A stretch of 64,000 bases of DNA from a virus. Below the pieces are notes generated by a model, which saw nothing but the letters and a program-made list of their open reading frames with translations, made no database searches and had not been told where the DNA came from. The translations under genes were made by a program, and so were the position numbers. Of this stretch, positions 1-64,000 are shown in pieces; within the stretch, counting starts at the first letter, position 1, and each line of letters opens with the position of its first letter. The stretch is taken from positions 3,635-67,634 of IMG/VR virus record IMGVR_UViG_3300030329_005612. One strand, given 5' to 3'.

Positions 1-32
1 TTATTCACAATCAAACTTTTTTTTTCATAGGT

Positions 33-48
33 TGGCACGGAACCTGCT
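33..48 (+). promoter_or_regulatory. sigma54 (-24/-12)-like site
   Basis: TGGCACG-GAAC-CTGCT matches TGGCACG-N4-TTGCW with correct GG/GC spacing; no convincing plus-strand gene downstream. Confidence 0.4.
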
Positions 49-102
49 AGGAAAAAACGAAGGTATAACCTAGTTAAGTTACTGAACAGCAACGACTTAG
101 CA

Positions 103-147
103 GGGTCGCGGGGGGGGACCCCCCGAAATAGTACGTGTACGTACTAT
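103..147. repeat. Bipartite palindromic element copy 1 (G/C hairpin, then ATAGTACGTGTACGTACTAT)
   Basis: gggtcgc-G8-A-C6-gaa-atagtacgt-gt-acgtactat; recurs 7 times in 1-7.4 kb. Confidence 0.95.
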
Positions 148-289
148 ATTCTGGGTGTCAAGAAAAAGTTATTCCCAGCCCTACTCGTCACGCTGTCTTG
201 GCGAGGCCTTTGGCACTACGAGCCGCAAGCGTAAGGTTTCGGGCTGGGAAAGCTACCACTCTGGGTATTCATTGGCATCATGCCAAGCG

Positions 290-484
290 TCATCTGCTGT
301 CGAACCCGTAGCCGTCATGTTCAGCGTAAAAACCACAGCAACCGCAACAGGGTGCATCTTCACACATACCCTTGGACTCGGTGGGAGTGGTAGGCTCAGG
401 CTCGTTCGCCCAAGTCGCTGGCCCCATGTCGGCGGTGAAACTCTCCTCGCAGGAGACCTGAATCATGTCATTCATTTCATTCAT
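290..484 (-). CDS. Small acidic protein with CEDAPCCGCCG motif
   Basis: 64-aa ORF; upstream TTGGCT-17-TATAGT, 9 nt before ATG; Cys cluster suggests metal binding. Confidence 0.7.
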   Translation of the reverse strand: MNEMNDMIQVSCEESFTADMGPATWANEPEPTTPTESKGMCEDAPCCGCCGFYAEHDGYGFDSR

Positions 485-533
485 TGTGGTAAGACTATAA
501 CAAAAATAGAGTCAAAAGCCAAGAAAAAGTTAT

Positions 534-785
534 TCACAGGTTACTCCCTGCAAGAAAATTCTCCTCGCGCCAATCATCCTCCCAGCACTGCAAATGTACC
601 TCATTAACACGCTCGCGAAAGCGCGTTTCATCAAAGCGTGGGTGCGAACCCTTCAAACGGATACAGGTGTCGGTCAGGACTTCTTCGCGAGATTCACGGT
701 CGCTAATCTCGCCCAAGGTACAGGCGAGAAATTCAAAGTGACGGCGGGTGAAGTTGAGGCTTGCGATTTCTTGTTTGCTTAACAT
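534..785 (-). CDS. Hypothetical early protein (start reassigned to MLSKQEIA)
   Basis: TTGACC-17-TACATT lies 6 nt upstream of the ATG at 785, inside the longer called ORF. Confidence 0.75.
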   Translation of the reverse strand: MLSKQEIASLNFTRRHFEFLACTLGEISDRESREEVLTDTCIRLKGSHPRFDETRFRERVNEVHLQCWEDDWREENFLAGSNL

Positions 786-887
786 GGGATAAATGTAACA
801 CACAACCGGCTGCGGGTCAAGGGATTTTCTTAAAAAAGTTATTCCCAAAAAAGATGCAATTGTGAATAAAAAAAGCTTGACAACTGA

Positions 888-930
888 GGTCGCGGGGGGG
901 GACCCCCTGAAATAGTACGTGTACGTACTA
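888..930. repeat. Bipartite palindromic element copy 2 (hairpin, then palindrome)
   Basis: ggtcgc-G8-A-C5-tgaa-atagtacgtgtacgtacta. Confidence 0.95.
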
Positions 931-1032
931 ATTACGCGGTCGGCGTTTGGATGTTTTTTTAGCCTTCTCGCGAGCCTTATCGCGGTCCTTGTCGCGGATG
1001 CGGAGGATGTTCAACCATTTTTCTCTTTTCAT
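928..1032 (-). CDS. 34-aa highly basic peptide MKREKWLNILRIRDKDRDKAREKAKKTSKRRPRN
   Basis: Hand-translated; TTGACA-17-TACATT 7 nt upstream of ATG; TAG stop supplied by the repeat palindrome. Confidence 0.6.
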   Translation of the reverse strand: MKREKWLNILRIRDKDRDKAREKAKKTSKRRPRN

Positions 1033-1090
1033 TAGTAATAATGTAACACAGGTTGTGCTATTTGTCAAGGGGTTTTTTAAAAAAAGTTAT

Positions 1091-1381
1091 TCACATTAAA
1101 CGCACGATACCACTCGTTTGGTGCGTCGGTGGACGCATGGCACACTTGACACCCACAATATCAAATTCCTTGCGAGGAAGCCAGCCACACCATTGGTCGT
1201 GGTTATCTGAACAAGATGAACAAAACTTGCCATGCTGAGAACAGTGAAGCAACCAACTAAACCCATTGCTCCCGACAGCGGAGACCCGTTCAGACCAATC
1301 AAATTCTGGCCCGTGTTCAGCAATCCGGTTGCGGGTGCGGCGCGAAGAGAACGTGTTCGGTTTGATTTCGATCATCAACAT
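1091..1381 (-). CDS. Hypothetical Cys/His-rich early protein (start reassigned to MLMIEIK)
   Basis: TTGACA-17-TACATT 6 nt upstream of ATG at 1381; CxxH...CxxC. Confidence 0.7.
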   Translation of the reverse strand: MLMIEIKPNTFSSRRTRNRIAEHGPEFDWSERVSAVGSNGFSWLLHCSQHGKFCSSCSDNHDQWCGWLPRKEFDIVGVKCAMRPPTHQTSGIVRLM

Positions 1382-1433
1382 GCTATAAATGTAACACGCA
1401 TCCACCTAATTGTCAACACTAAAGTTATTCACA

Positions 1434-1476
1434 ATGATACGTGTACGTACTATCTTGGGGGGAGGGCCCCCCGAGA
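1434..1476. repeat. Bipartite palindromic element copy 3 (palindrome, then hairpin)
   Basis: atgatacgtgtacgtactat-ctt-G6-aggg-C6-gaga. Confidence 0.9.
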
Positions 1477-1557
1477 TTGAGACTCAGTCTCATTCTAAAT
1501 GTCGGGCGGACATTATTTATTTGTTATTTATTTACTTCTTATTTATTTATTTGTTAT

Positions 1558-1983
1558 TTATTTCTTTAGCCTGTAAAACTTATGGTTATTAATTATCTTT
1601 ATAACTTTGCTGGAGCGTGTCCAATAATTATTAGTCTTTAAAGAACAATAATGGTCGGCGTGATTAATATATTTTAGATCTAATTGTTTTAAGTTCTTCG
1701 CAAGTAAAATTGCATAGGGTGCAGACGATGATTTTAACAAGTAAGACAAATCTCTTTTGGAGTTCCAGCAAGAAAATTGTTTTCTTTGTTTACAAACTCT
1801 TGCGGCAGACATGGAGCGATTCAATACCCGTTGTTGAATAACGCAAGCTACGGCATACATCCCCGCTTTACCTTCGCCACGCGCTTCACCCAAAATAGTT
1901 AACGCAACAATTTTTTGTTCGTGCGTTAAACCGTAACCCTTAAAGGTTAACAGCATTAATATAAGCATAATTATTTTTTTCAT
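1558..1983 (-). CDS. SleB-like cell wall hydrolase (Hydrolase_2 family)
   Basis: N-terminal signal peptide; ALTILGEARGE, AVACVIQQR, QFSCWN and terminal HKFY motifs. Confidence 0.85.
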   Translation of the reverse strand: MKKIIMLILMLLTFKGYGLTHEQKIVALTILGEARGEGKAGMYAVACVIQQRVLNRSMSAARVCKQRKQFSCWNSKRDLSYLLKSSSAPYAILLAKNLKQLDLKYINHADHYCSLKTNNYWTRSSKVIKIINNHKFYRLKK

Positions 1984-1985
1984 AA

Positions 1986-2189
1986 TTAAAATGTTCTATG
2001 TTTTAAATCTGCGGGGGTTGTGGTCGGTGGTCGCCAACCCTCATCACATTTACAATACTTCGGGCAATCATCCTCTTTACTGCCCTCTTTGCTTACCGTT
2101 TCATTGCACGTTGGGCAAAGGTGAAGCAAACGGAACTGCGGATACTCAAGGCAAAACGCTTTTGTTAGTGGGCCGAATTTAGTTTTCAT
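1986..2189 (-). CDS. Small zinc-finger-like protein
   Basis: CPTC...CPKYCKC; co-oriented with neighbours. Confidence 0.5.
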   Translation of the reverse strand: MKTKFGPLTKAFCLEYPQFRLLHLCPTCNETVSKEGSKEDDCPKYCKCDEGWRPPTTTPADLKHRTF

Positions 2190-2245
2190 TTATTCTTGGG
2201 AGTAAATATACATTGCAATAATAAAGGCGGCAATCATTATGACAA

Positions 2246-2995
2246 TCAATTTGCCACCTCCTGTCTTTTGCTGTATCCGTTCCATCCTCGGCGTTTCAAT
2301 TCTTGAACCGCTTGGCTTGCCATGCTCCCCTTGGGTTGCGTCCCGTGAATGAGCAGAGCAAAATTCTTTTTTCCAAATGCTGCGTGGTAGTCGTCGTGGT
2401 CAATTTCCAATCCCATCAAATCCGCTGTTTGTTCGTCATAAACAACCACCGCGTTTTTCAATCCGTGCTCCATTATCAGTGAATCATACTTGCCACCCTC
2501 GGAGGCGGTCAATTCAAAATTAGAAGGAATTTCAAACAAACGCTTCACCCAAAAGTTCAAACTTTTTGTGTAAGCATAAAAGTGTTTGTCAGGCATACGC
2601 CGCGCAACTCCCAACCATGCGTCAAAATACTTTTGAGAGAAAAAGTCACCGCCCACATGGACGCGCATGATGTCAAAGTTTTTTGGCAACTGCGATTGCA
2701 ATAGGTCGGCCAATTCTAAATCATCGCCCTTGCACGAACGGATTGCTTCAAAGTTCCTCCACACCATTGCGCGTGTGTTTTTATACTGTGATTCGCTACT
2801 AGCAGCAAAACAACGGAACACAGTGTCAGGCCCATCTTGAATTTTACCCGTGTCCCTGTCCGCTTTAGATAAACAATCCTTTGCTGCTGGACAAGTCCAA
2901 CCGCTTGGAAGGGTAAACGCTTTGATACGTTTTGAAAGACGTTTCGCCATCGCAACCAATTTTGCGTTAGCCTGAGAGAATGTGAGATTCACCAT
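2246..2995 (-). CDS. Gp88-like phage protein (Cys-rich, radical-SAM-like fold)
   Basis: LPSGWTCP..C, CFA, RVHVGGDF and FYAYTKS motifs; promoter TTGACT-17-TACTAT 6 nt before ATG. Confidence 0.75.
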   Translation of the reverse strand: MVNLTFSQANAKLVAMAKRLSKRIKAFTLPSGWTCPAAKDCLSKADRDTGKIQDGPDTVFRCFAASSESQYKNTRAMVWRNFEAIRSCKGDDLELADLLQSQLPKNFDIMRVHVGGDFFSQKYFDAWLGVARRMPDKHFYAYTKSLNFWVKRLFEIPSNFELTASEGGKYDSLIMEHGLKNAVVVYDEQTADLMGLEIDHDDYHAAFGKKNFALLIHGTQPKGSMASQAVQELKRRGWNGYSKRQEVAN

Positions 2996-3033
2996 CAGAA
3001 TATAGTAGTTTAGTTTTAAAAAAAAGTCAAGCC

Positions 3034-3441
3034 TTATGCGTCCGTGTCGGTGAGGTTTTCCGCTTTTCCGTGGTTGCTATCATATCCAAAAAATCGAACC
3101 CGTGAAGTTTTTGCCTTGTAACCCGTCGTGCCTTCAAGACTGTCGTAATCTTCTTGCGCGTACTTCCGCGCCACGGGCAACGCTCCACCCTCACGGCCTT
3201 TGAAATGCTCGGCGTCTTTATTCAGCAGTCGCGCCAAATGCGCCTCGGCAACTCCTTTCAAATACTTTTCGGGTGTTGTAAAGAAACTAACAATCTCGGA
3301 TGTTATCCAATTGGCAGAATCCAGTGATGACGCAATGCTATAGTGCCAAAACCAATAAAATTTTTCTTCTGCTTCTTCTGGAGAGTCAGCGTCAATATAA
3401 ATAATAATCTTTTCCCCCCAAGGTTGTTTTTTAATTGTCAT
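3034..3441 (-). CDS. Hypothetical protein (start MTIKKQPW)
   Basis: ATG at 3441 overlaps the end of the upstream ArfA-like ORF, suggesting translational coupling. Confidence 0.65.
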   Translation of the reverse strand: MTIKKQPWGEKIIIYIDADSPEEAEEKFYWFWHYSIASSLDSANWITSEIVSFFTTPEKYLKGVAEAHLARLLNKDAEHFKGREGGALPVARKYAQEDYDSLEGTTGYKAKTSRVRFFGYDSNHGKAENLTDTDA

Positions 3442-3574
3442 AACTTCTCCGATTGCGTTTGCTGCGAATAAAAGAACCCTTACCCCGTTTCGGTCGGTGA
3501 ACACGAGTCCCCATACCCATGCGCCCTTCGTGGTTAACTCGTGTCCTTATCCGTCTGGCTCGCTTGTCTTTCAC
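3431..3574 (-). CDS. ArfA-like (alternative ribosome rescue factor) peptide, 47 aa
   Basis: Hand-translated MKDKRARRIRTRVNHEGRMGMGTRVHRPKRGKGSFIRSKRNRRSYDN; the RVxxxKRGKGSFxR segment matches the ArfA core; GTG start 7 nt after a TATTCT -10-like box. Confidence 0.65.
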   Translation of the reverse strand: MKDKRARRIRTRVNHEGRMGMGTRVHRPKRGKGSFIRSKRNRRSYDN

Positions 3575-3672
3575 TTCCAAAAGAATACCATACACAAAAA
3601 TAAATACAAGACTTTTTTTGAGTTAAGTTGTTCACAGTGAAATGTTAATAAAAAAAGCTTGACAAGTCGAAC

Positions 3673-3713
3673 CTCGGGGGGCGGGCCCCCCGAAATAGTA
3701 CGTGTACGTACTA
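3673..3713. repeat. Bipartite palindromic element copy 4 (hairpin, then palindrome)
   Basis: ctc-G6-cggg-C6-gaa-atagtacgtgtacgtacta. Confidence 0.95.
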
Positions 3714-3715
3714 CT

Positions 3716-4489
3716 TCAATTGTAAGTAACTTTTTCTTTTTCGATGTGATCAGAACCACTCAAGCCCGTGCGCCACCCAAAAGTAAACATCGGAGTGAGG
3801 GGTGCGCGTCCATCTACTGGATCGCCACCTTTATATAAATAGTCAAATATTTCAATGCGTGGAATTCTATTTCTGTTGGGATGCTTCTTCCGATAGTATG
3901 AAAGAATCTCACGAGCATTATCTTTAGGACTGCCAGATTGAAAATTAAAACCTTTTTGATACCGACACCTTCTTAAATTTACAGCGTGAGTTTGATAAAT
4001 TAAAGCATCATCAAAATTATTAAGAAAAAAGGTTAAATCTTTCATGGGCGTGAGTTCCTTATCTGGGTAGTCTATCGGATAACAGCAATAGTCAGCCCAC
4101 AAAATTAATCTTTGGTTTCTAACCTTGCAACCATTGTTAATGTCGTCAGCGTCTAAGTTACTCCATTGATAAATGATTTCCACATTCGATTCTTTACCAT
4201 AAACAAAATAATCCTCAGTCCTTGTAATATCAAAAGGTAAGTTTGCTTTGTTGTCACCTGTCGTATTAGCTTTGTAAGTTCCCCAATTACTTTCAAAACA
4301 ATGCAAAGTAAATTTTATACGGGGAAACAAACGTGTAAGGATTGCGATGAGCATAGTTTCAAACTTCCAGTTTGAAGCTGGAAGCGTAACAATGTAAGAA
4401 TCAACAGGGTTGTTTTTAAGCTCGCTGATAATCTGTTCCAAGATAGAACTTCTGATACTGTGCTTTGTTGCATTGTTTTCAAGTCTCAT
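3716..4489 (-). CDS. Hypothetical protein, possibly a degenerate SAM-dependent methyltransferase fold
   Basis: 257-aa ORF; TLHCFE and LILWADYC strand motifs; promoter TTGCAA-17-TTTAAT 8 nt before ATG at 4489. Confidence 0.55.
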   Translation of the reverse strand: MRLENNATKHSIRSSILEQIISELKNNPVDSYIVTLPASNWKFETMLIAILTRLFPRIKFTLHCFESNWGTYKANTTGDNKANLPFDITRTEDYFVYGKESNVEIIYQWSNLDADDINNGCKVRNQRLILWADYCCYPIDYPDKELTPMKDLTFFLNNFDDALIYQTHAVNLRRCRYQKGFNFQSGSPKDNAREILSYYRKKHPNRNRIPRIEIFDYLYKGGDPVDGRAPLTPMFTFGWRTGLSGSDHIEKEKVTYN

Positions 4490-4538
4490 AACGCGCAATT
4501 AAACCATAAATCTCATAATCTTGCAAGCCTAAAGTTAA

Positions 4539-4581
4539 ATAATACGCACACGTACTATCGCGGGGGGCGGGCCCCCCGAAA
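4539..4581. repeat. Bipartite palindromic element copy 5 (palindrome, then hairpin)
   Basis: ataatacgcacacgtactat-cgc-G6-cggg-C6-gaaa. Confidence 0.9.
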
Positions 4582-4615
4582 CGGTTTTGTCAAGAACTTT
4601 TTTTGATAAAAGGCA

Positions 4616-4644
4616 ATAAAAAAACCCTCCCCGCAGGGAGGGTT
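4616..4644 (-). terminator. Rho-independent terminator
   Basis: aaccctccc-cgca-gggagggtt hairpin with U-tract on the minus strand, downstream of 4691..5578. Confidence 0.75.
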
Positions 4645-4690
4645 GGGTCGGCCTACTGGGCCTAGTGGCAGGTCAGTATTTTAGCGCAAC

Positions 4691-5578
4691 CTATTCAGTC
4701 ACGACCACTTGGGAATTCTCAGGCACCGCCGTTAAGGTTTTCATCCGCTTCGGGTTAAGCGAAGCCGCTTGAAAGTTCTTCAACACGTTGCCGCTGATAC
4801 GGTTGGCGTACTCAAAGCGCGACCCCTCCACCTCATCGGTCAAATGTTGCGTGACCGCATTGTAAAGGTTGTAAAGGTTGCCATCGGTATCGTTTGACCG
4901 CAGCAGTTGGTCACGGTTGGCCCAAATAGACGCCACACGCTCGCGCACCTTGTCGCTGATGATTTTCTTTGCCGTAAGGTTGGCAAGAACATTCAAGCCA
5001 GTGTCGGTAGGCACAGCCTGTCCAGCGAGAGTGTGAAAAACATCGGTAGACCTACTTAACGACGCCAGCGACTTGTCGAGTGCCTCATCGGTGATGAGAG
5101 AGTCAAGACTGAGCTTGCGTGAGTGCTTGGACACCATGTCCACATCCTTCTCCATTGTTTGCATTCCGTTGGTGCAGATTAACCGCATCAGCCCCAAGGC
5201 AAACGAAATCCGCAGGGTACGGTCAAAAGAGTTCTGCACCGTCAAGCGGTAAGACATAACGTCGCCCACTTGTGGGCCAGCAACTTGAAAGTTCTCGCCT
5301 TCGAGGTCGTAAACGGCGCGGAGCTTTCTGCCGCCATCGGTAACATAAACATTGCGATTGTAGCCAATGCCGCGACGGTCTAGTGCTTCGTCAGCCTTGT
5401 CCAGCAAATCGGCATTGTTTACTACGGCGTAACGCTCCGAGGTAGCCCCAAGAATCTCGCCATTGTCCTCGCGGATATTCATAAAATAGCCTGACTTGCT
5501 TCCCGTGATGGGGTGAGGTACAGCAACTTGGCTGACGGTGAAATCGAATTCAGATGATTGTTTTGCTTCAATTGGCAT
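4691..5578 (-). CDS. DUF932/DUF945-family phage/plasmid protein
   Basis: LGATSERYAVVNN, QNSFDRT, RLICTNGM, KHS and NLYNLYNAVT motifs. Confidence 0.85.
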   Translation of the reverse strand: MPIEAKQSSEFDFTVSQVAVPHPITGSKSGYFMNIREDNGEILGATSERYAVVNNADLLDKADEALDRRGIGYNRNVYVTDGGRKLRAVYDLEGENFQVAGPQVGDVMSYRLTVQNSFDRTLRISFALGLMRLICTNGMQTMEKDVDMVSKHSRKLSLDSLITDEALDKSLASLSRSTDVFHTLAGQAVPTDTGLNVLANLTAKKIISDKVRERVASIWANRDQLLRSNDTDGNLYNLYNAVTQHLTDEVEGSRFEYANRISGNVLKNFQAASLNPKRMKTLTAVPENSQVVVTE

Positions 5579-5816
5579 AAGCCTGTTTTTCCTTTTTGGT
5601 TAAGTGTTAACTAACTTCAATAAGTATGCCTGAGATTGAGATTCATTGCAATACTTTTTTCATCATCACAGGCATTTTTTTTCAATCACTTTCTATTCTT
5701 TTTGATTGGCAAGCCCCTTTGTGAATCATTCGTGAGCGACAAGCTTTTTTGTCAATCAATTATGCCTTTTGATGAGCGACAAAATTGTGAATAACTTTTT
5801 GCTTGACAAATCGAGC

Positions 5817-5858
5817 CTCGGGGGGCGGGCCCCCCCAAATAGTACGTACACGTACTAT
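5817..5858. repeat. Bipartite palindromic element copy 6 (hairpin, then palindrome)
   Basis: ctc-G6-cggg-C7-aa-atagtacgtacacgtactat. Confidence 0.95.
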
Positions 5859-6001
5859 CTAAACCAGTAATGTTTATTATTATTATTTGTTTATTATTTG
5901 AATCAAATTGAATTATAAATAGAAAAATCCCCGCCTCCCCCAAAGAGAAAAAAGGAGACGGGGATGGTTGGGCTGCTACTTAAGGTAAATTACGGTAAAC
6001 C

Positions 6002-6271
6002 TTACGTACCAACCGGGGTGGGATAAAGAGCCTGTTTAACCCCATCAATCCGCTCTTGCATCCGCTTTTGAGACTTTACGCGGTGGCTCTCCCCAAAATA
6101 GTTAGTAACTTCTTCGGGGGTCGCTTTACGCAGGGCTGAACGCTTAACCGGCCCAAAGTCACTATAACCGTGAGAAACAGTAAACACTCTGTTCTCGTTA
6201 AGTTTACCCACCACACGCTCAACACGCTCTTTGCTGGTGTTCATGTATAATGCTCCGTTTTGTATTTTCAT
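6002..6271 (-). CDS. Hypothetical early protein
   Basis: 89-aa ORF; TTGACA-17-TAATCT promoter 9 nt before ATG. Confidence 0.7.
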   Translation of the reverse strand: MKIQNGALYMNTSKERVERVVGKLNENRVFTVSHGYSDFGPVKRSALRKATPEEVTNYFGESHRVKSQKRMQERIDGVKQALYPTPVGT

Positions 6272-6318
6272 ATTATATATAGATTAACACACATTAAAAT
6301 TTATGTCAACTAAAAAAA

Positions 6319-6479
6319 TGGTAGTGGTGCGGGGATTCGAACCCCACCCGACCAGTATCGTATCACTTCCACGCCTTTTTAGAATACACTTCTCGTTTGG
6401 AGCGTCCTCCCAGCATGGCTGCTTTCCTGCGTCAGACTGTGCTGCTGATCTTATTCAATCGCACACCAATTTCACCACC
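6319..6479 (-). ncRNA. 161-nt tRNA/tmRNA-like RNA
   Basis: 5' GGTGGTG pairs with 3' CACCACT-A-CCA; canonical T-arm TGGGG-TTCGAAT-CCCCG; much larger interior than a tRNA and no anticodon arm. Confidence 0.7.
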
Positions 6480-6480
6480 G

Positions 6481-6879
6481 TTAAAGTATCGCCCTTACTT
6501 CGCGAGCACTTTTACCGCAGCCGAATATAACAACGTCAGCTTTATGTACTGGCTCGCCAGTTTCCTCATTTATAAAAGAATCATTTTTATAAGGGTTGTA
6601 TGTAAGAGGGATAGAACGGTCATAAAATACCGCCATGTTACAGGCGTGAAGTTCTCGCCCTTGAATGTAGGCATGTACGTTTTTACGCTTCTCATCTCTT
6701 ACGCGCTCCTTACCTTTCTCGCTTACGCGCAACGAGCAGTCCTCCAACATTAAATGACAGGTGTGCCCCTTAATCAAACCATCGTCTCCACGGACGCTGT
6801 ACACGGGCCACGGTTTGCCGCGCGTGTCGCTTCCGAGCTTCTTGTTAAGATTACGATATACTTGGACGTAGCCTTTCAT
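6481..6879 (-). CDS. Conserved phage hypothetical protein
   Basis: VYRNL, KRKNVHAY and YNPYK motifs typical of a widespread uncharacterised phage family. Confidence 0.75.
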   Translation of the reverse strand: MKGYVQVYRNLNKKLGSDTRGKPWPVYSVRGDDGLIKGHTCHLMLEDCSLRVSEKGKERVRDEKRKNVHAYIQGRELHACNMAVFYDRSIPLTYNPYKNDSFINEETGEPVHKADVVIFGCGKSAREVRAIL

Positions 6880-7061
6880 GTTGTCTCCTTTTTGTTTTTA
6901 GCTGCGATTGCAAACAACTCCTTTTCGGATACGGGTCGCAAATCCCCGGCATGCGAACGGTACCGAGGATTTTCATGCCCTTGTGCTTTGTTTGTTTTTG
7001 GCCACCAAGGTGCCTTGGAGAGCCGCCCAGCGACGAACGGATTGCGCTTTGTCTTTTTCAT
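6876..7061 (-). CDS. Hypothetical basic protein
   Basis: 61-aa ORF coupled to neighbours. Confidence 0.55.
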   Translation of the reverse strand: MKKTKRNPFVAGRLSKAPWWPKTNKAQGHENPRYRSHAGDLRPVSEKELFAIAAKNKKETT

Positions 7062-7063
7062 AA

Positions 7064-7264
7064 TTATCTTTCTATTTCAAGTCTGCCAACACTATTGCCA
7101 TTGATGTCCCGACAACCTATCATGTGGCCCACTCTATCGCAAGACACACCATATTCTTGTTCTTCAATGTTATCCGCAAGAACTTTTAAAATCCGTGCTA
7201 GTTCTACACTTGGATACTGCACGAACGCATCGTTATCCATTTGTATCTTTATAATGGCTTTCAT
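7064..7264 (-). CDS. Small conserved phage protein
   Basis: MDNDAF...ELARIL...RDINGNSVG pattern; TTGACT-17-TAATAT 7 nt before ATG. Confidence 0.75.
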   Translation of the reverse strand: MKAIIKIQMDNDAFVQYPSVELARILKVLADNIEEQEYGVSCDRVGHMIGCRDINGNSVGRLEIER

Positions 7265-7348
7265 GGTTATGATATTAATACGAATTAAAAATTAAGTCAA
7301 CAAAAAAATATCATCCGCCTACGTACTATCAGCGGCCAAAGAACTTTA

Positions 7349-7390
7349 GATAGTACGTGTACGTACTATCGCGGGGGGTGGGCCCCCCTG
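7349..7390. repeat. Bipartite palindromic element copy 7 (palindrome, then hairpin); extra half-site at 7320-7330
   Basis: gatagtacgtgtacgtactatc-gc-G6-tggg-C6-tg. Confidence 0.95.
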
Positions 7391-7689
7391 AGAATGAGTC
7401 TCAATATCATTAAAAAAAAAGAACTTCATTATTTATAGTTCTTTATTTGGAAGTGTTTCTTTATTTCGGGAAAGTAAAATAATTGGCGAAAAATATATTA
7501 ACGACAAGCCTCGCGTACCACCTAAATTTATAATACGGAATAAGCTTCCTAACAATGTGAGGTAAAACTTATCTAGTATAATTTACACAGATTTTAGTAT
7601 AATAGAATAAAAAAAAGGCCACCGAGGGGGAAGACAAATAAAAACCCCCCGATGACCTTCGTTAGACGAACTGTGAAAAGAACCAAAAC

Positions 7690-8649
7690 TCAGTCCGCCA
7701 AACCTTGCAAATAACTCTGACCCTGCTTGGTGAGTGCTCGACCAGCAGTTGTAATCTCCATTAGATTCATTTTCTGTAGGTGCATCTCAAAGTCCCTCTG
7801 TAGGCAAGCCTTGGTAAGACCTGTCTTGGCCGAAAGGTAAGTGAGCGAGCAGTCCTTACGCTCCGAGAGGTAACGCAGCACTTGAAGCTCAATACGATTA
7901 AGTCCGAGAGGAAGTATGCCCAACTGTTTCTTCAGACCGTTCCAATCTTTGCTCGTAAAATTCTCACGACGCTTCGCCCGAAGAAAGAGTTTGATGTTGT
8001 TAGCCATCTTTTGTGCGGCACGGGCATTACCACGCAGGATAGTTGCCATGTCGTCCAGCACAGTTTCCTCAAAGGTCACACCTTGACACACCCGACTGAT
8101 AATCTCTCCGAGTTGATTGTAAGAGTATTCTTCAAGGTCAATGCGTTCTGTCCTGTCCATGAGGGCGTGGAAAATCTGCTGCGCCTCGGTGGTAGCGAAC
8201 ATAAAACTTTGCCTGTTAAAATCAAAATCAACAGTATATTCGTCGTATGAAAATGTGTTCCGATTGTCACTGTTAGGATTAAGAATCGTCAACAATGCCA
8301 TCGTCACATCCTTGGGAAGCTCAGATGCCTCATCGAAAAGAACAGTGCATTCTTGTTCGTGAATATGAGGGATAACTACTTGGTTAAAAAATTGCTTTAC
8401 GTTTTTAATGGTAGAGCAGTTCAGTTCCAAGAACTTCTTTGGTTTGCCAACGCGCGAATCGTCATAGCGAGCGGTCAGGTGCTGCCCAGTTGCCTTGGCG
8501 AGCATGGTCTTGCCGCACCCCTTCGGTGCAACAAACATAATGTGAGGGATAATGTTAGTAGCTTTATATCCATCAAGATAAAATTTTAATTTGTTTTTGG
8601 CGGCGTCTTGGCCGACGATAGAAGTGAAGATGTCTTTTTTGTCTTTCAT
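7690..8649 (-). CDS. ruvB: RuvB-like AAA+ ATPase (Holliday junction branch migration motor homologue)
   Basis: IVGQ, Walker A APKGCGKT, Walker B LFDE, FATT, RGNAR, and C-terminal winged helix LGL...T.AGR; 319 aa. Confidence 0.85.
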   Translation of the reverse strand: MKDKKDIFTSIVGQDAAKNKLKFYLDGYKATNIIPHIMFVAPKGCGKTMLAKATGQHLTARYDDSRVGKPKKFLELNCSTIKNVKQFFNQVVIPHIHEQECTVLFDEASELPKDVTMALLTILNPNSDNRNTFSYDEYTVDFDFNRQSFMFATTEAQQIFHALMDRTERIDLEEYSYNQLGEIISRVCQGVTFEETVLDDMATILRGNARAAQKMANNIKLFLRAKRRENFTSKDWNGLKKQLGILPLGLNRIELQVLRYLSERKDCSLTYLSAKTGLTKACLQRDFEMHLQKMNLMEITTAGRALTKQGQSYLQGLAD

Positions 8650-8686
8650 TAAATATAATGGTATCAGATTTTAAAATAAATGTCAA

Positions 8687-8929
8687 CTACCAATCCTGCT
8701 CTACTTCTTCCAAGTCATTAACATTCATATCCACCGCCTCAGTATAGGTGACAATATGTTTGTTGTTGTTTTCGGCTAGGATGGGGCTACCATCCAAGTG
8801 AAGTTGTTCCGCATACTTACGCGACACCATCACGGTTGCGTCCTCCTTCAATATACGGTTTAATTCTCGCAATGATACTCCAAGAAAAGAGCATCCTGCC
8901 GCACCAGCTTTTCGTCCTCGTTTTGCCAT
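8687..8929 (-). CDS. Small protein with KRGRK AT-hook-like N-terminus
   Basis: 80-aa ORF with promoter TTGCAT-17-TAAACT 8 nt before ATG. Confidence 0.65.
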   Translation of the reverse strand: MAKRGRKAGAAGCSFLGVSLRELNRILKEDATVMVSRKYAEQLHLDGSPILAENNNKHIVTYTEAVDMNVNDLEEVEQDW

Positions 8930-9312
8930 CTGTTTATAGTTTAAAATAAATTAAAAAATAATGCAAGCCTTTTCTTAAAAAAGTATCCTCATTATCATGT
9001 GATGTTTCTTACTTTCTTTCGGGCTATCATTTTTACATTCTTCATCGCCCTTTTTGCAGAATTTTCCTGCCTTGTCTCGGTTTATATTTACAGATTTGTG
9101 ATTCACTTTTTGCTTCATGTGTAGATATTAAAATAAATTAAAATAGAAGTCAATAAAAAAAACCCTCACACCAATTACTGATGTAAGGGAACATTATGAA
9201 AAGATAAGAAGTGTTAAAGAAGGTCAAAATCATCAAAAACCCGTGAGCGGTTCTCCCGCCCCTCTATTCTTCTTATGTCCGTATTATATTGCAGAATAGA
9301 TTATTTGTCAAA

Positions 9313-9573
9313 TTAAAATGGCTCATTATTTATTTCTTTTAGTTCAGCAATTCCAGTGGGGATTTCTCTGTAATTATCTTTCGGCTTCCACTCCTTATTT
9401 TCGGCTAGTTGGCGAGTATTGGCGGCGAGTTCGTCCGCTGCTCTACCATGAGGCTCCTCGATAATATATATTTGCCGCCATTCATCTAGCGTCCAGAAGC
9501 ATTCATGCCATGCAGCCTCATATCTACGCGCCCATTTGAGTTGCTTTTCTGTAATTTTTTTCTTTCTTGGCAT
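9313..9573 (-). CDS. Hypothetical protein
   Basis: 86-aa ORF with TTGACA promoter immediately upstream. Confidence 0.65.
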   Translation of the reverse strand: MPRKKKITEKQLKWARRYEAAWHECFWTLDEWRQIYIIEEPHGRAADELAANTRQLAENKEWKPKDNYREIPTGIAELKEINNEPF

Positions 9574-10391
9574 TGTATTATTATATCTATAATTGATGTG
9601 ATGTCAAGTATTATATTTAAATTCATTAAAATATATTAAAATTCATTTAAAATTGCCGCGCCTAAATTTTGTTAAAAAACTTCTTTTAGCCCAAAAAAAC
9701 GTCTTTTTACCTCTAAAACCAGCTTATTTCGCCAAAAATCATTAAAAATTTTAGTCTATATTTTCGACTTTTTGGTTAGTAATCTAGTGTCTTAACATAG
9801 AGTACAACACACAATAAAATTATTAATGCTACTATTATCATATCCTATCCATCAAAGTCATTATCATCAAACCAACCGCTTTTGACAAGCCAAAAAGCTG
9901 CCCCGACCATGATGGCCGTTGTTATTATGATTTTAATTAAGTCACTCATTGTATTTGACTTTTCTCTATTAGTAATTACACTATTTATTTGATTTAATTT
10001 CATTTGTTTTATGGTATATAGTATCGAATAATATCAGAATAGATTTAGTAATTTAAAATGAGTTTAAATATAAATTTTAAATACTACCCACCACTCCAAC
10101 ACATATTAAAAAACAACACCTTTATTTGCTATATTCCCTATATGTATTATCCCTATTAGAAAAGAAGAAGAAACATAAAAAAAGCCCCAAAAATGGGGCA
10201 ATTTTAAACTAAATTAAAATTAATAGTCACCAGAATCTACCCTGCGGTACTCATAAATAAACACCACAATCATAAAAATTAAAAACGCAACAGTCATATA
10301 TAATAAGACTTTCTCTGTAGATATGTTTAAGGACTGTTTTGTTCATATATTACCCCACTTTGCTACATAATAAGACACTTTCCCCCACTTG

Positions 10392-10673
10392 TCAAGTTAT
10401 TCCATTAACTGTGCCGTCTGGCCCGATTTCCAATCCACGATGCCGCTCCATGTCACGAACATCTGTGTACCAGTGTTTACTAAAGCTCGGTACAGTTTCG
10501 GGATAGTGAATGTGTTCTTCGACTGGACGGTTGCGGTTGTATTCTTTACGCACTTCTTCTTCGTCGCGCTTCTGCCACTCCAGTTCAATGAATCGGCGTA
10601 TCGCTACGGCATCTCCACCTACGGCAAATTCAAGTTTTCTGTAAACTTCGTCTAGGATTTTTGTATCATTCAT
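10392..10673 (-). CDS. Hypothetical protein
   Basis: 93-aa ORF in a co-oriented gene run. Confidence 0.6.
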   Translation of the reverse strand: MNDTKILDEVYRKLEFAVGGDAVAIRRFIELEWQKRDEEEVRKEYNRNRPVEEHIHYPETVPSFSKHWYTDVRDMERHRGLEIGPDGTVNGIT

Positions 10674-10691
10674 ATTAATTAATTTTTGTTA

Positions 10692-11006
10692 TTACTTTCT
10701 TTGCGTTGTTAAGATTTTGGAAATTATGCGCTTGATTGCTTTTTTGCGCCCCTTTCCTCCGCTGGTTAAATGAAAGCCCCCGCAAACATTACATCCATAA
10801 AAATTAAATATCTTGCCAGTGTCTTTGTGGAGTCGTAGTAGCCCAGCGGCAACATCCTTCATGCTATCTAGTTTAGATTTATTTATGCAACTTCTGTATA
10901 TTTCAGCCTGTCGCTCTTTACTTAACTTTAAAAAGTTAGCCCAGTTGATGCGCCCCCTTAATGGAGGGGATTGCTTATTCTCAAACCATTTTTTTAAGGT
11001 TTTCAT
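10692..11006 (-). CDS. Small zinc-binding phage protein
   Basis: SCINK...YGCNVCGGFHLTS motif. Confidence 0.65.
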   Translation of the reverse strand: MKTLKKWFENKQSPPLRGRINWANFLKLSKERQAEIYRSCINKSKLDSMKDVAAGLLRLHKDTGKIFNFYGCNVCGGFHLTSGGKGRKKAIKRIISKILTTQRK

Positions 11007-11032
11007 TAATTCTTTCTTTTAAACTCTCTGAT

Positions 11033-11374
11033 TCATAGTTCGTAGTTTTTTAACAACTCTAGTTCTTTTTCTACCCCCTCCTCACTCAACCATCCTTTAA
11101 CATCGTCGCCCCATCCGAGGGGGTCACACATTCTGCCATGCGGCCCAAATACACCAATCTCGTATAAGCCACTTGCTTTTTCCCACTCACGATTGCCGTA
11201 TGAATTTCCATGCCTAACTACGGAAACACTATAACCATTCTCTAACTCCACATAGGCTTGGATTGCATCCTTCCCATGCGTTTCAGATATGTCGTGAAAC
11301 TCTAAATCTTTAAACTTCATTTTCTTTATACCTTTCTCCCTAATTCTTTTTTGGAAAATAGTTCTTCTCTCCAT
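11033..11374 (-). CDS. Conserved phage hypothetical protein (start may be MKFKDL)
   Basis: ENGYSVSVV...SYG...GLYEIGV...DDVKGWL pattern. Confidence 0.7.
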   Translation of the reverse strand: MERRTIFQKRIREKGIKKMKFKDLEFHDISETHGKDAIQAYVELENGYSVSVVRHGNSYGNREWEKASGLYEIGVFGPHGRMCDPLGWGDDVKGWLSEEGVEKELELLKNYEL

Positions 11375-11951
11375 ACTTTTTGCACTCTTGCGCCCACCAA
11401 TCGTTTTTCTTCTTGTTTATTTTTTCGGGGTTAGCTTCTTGGAGTGATGTGCTGTAAGGTTGGCGGTGTACGCCTATTCGTCGCGGCCCGTTTGTCTCAG
11501 TGGGGTTTGAGTGGCTGTCTATTTTTCCTTCTTGTTTCATTTTTAATCCTCGTAACTATCTATTAGTTTCATTAGTGCTGCATCTACGTTTTGCTGGTTG
11601 TCTATCTTTCGAGCGAAGTCCTCGATACCCTGCTCGTCCACAGGAACCTTTACATACTCATCAAGGAAACGCTTGTAAGCGTCCCATGATTGGATAACAG
11701 TGTCAAGTAATTCTTTTTCCATCGGATATATATAATTTAAATAACATTAAATTATGAATGTTTATCTAAAAGTTTTTCTAATTTTCCTGCTTCTTGGGTC
11801 AAGTCCATTGTGTCTCCATCCTCTTTGGAGATTAAAGAATAAATAATACAATCATTCAAACCCAAGCTGTCTGGCCCTTGACCAACCATCTTCCATCCCA
11901 AGTTGCTCTTGAGTCTCTTTTTCGCCCAGTCGTCTATTTTAACTTTAACAA

Positions 11952-12140
11952 TCACCGTTCAATCTTTTCAAAGTGTTTGTCTACAATGTCGAGAATATCT
12001 TCTTTCATCTCATCATCAGTCTTAACTTCTCGACCAAGCTCTGTGTAACCAAGGTCATGACCTATGTCTCTTAACTGCACAAAGTATTTTTCAACTTCTT
12101 CGTGAATGTCTGCTTTAACGTCTAGTATCTTGTATTCCAT
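11952..12140 (-). CDS. Hypothetical acidic protein
   Basis: 62-aa ORF with AAGGA SD-like sequence. Confidence 0.55.
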   Translation of the reverse strand: MEYKILDVKADIHEEVEKYFVQLRDIGHDLGYTELGREVKTDDEMKEDILDIVDKHFEKIER

Positions 12141-12143
12141 AAT

Positions 12144-12323
12144 TTAATCCTTCAATTCAAATGCTTCAACGGTACTTTCGTCAGGGTTCCATTGCATAGA
12201 CCCTTCGTAGTCTCCAATGTTCTCCTCAATCATTTCCTCTGCCTCTACTCTACTATTGGCTTCAACCACTTTTTCGCCATGAGCGTAGTAGGTCTTTGAC
12301 CATGTTACTGCATATTTTTTCAT
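12144..12323 (-). CDS. Small acidic phage protein (59 aa, MKKYAVTWSKT...)
   Basis: Hand-translated; GGAGG SD; VEANSRVEAEE motif. Confidence 0.6.
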   Translation of the reverse strand: MKKYAVTWSKTYYAHGEKVVEANSRVEAEEMIEENIGDYEGSMQWNPDESTVEAFELKD

Positions 12324-13250
12324 AATTTAGTCCTCCAATTTTTTAACATCAACGCACGATGCGCCAACGATAGATAGTCCTGTTTCGTCGCATTGCTCCC
12401 CAACACCCTCTTGCATAATTGCGTGAAGCCAGTGTTCGGTTGCGCGAGAATAATTATCCTCGCCTTCTACTAGAATTTTAATGGTTGCTTGATACTTCAT
12501 TTTAACTCAATTCGTGTTGAAAGCATTCTACTTCACCACTTCCGTCTTTCATCTTTAGAATGTAAATTTTATGCTTACCATTTCTCCCGTGCTTATCAAC
12601 TATCGTGCCGTAGCCAGAGCAAACACCTTCGTCTGGGTCAGTCCAATATACTTCGTCTCCAATTTCGAGATTCATTTAGTCCTCCCTCATTAAATCATTC
12701 ATAAAGTCCTGCATCTGATGGATAGCCTCATAATTATTCATGCCATCCACATCACTTTGAACGCCTTCATCTTCTGCTACTTGCGCTCCCAAGTCTGCGA
12801 GCTTCAACACCCGCTCCATTGCTTCTCTGTTAGTCATAAATATTTTAATCATCCATTAGGCTGTCGCCTTTATAGGTTATGTTTTTTTCTATTTTGTATG
12901 TATAATTTTTGGGGTTTAGATTGTTTTGTTTTAAAAAATCTTTGGCGTCCTTAATCGTAGAGGCTTGCATTATCCCGATGGATGTTTTCTTTCCCTTTTT
13001 TTTGGCTAGAACGTATTTCATTATGCTTTCGATTCCTCTCTCTTTCTTTTAGATAATTTTTTAATGCTGCTTCTGCCTTGTAGAAGGCATGGCTAGATGT
13101 GTTGTCATGCTCCATTTATTTCTTTTTCTTTTTGGAAAATCTTTCAGCTATCTCCTCACCTACAGGGCCAGAAAGGAGCAGTATAACAACTGGTATGAGG
13201 AACATCGTAAGAATATAAATAACAAGGAATGTCATATTTAATTAATTTAA

Positions 13251-13460
13251 TTATAGGTTAAATTCAAGTTGCTCAACAGTGTCAATGCACCCGATGGCGT
13301 CAATGTATTCAGTGTCAGTAAAAACGTCTCTAATGCGCTTCTGGAGGGCATTAATGACCTCCTGCTTCTCTCTGGTGAGGCACTCATCGGGACTCCTGTG
13401 GTCACTTTGAACGCGAAAACACATTTCAAAAGTGTGTGTGTATTTGTAGTAGTTTTTCAT
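13251..13460 (-). CDS. Hypothetical protein
   Basis: 69-aa ORF with TTGACT promoter just upstream. Confidence 0.6.
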   Translation of the reverse strand: MKNYYKYTHTFEMCFRVQSDHRSPDECLTREKQEVINALQKRIRDVFTDTEYIDAIGCIDTVEQLEFNL

Positions 13461-13500
13461 CTGTATAAATGCTACATTAGTTTAAAAAATAAGTCAAGCA

Positions 13501-13788
13501 TTATTCAACACCAATTAATTCAACAATCTCTTTACCGTTCCAGTTGTATTCCTTGTCAAATACTTTTTTGACATTATGTTTGTGGTCTAGTTGGAGATAG
13601 TGGATGGTTCCCTGAGTTCCAACAAGACAGTCTACATCCTTGATAGCCACCCGCGCTTTTCCACCATCATTACTCTTAATTAAGATATGGGTAGCACCAT
13701 ACGGTGGACGTGGAATTTTTATCCCTGCTATATTTTTGTATGGTTTTTTTTGAAAAGGCACTTTAATTTCCTTCGTTTTGAAAGCCAC
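13501..13788 (-). CDS. Hypothetical protein
   Basis: 95-aa ORF. Confidence 0.6.
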   Translation of the reverse strand: MAFKTKEIKVPFQKKPYKNIAGIKIPRPPYGATHILIKSNDGGKARVAIKDVDCLVGTQGTIHYLQLDHKHNVKKVFDKEYNWNGKEIVELIGVE

Positions 13789-14036
13789 CTGTTTACGAAC
13801 ACCTTTGCTTCATCAAGAGATATTTGTGGAGAAAAATGATTTTTAAAAGACACAATTAAATACGGCAAAAAGTAATCCCCGTCATCTATTTCTGTGTGTT
13901 TTTCTTCCAGCCACTCTGACATTTCTCTGTGTGTAGGTTGGGTCATTTTAATTTAAAAAAAATAAAAAAATAAAATCAAAAAAAGAGAGAGTGCCAAAGT
14001 CGAAAGCAAAACTTTGACACCCTCCCTCAGTGTGGG

Positions 14037-14918
14037 CTAGTTGTTGCTAGGGTTACTTCCACCAAGCTCGTCAATGATGTCTTGCTTCGCTTGATGGTAG
14101 CCCTTTTGCCAACCAGCACCGTATGATGCGGCGGTTTCGTCAACGGAAGCTACATCGTCAACCCACTCGCTCTCATCATAGTCTCCGTAGATACCATCAT
14201 CTAGCGGACGATCAATGGTTTCGTGAATCGCCACTACTTTATACTTTGCAGTACGCAGTTTTTGGCAACTACAATCCACTGGCACACTGACCACATCACT
14301 TGGGTCAATCTCCACACGCATTAGATGTCCTCCACCAGATGCGTAACCCTTGGCGTATTCATACGAACCCGCATGAAAACCTTGACTGCAACCAATATTG
14401 GCATCATCACAAACAGTGTTGCGCGTCATTTCCAATATCTGACCTACACTGTTATCAAAACTATTAGTGTGGAAGTCCTTAAAATCGCCCGTAACACCTT
14501 TGTAGGCAATGAAATTGCCGTCTGGAGTGATGGGCATATTCTTATGCTCCAAGAACGTATAAAGTTCGTTTACAGCACGGCGTGACGGGTTCGCCATAAG
14601 TTTACCAAGAAAGCGCACAAGAGGCTTAAAGGGTAATCCCTGCTGCATAAAATTAAGAATCTTATCAACAACAAGGTTGTGAACTATTTCACCGTCATAA
14701 AGAACCGCACCGTTTTCAACGCTAACTTTCGACTCCGCATCAGCGTAATCTTCAACCGCTTTGGAAACGTCGAATAAACCTTCAAGACGCTCATATTCTT
14801 CGTTGTTGAGCGCATCCATCGCTTGTGTCCACGCTGGATGGTCAGCGTTCATTGTCAAAGCCTTTCCTTCGATAACGACCATTAGGCTCTTTTCTGTCAG
14901 AATGTATGGTATCTTCAT
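14037..14918 (-). CDS. rIIB: rIIB-like protein
   Basis: NPSRRAVNELYTFL, ITPDGNFIAYKGV, CSQGFH and DVVSVP motifs; downstream of rIIA. Confidence 0.9.
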   Translation of the reverse strand: MKIPYILTEKSLMVVIEGKALTMNADHPAWTQAMDALNNEEYERLEGLFDVSKAVEDYADAESKVSVENGAVLYDGEIVHNLVVDKILNFMQQGLPFKPLVRFLGKLMANPSRRAVNELYTFLEHKNMPITPDGNFIAYKGVTGDFKDFHTNSFDNSVGQILEMTRNTVCDDANIGCSQGFHAGSYEYAKGYASGGGHLMRVEIDPSDVVSVPVDCSCQKLRTAKYKVVAIHETIDRPLDDGIYGDYDESEWVDDVASVDETAASYGAGWQKGYHQAKQDIIDELGGSNPSNN

Positions 14919-14970
14919 AGTGTTTATATATTAGTTGAAATTGAGATTTGAGTCAAGAACTTTTTTAAAT

Positions 14971-15330
14971 TTATTTAGTCTCCATTACTTTTTTGACTTT
15001 TCTTACAACTTCATCGACAACTCCAAAATTTAAACTTCCACACAGTTGACCACTCAACTCATAACCGTCCCAGTTATTCCCAAAGTGAACTCGACAAGTA
15101 GATGCGTGCTCGTAAGTTTCATTATTCCAGCTATATGTTCGTAGGGATGACTTACCCCGAATATGAATCGTAACCCACGGAGACTTGTTTTGAACATTTT
15201 TTAATCTGACGGTAGCAGTATTCGCTCGAAAGCTACCTGTGGATGTGCGTGGAACAATATCATCCTTGTCGATTACTTTCATGTCCGCCAGTGTTACTGT
15301 TCTGCTGGATTTTTCCCAATTGATTTTCAT
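14971..15330 (-). CDS. Hypothetical protein between rIIA and rIIB
   Basis: 119-aa ORF. Confidence 0.6.
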   Translation of the reverse strand: MKINWEKSSRTVTLADMKVIDKDDIVPRTSTGSFRANTATVRLKNVQNKSPWVTIHIRGKSSLRTYSWNNETYEHASTCRVHFGNNWDGYELSGQLCGSLNFGVVDEVVRKVKKVMETK

Positions 15331-15428
15331 AAGTTTAATTTAATTAATTTAATTATGGACGAGTTTTAAAAGAGGAGGCTCCCGCGAATGCACACACGAG
15401 AACCTCCCCAGCACCGAATGCCAGTCCA

Positions 15429-17684
15429 TTAAACATTCGGTGAATTGCAAATATCTATGATATTAATATAGTTAACAATATCCTTTCTCATACAGGCGAC
15501 ATCTGAAGCCCAGTACCCCATTTGACAATGGCCCAACATACTATATCGCTCATGTACCTCTTGTGCAAGCTCTGCAAGGTCATGGTCAGGCTTGAGCGTG
15601 GAGTTAAGTTTTAAGTTAAACTGTTCAACCAAGTCTCTGCACCCATCAAGAACAGACTTATCTTGTTCATGCCTCATAAATGTTAGTTGTTCAAAAAGAG
15701 TTTTTGCTTTGCCCTTTACCAGTAGGTCTGCAAACTCTGAAGGTGTATCATAGAGCTTGGAGTTAAGCCAGCTAAAATCACTGATAACTGACATTGTGGT
15801 TTCACGATTGATATATTTCTGCTCAATGTTTTGAGTGTCAAGTTGCTCTCTAATGGCAGAAGATGCCCATTCCCAAAATGGTTGCCAATTTTTATTGGCT
15901 TTAACCTTTTTAAGAGACTTGGAATTAATTTTAAATCCATGTAAGGTGGGAAGTTCAATCTTTAAAATCTCCTTCAACTGCTTAACGAGATTCCGCAAAT
16001 TTCTAGGATGAACTTCTTCGCTATGGAATACAGCCTCCTTTACTTTTCCGCTGATGTAAAACCTGTCCAGTTCCACATAAACCCCTTCGCTATCATCTCC
16101 AAGGTCAACTTCTCCTACATTCCAAATGGAAGACCTAGCATCACTCCAATTAATCTGATTCAATTTACCCCAATCCAAAGTAAATTCCTTGGTCGAATGA
16201 CGCTTGTTTGATTGGCTCTTGCCACCCACTGAAACACTACCAGCGGTAGCATATCCAAAATCTTTCAAGGGGCGTTTGGGGAGGTCGGATAGTTTGGTCA
16301 TCTCACAGTCCAACCCTTTTGCTTTAAGTTCCTTGCGAGTTTTCGCGTTATTAAATTTAATTAAATATACTTCCTTCTTTTGATTGATAATAAGGTCAAG
16401 AACCTTACCTAGAGAACCGCGCCTGTCAGGCATATCATTTTCTATAACAACGGTATTCCTAGAACAATCAATTTGATGGCAACCTACTGCGCGATACCTC
16501 TTTCCGCGATAAGGTAGCTTGAATTTATGTAACTCAATATCGGGCCTTTTAGAGTTATGATTCTTGTCGTAGTCCTTTACTTGAGAGGAACAATCAATAG
16601 TTGAGCTACTAACTGAAGTTTTGTTCCAGAGCAAGCTGTCGCGTAAGATACCGCGCAACTCATAAAGATTGCTACCCACATCAAAAACACAACCCCACAA
16701 CTGTTTTGCCTCGAAAAGAGTCTTACACTCATTAAACTGTTGTGTTATCTTTGAAGATAACTCTTTTTTAACCTTTTTGAGAGTATTAGTTATATTCTTT
16801 CTGGTGTAGTCGGTATATTGGAGGTTTTCGCGGGACGCAGAAATTTCCACATCACCGATATTCATGTCTAGGACAAGATTACCATGAAGAAGATTTTCAA
16901 GTTTTGCATCCTCCTCGTTTAACTCAAGATTATAGCGGTTTATGGGGTATCCTATGTTGCCCATTACAAGGGTCGAGTCTCCCCTATCCCACCTACTCAC
17001 GCTGGAGTTATCCAAATACTTCCAATTGCTACCCTCAAAAAGAACATCACAATCAGTGTATTCATATTTTACTCCCTTGGTAACGGGACGGACTTTAAAC
17101 CATTTAAATAAATTCCGCGCTTTAGTTTGAAACTCATCAACATCTTCTAGCCTTACAGGTACAGTAATCTCAATACCATTCTTTTCAGAGGTCGGTTCTG
17201 TGCCGATTTTGCTAATCTGACCAATCTGCGAGGGGTCAATGAAGGCGTTATAGATATGTTTTGTGCCATCAATATAAGAATTAATTACAAAATTATCACC
17301 ATAGGCAAAGGCAGACTTTGAACCAATACCAAGCATACCAATTTGGTCATTGGAATTACGCTTGGTAGACTCACCATAAAAAGCATAAACATCTTGAATC
17401 TCTTGGTCATTCAAGGCATCACCGTAATCACGAACCTTAAAATCAAGTTTTAAGCGTGTAGGAAGCGTAACCTCGATGGGAACGTCGCCCTTACCCGCTT
17501 GAACCTGAGCATCCACAGCATTGCATGAATACTCACGAATTACTGCTAAAATTTTATCAGAGTAAAGTTGGTCGCGGAGAATACCTAAAATGTGATGCAA
17601 TCCAGAAGATTTAATTCCGAATTTGACACTGGTAGTAATGCCGCTTGACTTGACAGACTTGGTGGATTTTACTTGTGGTTTCAT
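15429..17684 (-). CDS. rIIA: rIIA-like protein (GHKL ATPase N-terminus)
   Basis: LYSDKILAVIREYSCNAVDA, VRDYG, STKRNSNDQIGMLGIGSKS and SRENL motifs. Confidence 0.9.
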   Translation of the reverse strand: MKPQVKSTKSVKSSGITTSVKFGIKSSGLHHILGILRDQLYSDKILAVIREYSCNAVDAQVQAGKGDVPIEVTLPTRLKLDFKVRDYGDALNDQEIQDVYAFYGESTKRNSNDQIGMLGIGSKSAFAYGDNFVINSYIDGTKHIYNAFIDPSQIGQISKIGTEPTSEKNGIEITVPVRLEDVDEFQTKARNLFKWFKVRPVTKGVKYEYTDCDVLFEGSNWKYLDNSSVSRWDRGDSTLVMGNIGYPINRYNLELNEEDAKLENLLHGNLVLDMNIGDVEISASRENLQYTDYTRKNITNTLKKVKKELSSKITQQFNECKTLFEAKQLWGCVFDVGSNLYELRGILRDSLLWNKTSVSSSTIDCSSQVKDYDKNHNSKRPDIELHKFKLPYRGKRYRAVGCHQIDCSRNTVVIENDMPDRRGSLGKVLDLIINQKKEVYLIKFNNAKTRKELKAKGLDCEMTKLSDLPKRPLKDFGYATAGSVSVGGKSQSNKRHSTKEFTLDWGKLNQINWSDARSSIWNVGEVDLGDDSEGVYVELDRFYISGKVKEAVFHSEEVHPRNLRNLVKQLKEILKIELPTLHGFKINSKSLKKVKANKNWQPFWEWASSAIREQLDTQNIEQKYINRETTMSVISDFSWLNSKLYDTPSEFADLLVKGKAKTLFEQLTFMRHEQDKSVLDGCRDLVEQFNLKLNSTLKPDHDLAELAQEVHERYSMLGHCQMGYWASDVACMRKDIVNYINIIDICNSPNV

Positions 17685-17736
17685 AATGGACTGTTGTTAA
17701 GTTGTGAGCCTAGTCTACTTTAGATTAAAAAAAGTG

Positions 17737-18189
17737 TCAACAGTTTTTTTTAGCAAACGCCGCTCTTGCCGCTTCGTGTTTGGCGTAAAGCCACTCAAAG
17801 TATTCTTTTTTGCTGAATTCCCTAGTAAAACCTTTGCGTTTAGAAAAATTATACACCCACAATCTTTCTACATCTTCATCAAAAACAACGATGTACGCAT
17901 CTACCCCTAGCTTCTTGGCGGTTTCAACTGCCAGCCTTCCCTGCATATCAGAGTCGTACCTCTCTAGGATTGCATCAAAATATCTAGGAGGAGGATTTTT
18001 AATGGTAGGATGATTGTCTCTCCTAGTTAATTCAATTATTGCTACATAGACTATCTGACCATCTACTACGGAGTATTCAATCTGGTCTAAATCTTGAACG
18101 CATCTACTGTTCCACGCTTGCTTCCAGCGAATATCTCTGTAAAGAGTAGTTCTATCTTCAGTATCTTCTCTGTTATGTTGTTTCGGCAT
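17737..18189 (-). CDS. Hypothetical protein, possible PD-(D/E)XK fold
   Basis: QDLDQIEY...AIIELT pattern. Confidence 0.5.
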   Translation of the reverse strand: MPKQHNREDTEDRTTLYRDIRWKQAWNSRCVQDLDQIEYSVVDGQIVYVAIIELTRRDNHPTIKNPPPRYFDAILERYDSDMQGRLAVETAKKLGVDAYIVVFDEDVERLWVYNFSKRKGFTREFSKKEYFEWLYAKHEAARAAFAKKNC

Positions 18190-18202
18190 AATAAATAGTC
18201 GG

Positions 18203-18277
18203 TAGGGATGAAGGGACTCGAACCCATGACCCTCTGTTTAGAAAACAGATGCTCTATCCAAACTGAGCTACATCCCC
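18203..18277 (-). tRNA. tRNA-Arg(UCU), no encoded CCA
   Basis: Cloverleaf; anticodon stem TCTGT/ACAGA with loop TTTCTAA; T-loop TTCGAGT. Confidence 0.9.
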
Positions 18278-18394
18278 TTTTAACTTTTTTTTGAATTAAA
18301 AATTTTCACACAAAAAAGACAAACCCAAGTAAGTAGCCACATTACAAAAAAAAATACCAATACGCCGCCCATCGTAATCCAAGTGCCAATGTTC

Positions 18395-18787
18395 TTAATT
18401 ATATTCATCCCAAATTTGGTCGTCATCACATTTCCACTCTAAAAACGTCATTATTTGGCCGAAACTCAATCGAGTTTTACATAGCCAAGGTTCAAACTCC
18501 TTTGCCTTGGTGTGGCCTTTTTTCGATGCTTTAAAAGCTGTCCAGTCTATCTCCGCAAAATCATCCTCTGCTGGCTGCTTCATGCTTCCCACTAACATCA
18601 CCTTATTTCCAAGGTCATATTCTCTTGTGGAAGTCGTAACCGCAAGAATACCCGCTTTAAATTTCACATACACAAAGTTTCCACGGGGAGTCATGCACCG
18701 CCATTCATCTTTACTGTAGCGATAGACACAGGCAAGTTTCTTACCTTTGAGTGTCTCAAAGTGTTTCTTGTCAAGAACTTGTAACAT
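18395..18787 (-). CDS. Hypothetical protein
   Basis: 130-aa ORF overlapping the end of the sigma factor gene. Confidence 0.6.
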   Translation of the reverse strand: MLQVLDKKHFETLKGKKLACVYRYSKDEWRCMTPRGNFVYVKFKAGILAVTTSTREYDLGNKVMLVGSMKQPAEDDFAEIDWTAFKASKKGHTKAKEFEPWLCKTRLSFGQIMTFLEWKCDDDQIWDEYN

Positions 18788-19778
18788 GATTTTTTGTCTC
18801 CTGCTCTATAAACTTTTTTAATTTTTGTAAGGCAATCTTTTCAAGCTGTCTTATCCTTTCTCTAGTTACCCCAAGTTTCTTTCCAATTTCCTCTAGTGTC
18901 TTTTGCTCCTCATTTTTTAATCCAAAACGTGAAGAAATTATTTGGGCTTCTCTAGTTGTTAATTTATTTAAATGTTTTTTCAAGCAATTTACCTCATCAG
19001 AAGATTGGCAAGCCTCGGCGGGAGAAGCCGCTTTAGAATCTTGAATTAGCGACTCTAGGTCTAACGAGTGGGAGGTACAATCTTCATGGCTGTAAGAATC
19101 ACGAATAGCTGGAGCATTGAGAGACTGTGGATTATAATTATTATTTAATACGCTTACTGTAAATGCCCGTGATACTTTAAATTTTTGCTGAATATGCTCG
19201 TCAGAGGGGCGCACACCTGTTTTACTTTTTTGTTCTTCAATGTATTTTAAGACTTTTTTTAAAGTGTCTTGAACCCCGCACGGCAAGCGAATGAGGCGAC
19301 TCTGTTTAGCGATAGTCCGCAAAATCTGCTGCTTAATCCACCACGATGAATAAGTGGAAAATTTAACTCCCCTTTCTACATCATATTTATCTGCCGCTTT
19401 CATTAGCCCAATGACTCCTTCGCTTACCAAGTCTTCATAGTCCACTGAATTATACCACCTTCCATCAGACCCTGACCCATGAGACCTTCCTCCCCACCGA
19501 ACATACTGCCCTGCAATCTTCATCACAAGACGCACGTTAGCTTCAACTAACTTATTTTTAGCTGTATTTCGGATTTTCTTGCTACGACTTTTTAATTTCT
19601 TTCCTAGCTTTATTTCTTCCTCTCTTGTAAGGAGAGGGGGTAAGTTGTCAAACATTGGTCTGCTGGGGTCGTGGGACAGAGTAATGGTCTTTCTACTTCT
19701 GATAGCCCGTGAAATTTGAATATCGTCGCTACCTGTTGGCCGTCCCGCTCGAAAACCTTTCATAATACCACAGTTCAT
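18771..19778 (-). CDS. RpoD/RpoS-family sigma70 factor
   Basis: LLTREEE (1.2), LVEANVRLV, DLVSEG..GL, KFSTYSSWWIKQ, RLIRLP and TLEEIG...VTRERIRQLE. Confidence 0.95.
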   Translation of the reverse strand: MNCGIMKGFRAGRPTGSDDIQISRAIRSRKTITLSHDPSRPMFDNLPPLLTREEEIKLGKKLKSRSKKIRNTAKNKLVEANVRLVMKIAGQYVRWGGRSHGSGSDGRWYNSVDYEDLVSEGVIGLMKAADKYDVERGVKFSTYSSWWIKQQILRTIAKQSRLIRLPCGVQDTLKKVLKYIEEQKSKTGVRPSDEHIQQKFKVSRAFTVSVLNNNYNPQSLNAPAIRDSYSHEDCTSHSLDLESLIQDSKAASPAEACQSSDEVNCLKKHLNKLTTREAQIISSRFGLKNEEQKTLEEIGKKLGVTRERIRQLEKIALQKLKKFIEQETKNHVTSS

Positions 19779-20184
19779 TTATAATCCCCCCAGCAGGGTT
19801 CGAGTTTGTTTTTGGTAGTCCCTCAAGATTTTTGCAGAACGATAGAACTTATATTTTTCATACCTTTTTGCGCTTATCTCAAGGTTCCATAGAATATCTC
19901 GCTTGGCCATCTGGTCAAGTCGGTTTTTTGTGTCAATATCTTTTTTAGCCATAATTATTTATTATTTAAATGTCCCAATCATCTAACGCCATTCCTATAA
20001 TAGTAGGAGTGTCGTAATCAGGGTTAGCTTTAGCAATATTAATTGCACTAAAAATTAATTCAATTTCAAGACCCCAGTGCTTTGCTGCTTCAAGACCCTG
20101 CTTGATAGCTACTACATCGTATTCTGTGTCAGCTTCCATGTTTCCATAGAATACCCACTATTAAAAAAAAAGTCAACAAAAAAA

Positions 20185-20208
20185 TGAGGGGAAGTTTCCT
20201 TCCCCTCA
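20185..20208 (-). terminator. Rho-independent terminator
   Basis: tgaggggaag-tttc-cttcccctca with U-tract on the minus strand. Confidence 0.75.
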
Positions 20209-20261
20209 CTCACAGTGATAATAGGATTATACTATATGAGAACATAAACGAGGACTTTTTT

Positions 20262-20372
20262 AGGTGCTTTACTTACCCACAGTTGGAAACTGCTTGCCCT
20301 ACGGCGGGGTAAAACCTCGCGCACCTTTTGGGCTGTGTACCGTTGTTGGCCACACTTTGTAACTAGGCACCC
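20262..20372 (-). ncRNA. Unidentified ~110-nt structured RNA candidate
   Basis: Closing helix GGGTGC/GCACCT and three internal hairpins in an ORF-free, GC-enriched interval. Confidence 0.45.
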
Positions 20373-20383
20373 AAAGAAATAGT

Positions 20384-20535
20384 GGATGAGAGGATTTCTG
20401 CGATACCTCTAAAGCCAGCACCCAATACAGTTCATGTTTGCCAGCTTGCCTACCCCACAAGGCTCATACGATTGCACTCTGCCGCTGTGGAGCAACACCT
20501 TTCCCCTTGAGATACAAGGATATTCAGTCACATCC
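20384..20535 (-). ncRNA. manA-motif-like structured RNA
   Basis: GGATG/CATCC closing helix; GTGACTGAATA 5' segment, AGGTGTTGCT, AGGCAAG, ACTGT and GAGG-TATCGCAGAAAT-CCTC 3' hairpin recall the manA RNA of marine phages (from memory). Confidence 0.55.
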
Positions 20536-20607
20536 GTTAAGTTCTCCGTCGAGAACTTAAATTTTAAAAGAACAATAGATAGATTATATTCTACCTTAAT
20601 ATATTAG

Positions 20608-20826
20608 TCAATCTTTTTCTTGTAAACATTCAATCTTTTTCACAAGAAGATTATAAAATTTTTCTACCCTTTCGGGTTGGGCTTGCCGAATCTGACCAAG
20701 GGTTTCCGTCCATACCAGATAATTTTCAGCATTTTCATTTACATCGGCCACCTCAACCATTGCTTGGTCAAAAGGATGGTTGGCCCAAACCTTGCCCTGT
20801 TTTGTGTCTACAACCGCTCTGAACAT
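20608..20826 (-). CDS. Hypothetical protein
   Basis: 72-aa ORF with TTGACT promoter just upstream. Confidence 0.6.
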   Translation of the reverse strand: MFRAVVDTKQGKVWANHPFDQAMVEVADVNENAENYLVWTETLGQIRQAQPERVEKFYNLLVKKIECLQEKD

Positions 20827-20868
20827 GAATCTATTAAACCCTACTTTAAGTTTTAAGTCAAGGAATTT

Positions 20869-21318
20869 TTATTTTGAATAATCATATTCTCCCTCATCTT
20901 CATCATCATCTTCATCATCGTCTTCGTCTTCGTAGTCCGTAAAATCCAACTCGTAGTTGGGGCCATCATCATAAAAATCTTTACTTGCCCCAAATAATCC
21001 ATACCACTCATCTTCTTCGTTCATTTCGTCGGGAGTAAACGTACAGTGATGTTGTTCTTTCCCATCTACAATAACAAGTTTCACTTCCTCTCCGGTGGAC
21101 ATTTTTTTTAAATGATTAAAAAGACACACATTACACAGAAATAATTCTAAATCCATTTTATTGTCTTCGTCGTGACGGGGATAAAAAAAGTAAGCAATTT
21201 TATTTGCATCATAAAGAGTAGTGTAATCGCTGCGACTATATTTTATATCACACGCATCACAGCCTATAGTATCGCCTTTAAGCTCCTTCGGGGAAATCAG
21301 TGATACTATAACCATCAT
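20869..21318 (-). CDS. Zinc-binding protein with acidic tail
   Basis: CDAC...CNVC; D/E-rich C-terminus. Confidence 0.6.
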   Translation of the reverse strand: MMVIVSLISPKELKGDTIGCDACDIKYSRSDYTTLYDANKIAYFFYPRHDEDNKMDLELFLCNVCLFNHLKKMSTGEEVKLVIVDGKEQHHCTFTPDEMNEEDEWYGLFGASKDFYDDGPNYELDFTDYEDEDDDEDDDEDEGEYDYSK

Positions 21319-21623
21319 TTTATTAAATTAATTTTATCTTCATAAGAAAAAGACTTCGTAGAAGATACTTTTACTCTGTAACTTGTAAGGGGCGTAGAGC
21401 TTTTTACAACGTAAGACTCTGCGTCATTCTTACTCAGAAAAATCTTATCCACTTTCCCGTCCTCTATTATGAGGTACAAGTCTTGAACGGCGTTAGTGTT
21501 CGCTACACTTAAATTATTTGGCCCATTATGATTAATTTTTGAAGGAAAAACCATAAAAGCCATTACCAGTGTAATGCAAAAGGCTAACACAAAAAAAACC
21601 AAAGCAACTTTAAAGTTTTTCAT
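21315..21623 (-). CDS. Membrane-anchored hypothetical protein
   Basis: N-terminal hydrophobic helix. Confidence 0.55.
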   Translation of the reverse strand: MKNFKVALVFFVLAFCITLVMAFMVFPSKINHNGPNNLSVANTNAVQDLYLIIEDGKVDKIFLSKNDAESYVVKSSTPLTSYRVKVSSTKSFSYEDKINLIK

Positions 21624-21803
21624 TTAATTATTTGGTTTGAAATTTTTCGACTTTGTTCAAAAAAGAACGAGTAAAATTACGTTTATCTACGGGCTTTAGG
21701 GCAACCCTATTCGCCTCGTTTGAAGTGGAAAGGCAAACTTTTTCTACTTCAACTTGGCCATTAGGTTGTTCGGATATAGTTATTTGGTATTTTTTATTCA
21801 TAA

Positions 21804-22139
21804 TTAAAAAACTTTCTTTATAATTTTAGCTAAATCATGCCTTCCAGCATTTATTAAAACATATTCTACTAAACAGAGTTTACTATTTGCCCTGTCATCT
21901 TTGGGGAAAGCGGTGACAAAAGGGCCAAGGTTTAATTCCTCATCCCCATCGGAATCAAAAGATGGGGATTCGAGATTAATGTCATCGTGGTTTCCGTCTA
22001 AAAAATTTTCAAGAGCTTTTGTCATTGCTTCAAGAGCCATGTCGTCGTTTCGTTCAAAACAGTTTTTATCTACCTCAATGAAGGTAAACCAGTTGCCACA
22101 TTCTACAATAAAAATAGAAGTGTTATCTTTTATCTCCAT
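21804..22139 (-). CDS. Hypothetical protein
   Basis: 111-aa ORF coupled to rpsU. Confidence 0.6.
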   Translation of the reverse strand: MEIKDNTSIFIVECGNWFTFIEVDKNCFERNDDMALEAMTKALENFLDGNHDDINLESPSFDSDGDEELNLGPFVTAFPKDDRANSKLCLVEYVLINAGRHDLAKIIKKVF

Positions 22140-22330
22140 AGTTTATTTTCTTTCGCTTGCATCTTCGCTCGGTAGATTGCTTGCTTGCGCTGTTGATATT
22201 TCTTTTCACTGGGCTTTTCGTAAAATTGTCGCTTGCGGTAGTTCTTCAAAACCCCTTCACTATCTATTTTCTTTTTAAACCTTTGCAAAGCTTTTTCAAG
22301 GCTCCCATTACCTACTTTAATTTTAATCAT
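22130..22330 (-). CDS. rpsU: Ribosomal protein bS21
   Basis: SLEKALQRFKKK...G...RKRQFYEKPSEK signature. Confidence 0.95.
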   Translation of the reverse strand: MIKIKVGNGSLEKALQRFKKKIDSEGVLKNYRKRQFYEKPSEKKYQQRKQAIYRAKMQAKENKLWR

Positions 22331-22367
22331 AAATTATCTTATATTGTATAGCTTGTGACCACAAAAG

Positions 22368-22634
22368 TCAAGACCATTTAAAATAACCATAAATATTCAT
22401 TACAAATATAACAAGAGACATTACTGCTGTGGGGTGGGCTTTCTTATAAAAAGAATAGGCGGCAACCATTCCATTCCCCACAGCCCAGACAAGCCAAGAA
22501 CCCGCATACATATTTGCATTAAGATAATACCCCCAAATAACCAAGGTAGCCCCAATCCATCCCGCTATCTTCCATGCTCTTTCGGCACAGTCTCCAGCTT
22601 CATTACATATCCCACGTTTCTTTATAGTCTCCAT
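22368..22634 (-). CDS. Small PnuC-like membrane protein
   Basis: Three hydrophobic helices, W..W..GN and C-terminal NIYGYFKW. Confidence 0.5.
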   Translation of the reverse strand: METIKKRGICNEAGDCAERAWKIAGWIGATLVIWGYYLNANMYAGSWLVWAVGNGMVAAYSFYKKAHPTAVMSLVIFVMNIYGYFKWS

Positions 22635-22785
22635 CTGTAATACTTTTCCGTGCCAACCCCTTAAGTTCATCATTATTAAAATAAAGTTTAAATTCTGATG
22701 AGGGTGGGGAAGAAGCACACCCCGTACTAATTAACATTACCAATAACAGTAGTTTTTTCATATTATTTTAAATCTACAAAGAAAT

Positions 22786-23430
22786 TCAATCTGGTATAGA
22801 TATAATTTCAAAATCCTCCCTTATCATAGGTTCCCAGTCTTTCTGTCCACTCACATATGGCCACCTCTCCTCGTTGTATTTTAACCATTTAGTTAACTCT
22901 GTGTGGCTGAAACTAAAACCTCGCTCTCGATATTTCTTCAGTCTGGAAATAGCCACCTCTGGTCTCGCGTGAGAAACGTGGTAACAATTTCCTGTATAAT
23001 GTAATTTTTTATTTTCAATGTCTTCAAAATAATTTTTACTATAACAGAGATTTAATTGTGAGTCAATAGCGGCGAAATTGATTGTGTAATCAAAGTATGT
23101 AATAGTATTTATCATGTTAGGAACCGCTGGCCCACCAAGAAAAAGAAATTGCCACCTACGACCCTCCAAATCTATATACTCTCTATGCAGGGGGCCACTG
23201 GAAAACCAATCAAAATTCAAATTAGAATAACAATAATCAATTAACTTCTTCCTGTCAGCTTCGGAAGAAAGAAAAATATCAATATCTTTAGGGCTGTTTC
23301 CCAAATAAAAATCTCTCAATACCCCACCAGCAATCCAAAAATAAACCCCGCTCTTTTCCAGAGGCTCAAAATACTCCTTCTTTATAAAATTCTTTAAGCT
23401 ATCTATTTTATCTTCCATATTTATTTCCAC
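22786..23430 (-). CDS. tRNA nucleotidyltransferase/poly(A) polymerase-like protein (head domain)
   Basis: IAGGVLRD, KDIDIF and FDYTIN motifs. Confidence 0.75.
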   Translation of the reverse strand: MEINMEDKIDSLKNFIKKEYFEPLEKSGVYFWIAGGVLRDFYLGNSPKDIDIFLSSEADRKKLIDYCYSNLNFDWFSSGPLHREYIDLEGRRWQFLFLGGPAVPNMINTITYFDYTINFAAIDSQLNLCYSKNYFEDIENKKLHYTGNCYHVSHARPEVAISRLKKYRERGFSFSHTELTKWLKYNEERWPYVSGQKDWEPMIREDFEIISIPD

Positions 23431-24077
23431 TCTAGTGCTTCGCTTGTGTTAGGAAATTGTTTAATAAAAACTTTTTTAATTGCTTCCGCAATGTCTCGAT
23501 GTTCTTTTTGAGTATTTATGTCTGTTCTTAAGTTAATGTAATGAATCCAGCTACGAACAGTGCCGTTCATATACATAGTGGTCTGGGTATTAAGGGGAAG
23601 AACTGCCCTAGCGCATTCTTTAGCTACCCCTGCTTCAAGTAAATCTTCATAGGCTTTCATTGCTCCACTCATGGCTCGATTAGCTATATAATATGGCAGA
23701 GCACTCTTTTCAAATGCCTCGCTGCTACTTTGTCGATTTTTTTCTGCTGGTTTACGCAGTTCAAGGTTTTCCAGTTCGGTAGCCTCGCTATATCTTTGGG
23801 AAAATTCTTGAAATGAAAAGCTCCTGTGACGCAAAATCTGTGCGGCAATTGCCCTGCTCGTCTTTATTTCAACGCACATACTAACCAATTCAAACGGCGA
23901 CCAGTGCTTGTGTTTAATTAAAAATTTAATAAGTTTCGGCGCGGTGGCCGTGTTCATTTGGTTCTTGGGGTTGGAGACTCTAGCGCAAAAAGCTATCAAA
24001 TCTTCGGCTCTCATGGGGGAAATTCCCGTTGCCGTGCTAACCTTTGGGTCGGTAACTGATACTAACGCAACATTCAT
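23421..24077 (-). CDS. thyX: FAD-dependent thymidylate synthase
   Basis: HWSPFE, QILRHRSFSFQEFSQRY, ECARAVLP and TQKEHR. Confidence 0.97.
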   Translation of the reverse strand: MNVALVSVTDPKVSTATGISPMRAEDLIAFCARVSNPKNQMNTATAPKLIKFLIKHKHWSPFELVSMCVEIKTSRAIAAQILRHRSFSFQEFSQRYSEATELENLELRKPAEKNRQSSSEAFEKSALPYYIANRAMSGAMKAYEDLLEAGVAKECARAVLPLNTQTTMYMNGTVRSWIHYINLRTDINTQKEHRDIAEAIKKVFIKQFPNTSEALEWK

Positions 24078-24382
24078 TTTTTTCTCCTAATTCCAAGATG
24101 TTTTCTCATCCAGCAGACTTGTAGGGGTCTTTTGTTGGGAAAAAACTTCTGAGTAAGCTCTTTATACTCGTAATCTGCTCCATGTTGTAAAAGTAAAGCT
24201 CGTTCAGCATTTGTCCACACGGGCGGTTTTTTAAGCCCCATACTCATTTTCTTTTGACAAATCTGAACGGGGGTTTTGGTTGGAAAGAATTTTTCAGATA
24301 ACTCACGCTGGTTATATTTCAAATAATTTTCTTTAAGAATTTTTACTTCAGAGTCTGTCCAAATTTGATTTTTATATTTCAT
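24074..24382 (-). CDS. Tandem Myb/SANT-like HTH protein
   Basis: Two WT..E..(I/L)L...FFP.K.P.Q repeats. Confidence 0.6.
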   Translation of the reverse strand: MKYKNQIWTDSEVKILKENYLKYNQRELSEKFFPTKTPVQICQKKMSMGLKKPPVWTNAERALLLQHGADYEYKELTQKFFPNKRPLQVCWMRKHLGIRRKK

Positions 24383-24384
24383 AT

Positions 24385-24750
24385 TTAAGGAATATATTTT
24401 TTGGCGTGTCCCTCCTTAAGCAAGAAATCGTTTATTGATTTTCCATGATATTTGGAGGTTTTAATATAACAGTTGAGGGTCTGTATGATTCCCAAACACC
24501 TTCCGTATTTACCTACCCCCTCAGAAGTTAACAAAAATTCGTTTTCACTTTGAAGTAAAACTTCAGCAAGTGCCTCCTTGGCCTTGAGTCCCTTCTTCTT
24601 TACTTCTTTGTCGCGAGTTCTACATTCAAATGCGTTTATATTAGCTAGACGGATACGTTTTTTTATCCATATATTAAAGCCAAGGTCAATCATTGCATCG
24701 AGGGTATCACCATCAATGATTTTTATTAATTTAGCTTTATACTTGTACAT
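24385..24750 (-). CDS. Thermonuclease (SNase-like)
   Basis: IIDGDTLD..IDLGF, RIRL, GKYGRCL and EGHA. Confidence 0.9.
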   Translation of the reverse strand: MYKYKAKLIKIIDGDTLDAMIDLGFNIWIKKRIRLANINAFECRTRDKEVKKKGLKAKEALAEVLLQSENEFLLTSEGVGKYGRCLGIIQTLNCYIKTSKYHGKSINDFLLKEGHAKKYIP

Positions 24751-25014
24751 TACGCACCTTATTTATTCAAAATGATCTTTTATATCAGTAAAGTTTCTTT
24801 CTACTATTTGGGTGGGTTTGACTACTACCTTGGTATTGTAGAGAGTTACATATTTCTCTGCATCACTTTTCTTTTTAAAGAAACCCAAAGTTGACCAGTG
24901 CAGATTATTCAGCTGCTGTCTAACTTCATAAAATTTATCAGTCGTGCGTGGCATTTTGGTATATCGTCCACCTATAGGGTAAAATTTGCTGTCGTTTTAA
25001 AATCCATTTTTTTA

Positions 25015-25464
25015 TTAATTAAATGATTTGTGAATCCTAGAATTTATTTCATAGACCTTTTGTTCTAGCCAAAGAGCTTCGGTAGAGTCAGCAAAAGGTG
25101 GGCCGTCCTCCTCATTATAATGATCAAAATTAATTTCATTTTTATTTGCATCAATTGAAATAACATCTTGACCATGACCCGTAGCGTAAGAAAGTTTATA
25201 GACAGGGGTTTTTTTAATGTGGCTTTTCAAAATGTAAATCTTCTTGTTGTGGCGTTCGCTGAGAACCACGGCGTTAGCAATAGCTACATAAAGAGGAACA
25301 TTTTTCTCACTCAATTCAGTGAGCCAATGATCCATAATTTTACGATGAGAAATTTTTAACCCTTCATAATAAACAAAATCATTATTATTTTGAAAAGGGT
25401 TGACGGTACGCTGGTTTGCACAGCCAAACGCACTTAACATGATAATGAGTACAATATATTTCAT
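25015..25464 (-). CDS. Putative lipoprotein
   Basis: Signal peptide with lipobox-like SAFGC. Confidence 0.55.
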   Translation of the reverse strand: MKYIVLIIMLSAFGCANQRTVNPFQNNNDFVYYEGLKISHRKIMDHWLTELSEKNVPLYVAIANAVVLSERHNKKIYILKSHIKKTPVYKLSYATGHGQDVISIDANKNEINFDHYNEEDGPPFADSTEALWLEQKVYEINSRIHKSFN

Positions 25465-25870
25465 ATTTAAATTCTTTAAAATAGTTATTCACCTTTTAAA
25501 AATTTTTCCTGTATTTCTTCTACCATCTCCACAAGCAGCCCTATAGGGGCAGCGTCAAGACCATAAGCCCTACAATCAATCAAATACTTATGAAGCCTTT
25601 GAATTTTTTTGTAGGTATCGGTTGGTTTATTTCTTTCAAACTCGCTGGGATTCATAAAGCGTAATTTTATTATTAAATTTTTTATCAATTAAATCTTGAG
25701 ACTGAAGCGTTTTATAGCGTTTATTTCTATCAATTATTTCAGCGTATGCACAGTAATCACTTCCGTCGCCACTACACTTTGACTTAAAAGTGTTTGCAAT
25801 GTTTTTAGCACCGCTCAAATCAGAGTTATATACAGCGTATAAAAACTCAACATAATTAGAGGTTAGGGTA

Positions 25871-26221
25871 TTATCGTATTTCATAAGGTAGTAGTTCGGT
25901 GACTCCTTCAGAGTATCGTTGGATAACGTATTCGACAAAGCTTTCAAACGCCTCGCGAGAATCATGACCGTCATCATCACAGCCCCGGAGTTGTAAGTGT
26001 CCATCTTCGGTGCAACAGCCAGAAGCCTTACGGAATTTTCTCCTTACAACATTTGTTTCTTCGTCGTACTCTTCATCTGAGTCTTTAAGTAAAGAGTCTA
26101 TCAATTCCCCAACTTCGGGGGATTGAATAGATGAACCATTTCGGGTTCTATCCCTATGACTAAAAAACCAAGGGTCACTGGGCAGGTTTAAAATATTAAA
26201 TTCTTCTCTGGAGAATTTCAT
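25871..26221 (-). CDS. Hypothetical protein
   Basis: 116-aa ORF with TTGACA promoter just upstream. Confidence 0.6.
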   Translation of the reverse strand: MKFSREEFNILNLPSDPWFFSHRDRTRNGSSIQSPEVGELIDSLLKDSDEEYDEETNVVRRKFRKASGCCTEDGHLQLRGCDDDGHDSREAFESFVEYVIQRYSEGVTELLPYEIR

Positions 26222-26265
26222 TTCTTAATTTTAACATCTTTATACTTTATGTCAAGTATTTCTTG

Positions 26266-26796
26266 CTAGGCACTTTCTATTTTGTTAAAACCTGTAGTGA
26301 ACCCATCATGTTCCCACGTAATAGTTCTACCTGTGTCTCCATTAAACCAATAATGAGCTACTTTTATTTCTGTTTCTTTGTATTCCCCACTACCGACTTC
26401 TTTTTCATCTAGTTTTCTGGAGACATAATAAATATCATAAATATGATCTATAATATTAGTATCATCTTTAGCTCTAACGTGCATCTCAACAAAATCTTGA
26501 GCTTCTTCAAGGGTCACGAAATGCAACTTACCTCCGTCCATCCAACCAGCGTAAGGGCTAGGGTTATCTTCCTCAAGCGTATACTCTCTCTGATAAGCAA
26601 AGCTACCTCTGGTATTTTGGCTAAAAATCCACTCGCCTTGACCTCGTTCATAACAGTAAACCCTGTAATCCCAATTGCACCCAGTTTTTCCGACCTCACC
26701 TTCGGGGTCATGTTCTTGTTCTTCGTATTTGCAAGTAACCGTCCAAGTAGCTAATGCTCCTACGCCAGCAGTTTTAATAAAGTTTCTTCTGTTCAT
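26266..26796 (-). CDS. Twin-arginine signal peptide protein
   Basis: MNRRNFIKTAGVGALA; ATG overlaps the upstream stop. Confidence 0.6.
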   Translation of the reverse strand: MNRRNFIKTAGVGALATWTVTCKYEEQEHDPEGEVGKTGCNWDYRVYCYERGQGEWIFSQNTRGSFAYQREYTLEEDNPSPYAGWMDGGKLHFVTLEEAQDFVEMHVRAKDDTNIIDHIYDIYYVSRKLDEKEVGSGEYKETEIKVAHYWFNGDTGRTITWEHDGFTTGFNKIESA

Positions 26797-27368
26797 GGTT
26801 TTCGTAAAAAATCTGATGGGCGTAGCATATGAAATTCCCACTGTTGCCTTTGGGACTCGCTACCGTCGCCCTTTGCATTGTTGTCACCCTCACCGTCACC
26901 CTTTTTGCTTTGTTCATCTGCCTCTTTTTTCCTCAATCTTCCCACTACGGGGTGTCCTTTCTTTAATTTTCCTCTTAGCTCTTCTTCTATTTGCTCGTGA
27001 AGACTTCGGCTATAAGGCACTCCAAACAAACGAGGTTCAAGGTTATCACTTTTATATCCAAAAAATTTTAAAAGCGAACTTTCTTGTTGATCCACAGATT
27101 CTAGCAAAAAATAAATCGCGCCATCAAATTTGGTATGTTCATTAGGCTCTTTAATTACTACCCAATGTACTAGCACCTTATCAGGCATATCCTCCTCGTG
27201 TGCTGGCCACCCCAGATACGAATGAATTGTAAACCAAAAAATAATAGTAAAAATACAAAAAACAGAAATACAAGATGCTTTATAATACCACCTTAGCTTT
27301 GATTCGGTTAGCAACCAAAAAGTCAAAGCACCAAACACCAATAATAGAATTGGTAATGCTATATTCAT
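26793..27368 (-). CDS. Membrane protein (2 TM plus soluble domain)
   Basis: Two N-terminal helices; LGWP, IYF and EPRLF..PY...LH motifs. Confidence 0.7.
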   Translation of the reverse strand: MNIALPILLLVFGALTFWLLTESKLRWYYKASCISVFCIFTIIFWFTIHSYLGWPAHEEDMPDKVLVHWVVIKEPNEHTKFDGAIYFLLESVDQQESSLLKFFGYKSDNLEPRLFGVPYSRSLHEQIEEELRGKLKKGHPVVGRLRKKEADEQSKKGDGEGDNNAKGDGSESQRQQWEFHMLRPSDFLRKP

Positions 27369-27532
27369 TTTACATTTGTCCGTCTATTTGCCTTTTTCCC
27401 TTGTTGTTCACGACTATTTCGCCGCACCCCTCGCACAAAACGTGAACATATTCACCTTCTTCGCAAAGGTTTTTCATATCATTTAATTCGCTTTCCACCC
27501 CAAGGGTTTCCCAAACACAATCCCAGCAAAAA

Positions 27533-27802
27533 TCAGCCATTTTGTTTTCCTTTCTTTAATTTTTGAATATCATACCCATGATCTTTAAATTTTATTTCAG
27601 ATGCCACAAGAACTGGCGTGTCTTTTATGTCTCTCAATATTTGCTCTACTTGTCCTATCGTTTCTGATTTGGTTTCTCCAACGATAGTAATTGGGTCTTC
27701 GGTGTGAGCATAAATACTACCGTCTTCATTGTAAAAGACTTCATGGACACTATGCCAAGTAACTCCATCCTTTTCGTGTTTTATGATTCTATTGTTCCAC
27801 AT
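27533..27802 (-). CDS. Conserved phage hypothetical protein
   Basis: WNNRII...HEVFYNEDG pattern. Confidence 0.7.
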   Translation of the reverse strand: MWNNRIIKHEKDGVTWHSVHEVFYNEDGSIYAHTEDPITIVGETKSETIGQVEQILRDIKDTPVLVASEIKFKDHGYDIQKLKKGKQNG

Positions 27803-27818
27803 CTAACGCTTGACTAAC

Positions 27819-28028
27819 TCACTTTAATACATAAGTTTCTAAAGTGTGCAACCTGTCCCTTGCGTCCGCTAATAAAGATAGTGCTTCTTCAGCGTTTTTG
27901 TAAAAGTCCCCCGTAGAATGGTCTCCTATTCCAACCGCTTTGTCATCAAGCAAATGAAGGGTAAGTTTGGCTTTAGCTATATCTGCTTCGGCAGAACTCT
28001 TTAGCATCTCGTATAATTTCTTATTCAT
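27819..28028 (-). CDS. Conserved small phage protein
   Basis: AVGIGDH motif between two helices. Confidence 0.7.
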   Translation of the reverse strand: MNKKLYEMLKSSAEADIAKAKLTLHLLDDKAVGIGDHSTGDFYKNAEEALSLLADARDRLHTLETYVLK

Positions 28029-28224
28029 ATTTTTTATTCTTCATTATCCAATGATAAAGCGTGCTACTGCCATAGCCGTAGCCGTAGGGCAGCGGTCGAT
28101 AATCTTTTGTTTGTATTTCTGGCGGTTTCCCCCAACTTTTAGGAAAAGCCTTGCCACTTGGGCTACGGTATACTATACACCCTGTTAACACTAAAATCAA
28201 CAAAATTATTGATACCTTATTCAC
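28021..28224 (-). CDS. Small lipoprotein
   Basis: Lipobox LTGC. Confidence 0.6.
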   Translation of the reverse strand: MNKVSIILLILVLTGCIVYRSPSGKAFPKSWGKPPEIQTKDYRPLPYGYGYGSSTLYHWIMKNKKYE

Positions 28225-28775
28225 AACTTAAAGCACCTCTTTTCAACATCATAACAACTCTTTAATAATCTTGCATCAATCCCTAAGTCTTTCCTTATAG
28301 TCTCTAGGGGGTCGTCCACAAGATGACAGAAGCTACATTCTGACAAGTCCACTCCACACTGTTCTCCTGCAACAACACCCATGTTGAAAATAAATCTTTC
28401 CTCTTCTCCAAACTTGTATCCTTGAGGATAAAAGTATTTACAAATAAACATAAATAAATTTCTTCTCCATCTTTTCATTTTTTTTGATGACCCCATCGTG
28501 TATCCGATGACAAAGGCTTCGTCTTTAAGTTCGACCCCTCTCCCCAACAGGATGTGAATACAATCATGTGTAACTAAATCAACCGCTCCACTAAAAATCT
28601 TAGAAGTGCTATAGTTAGGATTTTCGACCAACCTAATAACAAGAGGTATATCGCTCTGATCCAAAAGGTCTTCGCCAACATCTTCTGTCATCTCTTTGAG
28701 TGCAGTCCCTAATGTTTTTTTTGCGCCAGCACCGCTTAAAGAAGTGCTGCGTTTTTTTACTTTTTTTCGATTCAT
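28221..28775 (-). CDS. Coq4-like metal-binding protein
   Basis: HDCIHILLG...DE motif (HDxxH-x-E). Confidence 0.55.
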   Translation of the reverse strand: MNRKKVKKRSTSLSGAGAKKTLGTALKEMTEDVGEDLLDQSDIPLVIRLVENPNYSTSKIFSGAVDLVTHDCIHILLGRGVELKDEAFVIGYTMGSSKKMKRWRRNLFMFICKYFYPQGYKFGEEERFIFNMGVVAGEQCGVDLSECSFCHLVDDPLETIRKDLGIDARLLKSCYDVEKRCFKL

Positions 28776-28792
28776 TTTATATCATCTTTTCT

Positions 28793-29350
28793 CTAGCTTT
28801 TTTTTGTGCTTTCCATAAGCTCCTTAACACTATCTTTGCAGAACCCCGCACCTTCTCTATTAATAAATTCATATATAACCCCCGTTAGCTCTGAGGGTTT
28901 AGTGAATACTTGTGTTAGGTCGGGGTCTTTGCAGACAATTGGTTTTTCAGAATAAAATTCTGCATACCCTTTTTCTTTCCACTCCTCCATGACCGCTCCT
29001 ACATCTTCAACTTGGTATGCTATGTGATGGATGCCACCAATATTTCCTCTTTCTGCCACCCAATCCCCAACGATGGAACCTTCACTGCCATCGCTAACAA
29101 AAATTTCAGGGGGGGCATGATACTCTGCCTTCATGGGTGCGTCGGGAGCGTGTTGTAAAACACGATGAGTCCAACGCATCGTGTCTGGATGCCTTGTTTC
29201 TGGTGGCTCAAGGGCTAGACAATCAGCCTTAGACCCATCATCAAATTCTATTTGAAATTCTGTACCGACAGTATATCCAAAAGCTTTCCTAAAAAAAGCG
29301 GCAGATTGATGCCTGTCCTTCACCCTGTAAGCTATGTGGTCTAATCTCAT
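28793..29350 (-). CDS. VOC/glyoxalase-superfamily protein (HPPD C-domain-like)
   Basis: LDHIAYRV, GGIHHIAYQVEDV, LTQVFTKP and YEFINREG.GF. Confidence 0.8.
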   Translation of the reverse strand: MRLDHIAYRVKDRHQSAAFFRKAFGYTVGTEFQIEFDDGSKADCLALEPPETRHPDTMRWTHRVLQHAPDAPMKAEYHAPPEIFVSDGSEGSIVGDWVAERGNIGGIHHIAYQVEDVGAVMEEWKEKGYAEFYSEKPIVCKDPDLTQVFTKPSELTGVIYEFINREGAGFCKDSVKELMESTKKS

Positions 29351-29647
29351 AATATCTCAACCCCTTTATAGTTCAGTAAAGTTCATCAGCCAAATACCTA
29401 TGGCAACTGTCACCGCCACTGTTAAGACTAATACAACTATAGCCATTTATTTGCCATTCTTTTTTTGTTTAATAGTGTCCCCCCTTGTAGGTGCCACGGT
29501 CTCTTCCTTTTTATCAAAGCTGTGCCACCACACAGGTATCTCTTTTAGTAAAAAATAAAAGCTTAATCCCCATAACGACACCGCTATAGAAAATAAAGCC
29601 CATTTTACCCCTACTAAATTACTTACTATTTCTGCTTCAGTGTTCAT

Positions 29648-29941
29648 TTACGGTGAAATTTTTTTAGTTTTTAAATTTACATATAACAACTTCACTCCCA
29701 ACTTCTTTTGCACAGGTGTCAATACTCTGTTTATTTTTGTATTGGGAGTCTTGGCTGTTGATGATCTTCTGCTTAATGTTTTTACATCAAAAAACTGCAT
29801 GTCTCCCGTATCAGGATTAATTGCAATAAAGTCTATTGGGCCAATGTTATTCGTCTCATTATAACAAAAATAACCTTTTTCTACATAGTGTTGCATAGCA
29901 ATTAGTTTGCTAGACATTCCCTTTTGGTGGCTGTGGTGCAT
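29648..29941 (-). CDS. Small PD-(D/E)XK endonuclease
   Basis: KG..S, GPIDFI...DVKT. Confidence 0.65.
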   Translation of the reverse strand: MHHSHQKGMSSKLIAMQHYVEKGYFCYNETNNIGPIDFIAINPDTGDMQFFDVKTLSRRSSTAKTPNTKINRVLTPVQKKLGVKLLYVNLKTKKISP

Positions 29942-29944
29942 CTA

Positions 29945-30544
29945 CTATTCTCCTAATGGATTAGTTAAAATTGCAGGGAGTTCGTTTATCTCAATAACTT
30001 CACCGTTCTTGTCGGTCTTAAATCGAAAAGCTGTCTTTTCGTCCCCTGTGGCAATAAGAGTCTTTTTTTTCATTACTATTTGTTTGTAGGGCTTAATTTT
30101 AATTAGGGTAATGGTAGCCTCAACAGGCTCTGCATCTTTTTTGCTGTAGACATGAACATTGACAATATTTTCACCTGCGGTTGCCCCTCGAAAGGCAACA
30201 ATTTCTTCGTTAAATCCAACCACTTTACCTTCAATATCAACAGATAAACTATTATTTCTAGACTTACCAAGGGCATCGTGATTCAGGCTGATTAAACTAC
30301 CCTCTCCCCCTTCCCGATTGTTGAAGCTAACCACGTGGCCTGACGCTGCCTGAACGTACAAATCTAAATCGTCTTCACTTTCTCCAGCCCAAGTAAGAAT
30401 AACTTCATACAAAGTATTTGGTGGGCGCATCTTAGTCTTCTCTTCTTCGCTCTTAAGTAAAAAAAGAATAGCCACCAACATCAACAGACAACAAAAAAGT
30501 ACATCAATGAATGGCCGAAAAGAAAAAAATCTTCTTATTTTCAT
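29945..30544 (-). CDS. ExbD/MotB-like single-pass membrane protein with periplasmic domain
   Basis: PFIDVLF transmembrane Asp motif; W...DDLDLYV; coupled to the upstream ExbB-like gene. Confidence 0.6.
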   Translation of the reverse strand: MKIRRFFSFRPFIDVLFCCLLMLVAILFLLKSEEEKTKMRPPNTLYEVILTWAGESEDDLDLYVQAASGHVVSFNNREGGEGSLISLNHDALGKSRNNSLSVDIEGKVVGFNEEIVAFRGATAGENIVNVHVYSKKDAEPVEATITLIKIKPYKQIVMKKKTLIATGDEKTAFRFKTDKNGEVIEINELPAILTNPLGE

Positions 30545-31014
30545 TCTTCTAATTTAAATTTCAAAATCATAAGTTGAGCCTGTAAGGGGAGGCTAAAAAC
30601 AATTCCACAAATAGTGGTATAAAAAGCAGTATTCAATCCTGTCTTAAGGCCAGCTACAATATCACTTACTTCGGTTCCTTCGTTAAGGCTCGTCGATGTA
30701 GCTACGCAGAGACCGAAAACTGTACCCAAAAGACCAAGAGAGAAAAAATGTTCAGCAGCAAACCAACCCACATCTGAGCGTCTAAGAAGGTCAGCCTTAT
30801 CATCTACTGAGGCTACAGATGAAGTTAGCTGATCGGCAAGGTAACATAGCTTCCCTACCATTGCAGATACTGATACATACAGGGTCATGATTACAATAGT
30901 TAAATAACTAACATCGCTTTTTACCATAAGGGTAATAGCTCCTTTTGTTTCAGCAAAAAAGACCGCTGTTAGCATCACAGCATTAAGGAGGAACCATTTC
31001 GTAAAAGTGGACAT
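30541..31014 (-). CDS. MotA/TolQ/ExbB proton channel family protein
   Basis: LGLLGTVFG and GLNTAFYTTICG motifs. Confidence 0.8.
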   Translation of the reverse strand: MSTFTKWFLLNAVMLTAVFFAETKGAITLMVKSDVSYLTIVIMTLYVSVSAMVGKLCYLADQLTSSVASVDDKADLLRRSDVGWFAAEHFFSLGLLGTVFGLCVATSTSLNEGTEVSDIVAGLKTGLNTAFYTTICGIVFSLPLQAQLMILKFKLEE

Positions 31015-31063
31015 ATTAATTATATTTAAATTAGAATAAATTTACTATTTTTTTTATTACTTT

Positions 31064-31564
31064 TCATACTTTTAACAAGCCTTTTAGCTTATTCCAAGTA
31101 TCTTCTATTTCCTCGCAATCTGTAGACACAATATAGTGGGGGATACCAACCTCGAAATCTTCAACATGGTATTCTTTTCTTAACTCCCTTTTAGAAGTGA
31201 GCAAGACTTCTATTACCTTGTCTTGGTTGTTATTTTTAAGTTCAGCCCTTAAGTCTTCGTAGGGATTCACGAGGCACATTACTACGTCCGTACCCTCCCT
31301 CACGGGGCGACCTTGGATACCGCCTTCTTTCCTACAATAAATCGCAACCCAATCTTCGCGCTCACCCTTTTTATTTAGATAGGTGGCTACAGCATTAGCA
31401 TTCTTAATATTTTCTTCACGACCTTGTCTGCCATAATTCTTATTTGTAAACATCTCCCTAAATTCATCACCATCAATAACAAACGGCGTATCAAGATGTT
31501 CTGCAAGCAAAGTACCTAGAGTAGTTTTGCCTGACGCTGGTTGTCCGTATAATAGATATATCAT
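31064..31564 (-). CDS. cysC: Adenylyl-sulfate kinase-like P-loop kinase
   Basis: GQPASGKTT, IDGDEFR, Y..QGREENI and VNPY..LR. Confidence 0.7.
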   Translation of the reverse strand: MIYLLYGQPASGKTTLGTLLAEHLDTPFVIDGDEFREMFTNKNYGRQGREENIKNANAVATYLNKKGEREDWVAIYCRKEGGIQGRPVREGTDVVMCLVNPYEDLRAELKNNNQDKVIEVLLTSKRELRKEYHVEDFEVGIPHYIVSTDCEEIEDTWNKLKGLLKV

Positions 31565-32205
31565 GTAGTTTCCTTATCAAGTATATCGTAATCATATTTT
31601 TCATGATCACCCGTTACCCATTTCCAGTTCTGTTCTACGGACCACTTATGTTCATGCAATTTTCTATCAATCACTACCTCGTCAGGCTTCACACAAAAAG
31701 AAGGGTCGTGACATCTTAATCTATTATTGGGTTGAATTGCATAATTACCATTATCTAGAAGAATAACATGACCACATTTATGTTGGCCCGCCGCTTCAGA
31801 AAATGTTACATCAGTAATGTTAGGGTCTTCGTGCGCCCAGTCTAAGGTAAATAAATACAAACCTTCATATTTATTTTGACGGCGGCTAACATATTTCATC
31901 TTTCTATATTGAAGGGTATCAAAAATAGTAACACTCACATAATAGCTAAATGAATCCCACAGCATTAGCTCGTCCAATTCCATGAGGGGAGAACCCTCTC
32001 TGGAACAAAAAGCGTGAATAGGTAGTCTCCAGAAAATTCCACCATCTTCCATCAAACAGTGAAAAAGAGGAACATTACTAGGTATACTAGCCACCCCAAA
32101 AATTAAACAGGGGTAATAGGTTCCATGACTATCCTCCATATTTCTTAAAAATTCCCCCCTTACAAAGCACTCTTGAGGAGGGATATTGGCATTTAAATAA
32201 GCCAT
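31561..32205 (-). CDS. Conserved marine phage hypothetical protein
   Basis: YLNANIP, RLPIHAF, LWDSFS, YLFTLDW, HKCGH and QPNNR motifs. Confidence 0.75.
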   Translation of the reverse strand: MAYLNANIPPQECFVRGEFLRNMEDSHGTYYPCLIFGVASIPSNVPLFHCLMEDGGIFWRLPIHAFCSREGSPLMELDELMLWDSFSYYVSVTIFDTLQYRKMKYVSRRQNKYEGLYLFTLDWAHEDPNITDVTFSEAAGQHKCGHVILLDNGNYAIQPNNRLRCHDPSFCVKPDEVVIDRKLHEHKWSVEQNWKWVTGDHEKYDYDILDKETT

Positions 32206-32268
32206 AATTTATCTTATAATATATTTGTTTGGAGGTAAAAGTCAAAGATTTTTAGTGTAATTAAAAAC

Positions 32269-32553
32269 ATGCCAGCTACATACAGTACAGTGGGAACCCT
32301 ACAAGGAGCGTTACACCAGAGCTTTACAACGGGGGATTTTATGCTCGTTACTGCTGGAGATTCGTCGTACCAAAGTCAAATCACAGGACTCCTAAACACT
32401 GGACTCAGCTATGACAGGGCTGAACTTACCAATCACATTGGTAGGGAATATTATAGAAAACTAAATCAATTTGGTTTAAGCCCAACCTACAAAGACAGTC
32501 TAGACTCTGGCTTTAGACCCTTAACTTTCACTGGCTTATACACGGCTCCCTAA
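32269..32553 (+). CDS. Hypothetical protein (lone plus-strand gene, probably late)
   Basis: Preceded by GTGTAATTAA motif at 32255-32264. Confidence 0.65.
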
Positions 32554-33710
32554 GTATTCTTCCCAAATACTTCGTTCGATTGTTGGGTGACCCGAACAAA
32601 AGTGGCACACTTAGGCATATCCTTTAGCCTTCTTGCTCCGATATAGGTACACGCAGAACGTAGTCCGCCAAGGATACTTTCTACCGTGTTTTTGACTAGC
32701 CCTCTGTGTTCCACTCTAACTGTTTTGCCTTCTGACGAACGGTAGCTTGCAACGCCGCCGTAATGTTTCTTCATGGCTGATTCAGAACTCATACCATAGA
32801 AAGTTTTATATTTTTTGCCATCTATTTCTTCTTCTTGACCGGCGCACTCCGTATGTCCAGCGAGCATACCACCAAGCATAACAAAATCCGCACCACCACC
32901 AAAAGCCTTGGCAACATCTCCAGCACAGGTACAACCGCCATCAGCCATAATATACCCCCCAACGCCATGAGCGGCATCGGCACACTCAACCACCGCGCTA
33001 AATTGGGGATAACCAACACCAGTCTGAATGCGGGTAGTGCAAACAGAACCACTTCCAATACCAACCTTAACGATGTCTGCTCCGCTTAATATGATCTCTT
33101 CTGTCATTTCGCCAGTAACAACATTACCCGCAATGATAATGAGCGCGGGGTGTTCTTCCCTGACTCGTTTAATAAAATCACAAAATCTTGCAGTGTATCC
33201 ATTAGCTGCATCAATACAAACGAATCTATTATGGTAAAAATTCCATTGAATGTCTCTAAGGTAATCTACATCATCATAATTATTTGGGTCATACTTGATA
33301 CCAATAGAGGGACAAAGATGGTCGTAAATTCTACTTTGCCAACTCTTTGCTCCACGCTCGTACTTCCAATTTTTTGAGTTAGCTTCCCTACTTGCTTTCG
33401 TTTTGTAAACCCCGTAGCCATCCAGCTTATGTAACCACTTGTCTACATCATTGTGTTTACTAATACAGGTAAGCATATGATGTGGAGCAAGAGTTTTTGC
33501 CATTTCAAAAGTCCCTACCGTGTCCATATTTGAGGCCACGATTGGGATGCCTTTCCAGCCATAATCTTTAGGGTTGCTACCTTCACCGCCAGCATTAGGA
33601 AAAGTAAACTCACGAACCAAATCGACTTCCTTTCGGGAGGTCAAAGTAGAACGCTTTGGGCGCATAAGAACATCCTTATAGTCCAGCTTAATGTCTGATT
33701 CAATTCTCAT
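32550..33710 (-). CDS. guaC: GMP reductase
   Basis: [47 protein letters not shown] and YRSSEGK. Confidence 0.95.
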
Positions 33711-33711
33711 T

Positions 33712-34287
33712 TTATAGTGTTAAAAGTCTTTTGTATCTTAGGGCAACTCTTTGAGCATTCTTTCGGGCATAAAAAAGGCGCGACATTACAGTTCCCTCTG
33801 AAATATGCAACACCTTAGAAATTTCTCTATAATTTAAACCTTCAGACTCATATAGCAATAATATCTCTCGGTGACATGGGGACAACTTATTAAGGACTGC
33901 TTTTACCAACAATATATTTTTTGCTGATTCGTCTTTTTTCTCTATTCTATCGCTGGGCAGTTCATTCGTAGCAACATTCAGTACGTTTTCATCTACTACT
34001 ACAAGCGGCGACCGTTGAATACGCCTATATTCATCGTAATATTTATTTCTAGCAATGACATTAACCCATGTTGCAAATCTGGAATTACCTTTGAAATTTT
34101 TCAGGTTCTTCCAGCATTTTATTAGGGCTTGTTGGTAAACTTCCTCGGCCACGGTTTCATTTCCTTTGGCAAAGTGTAAAATCCATTTTTTTATATACTC
34201 TTCATTACAAGAAATTAGTTCACCAAAGGCTTTTTCGTCCCCCTTCTGGGCTAGCTTAATCAGTTGTTTTTCTTCTGAGATTTTCAC
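33712..34287 (-). CDS. ECF-type sigma factor
   Basis: [31 protein letters not shown] and [11 protein letters not shown]. Confidence 0.92.
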
Positions 34288-34734
34288 TATAGATTATCTA
34301 TAATATATTTAAGCGTTTTAAACCTCAACATTTGTTCATAACGTATTTCCGAATTATACCTCTGAGCCGCCCAAGAACATTCACGAATTTCTTTCTCAAC
34401 CAAATTTATCAATTCGACTTTGTGCTCGCGCAATAATTGGATTATCTCTCGATCTTCCATGCTTTAAGTCAACTCCAGCGGGAGGCTAAATTCATTCGCG
34501 TACCTATAAATCTTGGACACCTTAACTGTATAAGAATCTTTTTTGTATAGTTTGTATTTTTTATCTTTAACTTTTTCGTTCCATCGAGAAGTATCTTTCA
34601 GGACGCTATCTACATATAAATCAAATTTACTTTTTTTAATTTTAGAATGTGTATTTGAATTCATCTAGGTTTTCCTTCCATGGTGGGGCGATTCTTTATT
34701 ATAGAGTTTTTAAAAAATTTGTCAAGGAGGCCAC

Positions 34735-35274
34735 TTATCTTAACTCCTCTCTCAAGAGCCTCCACCTATCACTATCAATCTCCTTTGTACCATCATTAAT
34801 AGCTTTGATCATATCTACAACCTCTTCTATGGAATCGTAAATATAACGATGAGGTAGCATACCCATCATCCAAAGAGGAGTCGCGTGTTTACCTCCTTCC
34901 ATAGAAATAAAGATTGGTTTTTTCATCCTTACGGCTGTAACAAGTTCTTCCGCACTCCCCCAGCTTGCTACATCAGGCAACAAATGAGCTATGATAAAAT
35001 CGCTTCTATCAACGAGGTTTAAATCATAACTACGAACAAGTTTCATTCTGTCGGAAACATCATTGAAGTAACCGTGCTTTTGGCAGTGGTCTAACGATAG
35101 GCGTGTATCTTCATCTTCTTTTACATCCTTAACAAAAGGCTTTTTATAGGGATTGAAAATTCTTATGCCAAGCGACTCTAGTTCTCCTTCGACATACTCA
35201 CGCCAATCTCTACCACTAGCATACTGCATGTGGCCCACTAGGTAGGTTCTAGTTTTAAAAAGCACATTTTTCAT
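34735..35274 (-). CDS. Nucleoside 2-deoxyribosyltransferase-like protein
   Basis: YLVGHM...WR, FNP, DLNLVDRSD and SWGSAEE. Confidence 0.75.
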   Translation of the reverse strand: MKNVLFKTRTYLVGHMQYASGRDWREYVEGELESLGIRIFNPYKKPFVKDVKEDEDTRLSLDHCQKHGYFNDVSDRMKLVRSYDLNLVDRSDFIIAHLLPDVASWGSAEELVTAVRMKKPIFISMEGGKHATPLWMMGMLPHRYIYDSIEEVVDMIKAINDGTKEIDSDRWRLLREELR

Positions 35275-35499
35275 AATTTATTTTTTTGTTTGGCGTAAAG
35301 AATAATTTTTGATCTTAATTTATTAATTACAAGCTTGGTCCACGCTATATACTTTTGATCAGATTGAAGCTCGTGCTTAGGAACAGAAGTCATTTCATCT
35401 TCTATCTCATTTACTATCTTGATAATTTCATCTAGCCTCAAATAGACCACATTAAAATGTAGCCCAAGGAAATAAAAAAGTCAAGGCTTCTAAAAAGAA

Positions 35500-36624
35500 T
35501 TAAGATTGTATTTCCAATAACTCAAGATTATCAGTGAACTTATCGAAGGGAATATCTTTATAAGTAAGAACGTGGGAAAGCTTCTGTTTATAGCTCCTGC
35601 GCTCTATAAACCTTTCATCGAGAACCCCTTCGGCCATTAGTGCGGCTACGGCAGAAATAGGGGAAGCTGTTGCTCGCTGCATGGCAGTAAAGGGATTAGA
35701 ATATCCTACAATTATTTCTTTCTCAAAGCTTACGCTTCCAGCGCGTACAACCACCCTAATAATAACGATATCCCCATATGGGGATGGGGGACATGTTTTT
35801 TCAAAGAATTTTGAAACGACATCATCTTCTAGGTTGGCTTTTTTTATCAGCCCATGCACAATATCCCTGTGTCCTTTGAATCTGAGCGTTTTATAAAAGC
35901 AATTTTTAACATCACGACGCTGCATGTCTCTAAGGGTATGGGACGCTCCACCGCTAGTACAAAATGCTTCTAGCTCTTCCCCAAGCAGTTTAATATAAAT
36001 TTTTTCATGACCTGACATTCCTTCTACGGTTTTTATTTCACCATTAACAAGAACTTCACAGTCATCTTTGTACTCATTAATAAGTCCATCCATTGACCAC
36101 GTTAAAAGATAATTAAGGGGTGGATTAGCATCAAAATTAGCTGGTAATCCACCTACCATCATCTCAACTGATTCAACAGGTCGATGAAGCTCTGAGAACC
36201 CTTGTTCAGCTAAAATGTTGACCCACCCCGGCGCAAGGCCGAGGTCGGTCATGACAGGGAAGTTGGCATTCTCTGTCGCGTATTGATTTATAAACCGAGA
36301 TACGTCTACACGCCCCCCTAGGTCGCAATAACGAACCCCGGAATCAATACAAAATTGAGCTAATTCTTTATTTTGATGAAAAGGAAGACTACTGATTACC
36401 ACTTCAGGTCTTTCAAAGTCTGGTATGATTTCTTTATAATTTCTTTTATTGCAATCGTAAAAAATTCCATTTTTATCCTCAGGGGTAGAGTTTATAATTT
36501 TTCTAAAATCCCCCGCCGCATTCTCATTACTATCAACACCTATGACATAGTACCCTAGCCGCGACATACAATGAGTAATGGCCAAACCCATTCTTCCTAT
36601 TCCAAATACTGCAACTTTTTTCAT
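35500..36624 (-). CDS. Saccharopine dehydrogenase-family oxidoreductase (lysine 6-dehydrogenase-like)
   Basis: GIGRMG Rossmann fold, YCDLGG, DLGLAPG, VGGLP, WS.DGLINEY, TSGG and YKTLR..GH. Confidence 0.88.
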   Translation of the reverse strand: MKKVAVFGIGRMGLAITHCMSRLGYYVIGVDSNENAAGDFRKIINSTPEDKNGIFYDCNKRNYKEIIPDFERPEVVISSLPFHQNKELAQFCIDSGVRYCDLGGRVDVSRFINQYATENANFPVMTDLGLAPGWVNILAEQGFSELHRPVESVEMMVGGLPANFDANPPLNYLLTWSMDGLINEYKDDCEVLVNGEIKTVEGMSGHEKIYIKLLGEELEAFCTSGGASHTLRDMQRRDVKNCFYKTLRFKGHRDIVHGLIKKANLEDDVVSKFFEKTCPPSPYGDIVIIRVVVRAGSVSFEKEIIVGYSNPFTAMQRATASPISAVAALMAEGVLDERFIERRSYKQKLSHVLTYKDIPFDKFTDNLELLEIQS

Positions 36625-36625
36625 T

Positions 36626-36763
36626 TTATTTTTTGCACCTCTTACGGGGGCCTCCTTGGCCGCGATATTTTTTCATACCTTTGCTTTTTTTACCACACCC
36701 AGCACGACTTTTTTTCTTTACTGGTTTGGTATATGTATATACTTTTTTGTGGGAAGGAGCCAT
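36626..36763 (-). CDS. 45-aa basic peptide with KKYRGQG motif
   Basis: Hand-translated MAPSHKKVYTYTKPVKKKSRAGCGKKSKGMKKYRGQGGPRKRCKK; fills the gap between neighbours. Confidence 0.65.
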   Translation of the reverse strand: MAPSHKKVYTYTKPVKKKSRAGCGKKSKGMKKYRGQGGPRKRCKK

Positions 36764-36764
36764 A

Positions 36765-37121
36765 TCAATTTTTCCAAACGCACTGAATTAAATTATCTTT
36801 AAAAAATTCTTTGGTATATCTCATTACATCCTCTGGATCAAAACTCTTGCAAGTATAGATATCTATTGAAAAAAACTTAGGACTTCTCTTGTCCCAAGAA
36901 TAAATGTGCATACCCGACTCTTTCCAGTGCATAAAGCAACACCAACCATATTCTTCCGCAAAAGAAGTTAATGGTTCTGAAACAGGCGTCATATCTAATA
37001 CTTGAGAAATCTCTTTGCAATATGTTGCTTGGTCTTTTGGGCAAAAAGAATTATGTAGAGTTCCCTCTACAACCATTCTTTGCCTACAAATTTCAGGCGC
37101 TAATTCTTTCCATGTGCTCAT
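36765..37121 (-). CDS. speD: S-adenosylmethionine decarboxylase-family proenzyme
   Basis: ES self-cleavage site (WKESGMHIYSW) and IDIYTCKSFD. Confidence 0.75.
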   Translation of the reverse strand: MSTWKELAPEICRQRMVVEGTLHNSFCPKDQATYCKEISQVLDMTPVSEPLTSFAEEYGWCCFMHWKESGMHIYSWDKRSPKFFSIDIYTCKSFDPEDVMRYTKEFFKDNLIQCVWKN

Positions 37122-37774
37122 AATCTATTCGCGCAAAGAACGAACCAGTCTCCGTACCCCTGAGCTAATCCGTCTTTTTTTATAATGTCGGTGGCATAGT
37201 GCCACATCACCCTGTCACTAAGAAAAAGCATCTGCCCGTCTTTTAGGGCGTGTGTTAAAATAGCTTCAGAGTCTTTATTTGCATAAGCTTTTAATTCTCC
37301 TCCTTCTATATTGCTTCTCTGTATTCCCACCATAGCAATACAATCATATCCATCTTGATGAATTCCTTCCGGGGCAACTGGAGCACTTCCACCCAACTCT
37401 TCCAAAGTGATTACTCTTAATTGATGAACATCAACCTCAATTCCATCAAATAATTGATTTTCTTTTTTAAAAGCAAGACACATTTCTTCAAAACCCACAC
37501 TTTTTATCGTACTCTCTTCAAGGTTTTGAAATTTTCTTACCGCTCCCCCTTGGTGAGAATTATAATCAGAGCTTTGGGTAAACTCGCTTTCAGGAAGGTG
37601 AGTTATATCCACTTGTTCTCCTGCGCCCCAATGAGTGGTTCTCAACTCAATTTTCGAATATCTTCTTAATCTGTATTTACCGTCCTTATGATTGGTGTGA
37701 GGTAAATTGTCAAACGATGGGCGAAGGGTTTTTATCGCCTCTTCGTTTAGTTGATTAAGCTGCATCAGTCTCAT
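37118..37774 (-). CDS. 2OG-Fe(II) dioxygenase (BsmA/isoleucine-hydroxylase-like family)
   Basis: YRLRRY, VHQLR, PEGIHQDG (HxD), NIEGG and distal WHYAT. Confidence 0.85.
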   Translation of the reverse strand: MRLMQLNQLNEEAIKTLRPSFDNLPHTNHKDGKYRLRRYSKIELRTTHWGAGEQVDITHLPESEFTQSSDYNSHQGGAVRKFQNLEESTIKSVGFEEMCLAFKKENQLFDGIEVDVHQLRVITLEELGGSAPVAPEGIHQDGYDCIAMVGIQRSNIEGGELKAYANKDSEAILTHALKDGQMLFLSDRVMWHYATDIIKKDGLAQGYGDWFVLCANRL

Positions 37775-38250
37775 ATTTCCTCTATCCTTTTGGCCTTGTC
37801 GTCAATTACCATGTCGCAAGCTGGTTTGATATACTTTCCTTTAGAGCCGGTAGATAAATCATGAAATTTACAACCCCATGACTCCAGCTGCTTCCAAGTG
37901 AATTCATAGTAGCATTTACCCAAAGATATAGATTTCTGAGAGCCCCCTCTGGCGGTCCAATAAACAACATACCATCCTTCGTCATATAATTTATTTATTT
38001 TATTTATATTTTCTTGATTAGGTTCCGCAAGGTTATACTGCCTTTTACCTGAATAAAAACAAATTGTTTCATCTATATCAACTAACACAACTTTTCTATC
38101 ATCAGATGAAAATTTCTTTGATTCATGAAATTCCATATTTCTTGCCAATTCATCGTACATTGCTGCCTCAGGATGTCTATAAGAACCTAACATATTTCTA
38201 TCACGACAGTATTTATTTCTCCACCTTAACCATTCTGGGTAGGATGCCAT
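37771..38250 (-). CDS. HAD-superfamily phosphatase-like protein
   Basis: VDIDETIC, WTARG and KP..D..IDDKA. Confidence 0.85.
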   Translation of the reverse strand: MASYPEWLRWRNKYCRDRNMLGSYRHPEAAMYDELARNMEFHESKKFSSDDRKVVLVDIDETICFYSGKRQYNLAEPNQENINKINKLYDEGWYVVYWTARGGSQKSISLGKCYYEFTWKQLESWGCKFHDLSTGSKGKYIKPACDMVIDDKAKRIEEI

Positions 38251-38404
38251 TTAGTTACCTCGTTAAAATTATGTCTAAGATTAACTTGAAGCCACTTTTC
38301 CGACTCCGCACTGTAATGGTTGCCGTGGGTTATATGCATATTTTGCCTTTCTACGCTACGATACATAGCCATTAATATATCACATTTTACTTTTTGTTTA
38401 TCTT

Positions 38405-39181
38405 TCATCTTTTGCGCGTGTTTTTTCTTTTCGTTTTTGATTTTGATTTAGAGGGTCTTGCTCGCTTGACTTCTGGCATCATCGCTCGAATTTCGTCTAC
38501 CAGTTGAAGTTCAATTGCTTCATCAGCACTAATCCACCAGTCCTTTCTATCCCAGTTTCTTTTTATCTTTTGCTTTGTGAGCTTTGATCGGTTTGTAAAA
38601 ATTTCTAGAATACGTTCTTCAATTCTTTTTACAAATTCCACTTCATCTTCTATTTCAAATGTTTTACCATGTGCTCCAAACGCTGCTCGGTGAATCATAA
38701 CCCAAGCTTGGTGGCCAACCCACCTTATATCACCCGCTTGCAATAAAATTCCCGCCATTGAAGCAGCCATGCCTAATGTGCCCGTTGTTATTTTGTGCCC
38801 TTTGTTTCGCAGGGATTGAATAAAATCAAACAATTCAAAACCAGAAATAATTTCACCACCGGGAGAAGAAAAAATAATTTCAATATCACATTTAGGATCG
38901 AGTCTAGACCATTCGGTGAGCTTTTTCATGCAGCTACCCACAGAAGAACTGCTTACCGAACCAGAGAATCTATAAAGATGGTTTTCTTCATCTTTTGCTT
39001 GATCTTTTGCCCTGCTTTTAAAAGCTTTTTCGGTTTCTATTTCAGATTTAGAGGCTTCTGATTCAATTTTTCTTGCTTCAGCCTCTGCTTTTCTTGCTTC
39101 AGCCTCTGCTTTTTTAACTTCGGCATACTTAACAGCAAGATCAGCTGCTAACTCTTCTGAGGTTTTATTTTTTTCGCTCAT
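38405..39181 (-). CDS. clpP: ClpP-like protease with N-terminal coiled coil
   Basis: SPGG, GMAASMA (Ser), MIH (His) and DWWISADEA...LVD (Asp). Confidence 0.88.
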   Translation of the reverse strand: MSEKNKTSEELAADLAVKYAEVKKAEAEARKAEAEARKIESEASKSEIETEKAFKSRAKDQAKDEENHLYRFSGSVSSSSVGSCMKKLTEWSRLDPKCDIEIIFSSPGGEIISGFELFDFIQSLRNKGHKITTGTLGMAASMAGILLQAGDIRWVGHQAWVMIHRAAFGAHGKTFEIEDEVEFVKRIEERILEIFTNRSKLTKQKIKRNWDRKDWWISADEAIELQLVDEIRAMMPEVKRARPSKSKSKTKRKNTRKR

Positions 39182-39376
39182 GGTTTTTACCTGTCCTTAA
39201 ATCTCCTTACTATCTTTACAAAAAAATTAGGTTTAGGTTCTGTGGAGTAAGGATAAAGTTTTTCTTTTTTTCTACGTTTAATTTCTTGTTTCTGATGCTT
39301 TACATGTTTTTCCCACTCCTCTCTTTCCTTCGAGCTAAGATGGGGAGGGATAGGGCTTCTTTTATAATAGTGCTCG

Positions 39377-39613
39377 TTAGTCATCTTTCTTGTCTTGCTT
39401 TCCTTTGTCTTTTGCATCTTCTTGGTTGCCTATTGCTCCCCCTACTGCTGCCCCTACTCCCGCTCCAATTAACGTTCCTTTCGTGTCTTTGCCTATAGCC
39501 TGACCAGCCAACGCTCCAATAGCTCCTCCAATGAGGGCTCCAGTGCCGGTTTTAGTAACGCAACCAGTAGTTAGTGTTAGTGCCAGTATTAATATTAATA
39601 TTAGTTTTTTCAT
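39377..39613 (-). CDS. Glycine-zipper lipoprotein
   Basis: TTGC lipobox; GALIGGAIGALAG and GTLIGAGVGAAVGGAIG. Confidence 0.85.
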   Translation of the reverse strand: MKKLILILILALTLTTGCVTKTGTGALIGGAIGALAGQAIGKDTKGTLIGAGVGAAVGGAIGNQEDAKDKGKQDKKDD

Positions 39614-39617
39614 AAAA

Positions 39618-41162
39618 TTATTTCATTCCTTGGGGAAAAGTTAGTTTATCGGCATGATTCACCGTCCAACTTACTTCATGTGTGACAGCCCTGAAAGTTC
39701 TAGCTGCACTGGGAAAACCATTTCCAGACTTCTTGACTCCTCCAAAGGCAAGATGTGATTCGGCTGCAATAGAGCCACCATTCCAGTAAATCATACCCGC
39801 TTCACACTCGTCTCTTAATACTCGTGCTTTTCTGAAATCATTAGTAAGAACTCCTACCGCTAATCCATACTCTGTATCATTATAAATCCGAATAGCATCT
39901 TCCAAAGTATCAAAAGGAATAATGGCTACGTGAGGACCAAAAACTTCATTGCGTAAATAAGGGGCGTCACCCCCGCGCCATTCTACTTTATAAATCATGG
40001 GTGTAGAAAAGAAGGCTCCATTATCAGTAGTGTAGGTGGGGTGTAGCACTACGTCTGCTTGGGGGTCGTCTATAACCATTTGGTTGTACTGGCTAACTTT
40101 ATTGAAGGCTTGTTCATTAATGAGAGGTCCATAATACATTTCTTTGTTCACAACCCACTCTTCCCAAGCTACCACTTCAGGCATTCCAGTAGACTTTGTT
40201 ATTTGTATAAATGGATTGCCAGTTTTTATATCTTTACTTTTTTCAACAAACCGTGATACGAATTCATCATATACCGTACGCTGAACTATTAACCTTCCAG
40301 AAGAAACACACCGTTGACCAGAAAGTTTATATGCGCTAGCCACAGCCGCTTCAAGTGCGAGGTCCATTTCTACGTCATCAAAAATGATACAAGCTGACTT
40401 ACTGCCCATCTCACACGATGTTGTTTTATGCCAGCTGTCTGCTGCAACCCTTCGTATGTGTTGCCCTACTTCTGCACTTCCTGTAAAACAAATATGATCT
40501 ACATCATCGACGGCTAAAAGGTTTCCTGTATCTCCTTCTCCATGAACCAAATTAATAACACCAGCTGGAATACCAGCTTCTTCATAAATTTCTATAGCTA
40601 ACTGAGATGACATGGGTGCATCTTCGGAGGGTTTGAGTATTACAGTGTTCCCTTCTACAAGGGCTGGCGCAGCACACCAGTACGCTCCAATAGCCAAAGG
40701 AAAATTAAACGGAGATATAATTGCTATTACACCTTTTGGCTTGCGTAGCATGTAGGCATCTTTATCTTCTATCTCAGACGCTACTGCTTCGCCGTGAGAA
40801 TATCTACCTGAACCAAACGCAAATTGAGCCATATGTAAAGCTTCATTTACCTCTGCTATGGACTCGTTATAGTTTTTACCTGTCTCTAGTGAAATAACTT
40901 CTGCTAGCTCTTCTTTTCTGTTTTCAATTATTTGAGCTACCCTGTTCATGTAATCAGAGCGCACAAATCTGCTAACTTTTTTCCACTTATGGAAAGCTTT
41001 CCTCGCAGATTTAACTGCTAAATCCACCTCGTTAGGTCCACTTAATGGGAATGCACCTAAAGGTTTTCCTGTGGATGGATTAATATTATGGTAGCTGCTT
41101 TCATCCTTGGTGTGAGGCAGGCTCCACTCTCCATTAATATAATTTTTTCCTTCCATGTTCAT
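39618..41162 (-). CDS. Aldehyde dehydrogenase
   Basis: ISPFNFP, LKPSE, FTGS, CEMGSK, GQRCVS, EVFGP and FGGVKKSG. Confidence 0.95.
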   Translation of the reverse strand: MNMEGKNYINGEWSLPHTKDESSYHNINPSTGKPLGAFPLSGPNEVDLAVKSARKAFHKWKKVSRFVRSDYMNRVAQIIENRKEELAEVISLETGKNYNESIAEVNEALHMAQFAFGSGRYSHGEAVASEIEDKDAYMLRKPKGVIAIISPFNFPLAIGAYWCAAPALVEGNTVILKPSEDAPMSSQLAIEIYEEAGIPAGVINLVHGEGDTGNLLAVDDVDHICFTGSAEVGQHIRRVAADSWHKTTSCEMGSKSACIIFDDVEMDLALEAAVASAYKLSGQRCVSSGRLIVQRTVYDEFVSRFVEKSKDIKTGNPFIQITKSTGMPEVVAWEEWVVNKEMYYGPLINEQAFNKVSQYNQMVIDDPQADVVLHPTYTTDNGAFFSTPMIYKVEWRGGDAPYLRNEVFGPHVAIIPFDTLEDAIRIYNDTEYGLAVGVLTNDFRKARVLRDECEAGMIYWNGGSIAAESHLAFGGVKKSGNGFPSAARTFRAVTHEVSWTVNHADKLTFPQGMK

Positions 41163-41397
41163 CTTATTTACCTTGTTTTTGCATTATTTATTTTATTAGT
41201 AGGGCAACAATCACTGCCAACCCCACCCCAAACAGAGATATACCTATCCACAATAAGCCTGACAAGGCTGTTGCTGCCACAGACCTTTGGAGGCGAATAG
41301 TATTCTGTTTTGAGCGAAGGCCGTATTCCATAATCTACCAATAGGGTTAAGTCTCATATTTATGGTATTAATTTTTATTTAATTTTCTAAATTATTA

Positions 41398-41751
41398 TCA
41401 ATCTCTCCATATCCGATAGCTATCTTCGTCTTTATGGAATGTGCTACTTTCAATAATAACACAGTCTGTTAAGGCTTCTATTTGGTGGGGAACCAACCTA
41501 TCAATGGTATAGCAATCCCCCTCATTTAACGGAAGAGAGACTTGTGTAGCCGTCTCGGTGTCAATGCTTCGGAGTATGCACATCCCCTCTAAAATATAAA
41601 ACGTTTCATGTTTATCAGAATGATAATGCATACTAAACTTGTGGCCATTTTTTATATTGAGAATCTTGCCACAGTAATTATTTTCCTCATCATTAGCTAG
41701 CCAAAGCTCATGCCCCCATATTTTTTGAACTTTTTTGGGCTTATTTTTCAC
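41398..41751 (-). CDS. Cupin (sugar isomerase-like)
   Basis: KIWGHE, SMHYH..KHETFY, PH and ESSTFH..EDSYR. Confidence 0.8.
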   Translation of the reverse strand: MKNKPKKVQKIWGHELWLANDEENNYCGKILNIKNGHKFSMHYHSDKHETFYILEGMCILRSIDTETATQVSLPLNEGDCYTIDRLVPHQIEALTDCVIIESSTFHKDEDSYRIWRD

Positions 41752-41793
41752 AAGATATACTATAAAAAAATATATATGTATTCTAAATAATAT

Positions 41794-42864
41794 TTATAAA
41801 TTAGAATAAACCTCACTCTCCTTGAAAGAATTTAAAAAATACTTACCCGTAAGCTTTTTTCTAGTATCGCAAGTTTTTAAATACTCGTGGGTACGATAGA
41901 TTAAATCCATATTGAACATTTTTTGAACAGCCTCTTCCATACAGCTAAAGTAAAAAGGGTAATCCTCCCCCAAGTACTCAATGGTGGGGGGAAGCGGGTT
42001 AACTAAAATGGGAGTAGCTCTCGCAATAGCCTCAATAATTGAATTGCTTGCGCTGCACGTGTATACATCTAGAAAAATAATATTTTCTGAAAAAATATCA
42101 TCATACTCTTCATTACTAAGCTTGTGAAGCTCTTCTACATAACCAGTTTCCTCTGAATAATAATAGTTATGATTTACGGAGGTAGAATAGTCGTACCTTA
42201 ATTCCTTTAGCCTAAGACCATGAACAAACTGATGAGGAGAACTATTGGCCTCATAAGGGAGAATTCTGGTTTTTGTATAAATGTTATTATCAACAGGAAG
42301 ATAATAAATAGAATTAATTTTTCTCAACCAGTACCCTACATTAAGAAGTCTTTTCTTTGGGTTCTTTAAAAAGTTATTAAAATTAAATTGCTTTTCTGGT
42401 ATTTCAGTAGGATGACAAAGTACGGACACAGGCACATTTACAAGGTTGCGGTAGAAGTCTGCGTGGTATTCTGTTAAAGTAAATAACCCTAAACAAGAAT
42501 CTATACTTTTTTTAAATTCAGGCATATTAATTATTACCTCAGGAAGACCTTTAGGGCCAAACCACCACGGGTAATTTTGAGGGTTATGGAAAAACCCCAC
42601 CCAAGGTTTACGGATAGGTACTACGCCGTTGCTTTTACATTCGTCTAATCGCCAATAAAATTCATTCTCCAAAAAACCATAAAATGATATTCCACGAGAG
42701 TTGTGAAGGGGCTCTAGGGCTCCCACTGCATAATCCCAGCCACTTCTGTGGGTTGAAAAGGTAGGCTGCTCAGTCAATTGTATTTTACCATTGGGGTTGT
42801 CTCCAGAAAACGTTGTGGTATCCTGCCCCCATTCATTTACGCGTACCTTAGAAACCTTTGACAT
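41794..42864 (-). CDS. Glycosyltransferase-like protein
   Basis: WVGFFHNP, HPTE, GYWLR, SASNSIIEAIARATP and EYLG.DYP; GT-B-like C-terminal motif. Confidence 0.55.
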   Translation of the reverse strand: MSKVSKVRVNEWGQDTTTFSGDNPNGKIQLTEQPTFSTHRSGWDYAVGALEPLHNSRGISFYGFLENEFYWRLDECKSNGVVPIRKPWVGFFHNPQNYPWWFGPKGLPEVIINMPEFKKSIDSCLGLFTLTEYHADFYRNLVNVPVSVLCHPTEIPEKQFNFNNFLKNPKKRLLNVGYWLRKINSIYYLPVDNNIYTKTRILPYEANSSPHQFVHGLRLKELRYDYSTSVNHNYYYSEETGYVEELHKLSNEEYDDIFSENIIFLDVYTCSASNSIIEAIARATPILVNPLPPTIEYLGEDYPFYFSCMEEAVQKMFNMDLIYRTHEYLKTCDTRKKLTGKYFLNSFKESEVYSNL

Positions 42865-42878
42865 TATATTTAAATTAT

Positions 42879-43160
42879 TTAAAACTCATAAAGAAGTTCA
42901 TTATTAAACATTATTTTAACATAATCTACCTTGCAAGTTTGTTTAATTGTTGATTTAGCAAAATCAGTTAAGGATTGCGGGATTGCATGGTATAGATCAA
43001 TTGCTTGCTGATGGCGTTGCTTACGATTGCATGAACAGCCATGGGGTAGTCCCCTCATTAAGTCTATGAATAGACGCTGCAAGGGGTCTACGACATCACC
43101 AATGCTCTGAAGCATTGCTGTCATTCCATTGAGGTCAGAGACTATTAATTCATTCCTCAT
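42879..43160 (-). CDS. Hypothetical protein
   Basis: 93-aa ORF with GCSCNRK. Confidence 0.55.
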   Translation of the reverse strand: MRNELIVSDLNGMTAMLQSIGDVVDPLQRLFIDLMRGLPHGCSCNRKQRHQQAIDLYHAIPQSLTDFAKSTIKQTCKVDYVKIMFNNELLYEF

Positions 43161-43516
43161 AAAGTAGCAATCCTAACTATTATAAAATAGATTACCAAGC
43201 TTAACAAATAAAGTAAGCAAAAATAAACTAAACCTATAGCCAAAGAAATAAAGAAAGAATACCATATTCCCAAACAGAATGGACAGGTAATAAGTCTAGT
43301 AATGAAGCAATCTTTCCTCACGGTGAGAAAAGAAATGTAATCACCACTATAATCTTCACGAACATACTCCTCGTATTCATCAAGACATAACATTTTATTT
43401 AATTTAAAAAGCCTTCCATATTCTACAACAGCATTCGTTTTAAACCAGACTGTAAATATAAAAGAAATAAATGAACTAAAAATTAATAAAAGCTCAATAT
43501 TTATCACCTTAAACAT
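43157..43516 (-). CDS. DUF1360-like membrane protein
   Basis: LITCPFCLGIW between hydrophobic helices. Confidence 0.55.
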   Translation of the reverse strand: MFKVINIELLLIFSSFISFIFTVWFKTNAVVEYGRLFKLNKMLCLDEYEEYVREDYSGDYISFLTVRKDCFITRLITCPFCLGIWYSFFISLAIGLVYFCLLYLLSLVIYFIIVRIATL

Positions 43517-43574
43517 CTTAGCAATTATATAAGTTCTAATTTAATTTAACAAAATTTTTGTTGAAAAAGTGTGA

Positions 43575-43972
43575 TAACTTTTCTCGGAACATTAGGAGAC
43601 ACTAGTACCCCCCCAAAGGGGGGATACTGTATTTAGTGTGTGTATATAACTTTTCTTCGGCCCCTTTAAATTATTTAATGCGGAGGGGATTTGAAACTCC
43701 GCGACACAAAATACTGGCGATTAACTAAAATCGCGATAGCCTACCACTAAATGGCGGGAGGGACTGTGCTCAAAAACTCCGCTTACGACTATCTACCACA
43801 ACACGCTGGGCATTGCCATAGTAATTAACTATGCGTCCTTGTTCTCGTGTATTTGAAACGAGAGGCTACCCTTTGATCTGGAAGTAAGCCAACTTCCCCC
43901 CTACTGCATTCGGTTTGTCTCAGGAAACTCCACTGATTACTCTCAGCGAGCTTAAAAGGAATTCCGCCTTTT
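43575..43972 (-). ncRNA. ~400-nt structured non-coding RNA candidate
   Basis: ORF-free, GC-enriched, about ten hairpins, own promoter TTGACA-17-TATCAT at 43977-44005. Confidence 0.55.
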
Positions 43973-44001
43973 GGGTATGATAATACCCCTAGAAGGATTT
44001 G

Positions 44002-44517
44002 TCAACTATTTATGAAACCCGTACTCCCAAAACCTTTTGGCCCCCGGAAACTTTCTCCAAGCTGATCTACTTCTTCCCACTCAATTTCTTGACACTTTTC
44101 AATTATTAATTGGGCAATTCTATCTCCTCTGTAAAAATTTATACTTTTATCACAGCCGAAGGAAGACTTCTCAGAATTAACACTAGTTACCCACGCTTGG
44201 GAATTATATTTTTTTTCAAAAAGAGAAGAAGGTAAATTTAAGTTAATAATAATAATTTTTATCTCCCCCCGATAACCTGAATCAATAATACCTCCGAGAA
44301 TATGTAAACCCTTGTTTACAGCTAGGCCGCTGCGCGGAGCGATTCTTCCATAGTATCCCTCAGGAATTTCTATACAAAGACCAGTGGAAACACAGGCCCT
44401 TTGCATGGGGCCTAAAATAATAGGGTCTTCAGTATGCAAATCATAACCAGCGTCACCCGGTAAAGATTTACGCGGGAGAGAGATACCCTCATGTGCTCTG
44501 GTGATATTAATTTTCAC
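44002..44517 (-). CDS. dut: dUTPase
   Basis: AGYDL, IAPRSGLA, GIIDSGYRGEI, GDRIAQL and RG.KGFGSTG. Confidence 0.97.
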   Translation of the reverse strand: MKINITRAHEGISLPRKSLPGDAGYDLHTEDPIILGPMQRACVSTGLCIEIPEGYYGRIAPRSGLAVNKGLHILGGIIDSGYRGEIKIIIINLNLPSSLFEKKYNSQAWVTSVNSEKSSFGCDKSINFYRGDRIAQLIIEKCQEIEWEEVDQLGESFRGPKGFGSTGFINS

Positions 44518-45374
44518 TTCTTAGTAGATTTCTTTTTTCTAGACTTCTTTTCTTTTCTGTCTACACATTCATTTCTAAAAATTGCAGCGGGTAATATATA
44601 CCCCTCCATTCCTACGCTCAACATTTGAGAATATAGTGATTTAGTGTCCTTGGGAAAACATGTCCCCCCAAATCCCTTTTTGCCATCTGGGCCCGGAACC
44701 TGAGTGTGACTCGAGCCAATCCTTTTATCCAGACGCACTATTTCAACAACACTGTTATAATTAATTTTTTGTTTTCTACAAAATTCTTCCATCTCATTAA
44801 AGAAGGATACCTTAATCGCCAAGAAATTATTTCGTATTGCTTTTACAGTCTCTGCTTCACCCGTTGAACAAAAAACTAAATTAGCATTTTTAATTTTTCC
44901 GTTACGTTTGGCAGTAATAAACATCTTACGAACTAGTTTCTTGAGGCGCGCCCCAAGTGGGCCACTCAGCAGGAGGAGACCCACAATCCAATTTTCACAA
45001 TTATAAACATCTTTTTCCCAATTTCTTTCAGTAAGAAACTCAGGCATGTAATTGACACCCAACTTTTTAGACGTTCCCACTGGTACTGTAGATCGTATAA
45101 AAATTCTAGAGTTATCAACAGGCAAAGAGTTCACTACTTCCTCTACCATAGAGGTGTCACAGCTACCATCTTTGTCTTCGGGCGTGGGGACACAAACGAA
45201 AACCAGATCACAAACCTTGAGATCGTCGAGCTTCGTGTCAGAGGGAATACATTTCTTAGGGTCGATGTCGTAAGTGATTACTGTATTATCTTCCACATCG
45301 GCGTAATTGTCTTTACAACCGAATAAACGAGTGGCTCCACCCACATAACCATTTCCTACTACTCCAATAATCAT
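44514..45374 (-). CDS. ugd: UDP-glucose/GDP-mannose dehydrogenase-family protein
   Basis: GNGYVG, VCVPTP, RSTVPVG, PEFL and GFGGTCFPKD; lacks the C-terminal domain. Confidence 0.85.
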   Translation of the reverse strand: MIIGVVGNGYVGGATRLFGCKDNYADVEDNTVITYDIDPKKCIPSDTKLDDLKVCDLVFVCVPTPEDKDGSCDTSMVEEVVNSLPVDNSRIFIRSTVPVGTSKKLGVNYMPEFLTERNWEKDVYNCENWIVGLLLLSGPLGARLKKLVRKMFITAKRNGKIKNANLVFCSTGEAETVKAIRNNFLAIKVSFFNEMEEFCRKQKINYNSVVEIVRLDKRIGSSHTQVPGPDGKKGFGGTCFPKDTKSLYSQMLSVGMEGYILPAAIFRNECVDRKEKKSRKKKSTKK

Positions 45375-45826
45375 GACATTTTAACTGTAATTTGTGAATC
45401 TTCAGTAAAGGCTGCGTGAATTTTAATTCTTTGCAAGTTAATGCCAAGGTCTTTACACAGTTCTAAAGAGGAGCTATCATAATGATAAATATCCCCAAAA
45501 ACGATGGTGGCGATTCCATAAGCTGCAACAGATTTTAAGCAATCATTACAGGGCAAGTGAGTACAAGCCAAGAGACTGCACTCGTGAGGCTTAACATAAC
45601 GCAGGGCATTTACTTCTGCGTGAACCACCCTTCGACGCCTTTCGTCTCGATTATCCCACTTAATCTCTATATTAGGAGGGGCTCCATTGTAACCAAGTGC
45701 AGCTACACTCTTGTCGTGACGCAAGACAGAACACCCTACCTGAAGATAAGGGTCTTCACTACGACAAGCAGCTACCTTGGCAAGCTCTAGAGCATACCTT
45801 TCCCATGACATCCTTTTATTTTTCAT
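45371..45826 (-). CDS. dCMP deaminase
   Basis: RSEDP, GYNG, HAEVNAL and PCNDC. Confidence 0.93.
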   Translation of the reverse strand: MKNKRMSWERYALELAKVAACRSEDPYLQVGCSVLRHDKSVAALGYNGAPPNIEIKWDNRDERRRRVVHAEVNALRYVKPHECSLLACTHLPCNDCLKSVAAYGIATIVFGDIYHYDSSSLELCKDLGINLQRIKIHAAFTEDSQITVKMS

Positions 45827-45831
45827 AAATT

Positions 45832-45918
45832 TGGTGGGGAAGGCGGGACTTGAACCCGCATAAGCTAATGCTCGACAGATTTTAAGTCTGTTGTGTATAC
45901 CAATTCCACCACTACCCC
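45832..45918 (-). tRNA. tRNA-Leu(UAA)
   Basis: Cloverleaf with long variable arm, loop CTTAAAA, encoded CCA. Confidence 0.93.
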
Positions 45919-45920
45919 AC

Positions 45921-46169
45921 TTACGGACTTTCGACTTGTACCTTTTTATAGATTACGGTGGGACGCCCCATCTTTTGCTGCTTGGAGGTTCCTACCTTTT
46001 GAAGCTTCCCATCTGCAACTGCTTTGTTCACCTTGAGTTGAACTGATACAGGGGATAGCTTTCCCTCTAAGGAAGTGTAGACCTCTCTCACTGAAAAGGT
46101 GTTTTCAGGCCAATTCACACTAAAAGAGGGGCGACCTTTCTTACGAGGAGTGTTAGTAGTATTATTCAT
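45921..46169 (-). CDS. Small winged-helix/AT-hook DNA-binding protein (start MNNTT)
   Basis: KKGRP and MGRP..Y motifs; perfect TTGACA-17-TATAAT 7 nt upstream. Confidence 0.7.
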   Translation of the reverse strand: MNNTTNTPRKKGRPSFSVNWPENTFSVREVYTSLEGKLSPVSVQLKVNKAVADGKLQKVGTSKQQKMGRPTVIYKKVQVESP

Positions 46170-46176
46170 TGGGTAA

Positions 46177-46205
46177 ATTATAAAACCTTTTATTATTAAT
46201 GTCAA
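46177..46205 (-). promoter_or_regulatory. Consensus sigma70 promoter at the strand-switch point
   Basis: TTGACA-ttaataataaaaggttt-TATAAT. Confidence 0.85.
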
Positions 46206-46249
46206 ATATTATTTTGCATTTTTATCATTTTTGTGGGATATTATTTTAT

Positions 46250-46663
46250 ATGACTGTTTTAGAAGGCTCAGGCAAATTATTTGAATGGTTTTCGCAAAAG
46301 GATAAATTTAATTTTGATGAAGACATGGGAAAACTATTACCAAAAGCAAAAAAAGAAGAAAGGGCTGCAATTAAATGTGCTCTTGAAGAATTTGAAAAAA
46401 TGGATGTTCTCAAATCTACAGATATCAACGCTGAAAGATACTGGATTTTAAACAAAAAATTTGATACCTTTGAGCAAGACCTCAAGATTTCACCCAAAAC
46501 AGGATTACTTATTTCACAATTAATTAATAATTTTTGTGAAATTCTAGAGATAGAAGATGAAGAATGCGATCCGCGCAACATCACCGAACAAGATATTAAT
46601 AATCTTCTGTTGATATGTTATCGCTTCATAGACAACAAGGAAACCGACCCCTCTAAAAACTAA
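46250..46663 (+). CDS. Hypothetical protein (start MTVLEG)
   Basis: First gene of the plus-strand block. Confidence 0.65.
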   Translation: MTVLEGSGKLFEWFSQKDKFNFDEDMGKLLPKAKKEERAAIKCALEEFEKMDVLKSTDINAERYWILNKKFDTFEQDLKISPKTGLLISQLINNFCEILEIEDEECDPRNITEQDINNLLLICYRFIDNKETDPSKN

Positions 46664-47322
46664 TGAAAACTCCATTTTTTATAGGTCTTTCGGGAATAGC
46701 TGGCTCAGGCAAGGATACCTTTTTTGAGTTTTTGAATTTAGAGTTACAAAAAAAAGACATAAAGGTTAAGCGTTACTCTTTTGCTGATCTGCTTAAAGAT
46801 GAAGTGGCTCCATGGACTTTACAGCATTACAAAATTGATGCTCGGGACTGCTCTCGAGAGGACAAAGAAAAAATTAGACCATTTTTGATTTTTCACGGAA
46901 CCTACAAAAGGTATACTAGCAACGGAAGACACTGGGTTAATCGTCTCAATGGGAGAATTAAGTGTGAACTAGAAGAGGATAATAATATACCTGATATTAT
47001 TTGCATAACAGATATAAGATATAATCATTACCCCCTTGATGAAGTTTACTGGCTAAAAAAAGAAAAAAAAGGTGTTTTAATCCACATTAATCGCTATAAA
47101 GAGGGGAAAAAGCGCGTTGCGATGATTCCTGAAGAAGAAAAGCACACCCCCAAGGTAGAAAGAGCAGCTGATTATGTAGTGAACGTAAACACAGTAGAGA
47201 AAAGCAAAATGCCTGAAGTTATTAGTGCTAAAATTTGTCCAATATTGCGCTGGCTCCAGACCTCAAAAGAAGTAAGCGAAGGTGGCTATGAATGGCAAAA
47301 ATCACTGACACAGAACTTGTAA
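46663..47322 (+). CDS. Deoxynucleoside monophosphate kinase-like protein
   Basis: IGLSGIAGSGKDT, SFADLLK and ITDIRY. Confidence 0.8.
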   Translation: MKTPFFIGLSGIAGSGKDTFFEFLNLELQKKDIKVKRYSFADLLKDEVAPWTLQHYKIDARDCSREDKEKIRPFLIFHGTYKRYTSNGRHWVNRLNGRIKCELEEDNNIPDIICITDIRYNHYPLDEVYWLKKEKKGVLIHINRYKEGKKRVAMIPEEEKHTPKVERAADYVVNVNTVEKSKMPEVISAKICPILRWLQTSKEVSEGGYEWQKSLTQNL

Positions 47323-47882
47323 AAAATGTAAAATTAAATTCCTGCAATAGCAGCTTAAAAGAATTAATTTACAGACACTCTGCTCTGTGTGTAGATATAT
47401 GTAAGAAATATACCCCAGCCCTCCAAGCGTCCGGGGTTTCTGTTGATGACGTTTACAAAGATAAAGATTACATTGTTTACAAATCGGCGTTAAGCTTTAA
47501 TCCTAATAAAAATGTAAAATTTTCTACATGGCTGGGAAATCAAGTTAGATACTATTGCTTGAACACTATTAACAAGAATGGAACCTTGCTATCAGTAGAC
47601 ACTGATCATCTTGATTATCTTTCGTCCCAAAAAGAAGATTTAAATGAAAAAAAATATGACCTAGAAATAGAATATGTTTTTACCATCTTATCCAAACTCA
47701 AAGACACCCGCATAAAAGATGTTTTTAATTATCGTTATTTTAAAACCAATAAAAACAAAATGCCTTGGTCTGAAATTGCGCTGAAAATGGGGATAAGCAC
47801 CCAAACCGCCATTAATCTCCACAAAAGAGGAATTAAAATTTTAAATAAAAAAATGAATTCCAATGATCCTGACATTATATGA
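47292..47882 (+). CDS. Divergent sigma70-family factor (regions 2 and 4)
   Basis: FNPNKNVKFSTWL (region 2.3); C-terminal HTH WSEIALKMGISTQTAINLH. Confidence 0.75.
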   Translation: MAKITDTELVKNVKLNSCNSSLKELIYRHSALCVDICKKYTPALQASGVSVDDVYKDKDYIVYKSALSFNPNKNVKFSTWLGNQVRYYCLNTINKNGTLLSVDTDHLDYLSSQKEDLNEKKYDLEIEYVFTILSKLKDTRIKDVFNYRYFKTNKNKMPWSEIALKMGISTQTAINLHKRGIKILNKKMNSNDPDII

Positions 47883-49024
47883 GTTCTTCAAAAAATATTA
47901 GCTCTCGTCCATATTTAGTGGGAGAAGATGGCAAAAGAGAAGCAGAAAACATTCTTAATGTAGAAAAGAATCTTAAGAATAAATTTTGCAGTCGTCCTTT
48001 TGATTTTTTCGAGGCCCAAGACCTAGGAGAAGGAAAGGTTTTTGTGTGTTGCCCTACGTGGCTCAACGTTGAGGTGGGAAAGTTAACTGAGCAGTCTGTT
48101 GATGAAGCATTCAACTCAGAAACAAACCAAGAGGTAAGAAAAAGTATTTTAGATGGTAGCTTTAAATATTGTAATCACAAACTATGCCCAATGATTCAGA
48201 ATAACTCGCTGCCCAACAAAAAGGACATAACTAATGAACGTCATGTGAAAATAATACAGAACGAGCAAACCAAAGGTCTTGCTCCCATAGAATACAATTT
48301 ATGTTATGATCCTTCTTGTAATTTATCCTGTCCAAGCTGTAGGGTAAATAAAATTTATTTAACTAGTGGCCCCCAGTACGAACGGAAATTAACTATCCAA
48401 CAAAAAATAATTAATGAAATATTTGGAGAACCACATAAAAATTATTGCAAAGTTAATGTAACTGGATCAGGTGATCCTTTTGGGTCAAAAATTTTTAGGG
48501 AATTCCTGTTCAATATAGAGGGAGAAAAATATCCCAATATTGAAATATCCCTCCAGACAAATGGAGTGATGTTTACTCCAAAATACTGGAAGAAGATGAA
48601 AAAGATACACAAAAATCTTAAAACTATAATCATTTCCGTAGACGCCGCCACACAAGAAACTTATGATATAGTAAGGCGCGGGGGGAATTGGAATTTACTT
48701 TTAAATAATTTAGATTTTATTTCTAAGTTAAAACAAAAAAATAAAATTAATTTTTTAAGGTTTGATTTTGTTGTTCAGCGAACCAACTATAAAGAAATGG
48801 TAGACTTTGTAAAACTTTCAAAAAAATATAAAATAGATAATTGTTATTTTGGTTTAGTAAGTGATTGGGGCACATGGTCAGTAGAAGAATACAAGAAACA
48901 TGCTATTTGGAAAAAAGATCACCCAGAATTTGAGGATTTTATGAAAGTTATGAGAAATCCTATATTTGATGAAGAAATAGTAAACCTTGGAAACATTACA
49001 GAATATAGAAACAATGCAAAATAA
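47879..49024 (+). CDS. Radical SAM/SPASM-domain protein
   Basis: CNLSCPSC, GSGDPF, TNG, SVDAA and N-terminal CC...C cluster. Confidence 0.85.
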   Translation: MSSSKNISSRPYLVGEDGKREAENILNVEKNLKNKFCSRPFDFFEAQDLGEGKVFVCCPTWLNVEVGKLTEQSVDEAFNSETNQEVRKSILDGSFKYCNHKLCPMIQNNSLPNKKDITNERHVKIIQNEQTKGLAPIEYNLCYDPSCNLSCPSCRVNKIYLTSGPQYERKLTIQQKIINEIFGEPHKNYCKVNVTGSGDPFGSKIFREFLFNIEGEKYPNIEISLQTNGVMFTPKYWKKMKKIHKNLKTIIISVDAATQETYDIVRRGGNWNLLLNNLDFISKLKQKNKINFLRFDFVVQRTNYKEMVDFVKLSKKYKIDNCYFGLVSDWGTWSVEEYKKHAIWKKDHPEFEDFMKVMRNPIFDEEIVNLGNITEYRNNAK

Positions 49025-49466
49025 AATCCATTGCCGAAGAACATTGTATACAGGAGGCACTTTTGATTTATTTCATTTTGGTCATCAAAATTTTTTAAAA
49101 CAATGCAAAAGGATTTCTGATTATGTAGTCGTGTCCCTTAATACGGATGATTTTGTAGAAAGATTCAAGGGTCATAAGCCAATTTTAAATTTTAAAGAAA
49201 GAGAACAATCTCTACATTACTGTAAGTACGTAGACAAAATAATTTTAAACGGTGCCGGTGAAGACAGTAGGTCATGCATACTTACAGTAAAGCCTACGAT
49301 AATTGCCATTGGAGATGATTGGGCAAATAAAGACTACTATAAACAAATGGGGTTTGATCAACAATGGCTAGATGATAACCAAATTACCTTAGTTTATATT
49401 CCATATACGAGGGGCATAAGCTCAACAGAAATTAAAGAAAGAATCGTAAAGTCTCATGGAAAATAA
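49014..49466 (+). CDS. Glycerol-3-phosphate cytidylyltransferase-like protein
   Basis: GGTFDLFHFGH, GDDW and YTRGISST. Confidence 0.88.
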   Translation: MQNKIHCRRTLYTGGTFDLFHFGHQNFLKQCKRISDYVVVSLNTDDFVERFKGHKPILNFKEREQSLHYCKYVDKIILNGAGEDSRSCILTVKPTIIAIGDDWANKDYYKQMGFDQQWLDDNQITLVYIPYTRGISSTEIKERIVKSHGK

Positions 49467-50415
49467 AAAAATAGCCGTAATATTTGCGGGACAACCAAGA
49501 ACTTTCAGATATACTTTTCAAAGTCATTTAAATTTTTTTAAGCTTGATGGTTATGAGTTTGATTATTTCATACATGCATGGAGCGAGCAGTGGTATAGAA
49601 CGAAAACAGGTACCGACCTAACTAGTTCTAATCCTCTTATAGAAAACATAAATGAACTTAAAGATGAATTAATAAAAATTTACAACCCCAAAGCAATCAC
49701 AGTTGAATCGCAAAGGGGCTCTGAAGACTTAATAAAGGACATGCAGTCACTAATGCATTTACAAAAAGCTTGTAAATGTTACCTTACTCCGTCCGGTGCT
49801 TTTTGGGGCGAGCAGACTATTGATCGGTGGCTAAATGGAACACATGCAGGACAAGTATACTCGTGGCAGAAAGCAGCCAATTTAAAAATAGCTTATCAAC
49901 AAAAAAATGACATAAACTATGATGGTGTTATAAAATTTAGGTTAGACAATATACTGGATTACCACCCCGAAGTAAAAAAACAAAAATTTTTAGATCAAAT
50001 TTGTAACTATGAAAGGGGTGGCTTCATAAATAGAAACAAAAATGATGAGCACAGAACAAGAATGAGATTCCAATGGCAAAACAAACCTTCAAAAAATTAT
50101 TGGCACGTTGGAGATATGATGTTTGGGGGGCCAAGTCACATTTTTGATAAGTTAATGAAAGACATTTATATATTTCATATACGAAGCTACTGCAACATAA
50201 TTGGAGATTTAAATGGCGAATGGTCTCACCTTGGGTCTTCGGAGGGGGTGTTAGGTAAAAAATTAGTTTTTGAAGAAATTAGTACAGACACTCTTCAAGT
50301 AGGTCACTTTCCATATAGAGACTACCATATAAGTTATCCTGATCAAAGCTATAAGGCTTTATGCCAAGTTCGTCAGAAAGCTGATGAAGGGCGCATTCTG
50401 AAGACGGAATTTTAA
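49456..50415 (+). CDS. Putative glycosyltransferase-like protein (GQPR family)
   Basis: KIAVIFAGQPR, DYFIHAW and YD..IKFRLD. Confidence 0.6.
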   Translation: MENKKIAVIFAGQPRTFRYTFQSHLNFFKLDGYEFDYFIHAWSEQWYRTKTGTDLTSSNPLIENINELKDELIKIYNPKAITVESQRGSEDLIKDMQSLMHLQKACKCYLTPSGAFWGEQTIDRWLNGTHAGQVYSWQKAANLKIAYQQKNDINYDGVIKFRLDNILDYHPEVKKQKFLDQICNYERGGFINRNKNDEHRTRMRFQWQNKPSKNYWHVGDMMFGGPSHIFDKLMKDIYIFHIRSYCNIIGDLNGEWSHLGSSEGVLGKKLVFEEISTDTLQVGHFPYRDYHISYPDQSYKALCQVRQKADEGRILKTEF

Positions 50416-50417
50416 AA

Positions 50418-51806
50418 ATGAAAATTGCTGTATGTATATTTGGTCAACCACGCTTCTTTAAAGAGGCAGCAGAATCTTTTAGAAAAGAATTCTTAGACAT
50501 GCCTAATCACGAAGTTGATGTATTTATACATTGCTGGGATGAGGTGGGTTACACGCCAGACGATGACATAAAAGAAACCAATGAGAAACCCGATGCCCAA
50601 AGACTCAAAGATGACATATGGAATAATTACGGTGGTAAAACTGGCAACATAAAATCTATAGAAATAGAATCGCCAGAAAAAAAGTTTTATGAAATTGCCG
50701 ATAGCTTAGGAAAAGTAATCGAAACTATTAGGGATGAAAGGCTCTACGAAGATGCAGACTGGCGCAAATACATGGGTAAACTCAAATTAAAAGGGATGAA
50801 TAAAAAGTTCACTGATTGCGCTGTCGTAAGAATTGCAGGTGGGAAAGTTTTAAGGTATGAAATGGGTCAATTTTATAGCATTTCTAATGTTATACAGCAG
50901 AAGGCTTTTTACGAAAAAGAAAATGATTTTAAATATGATTTAGTAGTCCGTGTTAGAACTGATTCATTTTATATACCTTTCGAGCTCTATGGAAATAATG
51001 AAGATGAGTATTATAAAGATAAAGAAAAGTATTACTCTTTATTACACACTTATTACGATGGAATAGGCTTAATGGGGCACGGCTTAAAACTTATTTGCGG
51101 CATTGGTAATGGTTCACTGTTGCCGGGAAAGGAAAGAAAAGACACAGGTTACTTTACTGACCTTGAACATGTAGAATTTAATAATGGTAGATTGATTAAT
51201 CTAGTTAATGCTCCTTACGAAAAGGGGCCAGCTATTTTAGAAAATATATTAGACCAAAATGGCATGTTTTCATTTCCTTGGAAAATTCACCTTAAAGATT
51301 GGATACTAATGGCTGATTCAGACACAGCGAACAGAGCGTGGGGTGCTTCGTTAAGTACTTATATGGCTTTTGCTATAAATGATTTAATTAGGTTTTTGGG
51401 TAGAAAACAGGTTGGGTTTATGCCGGGTGGAGAAGTTCTAAATGGCTTGTGTGGGTTACTTGGCAATGCGAAAATGTGCGCTGTACCAGATTATACGAAA
51501 GAACCTAATATTGACGGTCTCAAGGTAAACCGGTGGAGTGGTTTAGATTTAGAAAGAAACAAAAAAAGGACATTGAAGATTGTACACACTAATATAGAAA
51601 AAAGAAAAGATAATTTTATTGGTAAGCGCGGAGAAGGTAATTTACATGTCCCACACGGGGGAGAGGCTATGCCCCACGGCACACACAAGGAAATGGTTCG
51701 AAGGTTAATCTTATACGCAAGGTCAAATCTTGATAAAGAAAATATAATTTGCAAAATATTTTGCAACAATAAAAAAAATGAAAACCGCAGCATTCATTCC
51801 AATTAA
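50418..51806 (+). CDS. Putative glycosyltransferase-like protein (GQPR family paralogue)
   Basis: KIAVCIFGQPR, DVFIHCW, QFYS and YDLVVRVRTD. Confidence 0.6.
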   Translation: MKIAVCIFGQPRFFKEAAESFRKEFLDMPNHEVDVFIHCWDEVGYTPDDDIKETNEKPDAQRLKDDIWNNYGGKTGNIKSIEIESPEKKFYEIADSLGKVIETIRDERLYEDADWRKYMGKLKLKGMNKKFTDCAVVRIAGGKVLRYEMGQFYSISNVIQQKAFYEKENDFKYDLVVRVRTDSFYIPFELYGNNEDEYYKDKEKYYSLLHTYYDGIGLMGHGLKLICGIGNGSLLPGKERKDTGYFTDLEHVEFNNGRLINLVNAPYEKGPAILENILDQNGMFSFPWKIHLKDWILMADSDTANRAWGASLSTYMAFAINDLIRFLGRKQVGFMPGGEVLNGLCGLLGNAKMCAVPDYTKEPNIDGLKVNRWSGLDLERNKKRTLKIVHTNIEKRKDNFIGKRGEGNLHVPHGGEAMPHGTHKEMVRRLILYARSNLDKENIICKIFCNNKKNENRSIHSN

Positions 51807-52482
51807 AAGTAACTCAGAAAGAGTGAAAGGCAAAAACTTTGTAGAGCTCTGCGGAAGAAAATTATACGAACACATTATTCTTAATGTTAAAAAAGCAAAT
51901 TGTTTTGATTCTATTTATGTAGACACTGATAGTCTAGAAGTTAAAGATTTTTGTGATAAAAAAGGTGGGATTTTCATAATTGAAAGAGAACCTCGCTTGG
52001 CTTCAAATAGTGCAAATGGCAACGACCTTTTAAATTATCATGGTAAAAAATTTCCTGCTTATGATTTATATTTTCAACTGTTTGCTACTGCCCCCTTTTT
52101 AAAGCCACAAACTATCGCAGACTGTGTTCACAAGTTATCTACTACTAATAATTTTGACTCTATATTAACTGTTGTAGAAGAATTCGGGTGGTACTGGGTA
52201 AATGGTGTCCCTGTAAATTATAGGCCCGGGGTTTTACCAAGAAGTCAAGATGCTGTGCCCGTTTTAAAAGAAACAACTGGACTCTATGGAGTAACCAAGG
52301 AAGCTTTGAATAAATATCGGTGTAGAATAGGGGCTAAACCGTTTTTTAATAAAGTTACCAAAGTGGAAGCAATTGATTTAGATACAGCAGAAGATTTTAA
52401 ATTTGCTAATAGCTTTGGGCAGTGCATGGAGGCTGAAAGTAACTTACCATCCCCTTGGATATATGACGACGAATGTGTATAA
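51778..52482 (+). CDS. Acylneuraminate (CMP-nonulosonate) cytidylyltransferase
   Basis: IPIKSNSERVKGKN, VDTDS, TAPFL, RSQD and IDLDT.EDF. Confidence 0.88.
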   Translation: MKTAAFIPIKSNSERVKGKNFVELCGRKLYEHIILNVKKANCFDSIYVDTDSLEVKDFCDKKGGIFIIEREPRLASNSANGNDLLNYHGKKFPAYDLYFQLFATAPFLKPQTIADCVHKLSTTNNFDSILTVVEEFGWYWVNGVPVNYRPGVLPRSQDAVPVLKETTGLYGVTKEALNKYRCRIGAKPFFNKVTKVEAIDLDTAEDFKFANSFGQCMEAESNLPSPWIYDDECV

Positions 52483-53210
52483 TTGATAAATTAGAGTGCG
52501 CTTTCATTCCTCTGTGTAAGGTAGCGTCTAGTAGTCTACTCACTCATTTCGCAGAAGAGGTCTATGACGATGAATATCTGAATAATTTAAAACAAAAAAC
52601 AACAGCATCTACATACAGGGGGATATTGAGAAAAAAAATGCATAATGATTTTGATGTTAATTATCGTACCCCCGATAACAAACCTAGGCTTGAAAAGTAT
52701 TTTTCTTTTGCTTTTGTAAGAAATCCTTGGCACCGAATAGTGTCGGCATATTTACAATTCCTGAGGTGGAAAGAAACTCAATTAAAGACGCAATCAGAAA
52801 GAAAGGATTTTGCAGGACTATCTGTTTTAAAAATGATGGAGTTAATGGATAATAATTTTTCTTTTGAGAGCTTTGTTAATTTTGTAAAAAATATAGAGAG
52901 GAATCACTCAGAGGAAGTAAATCATCATTGGCGTTCCCAAGTTGGTAGACTTTACATTGAAGGTTTACATCCCATTGATTATAATTTTATTGGTAGGTTA
53001 GAATCAATAGATAAAGATTTTTTCTATGTCGCAGACAAGCTTAACTTAAAACACAAAACCCTTTCAAACTTTAATCATTTTGAAGAATACAACTACAAAG
53101 AATTTTATACGAATAAAAAATTGATAGATGATGTAGCAGAATATTACACTAGAGATATAGATGTGTTTAAATATGAGTTTGATAACCCATCATATATCGT
53201 CCACCCTTAG
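52473..53210 (+). CDS. Sulfotransferase family 2 protein
   Basis: KVASSS (5'-PSB), FAFVRNPWHRIVSAY (3'-PB), HWRSQ and FIGRLE. Confidence 0.88.
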   Translation: MCIIDKLECAFIPLCKVASSSLLTHFAEEVYDDEYLNNLKQKTTASTYRGILRKKMHNDFDVNYRTPDNKPRLEKYFSFAFVRNPWHRIVSAYLQFLRWKETQLKTQSERKDFAGLSVLKMMELMDNNFSFESFVNFVKNIERNHSEEVNHHWRSQVGRLYIEGLHPIDYNFIGRLESIDKDFFYVADKLNLKHKTLSNFNHFEEYNYKEFYTNKKLIDDVAEYYTRDIDVFKYEFDNPSYIVHP

Positions 53211-53290
53211 GCTAATTTTCATCCCCGTTTTAAAATTCGTTTTTTTTGAATTTGAAGATCAATTAATAATTTTTTTGGATAAAATTTTTA

Positions 53291-53599
53291 TTACAAATTG
53301 AGATATATTAAAAGCTCGGGGTAAGTAAGTTGTACTAAAATTTCTTTCGCTAAGTCTTCAGGCAAGCTGTCAACCTTAAACCCCTCTTCTTCTGCCCATG
53401 ACCATTTTTTCATATTTATTTTAAAAGGATAAATTACATTAGAAGATTTGTCTTCCATAAGAACTAAAATTACCGGTCGTGAGCCTACCGAAATCAGTGC
53501 GACATTTTCGAGACCGTAAGGATAATTAGTAAAAGGTAAATCCTTCGTTTCGGCTTGGTGTTTAATCTTTAAAACTTCTTTTGTTAACGTGGGATGCAC
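53291..53599 (-). CDS. Hypothetical protein (GTG start, MHPTLT)
   Basis: GTGTAAATAA motif 4 nt upstream on the minus strand. Confidence 0.6.
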   Translation of the reverse strand: MHPTLTKEVLKIKHQAETKDLPFTNYPYGLENVALISVGSRPVILVLMEDKSSNVIYPFKINMKKWSWAEEEGFKVDSLPEDLAKEILVQLTYPELLIYLNL

Positions 53600-53655
53600 T
53601 TTATTATTTACACCAAAAGGAAGCAAATCAGTGTAATTAATAAGACAATGAAATT

Positions 53656-53829
53656 ATGCATTATTATAGATGTACAGACTGCGAGCCTAGCGCAAAGAAT
53701 AGACTTCTCTACTCCCGTTTAGATGGAAGAGAAGACAGGGTTGTCTATAAATGTCCTCATTGTAATAAAGAATTTAGTTTTTCACGCGATTTCCCTACTC
53801 CACATAAATGTAAAGTCAAATATGGCTAA
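53656..53829 (+). CDS. Zinc-ribbon protein (57 aa, MHYYRCTDC...KCPHC)
   Basis: Hand-translated; two CxxC; paralogue of the next ORF. Confidence 0.65.
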   Translation: MHYYRCTDCEPSAKNRLLYSRLDGREDRVVYKCPHCNKEFSFSRDFPTPHKCKVKYG

Positions 53830-53852
53830 TTTAAACCAGAAAGGAAAAAATC

Positions 53853-54050
53853 ATGTATTATTACCAATGTCCCTACTGTTCCCCCTCCCAAGAAAACAGA
53901 CTAGAGGAATCAGTACAAGAAAGAACTAAGGGAAAAATTTTCCCTAAGAAAATCAGCATAAAGTCAATGAAATGTAAAAAATGTAAGAATCTTTTTAGCA
54001 TTACTCCTGAATTTCTTAAAGAGCAAAAAAGAAAGATAAAAGATGGATAA
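53853..54050 (+). CDS. Zinc-ribbon protein
   Basis: MYYYQCPYC...KCKKC. Confidence 0.65.
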   Translation: MYYYQCPYCSPSQENRLEESVQERTKGKIFPKKISIKSMKCKKCKNLFSITPEFLKEQKRKIKDG

Positions 54051-54104
54051 TTTTTTATTCTTTTTTTAGAAATAGACTTAAGGCACCGCTATAATATAGC
54101 AATT

Positions 54105-55049
54105 ATGAAAACTTTTTTATCTCTTTTTATGTGTGGAATTCTCACCGTTACAACTGCGGTGGGTGAAAACAAGACCATTGCAGAGCATTTACAGAATATA
54201 TCGGTTACTATTCGGGCCGAAGGACAATTTACAGCAGGAGAAGGTTCTGGGGTTATTTTTACACGAAAAGATTCACAAGGAAATTTGGTGAACTTTATTT
54301 GGACTGCCGCCCACGTCATAGATAACCTCCGTGCCGAAAGGAAGGTTTTAATTAATGGTAGTCCTAAAACCCTAGTGGAGTTTAAAGACCCAGTAGTTAT
54401 TAAAGAAATTAGACAAAACGGGAGAACGGTGGGAAGACTTCAGATGGATGCAGAGGTATTAAAATATAGCGATGCCACTGATGGTCATGACCTTGCGCTC
54501 CTTCGTATTCGTAAGCTTAATTTTGTTACAGACAGTGTAACATTCTACCTTGATAAAGAAATCCCTTCCTTGGGCACCGACCTACTTCACGTTGGCTCTC
54601 TATTGGGCCAATTAGGTGCGAATTCCATGACAGACGGAATTTACTCGCAACATGGTAGAATTATCAAAAGCCTTAATAAGCACGTGTTCGATCAGACAAC
54701 TTGTGTCGCTTTTCCCGGAAGTTCTGGGGGTGGAATTTTCCTGAAGCGCGATGGTAAGGCGCGGTATGTAGGAATGTTGGTGCGCGGAGCGGGAGAGGGT
54801 TTTAATCTTATCGTACCTATTCGCAGGATGGTTGACTATTGCAGCAAACATAAAATTATGTGGGCCCTAGATTCTAAAGTAGCAATGCCTGACGAGGAGA
54901 CTCTTCAAAAGATGTCTATCGAAAATACCCCCAAGGAAAAGAAAGAAGAAGAAAAAGCTAAAAAAGAAACAGATGAAAAAGCCTTTCCACATATGATTCG
55001 TATTATTAAAATTAACCCAACTTTAATTAATAAAAGGATAAAACAATGA
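54105..55049 (+). CDS. Secreted trypsin-like serine protease
   Basis: Signal peptide; GSGV, TAAHV, DLALL and PGSSGGG catalytic triad motifs. Confidence 0.9.
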   Translation: MKTFLSLFMCGILTVTTAVGENKTIAEHLQNISVTIRAEGQFTAGEGSGVIFTRKDSQGNLVNFIWTAAHVIDNLRAERKVLINGSPKTLVEFKDPVVIKEIRQNGRTVGRLQMDAEVLKYSDATDGHDLALLRIRKLNFVTDSVTFYLDKEIPSLGTDLLHVGSLLGQLGANSMTDGIYSQHGRIIKSLNKHVFDQTTCVAFPGSSGGGIFLKRDGKARYVGMLVRGAGEGFNLIVPIRRMVDYCSKHKIMWALDSKVAMPDEETLQKMSIENTPKEKKEEEKAKKETDEKAFPHMIRIIKINPTLINKRIKQ

Positions 55050-55204
55050 AAAAAGTAATTATTTGTCTATTTGTAGCTGCTTCTGTAGCTATGGTGGGAT
55101 GCCGCGATGCGGCTACCTGTACCAAGTGTTCATGTAACGCTGGGTGCTGTGACTCGGGCTCTTGTGCGGTGGAAAACTGCTCGTGTGCCTGTACCAAAGG
55201 GTAA
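55046..55204 (+). CDS. Metallothionein-like Cys-rich lipoprotein (52 aa)
   Basis: Hand-translated MKKVIICLFVAASVAMVGCRDAATCTKCSCNAGCCDSGSCAVENCSCACTKG; ATGA overlap with the protease stop; AAGGA SD. Confidence 0.7.
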   Translation: MKKVIICLFVAASVAMVGCRDAATCTKCSCNAGCCDSGSCAVENCSCACTKG

Positions 55205-55244
55205 AAACATTTCACTTTTATTTACCAAAGTGTAAATAATTGAA

Positions 55245-56048
55245 ATGAAAATTGAGAAACAGAGCCATGACACGTGGGAAGTAGACTTTTCTGACGAAAT
55301 CCGTGACACACGCCAACCCTTTAGTGTTGCCAACGGGAAAGAAAAAGACTGTGGATGCGGAGAGGGTTGCGGCTGCGATGAGACTGAGGGGGCCGAACGC
55401 TTTGGTGGCAAAAAGCGCAGTGCTCTCAAGGATAGCGACTTCCTAGACCCAAAACGCCGCTCTTTTCCCGTCATGTCTTGTAAGGACGTAAAAGACGCGG
55501 TGAGTACGTGGGGAATGTACAAAGGCTCCATGAGTTTCGAGCAATTCAAGGAGAAGCTTACAAGACGTGCCAAAAAATTAGGGTGCGAAACCTCTCTTCC
55601 TGCCAAATGGAAAGGTGAATCTAAGTCTGCCCACAAAACTAAAAAAGAATGGGACAAAATCGACGAAAAAGAACTCAAGCGTGATACAAAAAAAGAAAAG
55701 GTGCAACACGAAAAAGATGCCCTTAAAGACGACAAAGAAAAAATTAAAAAGCTTGAAAAAGGAAAACCCTCTGAAAAGAAAAACATCGAAATCCACGATA
55801 TTAAAAAAGACGAGCAGTACGACAAGAAAAACAAAAAAAAGTACAGCAAAGGTGAAAGCTATCGACATCAACAAGAGACCTTAGAACATAAAGAAGGACT
55901 ACAAGATGCGTGGGAACTCGCTCGTGACAGTCGGCTTCAGAAAATTAAGCACCATCAAGATGCAATTAAAAATCTTCAACAAGAAATCCAACAGCTAGAG
56001 AAAGATCGGCGCGAAGACCTAAAAGACGTAAAATTTGAAAAAAAGTAA
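55245..56048 (+). CDS. Highly charged protein with RSALKDSDF...RSFP domain
   Basis: 267-aa ORF preceded by GTGTAAATAA. Confidence 0.7.
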   Translation: MKIEKQSHDTWEVDFSDEIRDTRQPFSVANGKEKDCGCGEGCGCDETEGAERFGGKKRSALKDSDFLDPKRRSFPVMSCKDVKDAVSTWGMYKGSMSFEQFKEKLTRRAKKLGCETSLPAKWKGESKSAHKTKKEWDKIDEKELKRDTKKEKVQHEKDALKDDKEKIKKLEKGKPSEKKNIEIHDIKKDEQYDKKNKKKYSKGESYRHQQETLEHKEGLQDAWELARDSRLQKIKHHQDAIKNLQQEIQQLEKDRREDLKDVKFEKK

Positions 56049-56054
56049 TTTCAA

Positions 56055-56267
56055 ATGCCACTCCCATCTAAAAAAAGTAAAGAGTCTCAATCAGACTTTG
56101 TTTCTCGATGTATGAGTGACCCCGTCATGAATAAAGAATTTCCCAAAGACAAGCAGCGTGCTGCTGTATGCTACAACCAATACAAAGAAGCCAAAAAGTC
56201 CAAAGGTTCAGAAGTTAACGAAGATGATTGGTTTGAAATTTCAGAAGACCCCTTTATTCTGTATTAA
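56055..56267 (+). CDS. Conserved small phage protein
   Basis: MPLP...E...FVSRCM...EFP...QRAAVC. Confidence 0.75.
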   Translation: MPLPSKKSKESQSDFVSRCMSDPVMNKEFPKDKQRAAVCYNQYKEAKKSKGSEVNEDDWFEISEDPFILY

Positions 56268-56472
56268 ATAAATCCCCTCCCCCAAACACACAGTAAGAAA
56301 TACTTCTATCTTGAATAAAAGATTCTTCATATAGGTAGCTTATTATATTTTTGATGTCCCTATCGTTGATTTCGTCCTGTGGGTCATAAATATATATCTT
56401 ATCCAATTTCCAGCATCCTGCTGTATCGTATTCGACATCTACCACAAAACCATTTATAACGATTGATTCCAT
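56254..56472 (-). CDS. Hypothetical protein (paralogue of 56823..57014)
   Basis: NG..V.V...KI.I.D...I..YLY.E.FI shared pattern. Confidence 0.65.
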   Translation of the reverse strand: MESIVINGFVVDVEYDTAGCWKLDKIYIYDPQDEINDRDIKNIISYLYEESFIQDRSISYCVFGGGDLFNTE

Positions 56473-56792
56473 GAGACAAGAGATTTTATATCAGTTAAAA
56501 GCGAATTAACTTCCGGGAACCTAATAGAACTTCTTTTAATGGTAAGGGGATAATTTAACTCAGTATCCAAACGAATTCCCTCTTCTTTTTCCTCGGGGGT
56601 AACGTACTCATCTACACAGTCCATCAGCCCAAGTTTTTTCATGTAATAAAAATAAGGGTCTTTCATTTCTTGCTCTACCTCCAAAAGAACTCCTAAATAT
56701 AAATCTAATTTAGAAACCATCGTGATATGGCGTAACGCTAGCACATCACTCGGAGGGGTGTCTACCAACTGAGATACAATAATCAAATTCAC
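56454..56792 (-). CDS. Hypothetical protein (GTG start, MNLIIVS)
   Basis: Minus-strand GTGTAA motif 8 nt upstream. Confidence 0.6.
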   Translation of the reverse strand: MNLIIVSQLVDTPPSDVLALRHITMVSKLDLYLGVLLEVEQEMKDPYFYYMKKLGLMDCVDEYVTPEEKEEGIRLDTELNYPLTIKRSSIRFPEVNSLLTDIKSLVSWNQSL

Positions 56793-56822
56793 AATATTCT
56801 TTACACTCGTGTAATTAATAAT

Positions 56823-57014
56823 GTGAGAGCAAAGCCCACAATTCTTCAATTAAATGGACTTCAAGTAGAAGTTTTTAAAACAAAAATCAAAATTCACGAT
56901 AGTCAGAGTGACGTTTCTGAAGACGAAGCCGAAAAAATTGTAGAATATCTTTATAGGGAGGGTTTTATAGCCGCTAAAAGCATAGTGTGCGAGCTAATAA
57001 GGAGGGACAAATGA
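56823..57014 (+). CDS. Hypothetical protein (paralogue of 56254..56472)
   Basis: GTGTAATTAA 4 nt upstream. Confidence 0.65.
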   Translation: MRAKPTILQLNGLQVEVFKTKIKIHDSQSDVSEDEAEKIVEYLYREGFIAAKSIVCELIRRDK

Positions 57015-57735
57015 AAAATAAAAACCATTGTTATAAAAGTGTGTACAGTATGTTCAATGTTGAAATAATTAAATTATACAACGAAAAAGAAGGAAAAAAT
57101 CAATTAATTTATCTTTACTGCGATAAAAAAAATCATAAGCCCACAAAATATAGAATAGTGTAATATATTCTGTACTATATAGAATGGAAAGAATTCTAAA
57201 TTTTATAGACGAGTTGCTCGAAAAAGCAGAGCACGACGATTACCTCGAGTATCAACGAACACACATGAAAAGTGAAAGCTTTTACACTTATAATTTAAAA
57301 GTTTTAAAAATGATAGTAAAAGAAGAATACGATGAAAAAAACAAAGAAAAAAGACCTCCAAGATAGCTTGTTTATGTCTTTTAAAAGCTTGCACTGGTGG
57401 GAAGAAGAAGTGAAAAACTACTTATATTTTTTTGACAACGCCACTAAAACTAAATATAATAAAAGAATCTTAAAAAGAAACCAACAGGCATATGAATCCC
57501 TAGTCAACAGGGGAAATGTAGAACTAAATATTATAGAAAATATCGAAAAAGAAATTCACAAATATAATGCCCAAAAGAAAAAAAAATAAAATGTATTTAG
57601 TTTTAGCGCGGAATAATAATTACATGCATGGAGTTTTTCCTTACTCAGAAGAAGGAAAAAAACAAGCTGAAGCCTATATAAAAAAAGCTACCCAAGAAAA
57701 AAAAGAAGAATTTTATATACAAGAAAGATAATACC

Positions 57736-57939
57736 ATGAGTAATATTTTTTCAACTGTTCAACCCATTTTGATGTTAGAACTTACAGAGCCAAACGGCAA
57801 CACTGTAATCGTTAACACCGAAAACATTCTTTATCAGCACGTTTCAACAGGGATCGGCACCACTATTACTTTCATCGGAAACGAAGTACTGTCAGTAAAA
57901 GAAGAAATAACCGTGCAGTGGTTACAGGAAAACACCTAA
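57736..57939 (+). CDS. FlbD-like small protein
   Basis: MLELT..NG....VN.E.I...TTIT...G....VKE pattern. Confidence 0.5.
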   Translation: MSNIFSTVQPILMLELTEPNGNTVIVNTENILYQHVSTGIGTTITFIGNEVLSVKEEITVQWLQENT

Positions 57940-58030
57940 CAGAGTAATACTGTCTCAGTCTTATCGGCGTCAATGGTGTGACGCACTGGCACGCCCTGCA
58001 CTAAAAACCTCTTATTTTAGGGTTTTTTAT

Positions 58031-58046
58031 TGGCATCAAAGGTGCT
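58031..58046 (+). promoter_or_regulatory. sigma54-like promoter upstream of hsp20
   Basis: TGGCATC-AAAG-GTGCT with correct GG-N10-GC spacing, 13 nt before the ATG at 58060. Confidence 0.5.
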
Positions 58047-58059
58047 TAATGCTATTACT

Positions 58060-58419
58060 ATGATATTAGCAAATAGATTATTCAATGATGTATTCACCAA
58101 CTGGGACAAAGTTTTTTTCGCTGGCGATTATCCTTGCTGGCACAAAAACCACAACGCTCGAAGCAAAGAATTTGAGGATTCCTATGAGTATTATGTTCCG
58201 TTGCCCGGGGTCAAGAAAGAGGATATAAAAGTTACTCTAAATGATGGAGAAGTACACCTCACTACGAAGAAAGATGAAGGTACTGCCAACTATTCTTTCC
58301 TCATCCCTGAAGATGTGAACTTAATCAAGCAGCCGTCCGCTCGCCACGAGGATGGCCTTCTGACTATTAAATTAAATAAAAAAGAAAGGACCAAAGCCCT
58401 AGAAATAAAGATAAAATAA
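58060..58419 (+). CDS. Small heat shock protein (Hsp20)
   Basis: LPGVKKEDIKV, F.IP and A.HEDGLLTI.L.K. Confidence 0.88.
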   Translation: MILANRLFNDVFTNWDKVFFAGDYPCWHKNHNARSKEFEDSYEYYVPLPGVKKEDIKVTLNDGEVHLTTKKDEGTANYSFLIPEDVNLIKQPSARHEDGLLTIKLNKKERTKALEIKIK

Positions 58420-58458
58420 AATTTGACAAACCCTCAAAAAGAAATTACCATATAGCCT

Positions 58459-58746
58459 ATGACAGAAACTAATCCAAATACTAACGCCCCGAGTGTTACA
58501 ACTGTTAAAACCATCTATGCACGTATTGTGCTGATGCTATTAGCAGCTAACCTTCTTTTTACTGGCTATGTGGTCAATAGCTTGTACAAGAAGCAAGAGG
58601 CACTCACTGAGGGGCAATACCAACAAAGCACGGAGGCTAGCTCCACCACTACACCGCAACCCCCTCCACAGACCGAGGCTTCCTCTGCGGAAAATAATTC
58701 TGTGCCTACTGTAAGTACCCGTAAAACTACGGAACGTTCAAAATGA
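58459..58746 (+). CDS. Membrane-anchored Ser/Thr/Pro-rich protein
   Basis: One TM helix; TTGACA-17-TACCAT 7 nt before ATG. Confidence 0.65.
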   Translation: MTETNPNTNAPSVTTVKTIYARIVLMLLAANLLFTGYVVNSLYKKQEALTEGQYQQSTEASSTTTPQPPPQTEASSAENNSVPTVSTRKTTERSK

Positions 58747-58769
58747 CCAGCAGTAACTCCCTGCACAGT

Positions 58770-58812
58770 ATCCGTCACCCCTCCTTCGGCGAGCGGGGGT
58801 GGCGGATTTTTT
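58770..58812 (+). terminator. Rho-independent terminator
   Basis: atccgtcacccc...ggggtggcggat followed by T-tract. Confidence 0.7.
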
Positions 58813-58851
58813 CTTGACAAACAATTAAAATAGTATTATAGTATTCTTATT

Positions 58852-59133
58852 ATGAGCGACAAACAATACTCAAGCATCGGTGCTCTATGGGCACGAGAAG
58901 CCAAAAGCAATAACCAAAAGTATCTCGCTGGTCATGTAAAGCTTGATATCGACGGAGAAGAACGGTCTGTAAAAGTTGTTGTTTTTCGAAACAACAACAA
59001 GCAATCCGACAGGTCTCCAGACTATCAAATTTACAAAGCACGCCCACCCCAAAACCAAGAGGAGGCTGCTACTGTCAGTGCCTCAACTGCCAGTCCCTCA
59101 ACTGGGGACGATGAAGGGGGTGAGCTTCTCTAG
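58852..59133 (+). CDS. DUF736-like putative ssDNA-binding protein
   Basis: IGALW...YLAG...F.N..K..DRSPDY with acidic tail. Confidence 0.7.
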   Translation: MSDKQYSSIGALWAREAKSNNQKYLAGHVKLDIDGEERSVKVVVFRNNNKQSDRSPDYQIYKARPPQNQEEAATVSASTASPSTGDDEGGELL

Positions 59134-59159
59134 TTAATTAAGTAAATATACTTATCCAC

Positions 59160-59187
59160 ATCGGAAGATTTTCTTCCGATTTTTTTT
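59160..59187 (+). terminator. Rho-independent terminator
   Basis: atcggaaga-ttt-tcttccgat plus T7. Confidence 0.75.
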
Positions 59188-59220
59188 GTCTTTTTAGAGA
59201 ATTTATCATATACTATAAAT

Positions 59221-60315
59221 ATGGATTTTGCCGTTAATGTTCCCCTCAATAGCGTAAGTTTTGGTCAAGTTTCTATTGCGATCTTGAAGGAGCTAAAAAA
59301 GAAAGGCCATAACCCTTCTATTTTTCCTATCTCAGAGAATGTAGACCTCTCTACGCAAGAAGATAACAAAGATTTTACCGAATGGATAACTAGAGGCATC
59401 CAGAAAGCTAACCGTTCCCATAAAAGAGATATGCCCACCTTCAAACTTTGGCATATAAATGGTTCTCTTGGTTCTTTTAGCAAGAATCAAATTTTATTTA
59501 CTTTTTATGAACTTGATCAACCCACTCCTGAAGAAGTTAATATTGTTAAAAACAATTCAAAAGTTTTATTTTCGAGCTCGGAAACTACCCAAATTTATAA
59601 TTTTCTAGGGATTGATAATGTTCACACAGTCCCCCTTGGATTTGATAAAGATAACTTTCACACAAAAGAAAAAACTTACTTCAAGGATAACCGAATTACC
59701 TTTAATGTGGTGGGCAAATTTGAAAAACGAAAACATCACCAAAAGTTAATAAAAGCATGGCTAAAAAAATACGGCAACAAGGAAGGATACTTTTTACAAA
59801 TTTCTGTTTTTAATCCCTTTATAAAACCAGAAGATAATCAAAAAGTTGCTACTATGCTACTTGAAAATAAAAAATATTTTAATGTTAATTTTTATGGCTT
59901 CATGGCTAAGAATAGCTTGTATAATGATTTTTTGAATTCTGGTGACATCATTCTAGGGATGTCAGGGGGAGAAGGCTGGGGTCTTCCTGAATTTCATTCA
60001 GTTGCTATGGGAAAACACGCGGTTATCTTGAACGCTTCCGCTTACAAAGAGTGGGCAAACGAAAAGAACTCCGTACTAGTCGATCCCTGTGGTAAAATTC
60101 CCGTTTATGATAATATGTTTTTCCAAGAGGGACAACCCTATAACCAAGGAAATATTTACAACTTTGACGAAGATGCATTTATTGAAGCTTGCGAAGAGGC
60201 CGTTAAGAGAACTAAAAGTAATAGGGTTAACAAAGAAGGCTTAAAGCTACAAGAAGATTTTACTTACGCAAAAACAACCGATGCTATCTTAAAACATTTA
60301 GAGGATATTCAATAG
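59221..60315 (+). CDS. Glycosyltransferase family 4 (GT-B)
   Basis: VPLGFD, VGKFEKRK and GEGWGLPEF. Confidence 0.88.
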   Translation: MDFAVNVPLNSVSFGQVSIAILKELKKKGHNPSIFPISENVDLSTQEDNKDFTEWITRGIQKANRSHKRDMPTFKLWHINGSLGSFSKNQILFTFYELDQPTPEEVNIVKNNSKVLFSSSETTQIYNFLGIDNVHTVPLGFDKDNFHTKEKTYFKDNRITFNVVGKFEKRKHHQKLIKAWLKKYGNKEGYFLQISVFNPFIKPEDNQKVATMLLENKKYFNVNFYGFMAKNSLYNDFLNSGDIILGMSGGEGWGLPEFHSVAMGKHAVILNASAYKEWANEKNSVLVDPCGKIPVYDNMFFQEGQPYNQGNIYNFDEDAFIEACEEAVKRTKSNRVNKEGLKLQEDFTYAKTTDAILKHLEDIQ

Positions 60316-60662
60316 TGCCAATCTATATTTTTAAAAATCCCCGTACAGGAGAAACAAAAGAAGTGCGCCAGCGCATGACTGAAAAGCATACCTATGTTGA
60401 TGAAGACAATCTAGAGTGGACCAGAGTTTTTATTCCATTAAATTTTTCTATTGATACGCAGCCCGATATCTTCTCTTCCGAGTCATTTGCCGAGACTACC
60501 TCTAACAAAAAAGAAAATATTGGAGACCTCATGGATCGCGCTAAAGAAGCAGCCGAAAAAAGAAAAGACAAATTAGGATATGACCCTGTCCAGAAGAAAT
60601 GGTTTGAAAATTACAGCAAACAACGAAAAGGCAAACGTCACCCTAATGACCCCGCCCAATAA
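60315..60662 (+). CDS. FmdB-like small protein lacking the Cys ligands
   Basis: MPIYIF...TGE..E N-terminus. Confidence 0.55.
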   Translation: MPIYIFKNPRTGETKEVRQRMTEKHTYVDEDNLEWTRVFIPLNFSIDTQPDIFSSESFAETTSNKKENIGDLMDRAKEAAEKRKDKLGYDPVQKKWFENYSKQRKGKRHPNDPAQ

Positions 60663-60786
60663 AATTCAAAAGACCCCTTACACTTCAAAGGGGTCCATGG
60701 ACAAAAAAACCTTCCCACGTCATTTTTTGCTTTTCTTTTGCTTAAAACTGATGTAATATAAGCTAATCGAACAAAGGTTTCGCGCA

Positions 60787-63252
60787 ATGTCCAAAGGTAT
60801 TCAAGTAAAGAAAAGAAACGGTAGGCTTCAAGAGCTTAACATAAACAAGATAAACCGTTGTGCCGAAAGAGCTTGCGCGGAGATAGAAAATGTTTCGGCA
60901 AGCGAAGTAGTACTAGACGCCCACGTTCAATTTTACGATAAAATTCCTACAGCAGAAATTGATAAAGCCCTTATCATGTCTGCGCGTCAAAAAATAGAAA
61001 AGGAACCTAATTATGCCTATGTAGCTTCGCGTCTTTTACTGTTTACTATTCATAAAGAGGTGTTTGGTGAGAGCCGAGATAAAGATGCCTTTGAACACCA
61101 ATATAGACTTTCCTTTATCCGTAACACCAAGAAACTGGCAAAAGAAACCATTCTAGACAACAAGCTTCTAGACTTTGACCTAAAGAAGCTGTCAGAAGCG
61201 TTGGTATTAGAAAGGGACTTTAAGTTTAAATACTTAGGGTTGCAAACTCTCTATGATCGTTACCTTCATCACATTGGTGGTAGGCGCATGGAAACCCCCC
61301 AAGCTTTCTGGATGCGTGTATCTATGGGGTTAGCTTTAAATGAAAAAAATAAAGAACAAAAAGCCATCGAATTTTACAACATTCTTTCTAACTTTTTTTT
61401 ATGTTGTTCAACTCCTACTCTGTTTAATAGTGGTAGCACCCATAGTCAGCTTTCTAGCTGTTATCTTAATACTTTCGATGATTCCATTGACGGTATATTT
61501 GAAGGCCTGTGGCAAGAAGCTAGAAAAAGTAAATTTGCTGGAGGTCTTGGCTTCGATGTTACTAACTTTCGCGCTTCTAATTCTTATGTTAAAGGCACTA
61601 ATGGCAAGTCTTCTGGTTTAATCCCGTGGCTTAAAATTTATAATGATACCCTTATTGCTGTTGATCAAGGAGGCAAAAGGCCCGGGGCAGGATGTGCTTA
61701 CCTTGAGCCGTGGCACTTAGATGTCGAAGACTTTCTCGATCTTAAAAAAAATACAGGTGATGAACGACGTAGGTGTCACGACATGAACACGGCTCACTGG
61801 TTACCAGATATTTTTTTCCGTAAAGTAGAAAAGGATGAAGATTGGTATTTGTTTTCTCCAAGCGATGTAAGAGACTTACATGAACTCTATGGAGAAAAAT
61901 TTGATAAACAGTACAATAAATACTGCAAGATGGCCGATGATGAAGAGATAAGTAATTATAAAATTATAAAAGCCAAAGAGCTTTGGAAAAAAATGCTTAG
62001 AGTTCTTTTTGAAACGGGCCACCCATGGATAACATTTAAAGATAATTCTAATATGCGTTATTCTAACTCTCACGAGGGAGTAATTCATAGCTCTAATCTT
62101 TGTACCGAAATTTTTCTTCACACTAAACCCTCTAAGTTTGACGAGGGACAAAAAACCACAGTAGGTGAAACAGCGGTGTGTAATCTTAGTTCAATAAACT
62201 TAAAAGAACACCTTAAAGATAATGGCAAACTAGATTTTAAACAGCTAGCAAAAACTATTGCACTTCAGATGCGTATGCTAGACAATGTAATAGATTTAAA
62301 CTTCTACCCTACTAAAGAGGCCGAAAAGGCTAATCTAGCACACCGCCCCGTAGGGGGTGGCAGCATGGGGTGGGCAGATGTATTTCATGCCTATAAAGTT
62401 AATTTTTCTTCCGACGAAGCAGTAAAATTTTCTGATGAATTATATGAATTTATATCTTATCATTCTATATTAAACTCTAGCAAGCTTTCTCAAGAGCGTG
62501 GTTCTTATCCTACCTACGAAGGCTCCCTGTGGAGTAAAGATATTTTACCTATTGATACTTATAAAAATTTAATGGATTATTTAGATTGTAAGCCCATTAT
62601 TCATAGAGGAAAGAAATTTATACCCGATTTAGATTGGAAAATAGTCCGCACCCACATTAAAGAACATGGAATGCGTAACAGTAATACCATGGCAATCGCT
62701 CCAACCGCAACCATATCTTATATACAGGGCTGCTCTCCTTGTGTTGAGCCAGATTTTTCAGTACTGTTTGTATATGAAAATAAAAGCGGCAATCTTACTA
62801 TAGTTAACGAGTGGTTTATTAAAGAGTGCAAAGAAAGAGGGTTATGGAATGCCCATATGGTGGAAGCCATAAAATCTGTAGATGGTGACCTCCAAAGACT
62901 AAATGGCGATATCCCCGAAGACCTCAAAGAAAGATTTTGCACGGCATTTGATCATGATCAATTTAAATTAATTGAAAGCGCAGCAGCAAAACAAAAATGG
63001 ATAGACATGGGACAGAGCTTAAACTTGTTCAATAATAAAAATTCATTAAAATATTTAAATGATTTATATTTTCATGCACGAAACCACGGTTTAAAATCCA
63101 CCTACTATTTAAGGAATAAGAGTGCAAGCGAAATTGAAAAAGCTACGATTACTAGTAACACTAGTAATAGTGATACAACTAATAGCAATGATGACCCTGT
63201 TGGTCTTCAAGCTTGTTCGGTCTTAGACCCAACGTGTGAAAGCTGTCAGTGA
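60787..63252 (+). CDS. nrdA: Ribonucleotide reductase class I alpha subunit with ATP cone
   Basis: VKKRNG ATP cone, TPTLFN, SSCY, QGGKRPG, SNLCTEI, APTATIS, TYYLR and C-terminal CESCQ. Confidence 0.98.
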   Translation: MSKGIQVKKRNGRLQELNINKINRCAERACAEIENVSASEVVLDAHVQFYDKIPTAEIDKALIMSARQKIEKEPNYAYVASRLLLFTIHKEVFGESRDKDAFEHQYRLSFIRNTKKLAKETILDNKLLDFDLKKLSEALVLERDFKFKYLGLQTLYDRYLHHIGGRRMETPQAFWMRVSMGLALNEKNKEQKAIEFYNILSNFFLCCSTPTLFNSGSTHSQLSSCYLNTFDDSIDGIFEGLWQEARKSKFAGGLGFDVTNFRASNSYVKGTNGKSSGLIPWLKIYNDTLIAVDQGGKRPGAGCAYLEPWHLDVEDFLDLKKNTGDERRRCHDMNTAHWLPDIFFRKVEKDEDWYLFSPSDVRDLHELYGEKFDKQYNKYCKMADDEEISNYKIIKAKELWKKMLRVLFETGHPWITFKDNSNMRYSNSHEGVIHSSNLCTEIFLHTKPSKFDEGQKTTVGETAVCNLSSINLKEHLKDNGKLDFKQLAKTIALQMRMLDNVIDLNFYPTKEAEKANLAHRPVGGGSMGWADVFHAYKVNFSSDEAVKFSDELYEFISYHSILNSSKLSQERGSYPTYEGSLWSKDILPIDTYKNLMDYLDCKPIIHRGKKFIPDLDWKIVRTHIKEHGMRNSNTMAIAPTATISYIQGCSPCVEPDFSVLFVYENKSGNLTIVNEWFIKECKERGLWNAHMVEAIKSVDGDLQRLNGDIPEDLKERFCTAFDHDQFKLIESAAAKQKWIDMGQSLNLFNNKNSLKYLNDLYFHARNHGLKSTYYLRNKSASEIEKATITSNTSNSDTTNSNDDPVGLQACSVLDPTCESCQ

Positions 63253-63277
63253 CTAAACTAAACCAACGAAATAATTA

Positions 63278-64000
63278 ATGAGTAAAGACGGTCAGTTGTT
63301 AGGTGAAGAAATTGCAGGGGTTAACCAAATTCTCCCCCACAAGCACAAGTTCGCATGGGACTTGTTTATTAAGGGTACTGCCAACACTTGGTCACCCGCC
63401 GAGATAAACATGTCAACCGACATTGACCAATGGAAAGGGGAAGACCTTACCCCCGATGAAAAGTTACTTGTTAAAAGGTGTCTAGGTTTTTTTGCTGGGA
63501 CAGAATCCCTAGTTGGCAACAACCTCCTGCTTAGTGTCAACCGATGGGTGACTGATCCAGAATGCCGCCAATATATCCTCAGGCAAGCATACGAAGAATC
63601 TTTACACAACTGGACAATTGTTACCTGCTGTGATAGTTTTAGATTAAAAGTCTCCGAAGTTTATGAAGCTCATATGAACGTCCCGTCCATAAGGGATAAG
63701 GATAATTTTCTTATGGAGATTACCACTAATGTTAATCGTCCTGACTTTAACACAAAAACAATAGAAGGCAAAAGAGAATTTCTTCGCAACCTTATTAGCT
63801 ACTATACAATTTGCGAGGGAACTTTTTTCTTTAGCGGCTTCGCAATGCTACTTGCTTTAGGCCGTCAAAATAAGCTACCGGGGTTATCAGATCAAATTCG
63901 TTATACCTTAAGAGACGAAAGTCTACACATAGAATTTGGTGCATATTTAATCAATACAATAAAAGAACAATATCCATCGGTGTGGACAAAAAAATTCAAA
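63278..64000 (+). CDS. nrdB: Ribonucleotide reductase beta subunit, class Ic-type (runs off the window end)
   Basis: Hand-translated: NTWSPAEI, LGFFAGTESLVGNN, RQAYEESLH, EGTFFFSGF and RDESLH. Confidence 0.93.
   Translation, partial: MSKDGQLLGEEIAGVNQILPHKHKFAWDLFIKGTANTWSPAEINMSTDIDQWKGEDLTPDEKLLVKRCLGFFAGTESLVGNNLLLSVNRWVTDPECRQYILRQAYEESLHNWTIVTCCDSFRLKVSEVYEAHMNVPSIRDKDNFLMEITTNVNRPDFNTKTIEGKREFLRNLISYYTICEGTFFFSGFAMLLALGRQNKLPGLSDQIRYTLRDESLHIEFGAYLINTIKEQYPSVWTKKFK

What the first reader, a model, noticed from the sequence alone, without database searches (positions are those of the whole stretch)
103..7403. Seven-copy bipartite palindromic element that brackets gene cassettes, with permuted rather than simply inverted module order
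Seen: each copy has module A (G6-loop-C6 hairpin) and module B (ATAGTACGT-NN-ACGTACTAT). The order is A-B at 103, 888, 3673 and 5817, and B-A at 1434, 4539 and 7349. Pairs 2/3, 4/5 and 6/7 therefore enclose blocks of one to several genes with B facing inward. The asymmetric A loop stays G-rich on the plus strand in both orders (cggg, aggg, tggg; a true inversion would read cccg). The B centre (GT vs AC) varies independently of order. No copy lies inside a credible gene, and none occurs after 7.4 kb. Inference: a strand-aware cis-element system. It could be recombination sites for shuffling early-gene cassettes (conceptually like T4-type promoter-stem-loop cassettes or integron attC hairpins), or cruciform/ssDNA signals read during genome injection, replication or packaging. 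I recognise no described family with this architecture.
Basis: partly seen in the sequence, partly recalled or inferred. Interest (0 to 1): 0.9.

Follow-up and report, generated by a model that had tools for sequence, protein, structure and literature searches.

The report
Palindromic joints between phage gene cassettes
A marine phage marks the boundaries of its early-gene blocks with a two-part DNA signal (a G/C hairpin plus a strictly conserved 18-base palindrome), and related phages keep these signals at the same junctions while gaining or losing the genes between them, so they look like built-in joints for swapping gene cassettes.

Summary
The window holds exactly seven copies, and the 67.6-kb virus contig holds nine. 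All lie in the early small-gene region, between genes, far above chance.

The "permuted" order has a simple origin. Relatives carry a tripartite A-B-A element at the same junctions. In this phage, promoter-bearing gene blocks sit inside two of those elements with B duplicated, giving A-B[genes]B-A.

- A ~97%-identical strain lacks the single-gene block and reads A-B-A.
- Another strain joins the left flank of one B to the right flank of another.
- In 250 flank comparisons among relatives, none was inverted.

The A hairpins are not canonical terminators, because they lack a T-run. No recombinase gene was found in four partial genomes.

Best reading: a PeSL-like junction element (known from T4-type phages). 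It is a regulatory stem-loop plus a probable protein-binding palindrome that also supplies portable homology for cassette exchange in fixed orientation. What binds B is unknown.

It is a new variant of a known kind. The scan has noted comparable junction palindromes before in other phages (SPbeta-like), with different sequences.

The parts
110..146 (.). Copy 3 of the contig (first in the window), order A-B. A is G8AC6 at 110-124 and B at 129-146. On the minus strand it lies 9 bases downstream of a -35-like TTGACA (156-161) and a TGTGGGAATAAC-type box (168-177).
894..930 (.). Copy 4, order A-B. A is G8AC5 at 894-907 and B at 913-930. It is preceded on the + strand by A-run + GCTTGACA (875-882). 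The last 3 bases of B are the stop codon of a 46-aa minus-strand ORF.
1435..1492 (.). Copy 5, order B-A. B (2 mismatches) is at 1435-1452, A (G6AGGGC6) at 1457-1472, and a third hairpin TGAGACTCAGTCTCA at 1478-1492. A DnaA-box-like TGTGAATAAC (1424-1433, minus) abuts B, followed by the promoter TTGACA-17-TACATT (1416-1388, minus).
3676..3713 (.). Copy 6, order A-B. A is G6CGGGC6 at 3676-3691 and B at 3696-3713. GCTTGACA lies at 3657-3664 (+). It is the left boundary of the single-gene block.
3714..4539 (-). Inserted block 1: a 257-aa gene of no known family (3716-4489) with its own promoter (TTGCAA-17-TTTAAT). It is absent from a ~97% identical strain and from the relatives L026 and L027.
   Evidence: (X8 record 26)
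4540..4577 (.). Copy 7, order B-A. B (2 mismatches, centre AC) is at 4540-4557 and A (G6CGGGC6) at 4562-4577. A -35-like TTGACA lies on the minus strand at 4588-4593, and a canonical T-run terminator of the DUF932 gene at 4623-4644.
5820..5857 (.). Copy 8, order A-B. A is G6CGGGC7 at 5820-5836 and B (centre AC) at 5840-5857. It is preceded on the + strand by TGTGAATAAC (5786-5795) and GCTTGACA (5801-5808).
5858..7350 (-). Inserted block 2: four genes (7064-7264, 6876-7061, 6481-6879 L5-gp82-like, 6002-6271), a tRNA-like stretch, a promoter at the right end and a T-run terminator at the left end. In L026 and L027 the RuvB-like gene is followed directly by one element and then DUF932.
7351..7403 (.). 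Copy 9, order B-A. B is at 7351-7368 (within the 22-base palindrome GATAGTACGTGTACGTACTATC), A (G6TGGGC6) at 7373-7388, and a third hairpin at 7389-7403.
931..1434 (-). Block between copies 4 and 5, with B facing inward: two small genes (928-1068 and 1091-1381), each with a TTGACA-17-TACATT promoter. Strains in runs X8 and X16 lack 539-1476.
   Evidence: table 5c
7690..8649 (-). Neighbouring gene, not shown to be part of the system: a RuvB-like AAA+ protein. It is conserved at the upstream edge of the element region in all relatives examined.

Best explanation
The copies are mosaic junction elements of a hyperplastic early-gene region in an uncultured marine phage whose relative's contig is about 175 kb. 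The full unit, seen intact in relatives, is a -35-like TTGACAA, GC stem-loop A, palindrome B, GC stem-loop A and TTGTCAA. It sits between the end of one transcription unit and the DnaA-box-like site and sigma-70-type promoter of the next.

Gene blocks that bring their own promoter are inserted at B, and B is duplicated. One A-B-A unit therefore becomes A-B[genes]B-A. This produces the 'permuted' order and the inward-facing B copies. Because all exchanges use the modules as direct repeats, A keeps one polarity and no block is inverted.

Shown here:
- the elements lie at junctions;
- B is conserved far above its surroundings;
- empty and occupied sites exist in strains and in related phages;
- one hybrid B junction exists;
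- no inversions were seen.

Inferred:
- The exchange is ordinary homologous recombination on short repeats, as proposed for PeSLs.
- A acts as a transcriptional attenuator or insulator.
- B is the binding site of a dimeric DNA-binding protein, phage or host, not identified.
For: 1. Strain-level empty site. Contig X8 record 26 (1,087 nt) covers window 2840-3681 (24 differences) and 4537-4754 (5 differences), with only 10 letters between. It lacks the 257-aa gene and reads hairpin-B-hairpin.

2. Synteny. In L026 the order is RuvB-like gene, [A-B-A], DUF932, [A-B-A], F4, GP88. In L027 it is RuvB-like gene, [B-A], DUF932, [B-A-B], F4. The own contig has four genes and one gene inserted at those two junctions, flanked by copies 9/8 and 7/6. 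The sequences outside the A modules are homologous (TTGTCAAGC, DnaA-like boxes, promoter, leader).

3. Hybrid junction. L099 is 98-100% identical to the own contig. It joins the 40-base left flank of B(copy 2) to the 40-base right flank of B(copy 1).

4. A further insertion. L055 carries about 1,265 extra bases with at least 4 small ORFs between two B-A-TTGTCAAG repeats. The 175.8-kb contig (L021) has one repeat at that place; the flanks are 95.7% and 89.9% identical.

5. Flank-pair survey. Of 250 flank pairs at 88% identity or more, 220 keep their spacing, 15 have an extra segment and 0 lie on opposite strands. In at least 5 independent cases the extra segment holds 2 or more B copies.

6. 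B conservation. In 56 distinct copies from clade contigs, positions 4-7 and 12-15 never vary and the centre is always purine-pyrimidine. In 295 copies the centres are AC 110, GT 98, AT 73 and other 14.

7. Analogous elements in relatives. Relatives that share the RuvB-like gene at 57-68% identity carry other repeated palindromes at the same junctions (L029, L031, L036).

8. Match to PeSLs. PeSLs of RB49 and phi1 have a polyG-loop-polyC stem-loop placed variably around TTGACA-N17-TATAAT promoters. They coincide with indels between close phages (PMC2839356, PMC4122927).
Against: - No transcript data exist, so neither a terminator nor an operator role is shown.
- The A hairpins lack a T-run, while the phage has canonical T-run terminators nearby.
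- In L027 the A module keeps only the G-rich half (G6NGGG) and cannot form the hairpin. The hairpin may therefore not be the selected feature.
- Six of nine copies sit 9-11 bases downstream of a -35-like hexamer with no usable -10. This is unexplained.
- The two B copies that flank each inserted block in this phage have opposite centres (GT and AC), and the pair at copies 6/7 match at only 14 of 18 positions. These blocks are not simple recent Campbell-type products.
- Some indels have breakpoints at other repeats or at no repeat (538 to 1477; L153; L123 against L107).
- No B-binding protein was found.
- B arrays next to clustered DnaA-like boxes in L017 and L021 would also fit an origin-type function.
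Confidence: 0.6

Rival explanations
1. B is the core site of a dedicated site-specific recombination system. One candidate is a serine-recombinase-type crossover at the central dinucleotide; another is a structure-specific enzyme acting on the extruded palindrome. The system would integrate and excise circular, promoter-bearing cassettes in a fixed orientation, as an integron-like system of a virulent phage.
For: B has 8-10-base perfect inverted arms around a 2-base centre. That centre is non-palindromic (GT or AC) in 208 of 295 copies. It has one polarity relative to the coding strand in 46 of 56 copies (AC), or 51 of 56 counting A at position 9. B is duplicated at the borders of inserted blocks. 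L099 has a crossover product exactly at B. There were 0 inversions in 250 flank pairs. The resemblance to serine-recombinase sites is recalled knowledge, not a tool result.
Against: No Resolvase (PF00239) or Phage_integrase (PF00589) match was found in the own contig or in three partial relatives, about 204 kb in all; all are fragments of 26-43% completeness. 73 of 295 centres are the palindromic AT, which would abolish directionality. The B pairs that flank both inserted blocks here have opposite centres. Indels also end in A, in DnaA-like boxes or in no repeat. Relatives use entirely different junction palindromes.
Confidence: 0.13
2. The elements are DNA-level replication or entry signals. 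B would be an iteron for a phage initiator working with host DnaA at the adjacent boxes, or a T5-like injection-stop and DnaA-tethering region. Their coincidence with cassette borders would be secondary.
For: DnaA-box-like TGTGAATAAC or TTATCCACA sites abut B in copies 2 and 5, in L011, in L023 and in an X6 contig. Tandem B arrays of 4-5 units lie beside three tandem boxes in L017 and at the end of L021. The T5 iss region combines 8 DnaA boxes with repeats and palindromes (preprint 10.1101/866236; abstract and outline read only).
Against: Copies are spread over 11-14 kb at nearly every transcription-unit border, not clustered in one non-coding locus. The boxes sit at a fixed 6 bases upstream of -35 hexamers, which is a promoter-type arrangement. 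The genome ends are unknown. In the 175.8-kb contig the elements span both contig ends, consistent with an arbitrary break.
Confidence: 0.1
3. The copies are simply intrinsic (possibly bidirectional) transcription terminators, repeated because every operon needs one.
For: They lie at the 3' ends of transcription units. The PeSL stem-loop of RB49 reduced lacZ expression like a strong terminator (PMC2839356, passage read).
Against: None of the 7 terminator-like sites found by the scan is an A hairpin. No T-run follows A or B on either strand. Copies 7, 8 and 9 lie just after canonical T-run terminators. This reading also does not explain an invariant 12-base core conserved among phages whose proteins are about 60% identical.
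Confidence: 0.05

Closest known systems
PeSL (promoter-early stem-loop) cassettes of T4-type phages (Arbiol et al. 2010, PMC2839356; Comeau et al. 2014, PMC4122927)
   Same: Both are repeated intergenic composites in a hyperplastic early region. Both have a polyG-loop-polyC stem-loop beside near-consensus TTGACA promoters with an A/T-rich upstream part, with the stem-loop in variable positions, including just after the -35. Both include degraded forms with a -35 and stem-loop but no -10. In both, indels between close relatives coincide with the elements, and blocks bring their own promoter.
   Different: Here there is an extra 18-22-base palindrome with an invariant 12-base core, conserved across phages with about 60% protein identity. 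DnaA-box-like sites are present. The tripartite A-B-A or B-A-B forms and the duplication of B at block borders are not described for PeSLs. The phage was not shown to be T4-type. Mini-circles and terminator activity were not tested.
Integron attC sites and gene cassettes
   Same: Palindromic sites at cassette borders, fixed cassette orientation and strand polarity of the site.
   Different: No integrase was found. The blocks carry promoters and often several genes. B is a perfect palindrome without extrahelical bases. Exchanges also end in other modules.
Serine-recombinase crossover sites (recalled: inverted arms around a 2-bp centre that sets polarity, as in the Bxb1 and phiC31 att sites)
   Same: The geometry of B matches: perfect arms and a 2-base, mostly non-palindromic centre.
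   Different: No recombinase gene was found. A quarter of the centres are palindromic AT. Flanking pairs have opposite centres.
Junction palindromes of SPbeta-like and gut phages noted earlier by this scan (e1-5758339, e1-5728589 and others; AI notes, unchecked here)
   Same: Short palindromes at early-gene junctions, kept in place in relatives while the genes between them differ.
   Different: Those have a 6-base centre unique to each junction (an 'address'). Here the centre is 2 bases and the copies are interchangeable, and a GC hairpin module accompanies the palindrome.
T5 first-step-transfer iss region (Davison preprint 10.1101/866236)
   Same: [quoted passage not shown]
   Different: The T5 region is one untranslated block in a terminal repeat. 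Here the elements are interspersed with genes, and the termini are unknown.

Membership tests
PeSL | Repeated composite motif in intergenic spaces of a hyperplastic region rich in small, variable early genes | tested here: met
   Nine copies lie in 11 kb of small minus-strand genes between a PhoH-like and a RuvB-like gene. Gene content differs among relatives.
PeSL | Stem-loop, often polyG followed by polyC | tested here: met
   G6-8 / loop / C5-7 in all nine copies; folds. In relative L027 the C-run is lost.
PeSL | Sigma-70-like early promoter (-35, 17 bases, -10) with an A/T-rich upstream region as part of the motif | tested here: inconclusive
   Copies 2, 5, 7 and 9 are followed by a full promoter. 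Copies 1, 3, 4, 6, 7 and 8 have a -35-like TTGACA 9-11 bases away but no -10 at 16-18 bases. Promoter activity was not measured.
PeSL | Indels and replacements between close relatives lie at the elements | tested here: met
   (X8 record 26).
PeSL | Stem-loop terminates or attenuates transcription; mini-circles form by recombination between neighbouring elements | not testable with these tools
   No RNA holder was listed and only contigs were available. L099 shows the junction expected of a B-by-B exchange, but inside a chromosomal contig.
PeSL | Host phage is a T4-type myovirus | tested here: inconclusive
   An rIIA-like gene is present. There was no Gp23 match in four partial records, but the control genomes hold no Gp23 either. 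There is no cultured relative.
Integron attC / cassette | Integron integrase (tyrosine recombinase) next to the array | tested here: not met
   PF00589 gave 0 matches in the own contig and in G001-G003. All are fragments.
Integron attC / cassette | Promoterless single-ORF cassettes, each ending in an imperfect palindrome with extrahelical bases | tested here: not met
   The blocks carry their own promoters and 1-4 genes. B is a perfect palindrome.
Intrinsic terminator | GC-rich hairpin followed directly by a T-run | tested here: not met
   Of the 7 terminator-like sites in 1-9000, none is at an A or B module.
Serine-recombinase crossover site | Non-palindromic 2-bp centre, shared by partner sites, and a serine recombinase gene | tested here: not met
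   The centre is AT in 73 of 295 copies. Flanking pairs 6/7 and 8/9 have opposite centres. PF00239 gave 0 matches in 4 partial records.
T5-type iss region | Ordered DnaA boxes with palindromes in one untranslated block of the terminal repeat | tested here: inconclusive
   DnaA-box-like sites are present but interspersed with genes. The termini are unknown.

The most novel reading that the evidence does not exclude
B is the crossover site of a dedicated, still unidentified enzyme system in virulent marine phages. That system would capture circular, promoter-bearing gene cassettes into A-B-A docking sites in a fixed orientation. The conserved neighbouring RuvB-like motor might act on the extruded palindromes. 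This would be an integron-like gene-capture device outside integrons and outside temperate elements.
Probability: 0.13. Interest if true: 0.85.

Novelty: new variant of a known kind. Interest (0 to 1): 0.56.

Why it matters
Large virulent phages keep a fast-changing set of small early genes, many of them for host takeover or counter-defence. How these genes are exchanged without breaking regulation is known in mechanistic outline only for the PeSLs of T4-type coliphages and vibriophages.

Here a widespread, uncultured marine phage clade shows the same logic, with a sharper and easily searchable marker: an invariant 12-base core inside an 18-22-base palindrome. Loci from both collections plus the own contig gave 295 distinct copies.

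Empty and occupied sites are visible at strain level. This gives a direct handle for finding cassette borders in metagenomes, listing the mobile early-gene pool of these phages, and fishing for the protein that reads the palindrome.

Tried and rejected
- **RNA evidence.** No RNA holder was listed for window 1-8000. One metatranscriptome of a source sample held next to none of the words. Expression, starts and ends could therefore not be examined.
- **mRNA hairpin for B.** On 56 copies the coding-strand reading gives 8 G-U and 44 mismatched pairs. The template-strand reading gives 27 G-U and 25 mismatches. There is no support for a hairpin selected in the mRNA.
- **A -35 hexamer working with a -10 inside A or B.** The spacings are 28-44 bases. 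No hexamer of TAnnnT type lies at 16-18 bases. Rejected as a conventional promoter.
- **Rfam.** The only hit in window 1-9000 is a weak tmRNA-like match at 6322-6370.
- **Relatives of the 257-aa cargo gene.** None in virus contigs. No PHROG or Pfam family.
- **Candidate B-binding proteins.** No Pfam hit in 10 small early proteins. No ParB_N match. HTH_3 matched only weakly, inside the sigma factor.
- **Cultured relatives.** Megablast of 8 kb, and tblastn with the rIIA-like and RuvB-like proteins, found none close.
- **Literature.** No paper in the library holds the 12-base core as typed. A search for 'PeSLs' listed 15 papers, none of which by title or abstract describes this palindrome. Supplementary files were not consulted and could hold PeSL alignments.
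- **Gp23 search.** Inconclusive.
- **Weak joints.** Joints with a side under 30 letters (931 to 3693, 5897 to 10204, 881 to 8126) were not used as evidence of deletion. The X6 contigs only show that a B-hairpin-B form exists.
- **Contigs that do not fit a B-only model.** L153 has three small deletions, one starting 8 bases after B. L123 against L107 shows a 566-base insertion beside a single B.
- **Rows dropped.** In one search, only loci whose coding strand was known were used: 12 sources, with L010 left out as a copy of L006/L014. In one search, copies within 30 bases of a contig end and loci L029-L037 were left out. By eye, L005, L015, L022, L028, L008, L016, L025, L020 and L024 look unrelated (a single B with no hairpin), but they were not removed.

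Full report
**What is there**

The window is bases 3635-67634 of a 67,634-base linear virus contig that CheckV rates at 43% complete. The 18-base palindrome B (TAGTACGT-NN-ACGTACTA, up to 3 mismatches) occurs 7 times in the window, against 0.07 expected. Its 12-base core occurs at the same 7 places and nowhere else. A G6-N4-C6 hairpin (A) lies 3-5 bases from each B.

Two more copies lie upstream of the window, at contig 1536 (A-B) and 2373 (B-A), giving nine in the first 11 kb. The extra B-A copy carries exactly the hairpin and left flank of its A-B neighbours (CGGC-G8AC6). A is therefore moved, not flipped. As single strands, A and B fold into separate hairpins; most stretches fold better than shuffles, with the copy at 4535-4585 the weakest at z -1.26.

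**Setting**

- Nearly all long ORFs from 1 to 45.8 kb are on the minus strand.
- The region consists of small genes, each with a TTGACA-17-TACATT or TATAGT type promoter that ends a few bases before the start codon.
- A TGTGAATAAC box often lies 6 bases upstream of the -35. Relatives show perfect TTATCCACA next to B.
- The phage has rIIA-like, sigma-factor and ribonucleotide-reductase genes.
- It has no close cultured relative.
- It occurs in marine metagenomes of several studies.
- The gene at the upstream edge of the region (7690-8649) is a RuvB homologue over its full length.

**Not terminators**

The terminator scan finds 7 sites in 1-9000, and none is an A hairpin. No T-run follows A or B. 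Canonical T-run terminators stand just before copies 7, 8 and 9.

**Relatives**

In clade contigs the copies again cluster in one 3-14 kb region.

The modules combine in several ways:
- A-B-A (L006, L014, L026);
- B-A-B (L012, L018, L027);
- single A-B or B-A;
- tandem B arrays (L017, L019, L013, L021).

In 56 distinct copies, positions 4-7 and 12-15 never vary. The centre is always purine-pyrimidine, and on the coding strand it reads AC in 46 copies. In 295 copies the centres are AC 110, GT 98, AT 73 and other 14. With the centre turned to GT, the neighbouring GC-rich module is G-skewed in 112 of 165 cases. A G-U wobble test gives no support for an mRNA hairpin.

Phages that share the RuvB-like gene at 57-68% identity lack B. 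They carry other repeated palindromes at the same junctions:
- L036 has eight copies of TTGACAA-N8-G7CAGC8-N8-TTGTCAA.
- L029 has six copies of a palindrome with TTGGCAC arms.
- L031 has six copies of a 93-base composite.

**Why the order is permuted**

The coding-direction gene order in three phages is as follows:

| Phage | Order |
|---|---|
| L026 | RuvB-like, [A-B-A], DUF932, [A-B-A], F4, GP88 |
| L027 | RuvB-like, [B-A], DUF932, [B-A-B], F4 |
| Own contig | RuvB-like, [copy 9], four genes, [copy 8], DUF932, [copy 7], 257-aa gene, [copy 6], F4, GP88 |

The DNA outside the A modules is homologous among the three phages. Each of the two 'B-inward' blocks is therefore an insertion into one tripartite element, with B present on both sides.

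The same holds at strain level. A 1,087-base contig of run X8 covers 2840-3681 and 4537-4754 at about 97% identity, with 10 letters between. It lacks the 257-aa gene and reads hairpin-B-hairpin.

Further cases:
- L099 (98-100% identical to the own contig) joins the left flank of B(copy 2) to the right flank of B(copy 1). This is the product expected of an exchange between two B copies.
- L055 has 1,265 extra bases between two B-A repeats where the 175.8-kb contig has one.
- Of 250 flank pairs at 88% identity or more, 220 keep their spacing, 15 show an extra segment and none is inverted.

**Limits**

- Not every indel ends in B. Strains in runs X8 and X16 join a DnaA-like box (538) to the third hairpin (1477).
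- L153 and L107 show changes beside a B or away from one.
- The B pairs around both inserted blocks have opposite centres.
- In L027 the A module cannot form a hairpin.
- The orphan -35 hexamers 9-11 bases from six copies remain unexplained.
- No tyrosine or serine recombinase, ParB or clear HTH protein was found, but all four records searched are fragments.

**Comparison with known systems**

The closest described system is the PeSL of T4-type phages. It is a polyG-loop-polyC stem-loop placed variably around strong sigma-70 promoters in hyperplastic regions. It coincides with indels between close phages and forms mini-circles (PMC2839356 and PMC4122927: abstracts and passages read).

This element shares that logic and the GC stem-loop. 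It adds a strictly conserved palindrome, DnaA-box-like sites and tripartite forms. Membership of the T4 group and the PeSL activities could not be tested.

Integron, terminator and serine-recombinase-site memberships each fail at least one defining feature. For the T5 iss region, only the abstract and outline of the preprint were read; the resemblance is partial. Earlier notes of this scan describe junction palindromes with unique 6-base centres in SPbeta-like phages. I did not check them. They show that the general theme recurs but with other sequences.

**Verdict**

The cassette-junction reading is supported by comparative evidence. The exchange mechanism (homologous or enzyme-directed) and the molecular roles of A and B remain inferred.

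Noticed in passing
window 7690-8649 (-): A full-length RuvB-like AAA+ protein (PDB 3pfi_A, E 4e-11 over residues 8-312; Pfam RuvB_C and RuvB_N). It is conserved directly upstream of the element region in L026, L027, L029-L036 and L007. A Holliday-junction motor next to cruciform-prone palindromes may or may not be a coincidence.
   Followed up: partly
window 33-48 (+); contig 1441-1456 (+): Matches to the recalled sigma-54 consensus (TGGCACGGAACCTGCT and TGGCACGGTACTTGCT), each about 60 bases left of an A-B copy and pointing into it. Relatives L012 and L029 have convergent TTGGCAC...GTGCCAA arms around their junction palindromes. The motif may therefore be a dimer-binding site rather than a promoter.
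   Followed up: partly
window 168-177, 529-538, 838-847, 1086-1095, 1424-1433, 3627-3636 (-); 861-870, 5786-5795 (+): A TGTGAATAAC box (DnaA-box-like) fixed about 6 bases upstream of -35 hexamers. Ten of the 13 minus-strand hits in the contig lie in its first 7.3 kb. Inverted pairs of the box abut B in copy 2, L011 and L023.
   Followed up: partly
contig 1133-3280 (upstream of the window; loci L001-L003): Five or six copies of a hairpin GGGACA-N5-TGTCC followed by TATAGCA-type -10 boxes. This is a second promoter-like repeat family in front of small genes.
   Followed up: no
window 6322-6370 (-): A tRNA/tmRNA-like 3' part (Rfam RF00023, 15.3 bits, below the gathering score of 47). ARAGORN does not call it. 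It is absent from strain contig L153.
   Followed up: partly
window 178-289 and contig 2440-2560: Two similar non-coding stretches (CTCRTCACGCTGTCTTG ... GCAAGCGTARG.TTTC.GGCTGG) closed by a CCCAGCC/GGCTGGG helix, each beside an element. They may be a small structured RNA.
   Followed up: no
window 1478-1492, 7389-7403; contig 2411-2431: A third hairpin, TGAGACTCAGTCTCA, accompanies three of the four B-A copies. In strains of runs X8 and X16 it is joined directly to a DnaA-like box, without A or B.
   Followed up: partly
window ~43,610-43,640 (-): A hairpin, AGTATCCCCCCTTTGGGGGGGTACT, combines G/C runs with AGTA/TACT arms inside a non-coding unit. It is not a B copy, because the core pattern is absent.
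   Followed up: yes
L017 2580-4700: In a more distant relative, each early intergenic region reads: T-run terminator, TTCGACCCTGAA repeats, B unit or array, GACCCT repeats, up to three tandem DnaA-like boxes, promoter.
   Followed up: no

Follow-up and report, generated by a model that had tools for sequence, protein, structure and literature searches.

The closest described counterparts of the locus analysed here are the small factors that rescue stalled ribosomes. In Escherichia coli ArfA, roles have been assigned to the strand formed by residues 27-30, to the segment in the mRNA tunnel (residues 31-48) and to the KH motif (PMC8012679, PMC5378476), and the preceding residues 1-25 hold the helix 15-24, Ala18, whose replacement in A18T abolishes RF2 activation, and Phe25 (PMC8012679). 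The N-terminus of ArfA is conserved as a hydrophobic region for protein contacts, and ArfA truncated at Asn47 is the shortest active truncation (PMC5378476). BrfA of Bacillus and ArfT of Francisella depend on release factors, have no sequence relationship to ArfA and act by the same logic, each being a small protein whose basic C-terminal part occupies the mRNA tunnel and whose N-terminus is specific to its lineage (PMC8012679, PMC6514570). BrfA also shares with ArfA the KH pocket motif and the addition of a strand to RF2 (PMC8012679), and ArfT is described as a charged helix recruiting either RF1 or RF2 (PMC8012679, PMC6514570). The C-terminal tails of SmpB and ArfB are also basic and sense the vacant mRNA tunnel (PMC5378476).

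Two isolated phages, RXM and HTVC027P, carry annotated ArfA genes (PMC8953757, PMC12753301). The g10 product of Citromicrobium phage vB_CbaS-RXM (OL963731) matches the Pfam ArfA family (PF03889) with 29.6 bits over profile positions 12-43 and is of the canonical type, with a hydrophobic C-terminal extension. The gp30 product of Pelagibacter phage HTVC027P (MN698241) matches with the ArfA tail only (20.2 bits) and has yet another N-terminus; PMC12753301 reports high expression of this protein early (3 hpi) and once more late. The accessible literature on these two phages yielded no functional test of either protein.

The window, a stretch of 64,000 nucleotides, belongs to a large marine T4-like phage and encodes a 47-residue member of a family of 38-50-aa proteins, here called mini-ArfA, from uncultivated and mostly marine phages. 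Like RXM g10 and HTVC027P gp30, these are small phage-encoded proteins with an ArfA tail, whereas neither of the two isolate proteins carries the motif RVNxxGxMGSA. The preliminary description of the locus had called the gene unannotated, which is true of the present record but not of its relatives, since 24 of the 120 listed bear the IMG name "stalled ribosome alternative rescue factor ArfA".

A conserved small gene

The Arg/Lys-rich open reading frame of 47 codons that had been reported at this place is real, with the coordinates claimed (Table 1), and its translation includes TRVHRPKRGKGSFIRSKR exactly; only its location on the minus strand was absent from the earlier account. By manual count, 18 Lys/Arg residues stand against 3 Asp/Glu residues in the 47, and the net charge is approximately +15. 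The list of open reading frames gives a longer form (3431..3595, minus strand, 54 aa, GTG start), and a nameless 54-aa gene call with an identical sequence exists in the protein collection. Sequence comparison favours the 47-aa start, because homologues carry ATG at the equivalent position and because variants in two runs turn the upstream GTG into GTA (place 3593). In 17 of 26 sequences, GGR encodes the Gly that precedes the invariant Met19, as compared with 3/23, 2/26 and 6/26 at other Gly positions. An internal start at this Met is no more than a weak lead, the Shine-Dalgarno-like words arising mostly from Glu/Gln-Gly codons.

Table 1. Positions of the mini-ArfA gene, its segments and the neighbouring elements in the window.
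Feature	Position	Strand	Basis or remark
mini-ArfA CDS, 47 aa	3431..3574	-	GTG start 3572-3574, TAA stop 3431-3433; homologues, purifying selection, ArfA tail match
Codons 2-21, basic N-terminus and R-V-N-x-x-G-x-M-G (here RVNHEGRMGM)	3512..3571	-	not alignable to ArfA
Codons 22-44, segment corresponding to ArfA 26-48	3443..3511	-	hhalign, query 22-44 to template 26-48; PDB alignment
Putative early promoter	3582..3609	-	-35 TTGTAT (3609-3604), -10 TATTCT (3587-3582); by eye, position-supported
p135, downstream 135-aa gene	3034..3441	-	frequent neighbour of the mini-ArfA family
Repeated intergenic cassette, upstream gene to mini-ArfA	3658..3712	.	conserved in L002 and L009
Cassette part: GCTTGACAAG	3658-3667
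Cassette part: GC stem-loop	3675-3692
Cassette part: palindrome AGTACGTGTACGTACT	3697-3712

We define RVN-type mini-ArfA proteins as those of 38-50 aa with a basic N-terminus, the motif R-V-N-x-x-G-x-M-G-S-A and an ArfA-type tail. The full length of the window copy can be aligned with this family, and R12, V13, N14, G17, M19 and the G-K-G-S core are retained in it. It is the most divergent member, with NHEGRMGMG in place of the family sequence NPEGLMGSA. The family contains 91 cluster representatives, or 385 proteins at 90% clustering, and in-frame homologues are found at 36 viral-contig loci. In a search of 1.84 billion proteins, the family profile matches the window copy (P0001), which is one of its own seed sequences, with 84 bits (E 3.3e-19). 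A homologue search with the single window peptide returned only itself, and the relatives were reached via the alignment. Some members are fused to larger proteins (P0031, P0032 and P0076), and a 39-aa tail-type protein of a Limisphaerales bacterium is encoded amid ordinary chromosomal genes.

No family matching the peptide is present in NCBIfam or PHROGs, and megablast of the region against GenBank phages gave no match. With tblastn against 50,697 GenBank phage records, in which short, divergent peptides could still be missed, neither of two family members (the L009 peptide and P0229) gave a true match: the L009 peptide had none, and P0229, like the window peptide, had chance matches only (E 7-9).

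The frame is under strong purifying selection, as pN is lower than pS in 325 of 325 pairs from 26 distinct gene copies (mean pN 0.20, mean pS 0.71). Among the variants in other marine metagenomes, three core changes are synonymous, and one is D3G in the variable N-terminus. The reading frame is thus a real, conserved gene. That it is instead a chance frame in the p135 5' leader is highly improbable: it is indeed very short, starts with GTG, has no Shine-Dalgarno motif and gave an empty promoter scan, but selection acts throughout the pairs compared, the 91 cluster representatives share it, the frame persists even in loci that lack the downstream gene or have it at another place, and the natural core variants are silent.

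Expression and regulation

The gene had been credited with its own promoter. No site ahead of the frame emerged from a sigma-70 scan, whereas inspection by eye identifies a putative promoter with 7 of 12 consensus matches, a 16-nt spacer with TG at 3590-3589, and 7 nt between the -10 element and the GTG start, and homologues have near-perfect promoters at the same position; the proposal of a promoter is thus supported in part, by position. In the 26 distinct homologue upstreams, TAnnnT lies 5-8 nt before the start in 17, and a Shine-Dalgarno motif occurs in none, a pattern consistent with an mRNA that is probably leaderless or nearly so. One metatranscriptome contig spans 3562-3724, through the intergenic region, and its extent would, provided that it derives from RNA, speak against strictly leaderless initiation in the present phage; at a depth of 2, with DNA carry-over possible, this contig cannot mark a transcript start.

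A constitutively active factor had also been suggested, and the locus agrees with this in that it lacks signs of arfA-type regulation. The frame ends in a true stop codon, with TAA after residue 47; no ArfA-style non-stop mRNA, hairpin or hydrophobic C-terminal extension was found, and the RNA of the frame folds no better than shuffled sequence (z = +0.93), with no structured element. Because it ends at an ordinary stop codon, the peptide would not be subject to the control through tmRNA by which ArfA is limited in bacteria. E. coli ArfA differs in having this control, which relies on a non-stop mRNA arising from an internal hairpin, RNase III site or terminator, and in having the dispensable C-terminal extension, and regulation of the peptide by trans-translation is unlikely; BrfA is likewise regulated via non-stop mRNA, whereas mini-ArfA is not.

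The peptide is very basic, and we propose that it is intrinsically disordered and made early in infection. Its AlphaFold2 model, computed with alignment A5, is a coil (pLDDT 64, pTM 0.16), and in this respect it resembles E. coli ArfA, which is also small and has no stable fold of its own. Complex prediction with E. coli RF2 (Swiss-Prot reference) and the same alignment gave a score of 0.00, which is uninformative both ways.

Genomic context

The mini-ArfA gene sits in an early hyperplastic region with promoter/terminator cassettes. Seven copies of the intergenic cassette occur in the window, as compared with 0.01 expected, and depth spikes and a deletion joint are located at the cassette. Downstream, p135 shares 11 nt with the stop region of mini-ArfA, and a GGAG lies 7 nt ahead of the p135 ATG; a p135 homologue lies directly downstream of mini-ArfA in 12 distinct loci besides the window. 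The p135 product has a confident predicted fold, for which a fold search gave 0 PDB matches at E<=0.001, and tblastn of p135 against GenBank phages gave no match.

A full tmRNA gene (124-148 bits) is present in four related records that carry mini-ArfA, which corresponds to 3 of the 5 records that are at least 70% complete and to 4 of the 33 searched overall; the tag of one phage tmRNA ends in LAA. The presence of tmRNA suggests that this phage group invests in ribosome rescue. Searches of related phage records revealed neither SmpB nor an RF-1 domain, and since four relatives yielded no phage RF-1 domain, any hydrolysis must use host factors. Attempts to assign the host were set aside: the best matches of rIIA are below 40% identity and spread across many hosts, and the MAG labels of gene-carrying contigs (Pseudomonadales, Ignavibacteria) were not trusted.

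The C-terminal tail is homologous to ArfA 26-48

By hhalign, the segment of codons 22-44 matches 77 enterobacterial ArfA sequences, a narrow reference set of enterobacterial origin only, with a probability of 95.6% and an E value of 1.2e-8 over 23 columns. A canonical set based on Cellvibrionaceae was abandoned in favour of the enterobacterial one because 3 of 151 genomes matched, which is too few. The aligned part of ArfA contains the RF2-docking strand (27-30), the mRNA-tunnel loop with GKGS[FY]xR and the KH position. T23-R24-V25-H26 of the peptide lie inside the aligned block and are equivalent to ArfA Q27-E30, with the Arg and Val (ArfA 28-29) identical, and the basic tunnel segment K-G-K-G-S-Y-x-R (within ArfA 31-48) is aligned by HMMER to the ArfA chains, with G-K-G-S-[FY]-x-R identical. 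When the family profile was compared with PDB sequences, E. coli ArfA chains made up the top 6 of 7 matches (E 1.5e-3 to 2.6e-3), and the next match was unrelated (E 0.61). These comparisons indicate that a C-terminal stretch of 23 residues is homologous to E. coli ArfA 26-48, and the tail may accordingly be expected to bind in the mRNA tunnel.

The lack of any profile match had been named as a ground for dropping the ArfA proposal; a match does exist, with PF03889, although the window copy itself lies below the cut-off. PF03889 is the best Pfam match for all five members scanned and the sole family for four of them, and the match is restricted to profile positions 25-43 in every case. The window copy scores 17.8 bits (E 2.3e-3) in its 47-aa form and 17.4 bits in its 54-aa form, the L002 syntenic orthologue 31.3, and the other three 23.9, 23.8 and 21.4, so that one of the five passes the gathering cut-off of 25.5 bits. 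When all six frames of the complete 67.6-kb record were scanned with the Pfam ArfA profile, this was the single place that matched (E 6.6e-4). Among the 30 nearest ESM Atlas clusters, 25 have PF03889 in approximately 10-12% of their members.

The KH position (K44-H45 in E. coli ArfA) is occupied by K39-R40-N41 in the window copy, whereas K-H at the ArfA spacing is present in 5 of the 13 other sequences of alignment A5 (L002, L005, L006, L009 and P0017). This pocket motif is common in the wider family, most members of which preserve the GKGS[FY]xRxxKH spacing of ArfA. The peptide had also been said to be already of truncated length. Window residue n corresponds to ArfA n+4, and the peptide spans ArfA-equivalent positions 5-51; the argument holds because the peptide reaches past ArfA Asn47, and its total length equals that of active truncated ArfA.

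The resemblance could in principle be a convergent, low-complexity likeness in a small basic nucleic-acid binder that is not directed at the ribosome, such as an internal virion protein or a DNA/RNA chaperone. In favour of this, the match extends over no more than 19-23 residues, many of them Lys, Arg or Gly, the Pfam scores are mostly sub-cut-off, and fusions to larger proteins exist. We nevertheless consider this explanation unlikely, as the ordered pattern R-x-x-x-x-K-K-G-K-G-S-[FY]-x-R-x-x-K-H recurs across the family with fixed spacing, ArfA is the only Pfam or PDB family found besides weak chance matches, and the hhalign probability is high. Equally doubtful is a general modulator of translation that would bind the empty channel of free 30S or 70S particles, as opposed to stalled complexes, and either slow the loading of host mRNAs (host shut-off) or park ribosomes. 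The strong positive charge within 47 residues, the tunnel-type tail and the predicted early, unregulated expression are compatible with such a role; however, the probably leaderless mRNAs of the phage use the same channel, with no obvious selectivity, ArfA gives way to mRNA that extends more than approximately 3 nt past the P site (PMC8012679), and the conserved strand-equivalent and N-terminal motif would be left unexplained.

The N-terminal half differs from that of ArfA

The N-terminal 21 residues are basic and unrelated to those of E. coli ArfA: hhalign leaves query positions 1-21 unaligned, PF03889 matches reach no further N-terminal than profile position 25, and neither Pfam nor hhalign reveals a counterpart of the hydrophobic ArfA region (helix 15-24, Ala18, Phe25). 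A profile of this part has 0 matches among PDB sequences at E<=10. Its length is similar to that in ArfA, with 23 as compared with 27 residues before the shared Arg, and R12, V13, G17 and M19 are invariant. The description of the peptide as ArfA-like consequently applies to the C-terminal tail, whereas the RF2-activating half is replaced by an unrelated basic motif.

Since the motif is almost invariant and under purifying selection, it suggests a specific contact and not a mere charged tail, and its strongly basic character fits RNA contacts better than RF2 contacts. We tentatively consider, at rather low probability, that RVNxxGxMGSA is a novel module for the ribosome or release factor, set on an ArfA plug, which would either recruit the release factors of hosts that lack ArfA or act as a phage switch. 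As a switch, the peptide could hold stalled host ribosomes unreleased or trap RF2, thereby steering rescue to the phage tmRNA.

The replaced N-terminus also bears on a related explanation, in which, on stalled ribosomes, the tail fills the A site and the vacant tunnel but the peptide activates no release factor. Such an occupant would act either as a competitor of tmRNA-SmpB, ArfA or ArfB or, like ArfA(A18T), by keeping RF2 closed. The rescue route used during infection would thereby change, for instance so that phage proteins are spared from tagging or phage tmRNA is favoured. Only the tail and the adjoining strand are common to ArfA, tunnel binding with RF2 recruitment but without activation is a real state in ArfA(A18T) (PMC8012679), and some relatives have their own tmRNA. 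However, a plug needs no invariant N-terminal motif, and BrfA and ArfT activate release factors despite unrelated N-termini (PMC8012679, PMC6514570). With rescue blocked, ribosomes needed by the phage would be stranded as well, and the canonical-type ArfA of RXM suggests that rescue itself is useful to phages. On balance, non-productive occupancy, the main rival of the rescue reading, seems improbable, though less so than a general effect on translation.

Discussion

The peptide probably acts on stalled ribosomes early in infection. The best reading, to which we assign a probability of approximately 0.5, is that the peptide is a constitutive, release-factor-dependent ribosome rescue factor. 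Residues ~27-44, homologous to ArfA 31-48, would thread into the empty mRNA entry tunnel of the 30S subunit of ribosomes that have run to the 3' end of a cut or truncated mRNA and stalled. Residues 23-26 (T-R-V-H) would lie in the A site and could supply a β strand that extends the domain 2/4 sheet of a class-I release factor from the host. The N-terminal motif, in place of the hydrophobic N-terminus of ArfA, may keep either this factor or the decoding centre active. The nascent chain would be freed, and the ribosome would again be available for phage translation. Binding in the tunnel, recruitment of a release factor and benefit to the phage are all inferred.

This rescue reading is favoured by the extent of the aligned stretch, which covers the RF2-docking strand and the whole tunnel segment (31-48), and it has precedents in the canonical-type ArfA of RXM, in the tail type of HTVC027P, which is reported to be expressed early, and in the tail-type protein of the Limisphaerales bacterium. 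Several features weigh against it. The window copy scores 17.8 bits against a cut-off of 25.5, and one of five members scanned passes; ArfA 1-25 is wholly unmatched; the N-terminus is basic, as opposed to the hydrophobic one of ArfA; and the window copy is the most divergent, both in NHEGRMGMG and in K-R-N at the KH position. In addition, ArfA/RF2 pairs are species-specific.

Among known systems, E. coli ArfA is further set apart from mini-ArfA in that the latter is phage-borne and probably leaderless, with a window copy below the Pfam cut-off. BrfA and ArfT are organised similarly but have no sequence match to the family profile in the PDB search, and the tails of SmpB and ArfB are helical and attached to a tRNA-mimic or GGQ hydrolase domain, neither of which the peptide has.

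In a sizeable family of marine phages, the tunnel-binding module of ArfA, without the control of ArfA, is joined to a different N-terminus. If the peptide is a rescue factor, these phages would boost ribosome recycling while host mRNA is destroyed. After ArfA, BrfA and ArfT, a fourth independent way to activate a release factor without a stop codon would be provided by the N-terminal motif, and the solution to activating a release factor would fit into only ~20 residues. If the peptide blocks, it would be a natural peptide inhibitor of the rescue pathway, and ribosome rescue is pursued as an antibiotic target. On either reading, the peptide is small and can be synthesised, which makes the question directly testable. 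If the phage switch proves true, mini-ArfA and phage tmRNA together would represent a viral take-over of the ribosome-rescue network of the host.

A conserved small gene precedes p135

The mini-ArfA open reading frame (ORF) is present at the coordinates given in the preliminary description and lies on the minus strand; the string TRVHRPKRGKGSFIRSKR is found in its translation. The ORF listing gives a 54-aa form; the ATG starts of the homologues coincide with the second GTG of the window copy, and thus the 47-aa form is the likely product. The final 11 nt of the ORF overlap the ATG of the gene for p135, a 135-aa protein. In L002, a syntenic 175.8-kb viral contig, the same small ORF lies in frame ahead of a p135 copy with 60% identity, and the G-K-G and R-V codons differ synonymously from those of the window.

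Alignment-seeded pattern scans locate copies at five viral loci, at four loci in genome contigs and, in a further scan, at 36 viral loci (contigs of 17-178 kb), 29 with the same protein type and seven with a second short type. A five-copy profile retrieves 91 proteins at E<=0.001 (45 at E<=1e-10) from 1.84 billion cluster representatives, with 67 of the 91 matching the N-terminal motif expression, and a 14-sequence profile retrieves 385 at E<=0.001 (8,000 candidates scored from a 5.8-billion collection). Purifying selection is evident when 26 distinct gene copies are compared over a core of 26 codons: pN<pS in all 325 pairs (mean pS 0.71, mean pN 0.20). The mini-ArfA stretch also occurs in marine metagenome runs of several studies. 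Contigs of three of these carry four changes within the ORF, namely synonymous variants at codons 22, 28 and 34, all from a single low-depth 97-nt contig, and the substitution D3G, which falls where the N-terminus is variable. Two runs have a fifth variant, at place 3593, that converts the GTG with which the 54-aa form starts to GTA. The mini-ArfA ORF is a genuine gene, and a chance ORF is scarcely credible.

Coordinates of features in the window and in related records (window coordinates unless a handle is given)
Feature	Position	Strand	Remark
Mini-ArfA ORF, 47 aa	GTG 3572-3574, TAA 3431-3433	-	in frame within the 54-aa form
Longer ORF form, 54 aa	3431..3595	-	GTG start
p135 gene	3034-3441	-	135 aa; GGAG 7 nt before ATG
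GP88 gene	2246-2995		near the mini-ArfA gene
DUF932 gene	4691-5578		near the mini-ArfA gene
260-aa gene	3716-4498	-	no Pfam or PHROG family; between two cassettes
AGTACGTRYACGTACT copies	130-145, 914-929, 1436-1451, 3697-3712, 4541-4556, 5841-5856, 7352-7367
Mini-ArfA codons 17-19	3518-3526		Gly codon and invariant Met
manA RNA motif (RF01745)	20379-20557	-	64.7 bits; gathering score 55.2
Metabolic genes	32550-33710, 35500-36624, 39618-41162 (-)		IMPDH/GMP-reductase family protein, saccharopine-dehydrogenase-like protein, aldehyde dehydrogenase
Second short type	L037, L038, L040, L047, L049, L051, L053		viral loci
Second short type, 39 aa	L011:2977-3093		Limisphaerales chromosome, amid ordinary genes; PF03889 24.7 bits
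Canonical-like ArfA	L010 / L012, contig C5, about 71300-71386		Cellvibrionaceae MAG; 36.1 bits
tmRNA genes	L054 (G152:C1:70910-71327); L055 (G154:C1:78562-79020); G159:C1:30829-31256; G175:C1:42872-43274		all four records also carry mini-ArfA

The tail corresponds to the tunnel segment of ArfA

All five scanned copies have Pfam ArfA (PF03889) as their best family, four of them as their sole family, and the match spans profile positions 25-43 (of 44) in every case. The scores are 31.3 bits for the L002 copy, 23.9, 23.8 and 21.4 bits for those of the viral loci L004, L005 and L006, and 17.8 bits for the window copy, so that L002 alone passes the Pfam cut-off of 25.5 bits. NCBIfam and PHROGs searches give no family for the peptide. 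The ArfA likeness of the preliminary description holds for the tail, whereas by Pfam threshold and N-terminal half the window peptide is not a canonical ArfA.

When the family profile is searched against PDB sequences, E. coli ArfA chains are the first six of the seven matches (E 1.5e-3 to 2.6e-3), aligned at ArfA 28-48, and the first match after them has an E of 0.61. An hhalign comparison of 52 family and 77 enterobacterial ArfA sequences gives a probability of 95.6% (E 1.2e-8) over a block of 23 columns, query 22-44 to ArfA 26-48, with nothing aligned earlier. In the ESM Atlas, about one-tenth of the members of 25 of the nearest 30 clusters carry PF03889. By these sequence comparisons the tail is homologous to ArfA; a basic nucleic-acid binder with convergent ArfA similarity is improbable.

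In E. coli ArfA, Q27-E30 extends the domain 2/4 sheet of RF2 by one strand, residues 31-48 occupy the mRNA tunnel, K44-H45 lie in a pocket also used by BrfA, and a cut at Asn47 leaves the protein active whereas a cut after Met40 does not (PMC8012679, PMC5378476). Window residue n corresponds to ArfA n+4, and the peptide to ArfA 5-51; it therefore contains the minimal tunnel segment in full, together with T-R-V-H as the equivalent of the strand, and its described truncated length is borne out, as it extends past Asn47. The window copy has K-R-N in place of the KH pair, which most relatives keep at the exact ArfA spacing. Most likely, mini-ArfA works like the tunnel-sensing half of ArfA; a general channel blocker is improbable.

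A new N-terminus distinguishes the family

Residues 1-21 consist of a basic stretch and then the motif R-V-N-x-x-G-x-M-G-S-A (RVNHEGRMGMG in the window copy), with R12, V13, G17 and M19 invariant in 19 sequences. This region does not align with ArfA 1-25 in hhalign, and its profile has no match at E<=10 among PDB sequences. In contrast, the hydrophobic character of the ArfA N-terminus is conserved, and RF2 activation proceeds via the helix 15-24 with Ala18, and Phe25 (PMC8012679, PMC5378476). The basic, non-ArfA N-terminus favors the main rival explanation, in which the peptide binds in the same way without activation and acts either as a competitor of tmRNA-SmpB, ArfA or ArfB or, in the manner of ArfA(A18T), as a trap for RF2; we regard this as possible but unlikely. 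The AlphaFold model is a coil (pLDDT 64), as would be expected of partner-dependent folding.

Unlike ArfA, mini-ArfA has no hydrophobic C-terminal extension and ends at a normal stop codon, and no RNA structure beyond shuffled controls is found in the ORF (z = +0.93), which indicates that the gene lacks the control through a non-stop mRNA by which arfA is typically regulated. As a separate observation, the Gly codon preceding the invariant Met is GGG/GGA in 17 of 26 sequences, the window copy and 25 homologues (other Gly positions have such codons in 3/23, 2/26 and 6/26), and often creates AAGG or GAGG 4-6 nt upstream of the Met ATG, which could mark an internal start for a tail-only peptide or simply result from the Glu/Gln-Gly codons.

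Other ArfA-type proteins

Among 120 relatives listed, 24 bear the IMG name 'stalled ribosome alternative rescue factor ArfA' and 33 have a precomputed PF03889 match; the label is thus already carried by relatives from automatic annotation, and the function is predicted. Among isolated phages, ArfA is annotated in Citromicrobium phage RXM (g10) and pelagiphage HTVC027P (gp30), with early and late expression reported for gp30 (PMC8953757, PMC12753301). Unlike mini-ArfA, RXM g10 (29.6 bits to PF03889) is of the canonical type, and the N-terminus of gp30 (20.2 bits) is of a third kind. Searches of open-access papers gave no study of the function of a phage ArfA.

The second short type joins an ArfA tail to the N-terminus K-P-R-V-L-I-R-F-N-T-G-x-R-V-H-K-P-K-K-G-K-G-S-Y. 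Among cluster representatives from the family profile search, the motif is C-terminal in P0032 (532 aa) and internal in P0031 (121 aa) and P0076 (148 aa), the latter two with an N-terminal domain in common, and P0006, P0008, P0021 and P0066 form a subgroup with an extra N-terminal stretch of ~20 residues (xEVISPDxKVA...). These longer forms may be genuine fusions or may stem from faulty gene calls. The canonical-like ArfA of a Cellvibrionaceae MAG directly follows a tRNA gene 3' end, a typical integration site, and may lie on an island or prophage.

Expression signals and genomic surroundings

The promoter ascribed to the ORF is absent from the sigma-70 scan; boxes are nevertheless visible by eye in the window (TTGTAT, 16 nt, TGgTATTCT, 7 nt, GTG), and far clearer signals precede the homologues. 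Among 26 distinct homologue upstreams, TAnnnT ends 5-8 nt before the start codon in 17 (5.7% at random positions of the same loci), a perfect TTGACA at 17 nt occurs in ten, and a Shine-Dalgarno word in none; at two loci, L027 and L032, a sigma-54-like TGGCAC-N5-CTGCT box lies 11 nt before the ATG. Because of these start-proximal boxes and the lack of a Shine-Dalgarno word, the family mRNAs look leaderless and driven by host-type promoters, consistent with early expression. For the window copy, promoter position suggests a leaderless early transcript; the metatranscriptome, with one contig of depth 2 over 3562-3724, argues neither for nor against it. Early genes of this phage group (upstreams of L018-L052; other small genes of L005 and L006) commonly lack a Shine-Dalgarno motif and have their -10 box 5-7 nt upstream of the ATG, and hence also look leaderless, and gene calls frequently over-extend such genes through the promoter, with N-termini like CYNRRM.

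The IMG/VR virus record that contains the 64-kb window is 67.6 kb long (completeness 43%, CheckV; G+C 36-44%). It encodes rIIA, a clamp loader and ribonucleotide reductase, and its source is a large T4-like phage with no close isolates. A manA RNA motif and metabolic genes unusual for a phage also occur. The gene order DUF932, small gene, p135, GP88 is recurrent, and a p135 homologue immediately follows the small gene at 12 distinct loci besides the window. The predicted p135 fold is confident (AlphaFold pLDDT 85), but a fold search of the PDB at E<=0.001 gives nothing, and the protein has no Pfam family; translationally coupled to the small gene, p135 could be a functional partner.

The palindrome AGTACGTRYACGTACT occurs seven times in the first 7.4 kb (0.01 expected), each copy accompanied by a GC stem-loop and the word TTGACAAG in a cassette that lies between genes, and the cassettes show metagenome depth spikes and many loose ends. 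In two marine metagenome runs, contigs lack 3682-4536 and have 10 different letters between 3681 and 4537, with breakpoints in two cassette copies, which reveals natural variants without the 260-aa gene. In this they are similar to PeSLs, the promoter/terminator cassettes by which T4-like phages shuffle their early genes (PMC4122927).

Possible ribosome rescue in the phage

Among 33 viral records (32 with a family member by pattern scan, and the window's own), four have a full tmRNA gene (124-148 bits; cut-off 47), including three of the five that are >=70% complete; one phage tmRNA, read by ARAGORN, encodes the tag EADEILAKFGYVEEEELQLAA, ending in LAA. The window's own 43%-complete record has no tmRNA, its matches being two tRNAs and one weak one. 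SmpB is not found in five records searched, nor an RF-1 domain in four, and any rescue would therefore rely on host SmpB and release factors.

The interpretation of the peptide as a rescue factor is backed by the tail homology and weakened by the sub-threshold Pfam score and the non-ArfA N-terminal half, and we assign a probability of about one-half to a constitutive, release-factor-dependent rescue factor. We infer tunnel binding, factor recruitment and a benefit to the phage: where ribosomes have stalled on cut mRNAs, the tail would enter their vacant tunnel, a host release factor would be docked and activated by the neighboring T-R-V-H strand together with the new N-terminal motif, and the ribosome would become free to translate phage mRNA, either alongside tmRNA or as a back-up to it.

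Follow-up and report, generated by a model that had tools for sequence, protein, structure and literature searches.

A pseudoknotted RNA family, probably transcribed on its own, in large uncultured marine phages

Layout of the locus

The window analysed here is a 64,000-nucleotide stretch (positions 3,635 to 67,634) of the viral record IMGVR_UViG_3300030329_005612. On its minus strand, positions 44005-43569 hold a sigma70-type promoter, ~375 nt without an open reading frame (ORF; the RNA strand has none that reaches 30 aa), a G/C hairpin and a pair of direct repeats (Table 1). These elements had been described in an initial annotation of the sequence, and all of them are present. Upstream lies a dUTPase gene (dut), whose stop codon is overlapped by the -35 hexamer of the RNA promoter, and downstream lies a DUF1360-like ORF. 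Transcription switches strand at ~46.2 kb, roughly 2.2 kb from the RNA and in agreement with the ~2 kb given previously. Cumulative GC skew reaches its minimum at 45-46 kb, also near the RNA, but since skew tracks transcription direction here, it is no independent evidence for an origin.

Table 1 Features of the locus in window coordinates, with the RNA elements in 5' to 3' order of the transcript
Feature	Position	Strand	Details
Winged-helix ORF (ORF140)	46250..46660	+	137 aa; most constant gene neighbour of the RNA
dUTPase gene (dut), upstream	44002..44517	-	PF00692, E = 2.7e-32
Promoter of RNA	43977..44005	-	-35 TTGACA 44005-44000; 17-nt spacer; -10 TATCAT 43982-43977
Predicted RNA, P1 to end of terminator tail	43598..43972	-	~375 nt; both ends predicted
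P1 hairpin	43954..43972	-	AAAAGG/CCUUUU; arm-swap 13.87 native vs 13.39 swapped, 48/2000 as high; 10 distinct arm pairs
P2 hairpin	43925..43953	-	AAGCUCGCUG/CAGU-N-GAGUUU; one-base 3' bulge; 8-nt loop AGAGNAAN
P3 around small hairpin P3a	43898..43924	-	CCU/AGG; P3a arm-swap 1/2000; P3 by eye, uncounted
P4 hairpin	43880..43897	-	GGAAGU/ACUUCC; loop GGCU 43890-43887 is PK-A 5' strand
PK-A 3' strand	43864..43867	-	AGCC; partner P4 loop
P5 hairpin	43843..43863	-	UCUCG/CGAGA; loop AAAUAC 43854-43849 is PK-D 5' strand
PK-B 5' strand	43835..43838	-	GGAC; partner GUCC 43764-43761 in P9 loop; 100% paired
P6 hairpin	43815..43834	-	CAUAGU/ACUAUG; 5/6 pairs changed on both sides; 99% paired
P7 short hairpin	43796..43809	-	CCA..UGG; 94-95% paired, little variation; arm-swap 15/2000
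P8 long-range helix	43735..43793	-	GAUAGUC 43793-43787/GGCUAUC 43741-43735; 7/7 pairs changed on both sides; 94% paired
P11 variable hairpin	43717..43734	-	GCGAUU/AAUCGC; 15 distinct arm pairs
PK-D 3' strand	43709..43714	-	GUAUUU; partner P5 loop; in J11/12 linker; 12.22 native vs 9.51 swapped, 0/2000
P12 hairpin	43680..43702	-	GCGGAG/CUCCGC; loop CCCC 43688-43685 is PK-C 5' strand
PK-C 3' strand	43661..43664	-	GGGG; 92% paired; 2/4 pairs changed on both sides; arm-swap 11/2000
Direct repeat R1	43640..43660	-	CCGAAGAAAAGUUAUAUACAC; purine-rich linker joining fold to terminator
Terminator-type hairpin	43599..43639	-	extended stem ACACUA..UAGUGU
Direct repeat R2	43569..43587	-	CCGAGAAAAGUUAUCACAC; directly past terminator, 5' of next promoter
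Promoter-like site of next gene	43524..43552	-	TTGTTA; 17 nt; TATAAT; 10/12 match
DUF1360-like ORF, downstream	43157..43516	-	119 aa; weak PF07098 match, E = 1.3e-4

The promoter read in the initial annotation, TTGACA-17-TATCAT, matches 11 of 12 consensus positions and ranks second among 13 promoter-like sites in a scan of 42800-46400, which makes it a predicted promoter by consensus match. Among the 22 family members with upstream sequence, a TTGA[CT]N hexamer lies 46-53 nt 5' of a conserved 18-mer in 19 and at -40 in one further member (20/22 in all), and the promoter is kept beside the RNA under either upstream gene, dut or the winged-helix ORF140. By eye, the -10 hexamers are poor in several members, and in 15 loci the -35 hexamer lies inside the coding end of ORF140, so that promoter conservation could partly come from the protein.

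At the other end, GTATCCCCCC-TTT-GGGGGGGTAC is the sole C5+/G5+ hairpin of the 64-kb window. The G run is followed by at least five T in 9 nt in 20 of 23 members; the window copy has four, so the scan made no terminator call here and, for want of a proper U tract, read-through is likely at this copy. Relatives carry similar promoter-like sites 3' of R2, as judged by eye. Taken as a whole, the arrangement suggests that the RNA is probably its own transcription unit.

A family of related loci

Searches of viral and metagenome contigs yielded 49 related loci besides the window. With the 18-mer, true loci were 11/11 in viral contigs and 32/46 in metagenome contigs (44 of 69 records including the window), and a second motif gave 13 new loci of which 6 were true. 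A covariance model of the central domain recovered 46 of 84 sources at E ≤ 1e-8 and no chance loci. Several of the counts below use 23 non-redundant members. The family HMM matches the window once, at 43980-43542 (E = 3.5e-104), and one boundary rule applied across the family gives member lengths of 332-377 nt. The loci come from uncultured marine phages, mostly large (up to ~175 kb).

No family member was found in 185,579 prokaryote species genomes, where none of 11 matches to the 18-mer was genuine. In 50,697 cultured-phage records, a 751-nt stretch had no match, the 76-nt 5' motif had 6 chance matches only and ORF140 had no match. A 9-base identity was seen to what we take to be a stretch of 16S rRNA.

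Rfam 15 was scanned at three levels. At gathering thresholds the window contains two tRNAs and a manA RNA, all outside the locus; at E ≤ 10, positions 43400-44150 gave five matches, all far below threshold (best 22 bits versus 50); and at E ≤ 1, ten other members gave three chance matches only. The comparison against GOLLD, ROOL, OLE, 6S and introns that the initial annotation had proposed thus matched no family, and RNase P, tmRNA, group I and group II introns, raiA, HEARO, riboswitches and small ribozymes were equally unmatched in Rfam 15. ARAGORN, including permuted tmRNA forms, called neither a tRNA nor a tmRNA in 43500-44010, in line with the earlier remark that signatures of RNase P, tmRNA and introns are lacking. 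Full-text literature searches turned up no description of the RNA, and one may still exist. On these searches the family appears to match none described.

Comparative evidence for the fold

Folded alone, the RNA is within chance expectation (minimum free energy -115.8 kcal/mol, z = -1.87, 3 of 100 shuffles as good). Since one-sequence folding is unremarkable, the case for structure rests on comparison; the methods applied were anchor windows, arm-swap testing and a single covariance model of the central domain. In a sequence-only alignment, 38 pairs were 97.3% paired compared with 42-53% in slid controls, with 81 compensatory cells versus 28.7 ± 4.9 in shuffles (0/500). In the model alignment of the central domain (32 distinct sequences), whose fitting to the nested helices inflates their percentage paired, 28 pairs were 96.0% paired compared with 35-47% in slid controls, 19 of the 28 had changed on both sides and compensatory cells numbered 167 versus 60.3 ± 8.1 (0/500). 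PK-B and the arm-swap tests are free of this bias: the swap gave 0/2000 for P4, P5, P6, P8, P9, P11, P12, PK-A, PK-B, PK-D and the terminator, and 362-1824 of 2000 for six non-partner control pairs.

RNAalifold found only 32 pairs on a plain MAFFT alignment, because variable hairpins are misaligned there, and a naive scan of all columns against each other gave mainly noise from G-U and A/U runs. Since two conserved motifs served to collect all members, to count their own invariance as evidence would be circular. Covariation among relatives, suggested at the outset as a check, proved strong, and compensatory change beyond the controls places the locus with structured RNAs. Substitutions preserve ~12 helices and four pseudoknots (PK-A, PK-B, PK-C and PK-D), and the locus almost certainly encodes a real structured RNA.

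All seven hairpins that had been picked out by eye of the single sequence match helices kept in relatives: AAAAGG/CCTTTT is P1, GCTGA/TCAGT part of P2, GGAAGT/ACTTCC P4, TCTCGT/ACGAGA P5, CATAGT/ACTATG P6, GCGATT/AATCGC P11 and GCGGAG/CTCCGC P12. P2 is 100% paired but invariant in the first member set, because the 18-mer used to collect that set is the P2 sequence itself; in members found through the second motif P2 does covary, with CUC/GAG replaced by CCC/GGG or CCU/AGG and GCUG/CAGU by GCCG/CGGU. P7 appears in some relatives as a clean stem with a GUGA cap or with a GCGAAAGC insert. Enclosed by P8 are an invariant GUAAG, P9 (43782-43754, with a conserved 16-nt loop; 99% paired) and P10 (43754-43744; 86% paired). 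A candidate pairing of P10 with the linker after PK-C was rejected as inconsistent (35/2000).

The pseudoknots vary in step on their two strands. PK-A is found as GGCU/AGCC, GGCA/UGCC, GGUA/UACC, GGCC/GGCC and GGUU/AACC, with GGUC/GACC seen by eye; PK-C as CCCC/GGGG, CCCA/UGGG and GCCA/UGGC; and PK-D as AUACG/CGUAU, AUGCGA/UCGCAU, CUGCA/UGCAG and CCGUA/UGCGG. In PK-B, three of four pairs changed on both sides in an alignment whose model left this pseudoknot out. Conserved unpaired stretches comprise GUAAG, GGUAG, the AGCACAG loop of P9 and CCUGAGAU after P2, in members that are ~60% identical overall, and some members have GNRA-type caps (GUAA, GUGA or GAAA).

The invariant AGC/GUU base of P2, together with its bulge, is reminiscent of group II intron domain V and of the metal-binding hairpin known from these introns and from U6. 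Domain V is a 34-nt hairpin near the intron 3' end that combines an AGC triad and a GNRA tetraloop with a 3' bulge of 2 nt. Identity with domain V was rejected: P2 lies near the 5' end with a 1-nt bulge and an 8-nt loop, and no Intron_gpII match was found at E ≤ 10.

The earlier interpretation as a novel large non-coding RNA holds, given the 49 other loci, the compensatory change and the absence of Rfam 15, tRNA and tmRNA matches; its idea of T-loop-like loops does not. A T arm has a 5-bp stem and a 7-nt UUCRANY loop. Only 4 of 23 non-redundant members have the motif TTTCAAAT in their P12 loop, and P5 does not conserve it either, its AAAUAC part there being a strand of the covarying PK-D; the loops are 11 nt long and ARAGORN was negative.

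Direct repeats around the terminator

Exact copies of GAAAAGTTAT occur at 43656-43647 and 43584-43575 only; the window holds no further R copy, and no copy with up to one mismatch lies near these two sites. R1 and R2 flank the terminator in every member, as had been seen for the single sequence, and R2 accompanies the RNA in both gene arrangements. The repeats change together between phages, tolerating 1-2-nt indels: R1 scores 26.1 against the R2 of its own phage versus 16.9 against those of other phages (0/5000 permutations, 22 members). They stand 52-72 nt apart, and these distances follow no clear helical phase. Pairing partners were sought inside the RNA and in the 140 nt downstream and rejected for both repeats, for R2 with 606/2000 and inconsistent positions, and for R1 with 4/2000 yet a different place in each phage.

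Neighbouring genes

ORF140 lies within 4.5 kb of the RNA in 19 of 23 loci, and the remaining four have <550 nt of upstream sequence; linkage is thus 19/19 where flanks suffice. In 15 loci ORF140 is directly upstream on the same strand, a position held by dut in the window. As ORF140 is the first rightward gene, the RNA of most relatives lies ~0.5 kb from the point of divergent transcription. An AF2 model of the protein (pLDDT 88.6) has winged-helix proteins as its best fold matches, at weak E-values of 8e-3 or worse, and a MarR-type profile matches weakly (E = 0.028). No PHROG was found among 19 members, and searches of the Atlas and of Pfam gave no usable match and a single sub-threshold match, respectively.

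On the 3' side, 9 loci have a dNMP-kinase-like gene next and 5 a DUF1360-like one, with others further off, and nucleotide-metabolism genes (dUTPase, dCMP deaminase and dNMP-kinase-like) surround the RNA. The block of promoter, RNA, R1, terminator and R2 stays together while neighbouring genes change. In one relative (L002, 35% of whose genome is covered), the DUF1360-like homologue directly abuts dut with no RNA between, and both the RNA motif and ORF140 are absent from the covered part. tRNA genes lie at least 2 kb from the RNA, with none found in most loci; on one related contig ARAGORN calls a tmRNA apart from the RNA. The 67.6-kb record contains no reverse transcriptase (PF00078).

Distant homologues of ORF140 were searched with an alignment of 7 sequences. 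The RNA is present at 12 of 44 ORF140 loci, and the other 32 homologues have no match to the RNA model, so the protein does not depend on this particular RNA. At 22 of 31 other ORF140 loci examined, the same place is taken by an ORF-free conserved stretch of 407-490 nt, also with paired repeats. This second non-coding stretch is apparently unrelated to the RNA.

Preferred reading and alternatives

The reading that best fits this pattern, which we put close to but below an even chance, is an independently transcribed, trans-acting folded non-coding RNA that probably works with a protein. Host sigma70 RNA polymerase would transcribe it early from TTGACA-17-TATCAT and stop at the G/C hairpin. The folded RNA would then act in trans, bound by a protein; as a guess the partner is the accompanying 137-aa winged-helix protein, and otherwise a host factor. 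Winged helices usually bind DNA rather than RNA. The single-stranded, purine-rich R1 tail would be a copy of the R2 site past the terminator, and the RNA and the R2 site may compete for, or be bridged by, one binder, which, being shared, would force the repeats to change together. A role specifically as a trans-acting protein-binding or decoy RNA is a tentative assignment, somewhat short of even.

An unlikely alternative is that the RNA serves as a primer at an origin of replication: by hybridising to the template strand at R2 and at the AT-rich-looking stretch (by eye) downstream, the early transcript, or just its R1 tail, would form an R-loop and prime the leading strand, with the winged-helix protein as an origin-binding factor that takes the two repeats as iterons. 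R1 in the RNA is the non-template strand sequence at R2, so a need for base-pairing would explain the co-variation without any protein. The RNA also lies near the divergent-transcription point (2.2 kb in the window) and the GC-skew minimum, and a small gene of DNA-binding type adjoins the element. T4 origins, as excerpts of PMC3016281 describe them, use R-loop RNA primers near transcription-strand switches; at oriE there are direct repeats, and an early promoter is required. Primer transcripts, however, have no need of a fold with ~12 helices under conservation and four pseudoknots that covary. The repeats number just two, at variable spacing; the skew follows transcription direction; a 40-nt hairpin stands 3' of R1, so that an annealed 3' end would require processing; and L002, as far as it is covered, lacks the element.

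The family might instead be a ribozyme, or the catalytic RNA of a ribonucleoprotein, with its size, pseudoknots and conserved unpaired nucleotides forming an active site, which we regard as quite unlikely. The complex fold, unpaired stretches that persist despite ~60% identity and GNRA-type caps suggestive of tertiary contacts all speak for it, as does P2, which keeps its AGC...GUU base, a G-U pair and the 3' bulge where the rest of the helix covaries. Against it, no ribozyme or intron family in Rfam 15 matched at cut-offs as loose as E = 10, the sequence shows no logic of a substrate, splice site or cleavage site, and the 8-nt P2 loop is no tetraloop. To our knowledge, no catalytic activity has been shown for GOLLD, ROOL or OLE. 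A long shot is a new catalytic RNA class or RNA-protein machine of marine phages in which the four-pseudoknot core would be the active site and would work with the winged-helix protein on R1/R2, perhaps in processing, priming or joining nucleic acid there.

Control in cis, by a riboswitch or attenuator leader that governs terminator read-through into the next gene and perhaps senses nucleotides, is improbable. The RNA does sit among nucleotide-metabolism genes, a terminator separates the fold from the next gene and that gene is dNMP-kinase-like directly 3' in 9 loci, but the downstream gene varies, a separate sigma70-like promoter lies 3' of R2, and an antiterminator pairing with the terminator was looked for and not found. 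Neither a constant gene nor a switchable platform is seen, and known aptamers are far smaller than this fold. A decayed tRNA or tmRNA, a mobile-element remnant or plain spacer with chance hairpins is hardly credible: the T-loop-like TTTCAAAT loops, the absence from L002 and the single-sequence z of only -1.87 would fit, but this reading is already contradicted by the compensatory change over 32 distinct sequences, and the motif is not conserved, ARAGORN and Rfam are negative, the window has a single copy and a related contig has its own tmRNA call.

Large, intricate RNAs without known relatives are rare, and past cases have been ribozymes, riboswitches and the RNA halves of new enzymes. The carriers here are large uncultured phages of a lineage that is widespread in the ocean, and experiments can take hold of the four pseudoknots that covary, the protein found constantly beside the RNA and the co-evolving repeats. 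The second conserved stretch after distant ORF140 homologues hints at a broader, undescribed phage protein-RNA module. An origin role, if true, would give the first origin model for these phages.

Comparison with known systems

The RNA resembles tmRNA in its ~350-nt size and string of H-type pseudoknots, but has no tRNA-like domain or tag reading frame, and ARAGORN and Rfam are negative. Like the decoys CsrB/RsmZ and GlmY, it is a structured RNA that would display a single-stranded copy of a site, R1 resembling and co-evolving with R2; unlike them, it has one motif copy, its binder is putative and R2 may stay untranscribed. HEARO, or omega-RNA, with IscB is likewise a structured RNA paired with one small ORF, here directly upstream in 15 of 23 loci, but the ORF in question encodes a 137-aa winged-helix protein and no nuclease, Rfam gives no match, and neither a guide segment nor transposon ends are seen at the new RNA.

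With the R-loop primers of T4 oriF/oriG, as portrayed in excerpts of PMC3016281, and with ColE1 RNA II, the locus shares a promoter-driven transcript near a strand switch, direct repeats and a downstream stretch that looks AT-rich by eye; it differs in its conserved tertiary fold and in a terminator that precedes the repeat with which the RNA could pair, the hybrid being only hypothetical.

GOLLD and ROOL measure 500-800 nt. They form homo-oligomers, according to PMC12286853. The new RNA is smaller at 332-377 nt, has no Rfam match, does not lie beside tRNA genes and belongs to a marine phage lineage without a cultured member, yet it is alike in kind: a large, multi-helix, pseudoknotted, stand-alone phage RNA without known function.

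Genomic setting of the RNA

The phage (IMG/VR source record of 67.6 kb, completeness estimate 43%) has a top protein match of <46% identity among 50,697 cultured-phage records, and a search of 50,697 records found the RNA absent from cultured phages. The RNA locus is a 485-nt minus-strand gap separating dUTPase (dut) from a DUF1360-like ORF, and its DNA was found in metagenome runs of several studies (marine, seawater and plankton). With its two sigma-factor-like ORFs, the phage may redirect host RNA polymerase. L054, a related contig of 175 kb, also has a member of the RNA family; on it, an ARAGORN call adjoining tRNA-Arg and tRNA-Gly may represent a phage-encoded tmRNA.

Features of the window and of related loci (window coordinates unless a locus is named)
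Feature	Position	Strand	Remarks
RNA	43972-43598	minus	inferred, non-coding, ~375 nt; helices P1-P12, pseudoknots PK-A to PK-D
R1	43660-43640		direct repeat
R2	43587-43569		direct repeat
Promoter-like -10 after R2	43524-43516		also in relatives
DUF1360-like ORF	43157-43516	minus	119 aa
dUTPase	44002-44517	minus
ORF140	46250-46660	plus	137-aa winged-helix ORF
rIIA			gene in window
Class I ribonucleotide reductase			gene in window
dCMP deaminase			gene in window
dNMP-kinase-like protein			gene in window
Sigma-factor-like ORF	18771-19778	minus	phrog_351, E 1.5e-58
Sigma-factor-like ORF	47292-47882	plus	phrog_351, E 8e-9
Aldehyde dehydrogenase	39618-41162	minus	apparent auxiliary metabolic gene, E 3e-125
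Cupin	41398-41751	minus	apparent auxiliary metabolic gene, in 'cysteine dioxygenase' PHROG
UDP-glucose-dehydrogenase-like ORF	44514-45374	minus	apparent auxiliary metabolic gene, part of N-terminal domain missing
tRNA-Leu(UAA)	45832-45918	minus	ARAGORN/Rfam scans
tRNA-Arg(UCU)	18201-18277	minus	ARAGORN/Rfam scans; also at five related loci
manA RNA (RF01745)	20379-20557	minus	64.7 bits versus threshold 55.2
tmRNA call	L054:9572-9978	plus	ARAGORN, 407 nt, tag end ...VAVAA
Class II non-coding stretch	L094-L128, e.g. L120:6408-6896		downstream of distant ORF140 homologues

A covarying RNA family

The dUTPase led to a single relative, L002 (48% identical), in which dut abuts the DUF1360-like ORF with zero gap and whose record (35% of that genome) has neither RNA motif nor ORF140. 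Comparing contigs of four marine runs, we found a 14-kb contig that spans the whole stretch with ~3% difference, and the block at 43925-43960 on many further contigs with differing flanks. Within the RNA, the differences of this near-identical strain (run X5) are concentrated at P3-P5 (43855-43924) and around the terminator (43602-43635), with no difference listed for the central and 3' core (43640-43837). An 18-mer of the block gave 11 loci from viral contigs, 46 from metagenome contigs and 11 from species genomes. A family profile built on nine 18-mer loci was applied to 69 records, the window included, and identified 44 as homologues, full or contig-truncated; the remaining 25, among them 11/11 species-genome loci, match the 18-mer alone and were rejected. 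A second motif, the P9 loop, gave 13 new viral loci, comprising 6 true members and 7 chance matches in coding sequence. The first set clusters to 24 distinct sequences at 97% identity.

When 23 members were aligned with plain MAFFT (alignment A2) and only helices clearly in register were counted, 38 pairs were 97.3% paired, versus 42–53% with partners slid by 1–3 columns; both sides had changed in 12 pairs, and there were 81 compensatory cells versus 28.7 ± 4.9 after shuffling (0/500). Because variable hairpins were misaligned in A2, we added an alignment-free arm-swap test, which compares the best duplex of two arm windows from the same phage with duplexes from arms of different phages. Permutations scoring as high as the native arms numbered 0/2000 for P4, P5, P6, P8, P9, P11, P12, PK-A, PK-B, the terminator and a fourth pseudoknot between the P5 loop and the P11/P12 linker, 1/2000 for P3a and 11–48/2000 for PK-C, P7, P10 and P1; six purposely wrong window pairs gave 362–1824/2000. 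For the central domain, a covariance model (115 positions, 24 pairs) detected 46 of the 84 sources with E-values no worse than 1e-8; it hit no chance locus. The corresponding alignment (32 distinct rows) has 28 pairs, 96.0% paired versus 35–47% when slid, with both sides changed in 19, including 7/7 of long-range helix P8, and 167 compensatory cells versus 60.3 ± 8.1 (0/500). PK-B, left out of the model, is 100% paired and covaries in 3/4 pairs. Collection of the first set with the P2 sequence accounts for P2 being invariant there; members recovered through the second motif carry compensatory changes in this helix and keep its AGC/GUU base. There is good support for a genuine RNA family with a compact fold.

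The candidate promoter, seven hairpins, G/C hairpin and two GAAAAGTTAT repeats proposed in the initial annotation all lie where it placed them, while its suggestion of T-loops failed, the T-loop-like loops varying among family members. Its description of the RNA as novel fits Rfam 15, which has no gathering-threshold match at the locus; five matches at E up to 10 each fall far under threshold. None of 4227 Rfam 15 families was matched by the window copy, ten other members or the class II stretch described below, and ARAGORN found nothing at the RNA locus. A full-text literature search, which cannot establish unpublished status, found no description of the RNA. The fold of the single sequence is unremarkable (z −1.87; 3/100 shuffles equally good) and not better than chance allows. 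Chance hairpins and a decayed tRNA were considered and excluded.

A movable block with putative transcription signals and paired repeats

Among the 22 members for which upstream sequence exists, 19 have a TTGA[CT]N hexamer at a fixed upstream distance and one more has it at −40. In 15 loci this hexamer overlaps the end of the upstream ORF, where an acidic C-terminus is encoded, and in the window it overlaps the dut stop codon; it therefore travels with the RNA. At least five T occur in the 9 nt after the 3' hairpin in 20/23 members (four T in the window copy).

On either side of this putative terminator hairpin, every member has a 20–30-nt repeat (R1 and R2, spaced 52–72 nt). R1 scores 26.1 against R2 of its own phage versus 16.9 against R2 of other phages (22 members; 0/5000 permutations), and small indels between R1 and R2 recur at the same places across members. 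Searches found no further R1/R2 copy in the window and no consistent complementary partner. A single factor may bind both copies; alternatively, base pairing may occur between R1 in the RNA and R2 in the DNA, or R1 may be a mimic of R2. The promoter-like −10 after R2 lies only 7–12 nt 5' of the next gene's ATG; a Shine–Dalgarno sequence is not visible for that gene in several members, and GGAGGA is present in others. So short a distance without a Shine–Dalgarno sequence would mean leaderless or near-leaderless mRNAs.

Directly 3' of the RNA block, the gene is dNMP-kinase-like in 9 loci and DUF1360-like in 5, window included. Since neighbours differ between loci, the promoter–RNA–R1–terminator–R2 block has moved relative to them. 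ORF140 lies within 4.5 kb at 19/23 loci (upstream sequence is shorter than 550 nt at the remaining four) and directly upstream on the same strand at 15. Its model is confident (pLDDT 88.6), with a winged helix and two C-terminal helices; weak fold matches are to winged-helix proteins, for example DsrD, viral F-112, BlaI/MecI and MarR types, and a weak profile match is to the MarR type.

A second non-coding stretch beside ORF140

In a reverse test, the search was begun from ORF140 rather than the RNA. Homologues occur at 44 viral loci, 12 with the RNA; the other 32 (34–47% identity) have no RNA-model match at E up to 1. An ORF-free stretch of 407–490 nt lies immediately 3' of the homologue at 22/31 loci examined; at eight more a short ORF call alone falls within the stretch, and one locus ends too early. 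Seven of the short-ORF loci are in the class II alignment, and their stretch is homologous to that of the other loci there; the alignment of L127 is poor. This class II stretch, about 430–490 nt long and conserved among 17 distinct sequences, has a TTGAC start, apparent hairpins with variable stems under GNRA caps and two direct repeats that co-vary between phages and contain AAGGAAAAG..GCGAUGG, the second sharing GAAAAGUUAU with R1/R2 of the window. It matches neither the first-RNA profile at E up to 10 nor Rfam 15. In several members, the repeats resemble a ribosome-binding site and AUG heading 13–16-codon ORFs.

Possible roles

We tentatively favour a trans-acting, protein-bound RNA because the family has its own putative transcription signals, a movable intact block, a varying downstream gene and a constant protein neighbour. 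A primer RNA at a replication origin, as the initial annotation had also suggested, is the one reading that explains R1/R2 identity through base pairing; it leaves the elaborate fold unexplained, and we regard it as improbable. A ribozyme is less probable still, and a cis-acting leader very unlikely. Among known systems, T4 offers a precedent for the origin-primer reading, according to passages of PMC3016281.
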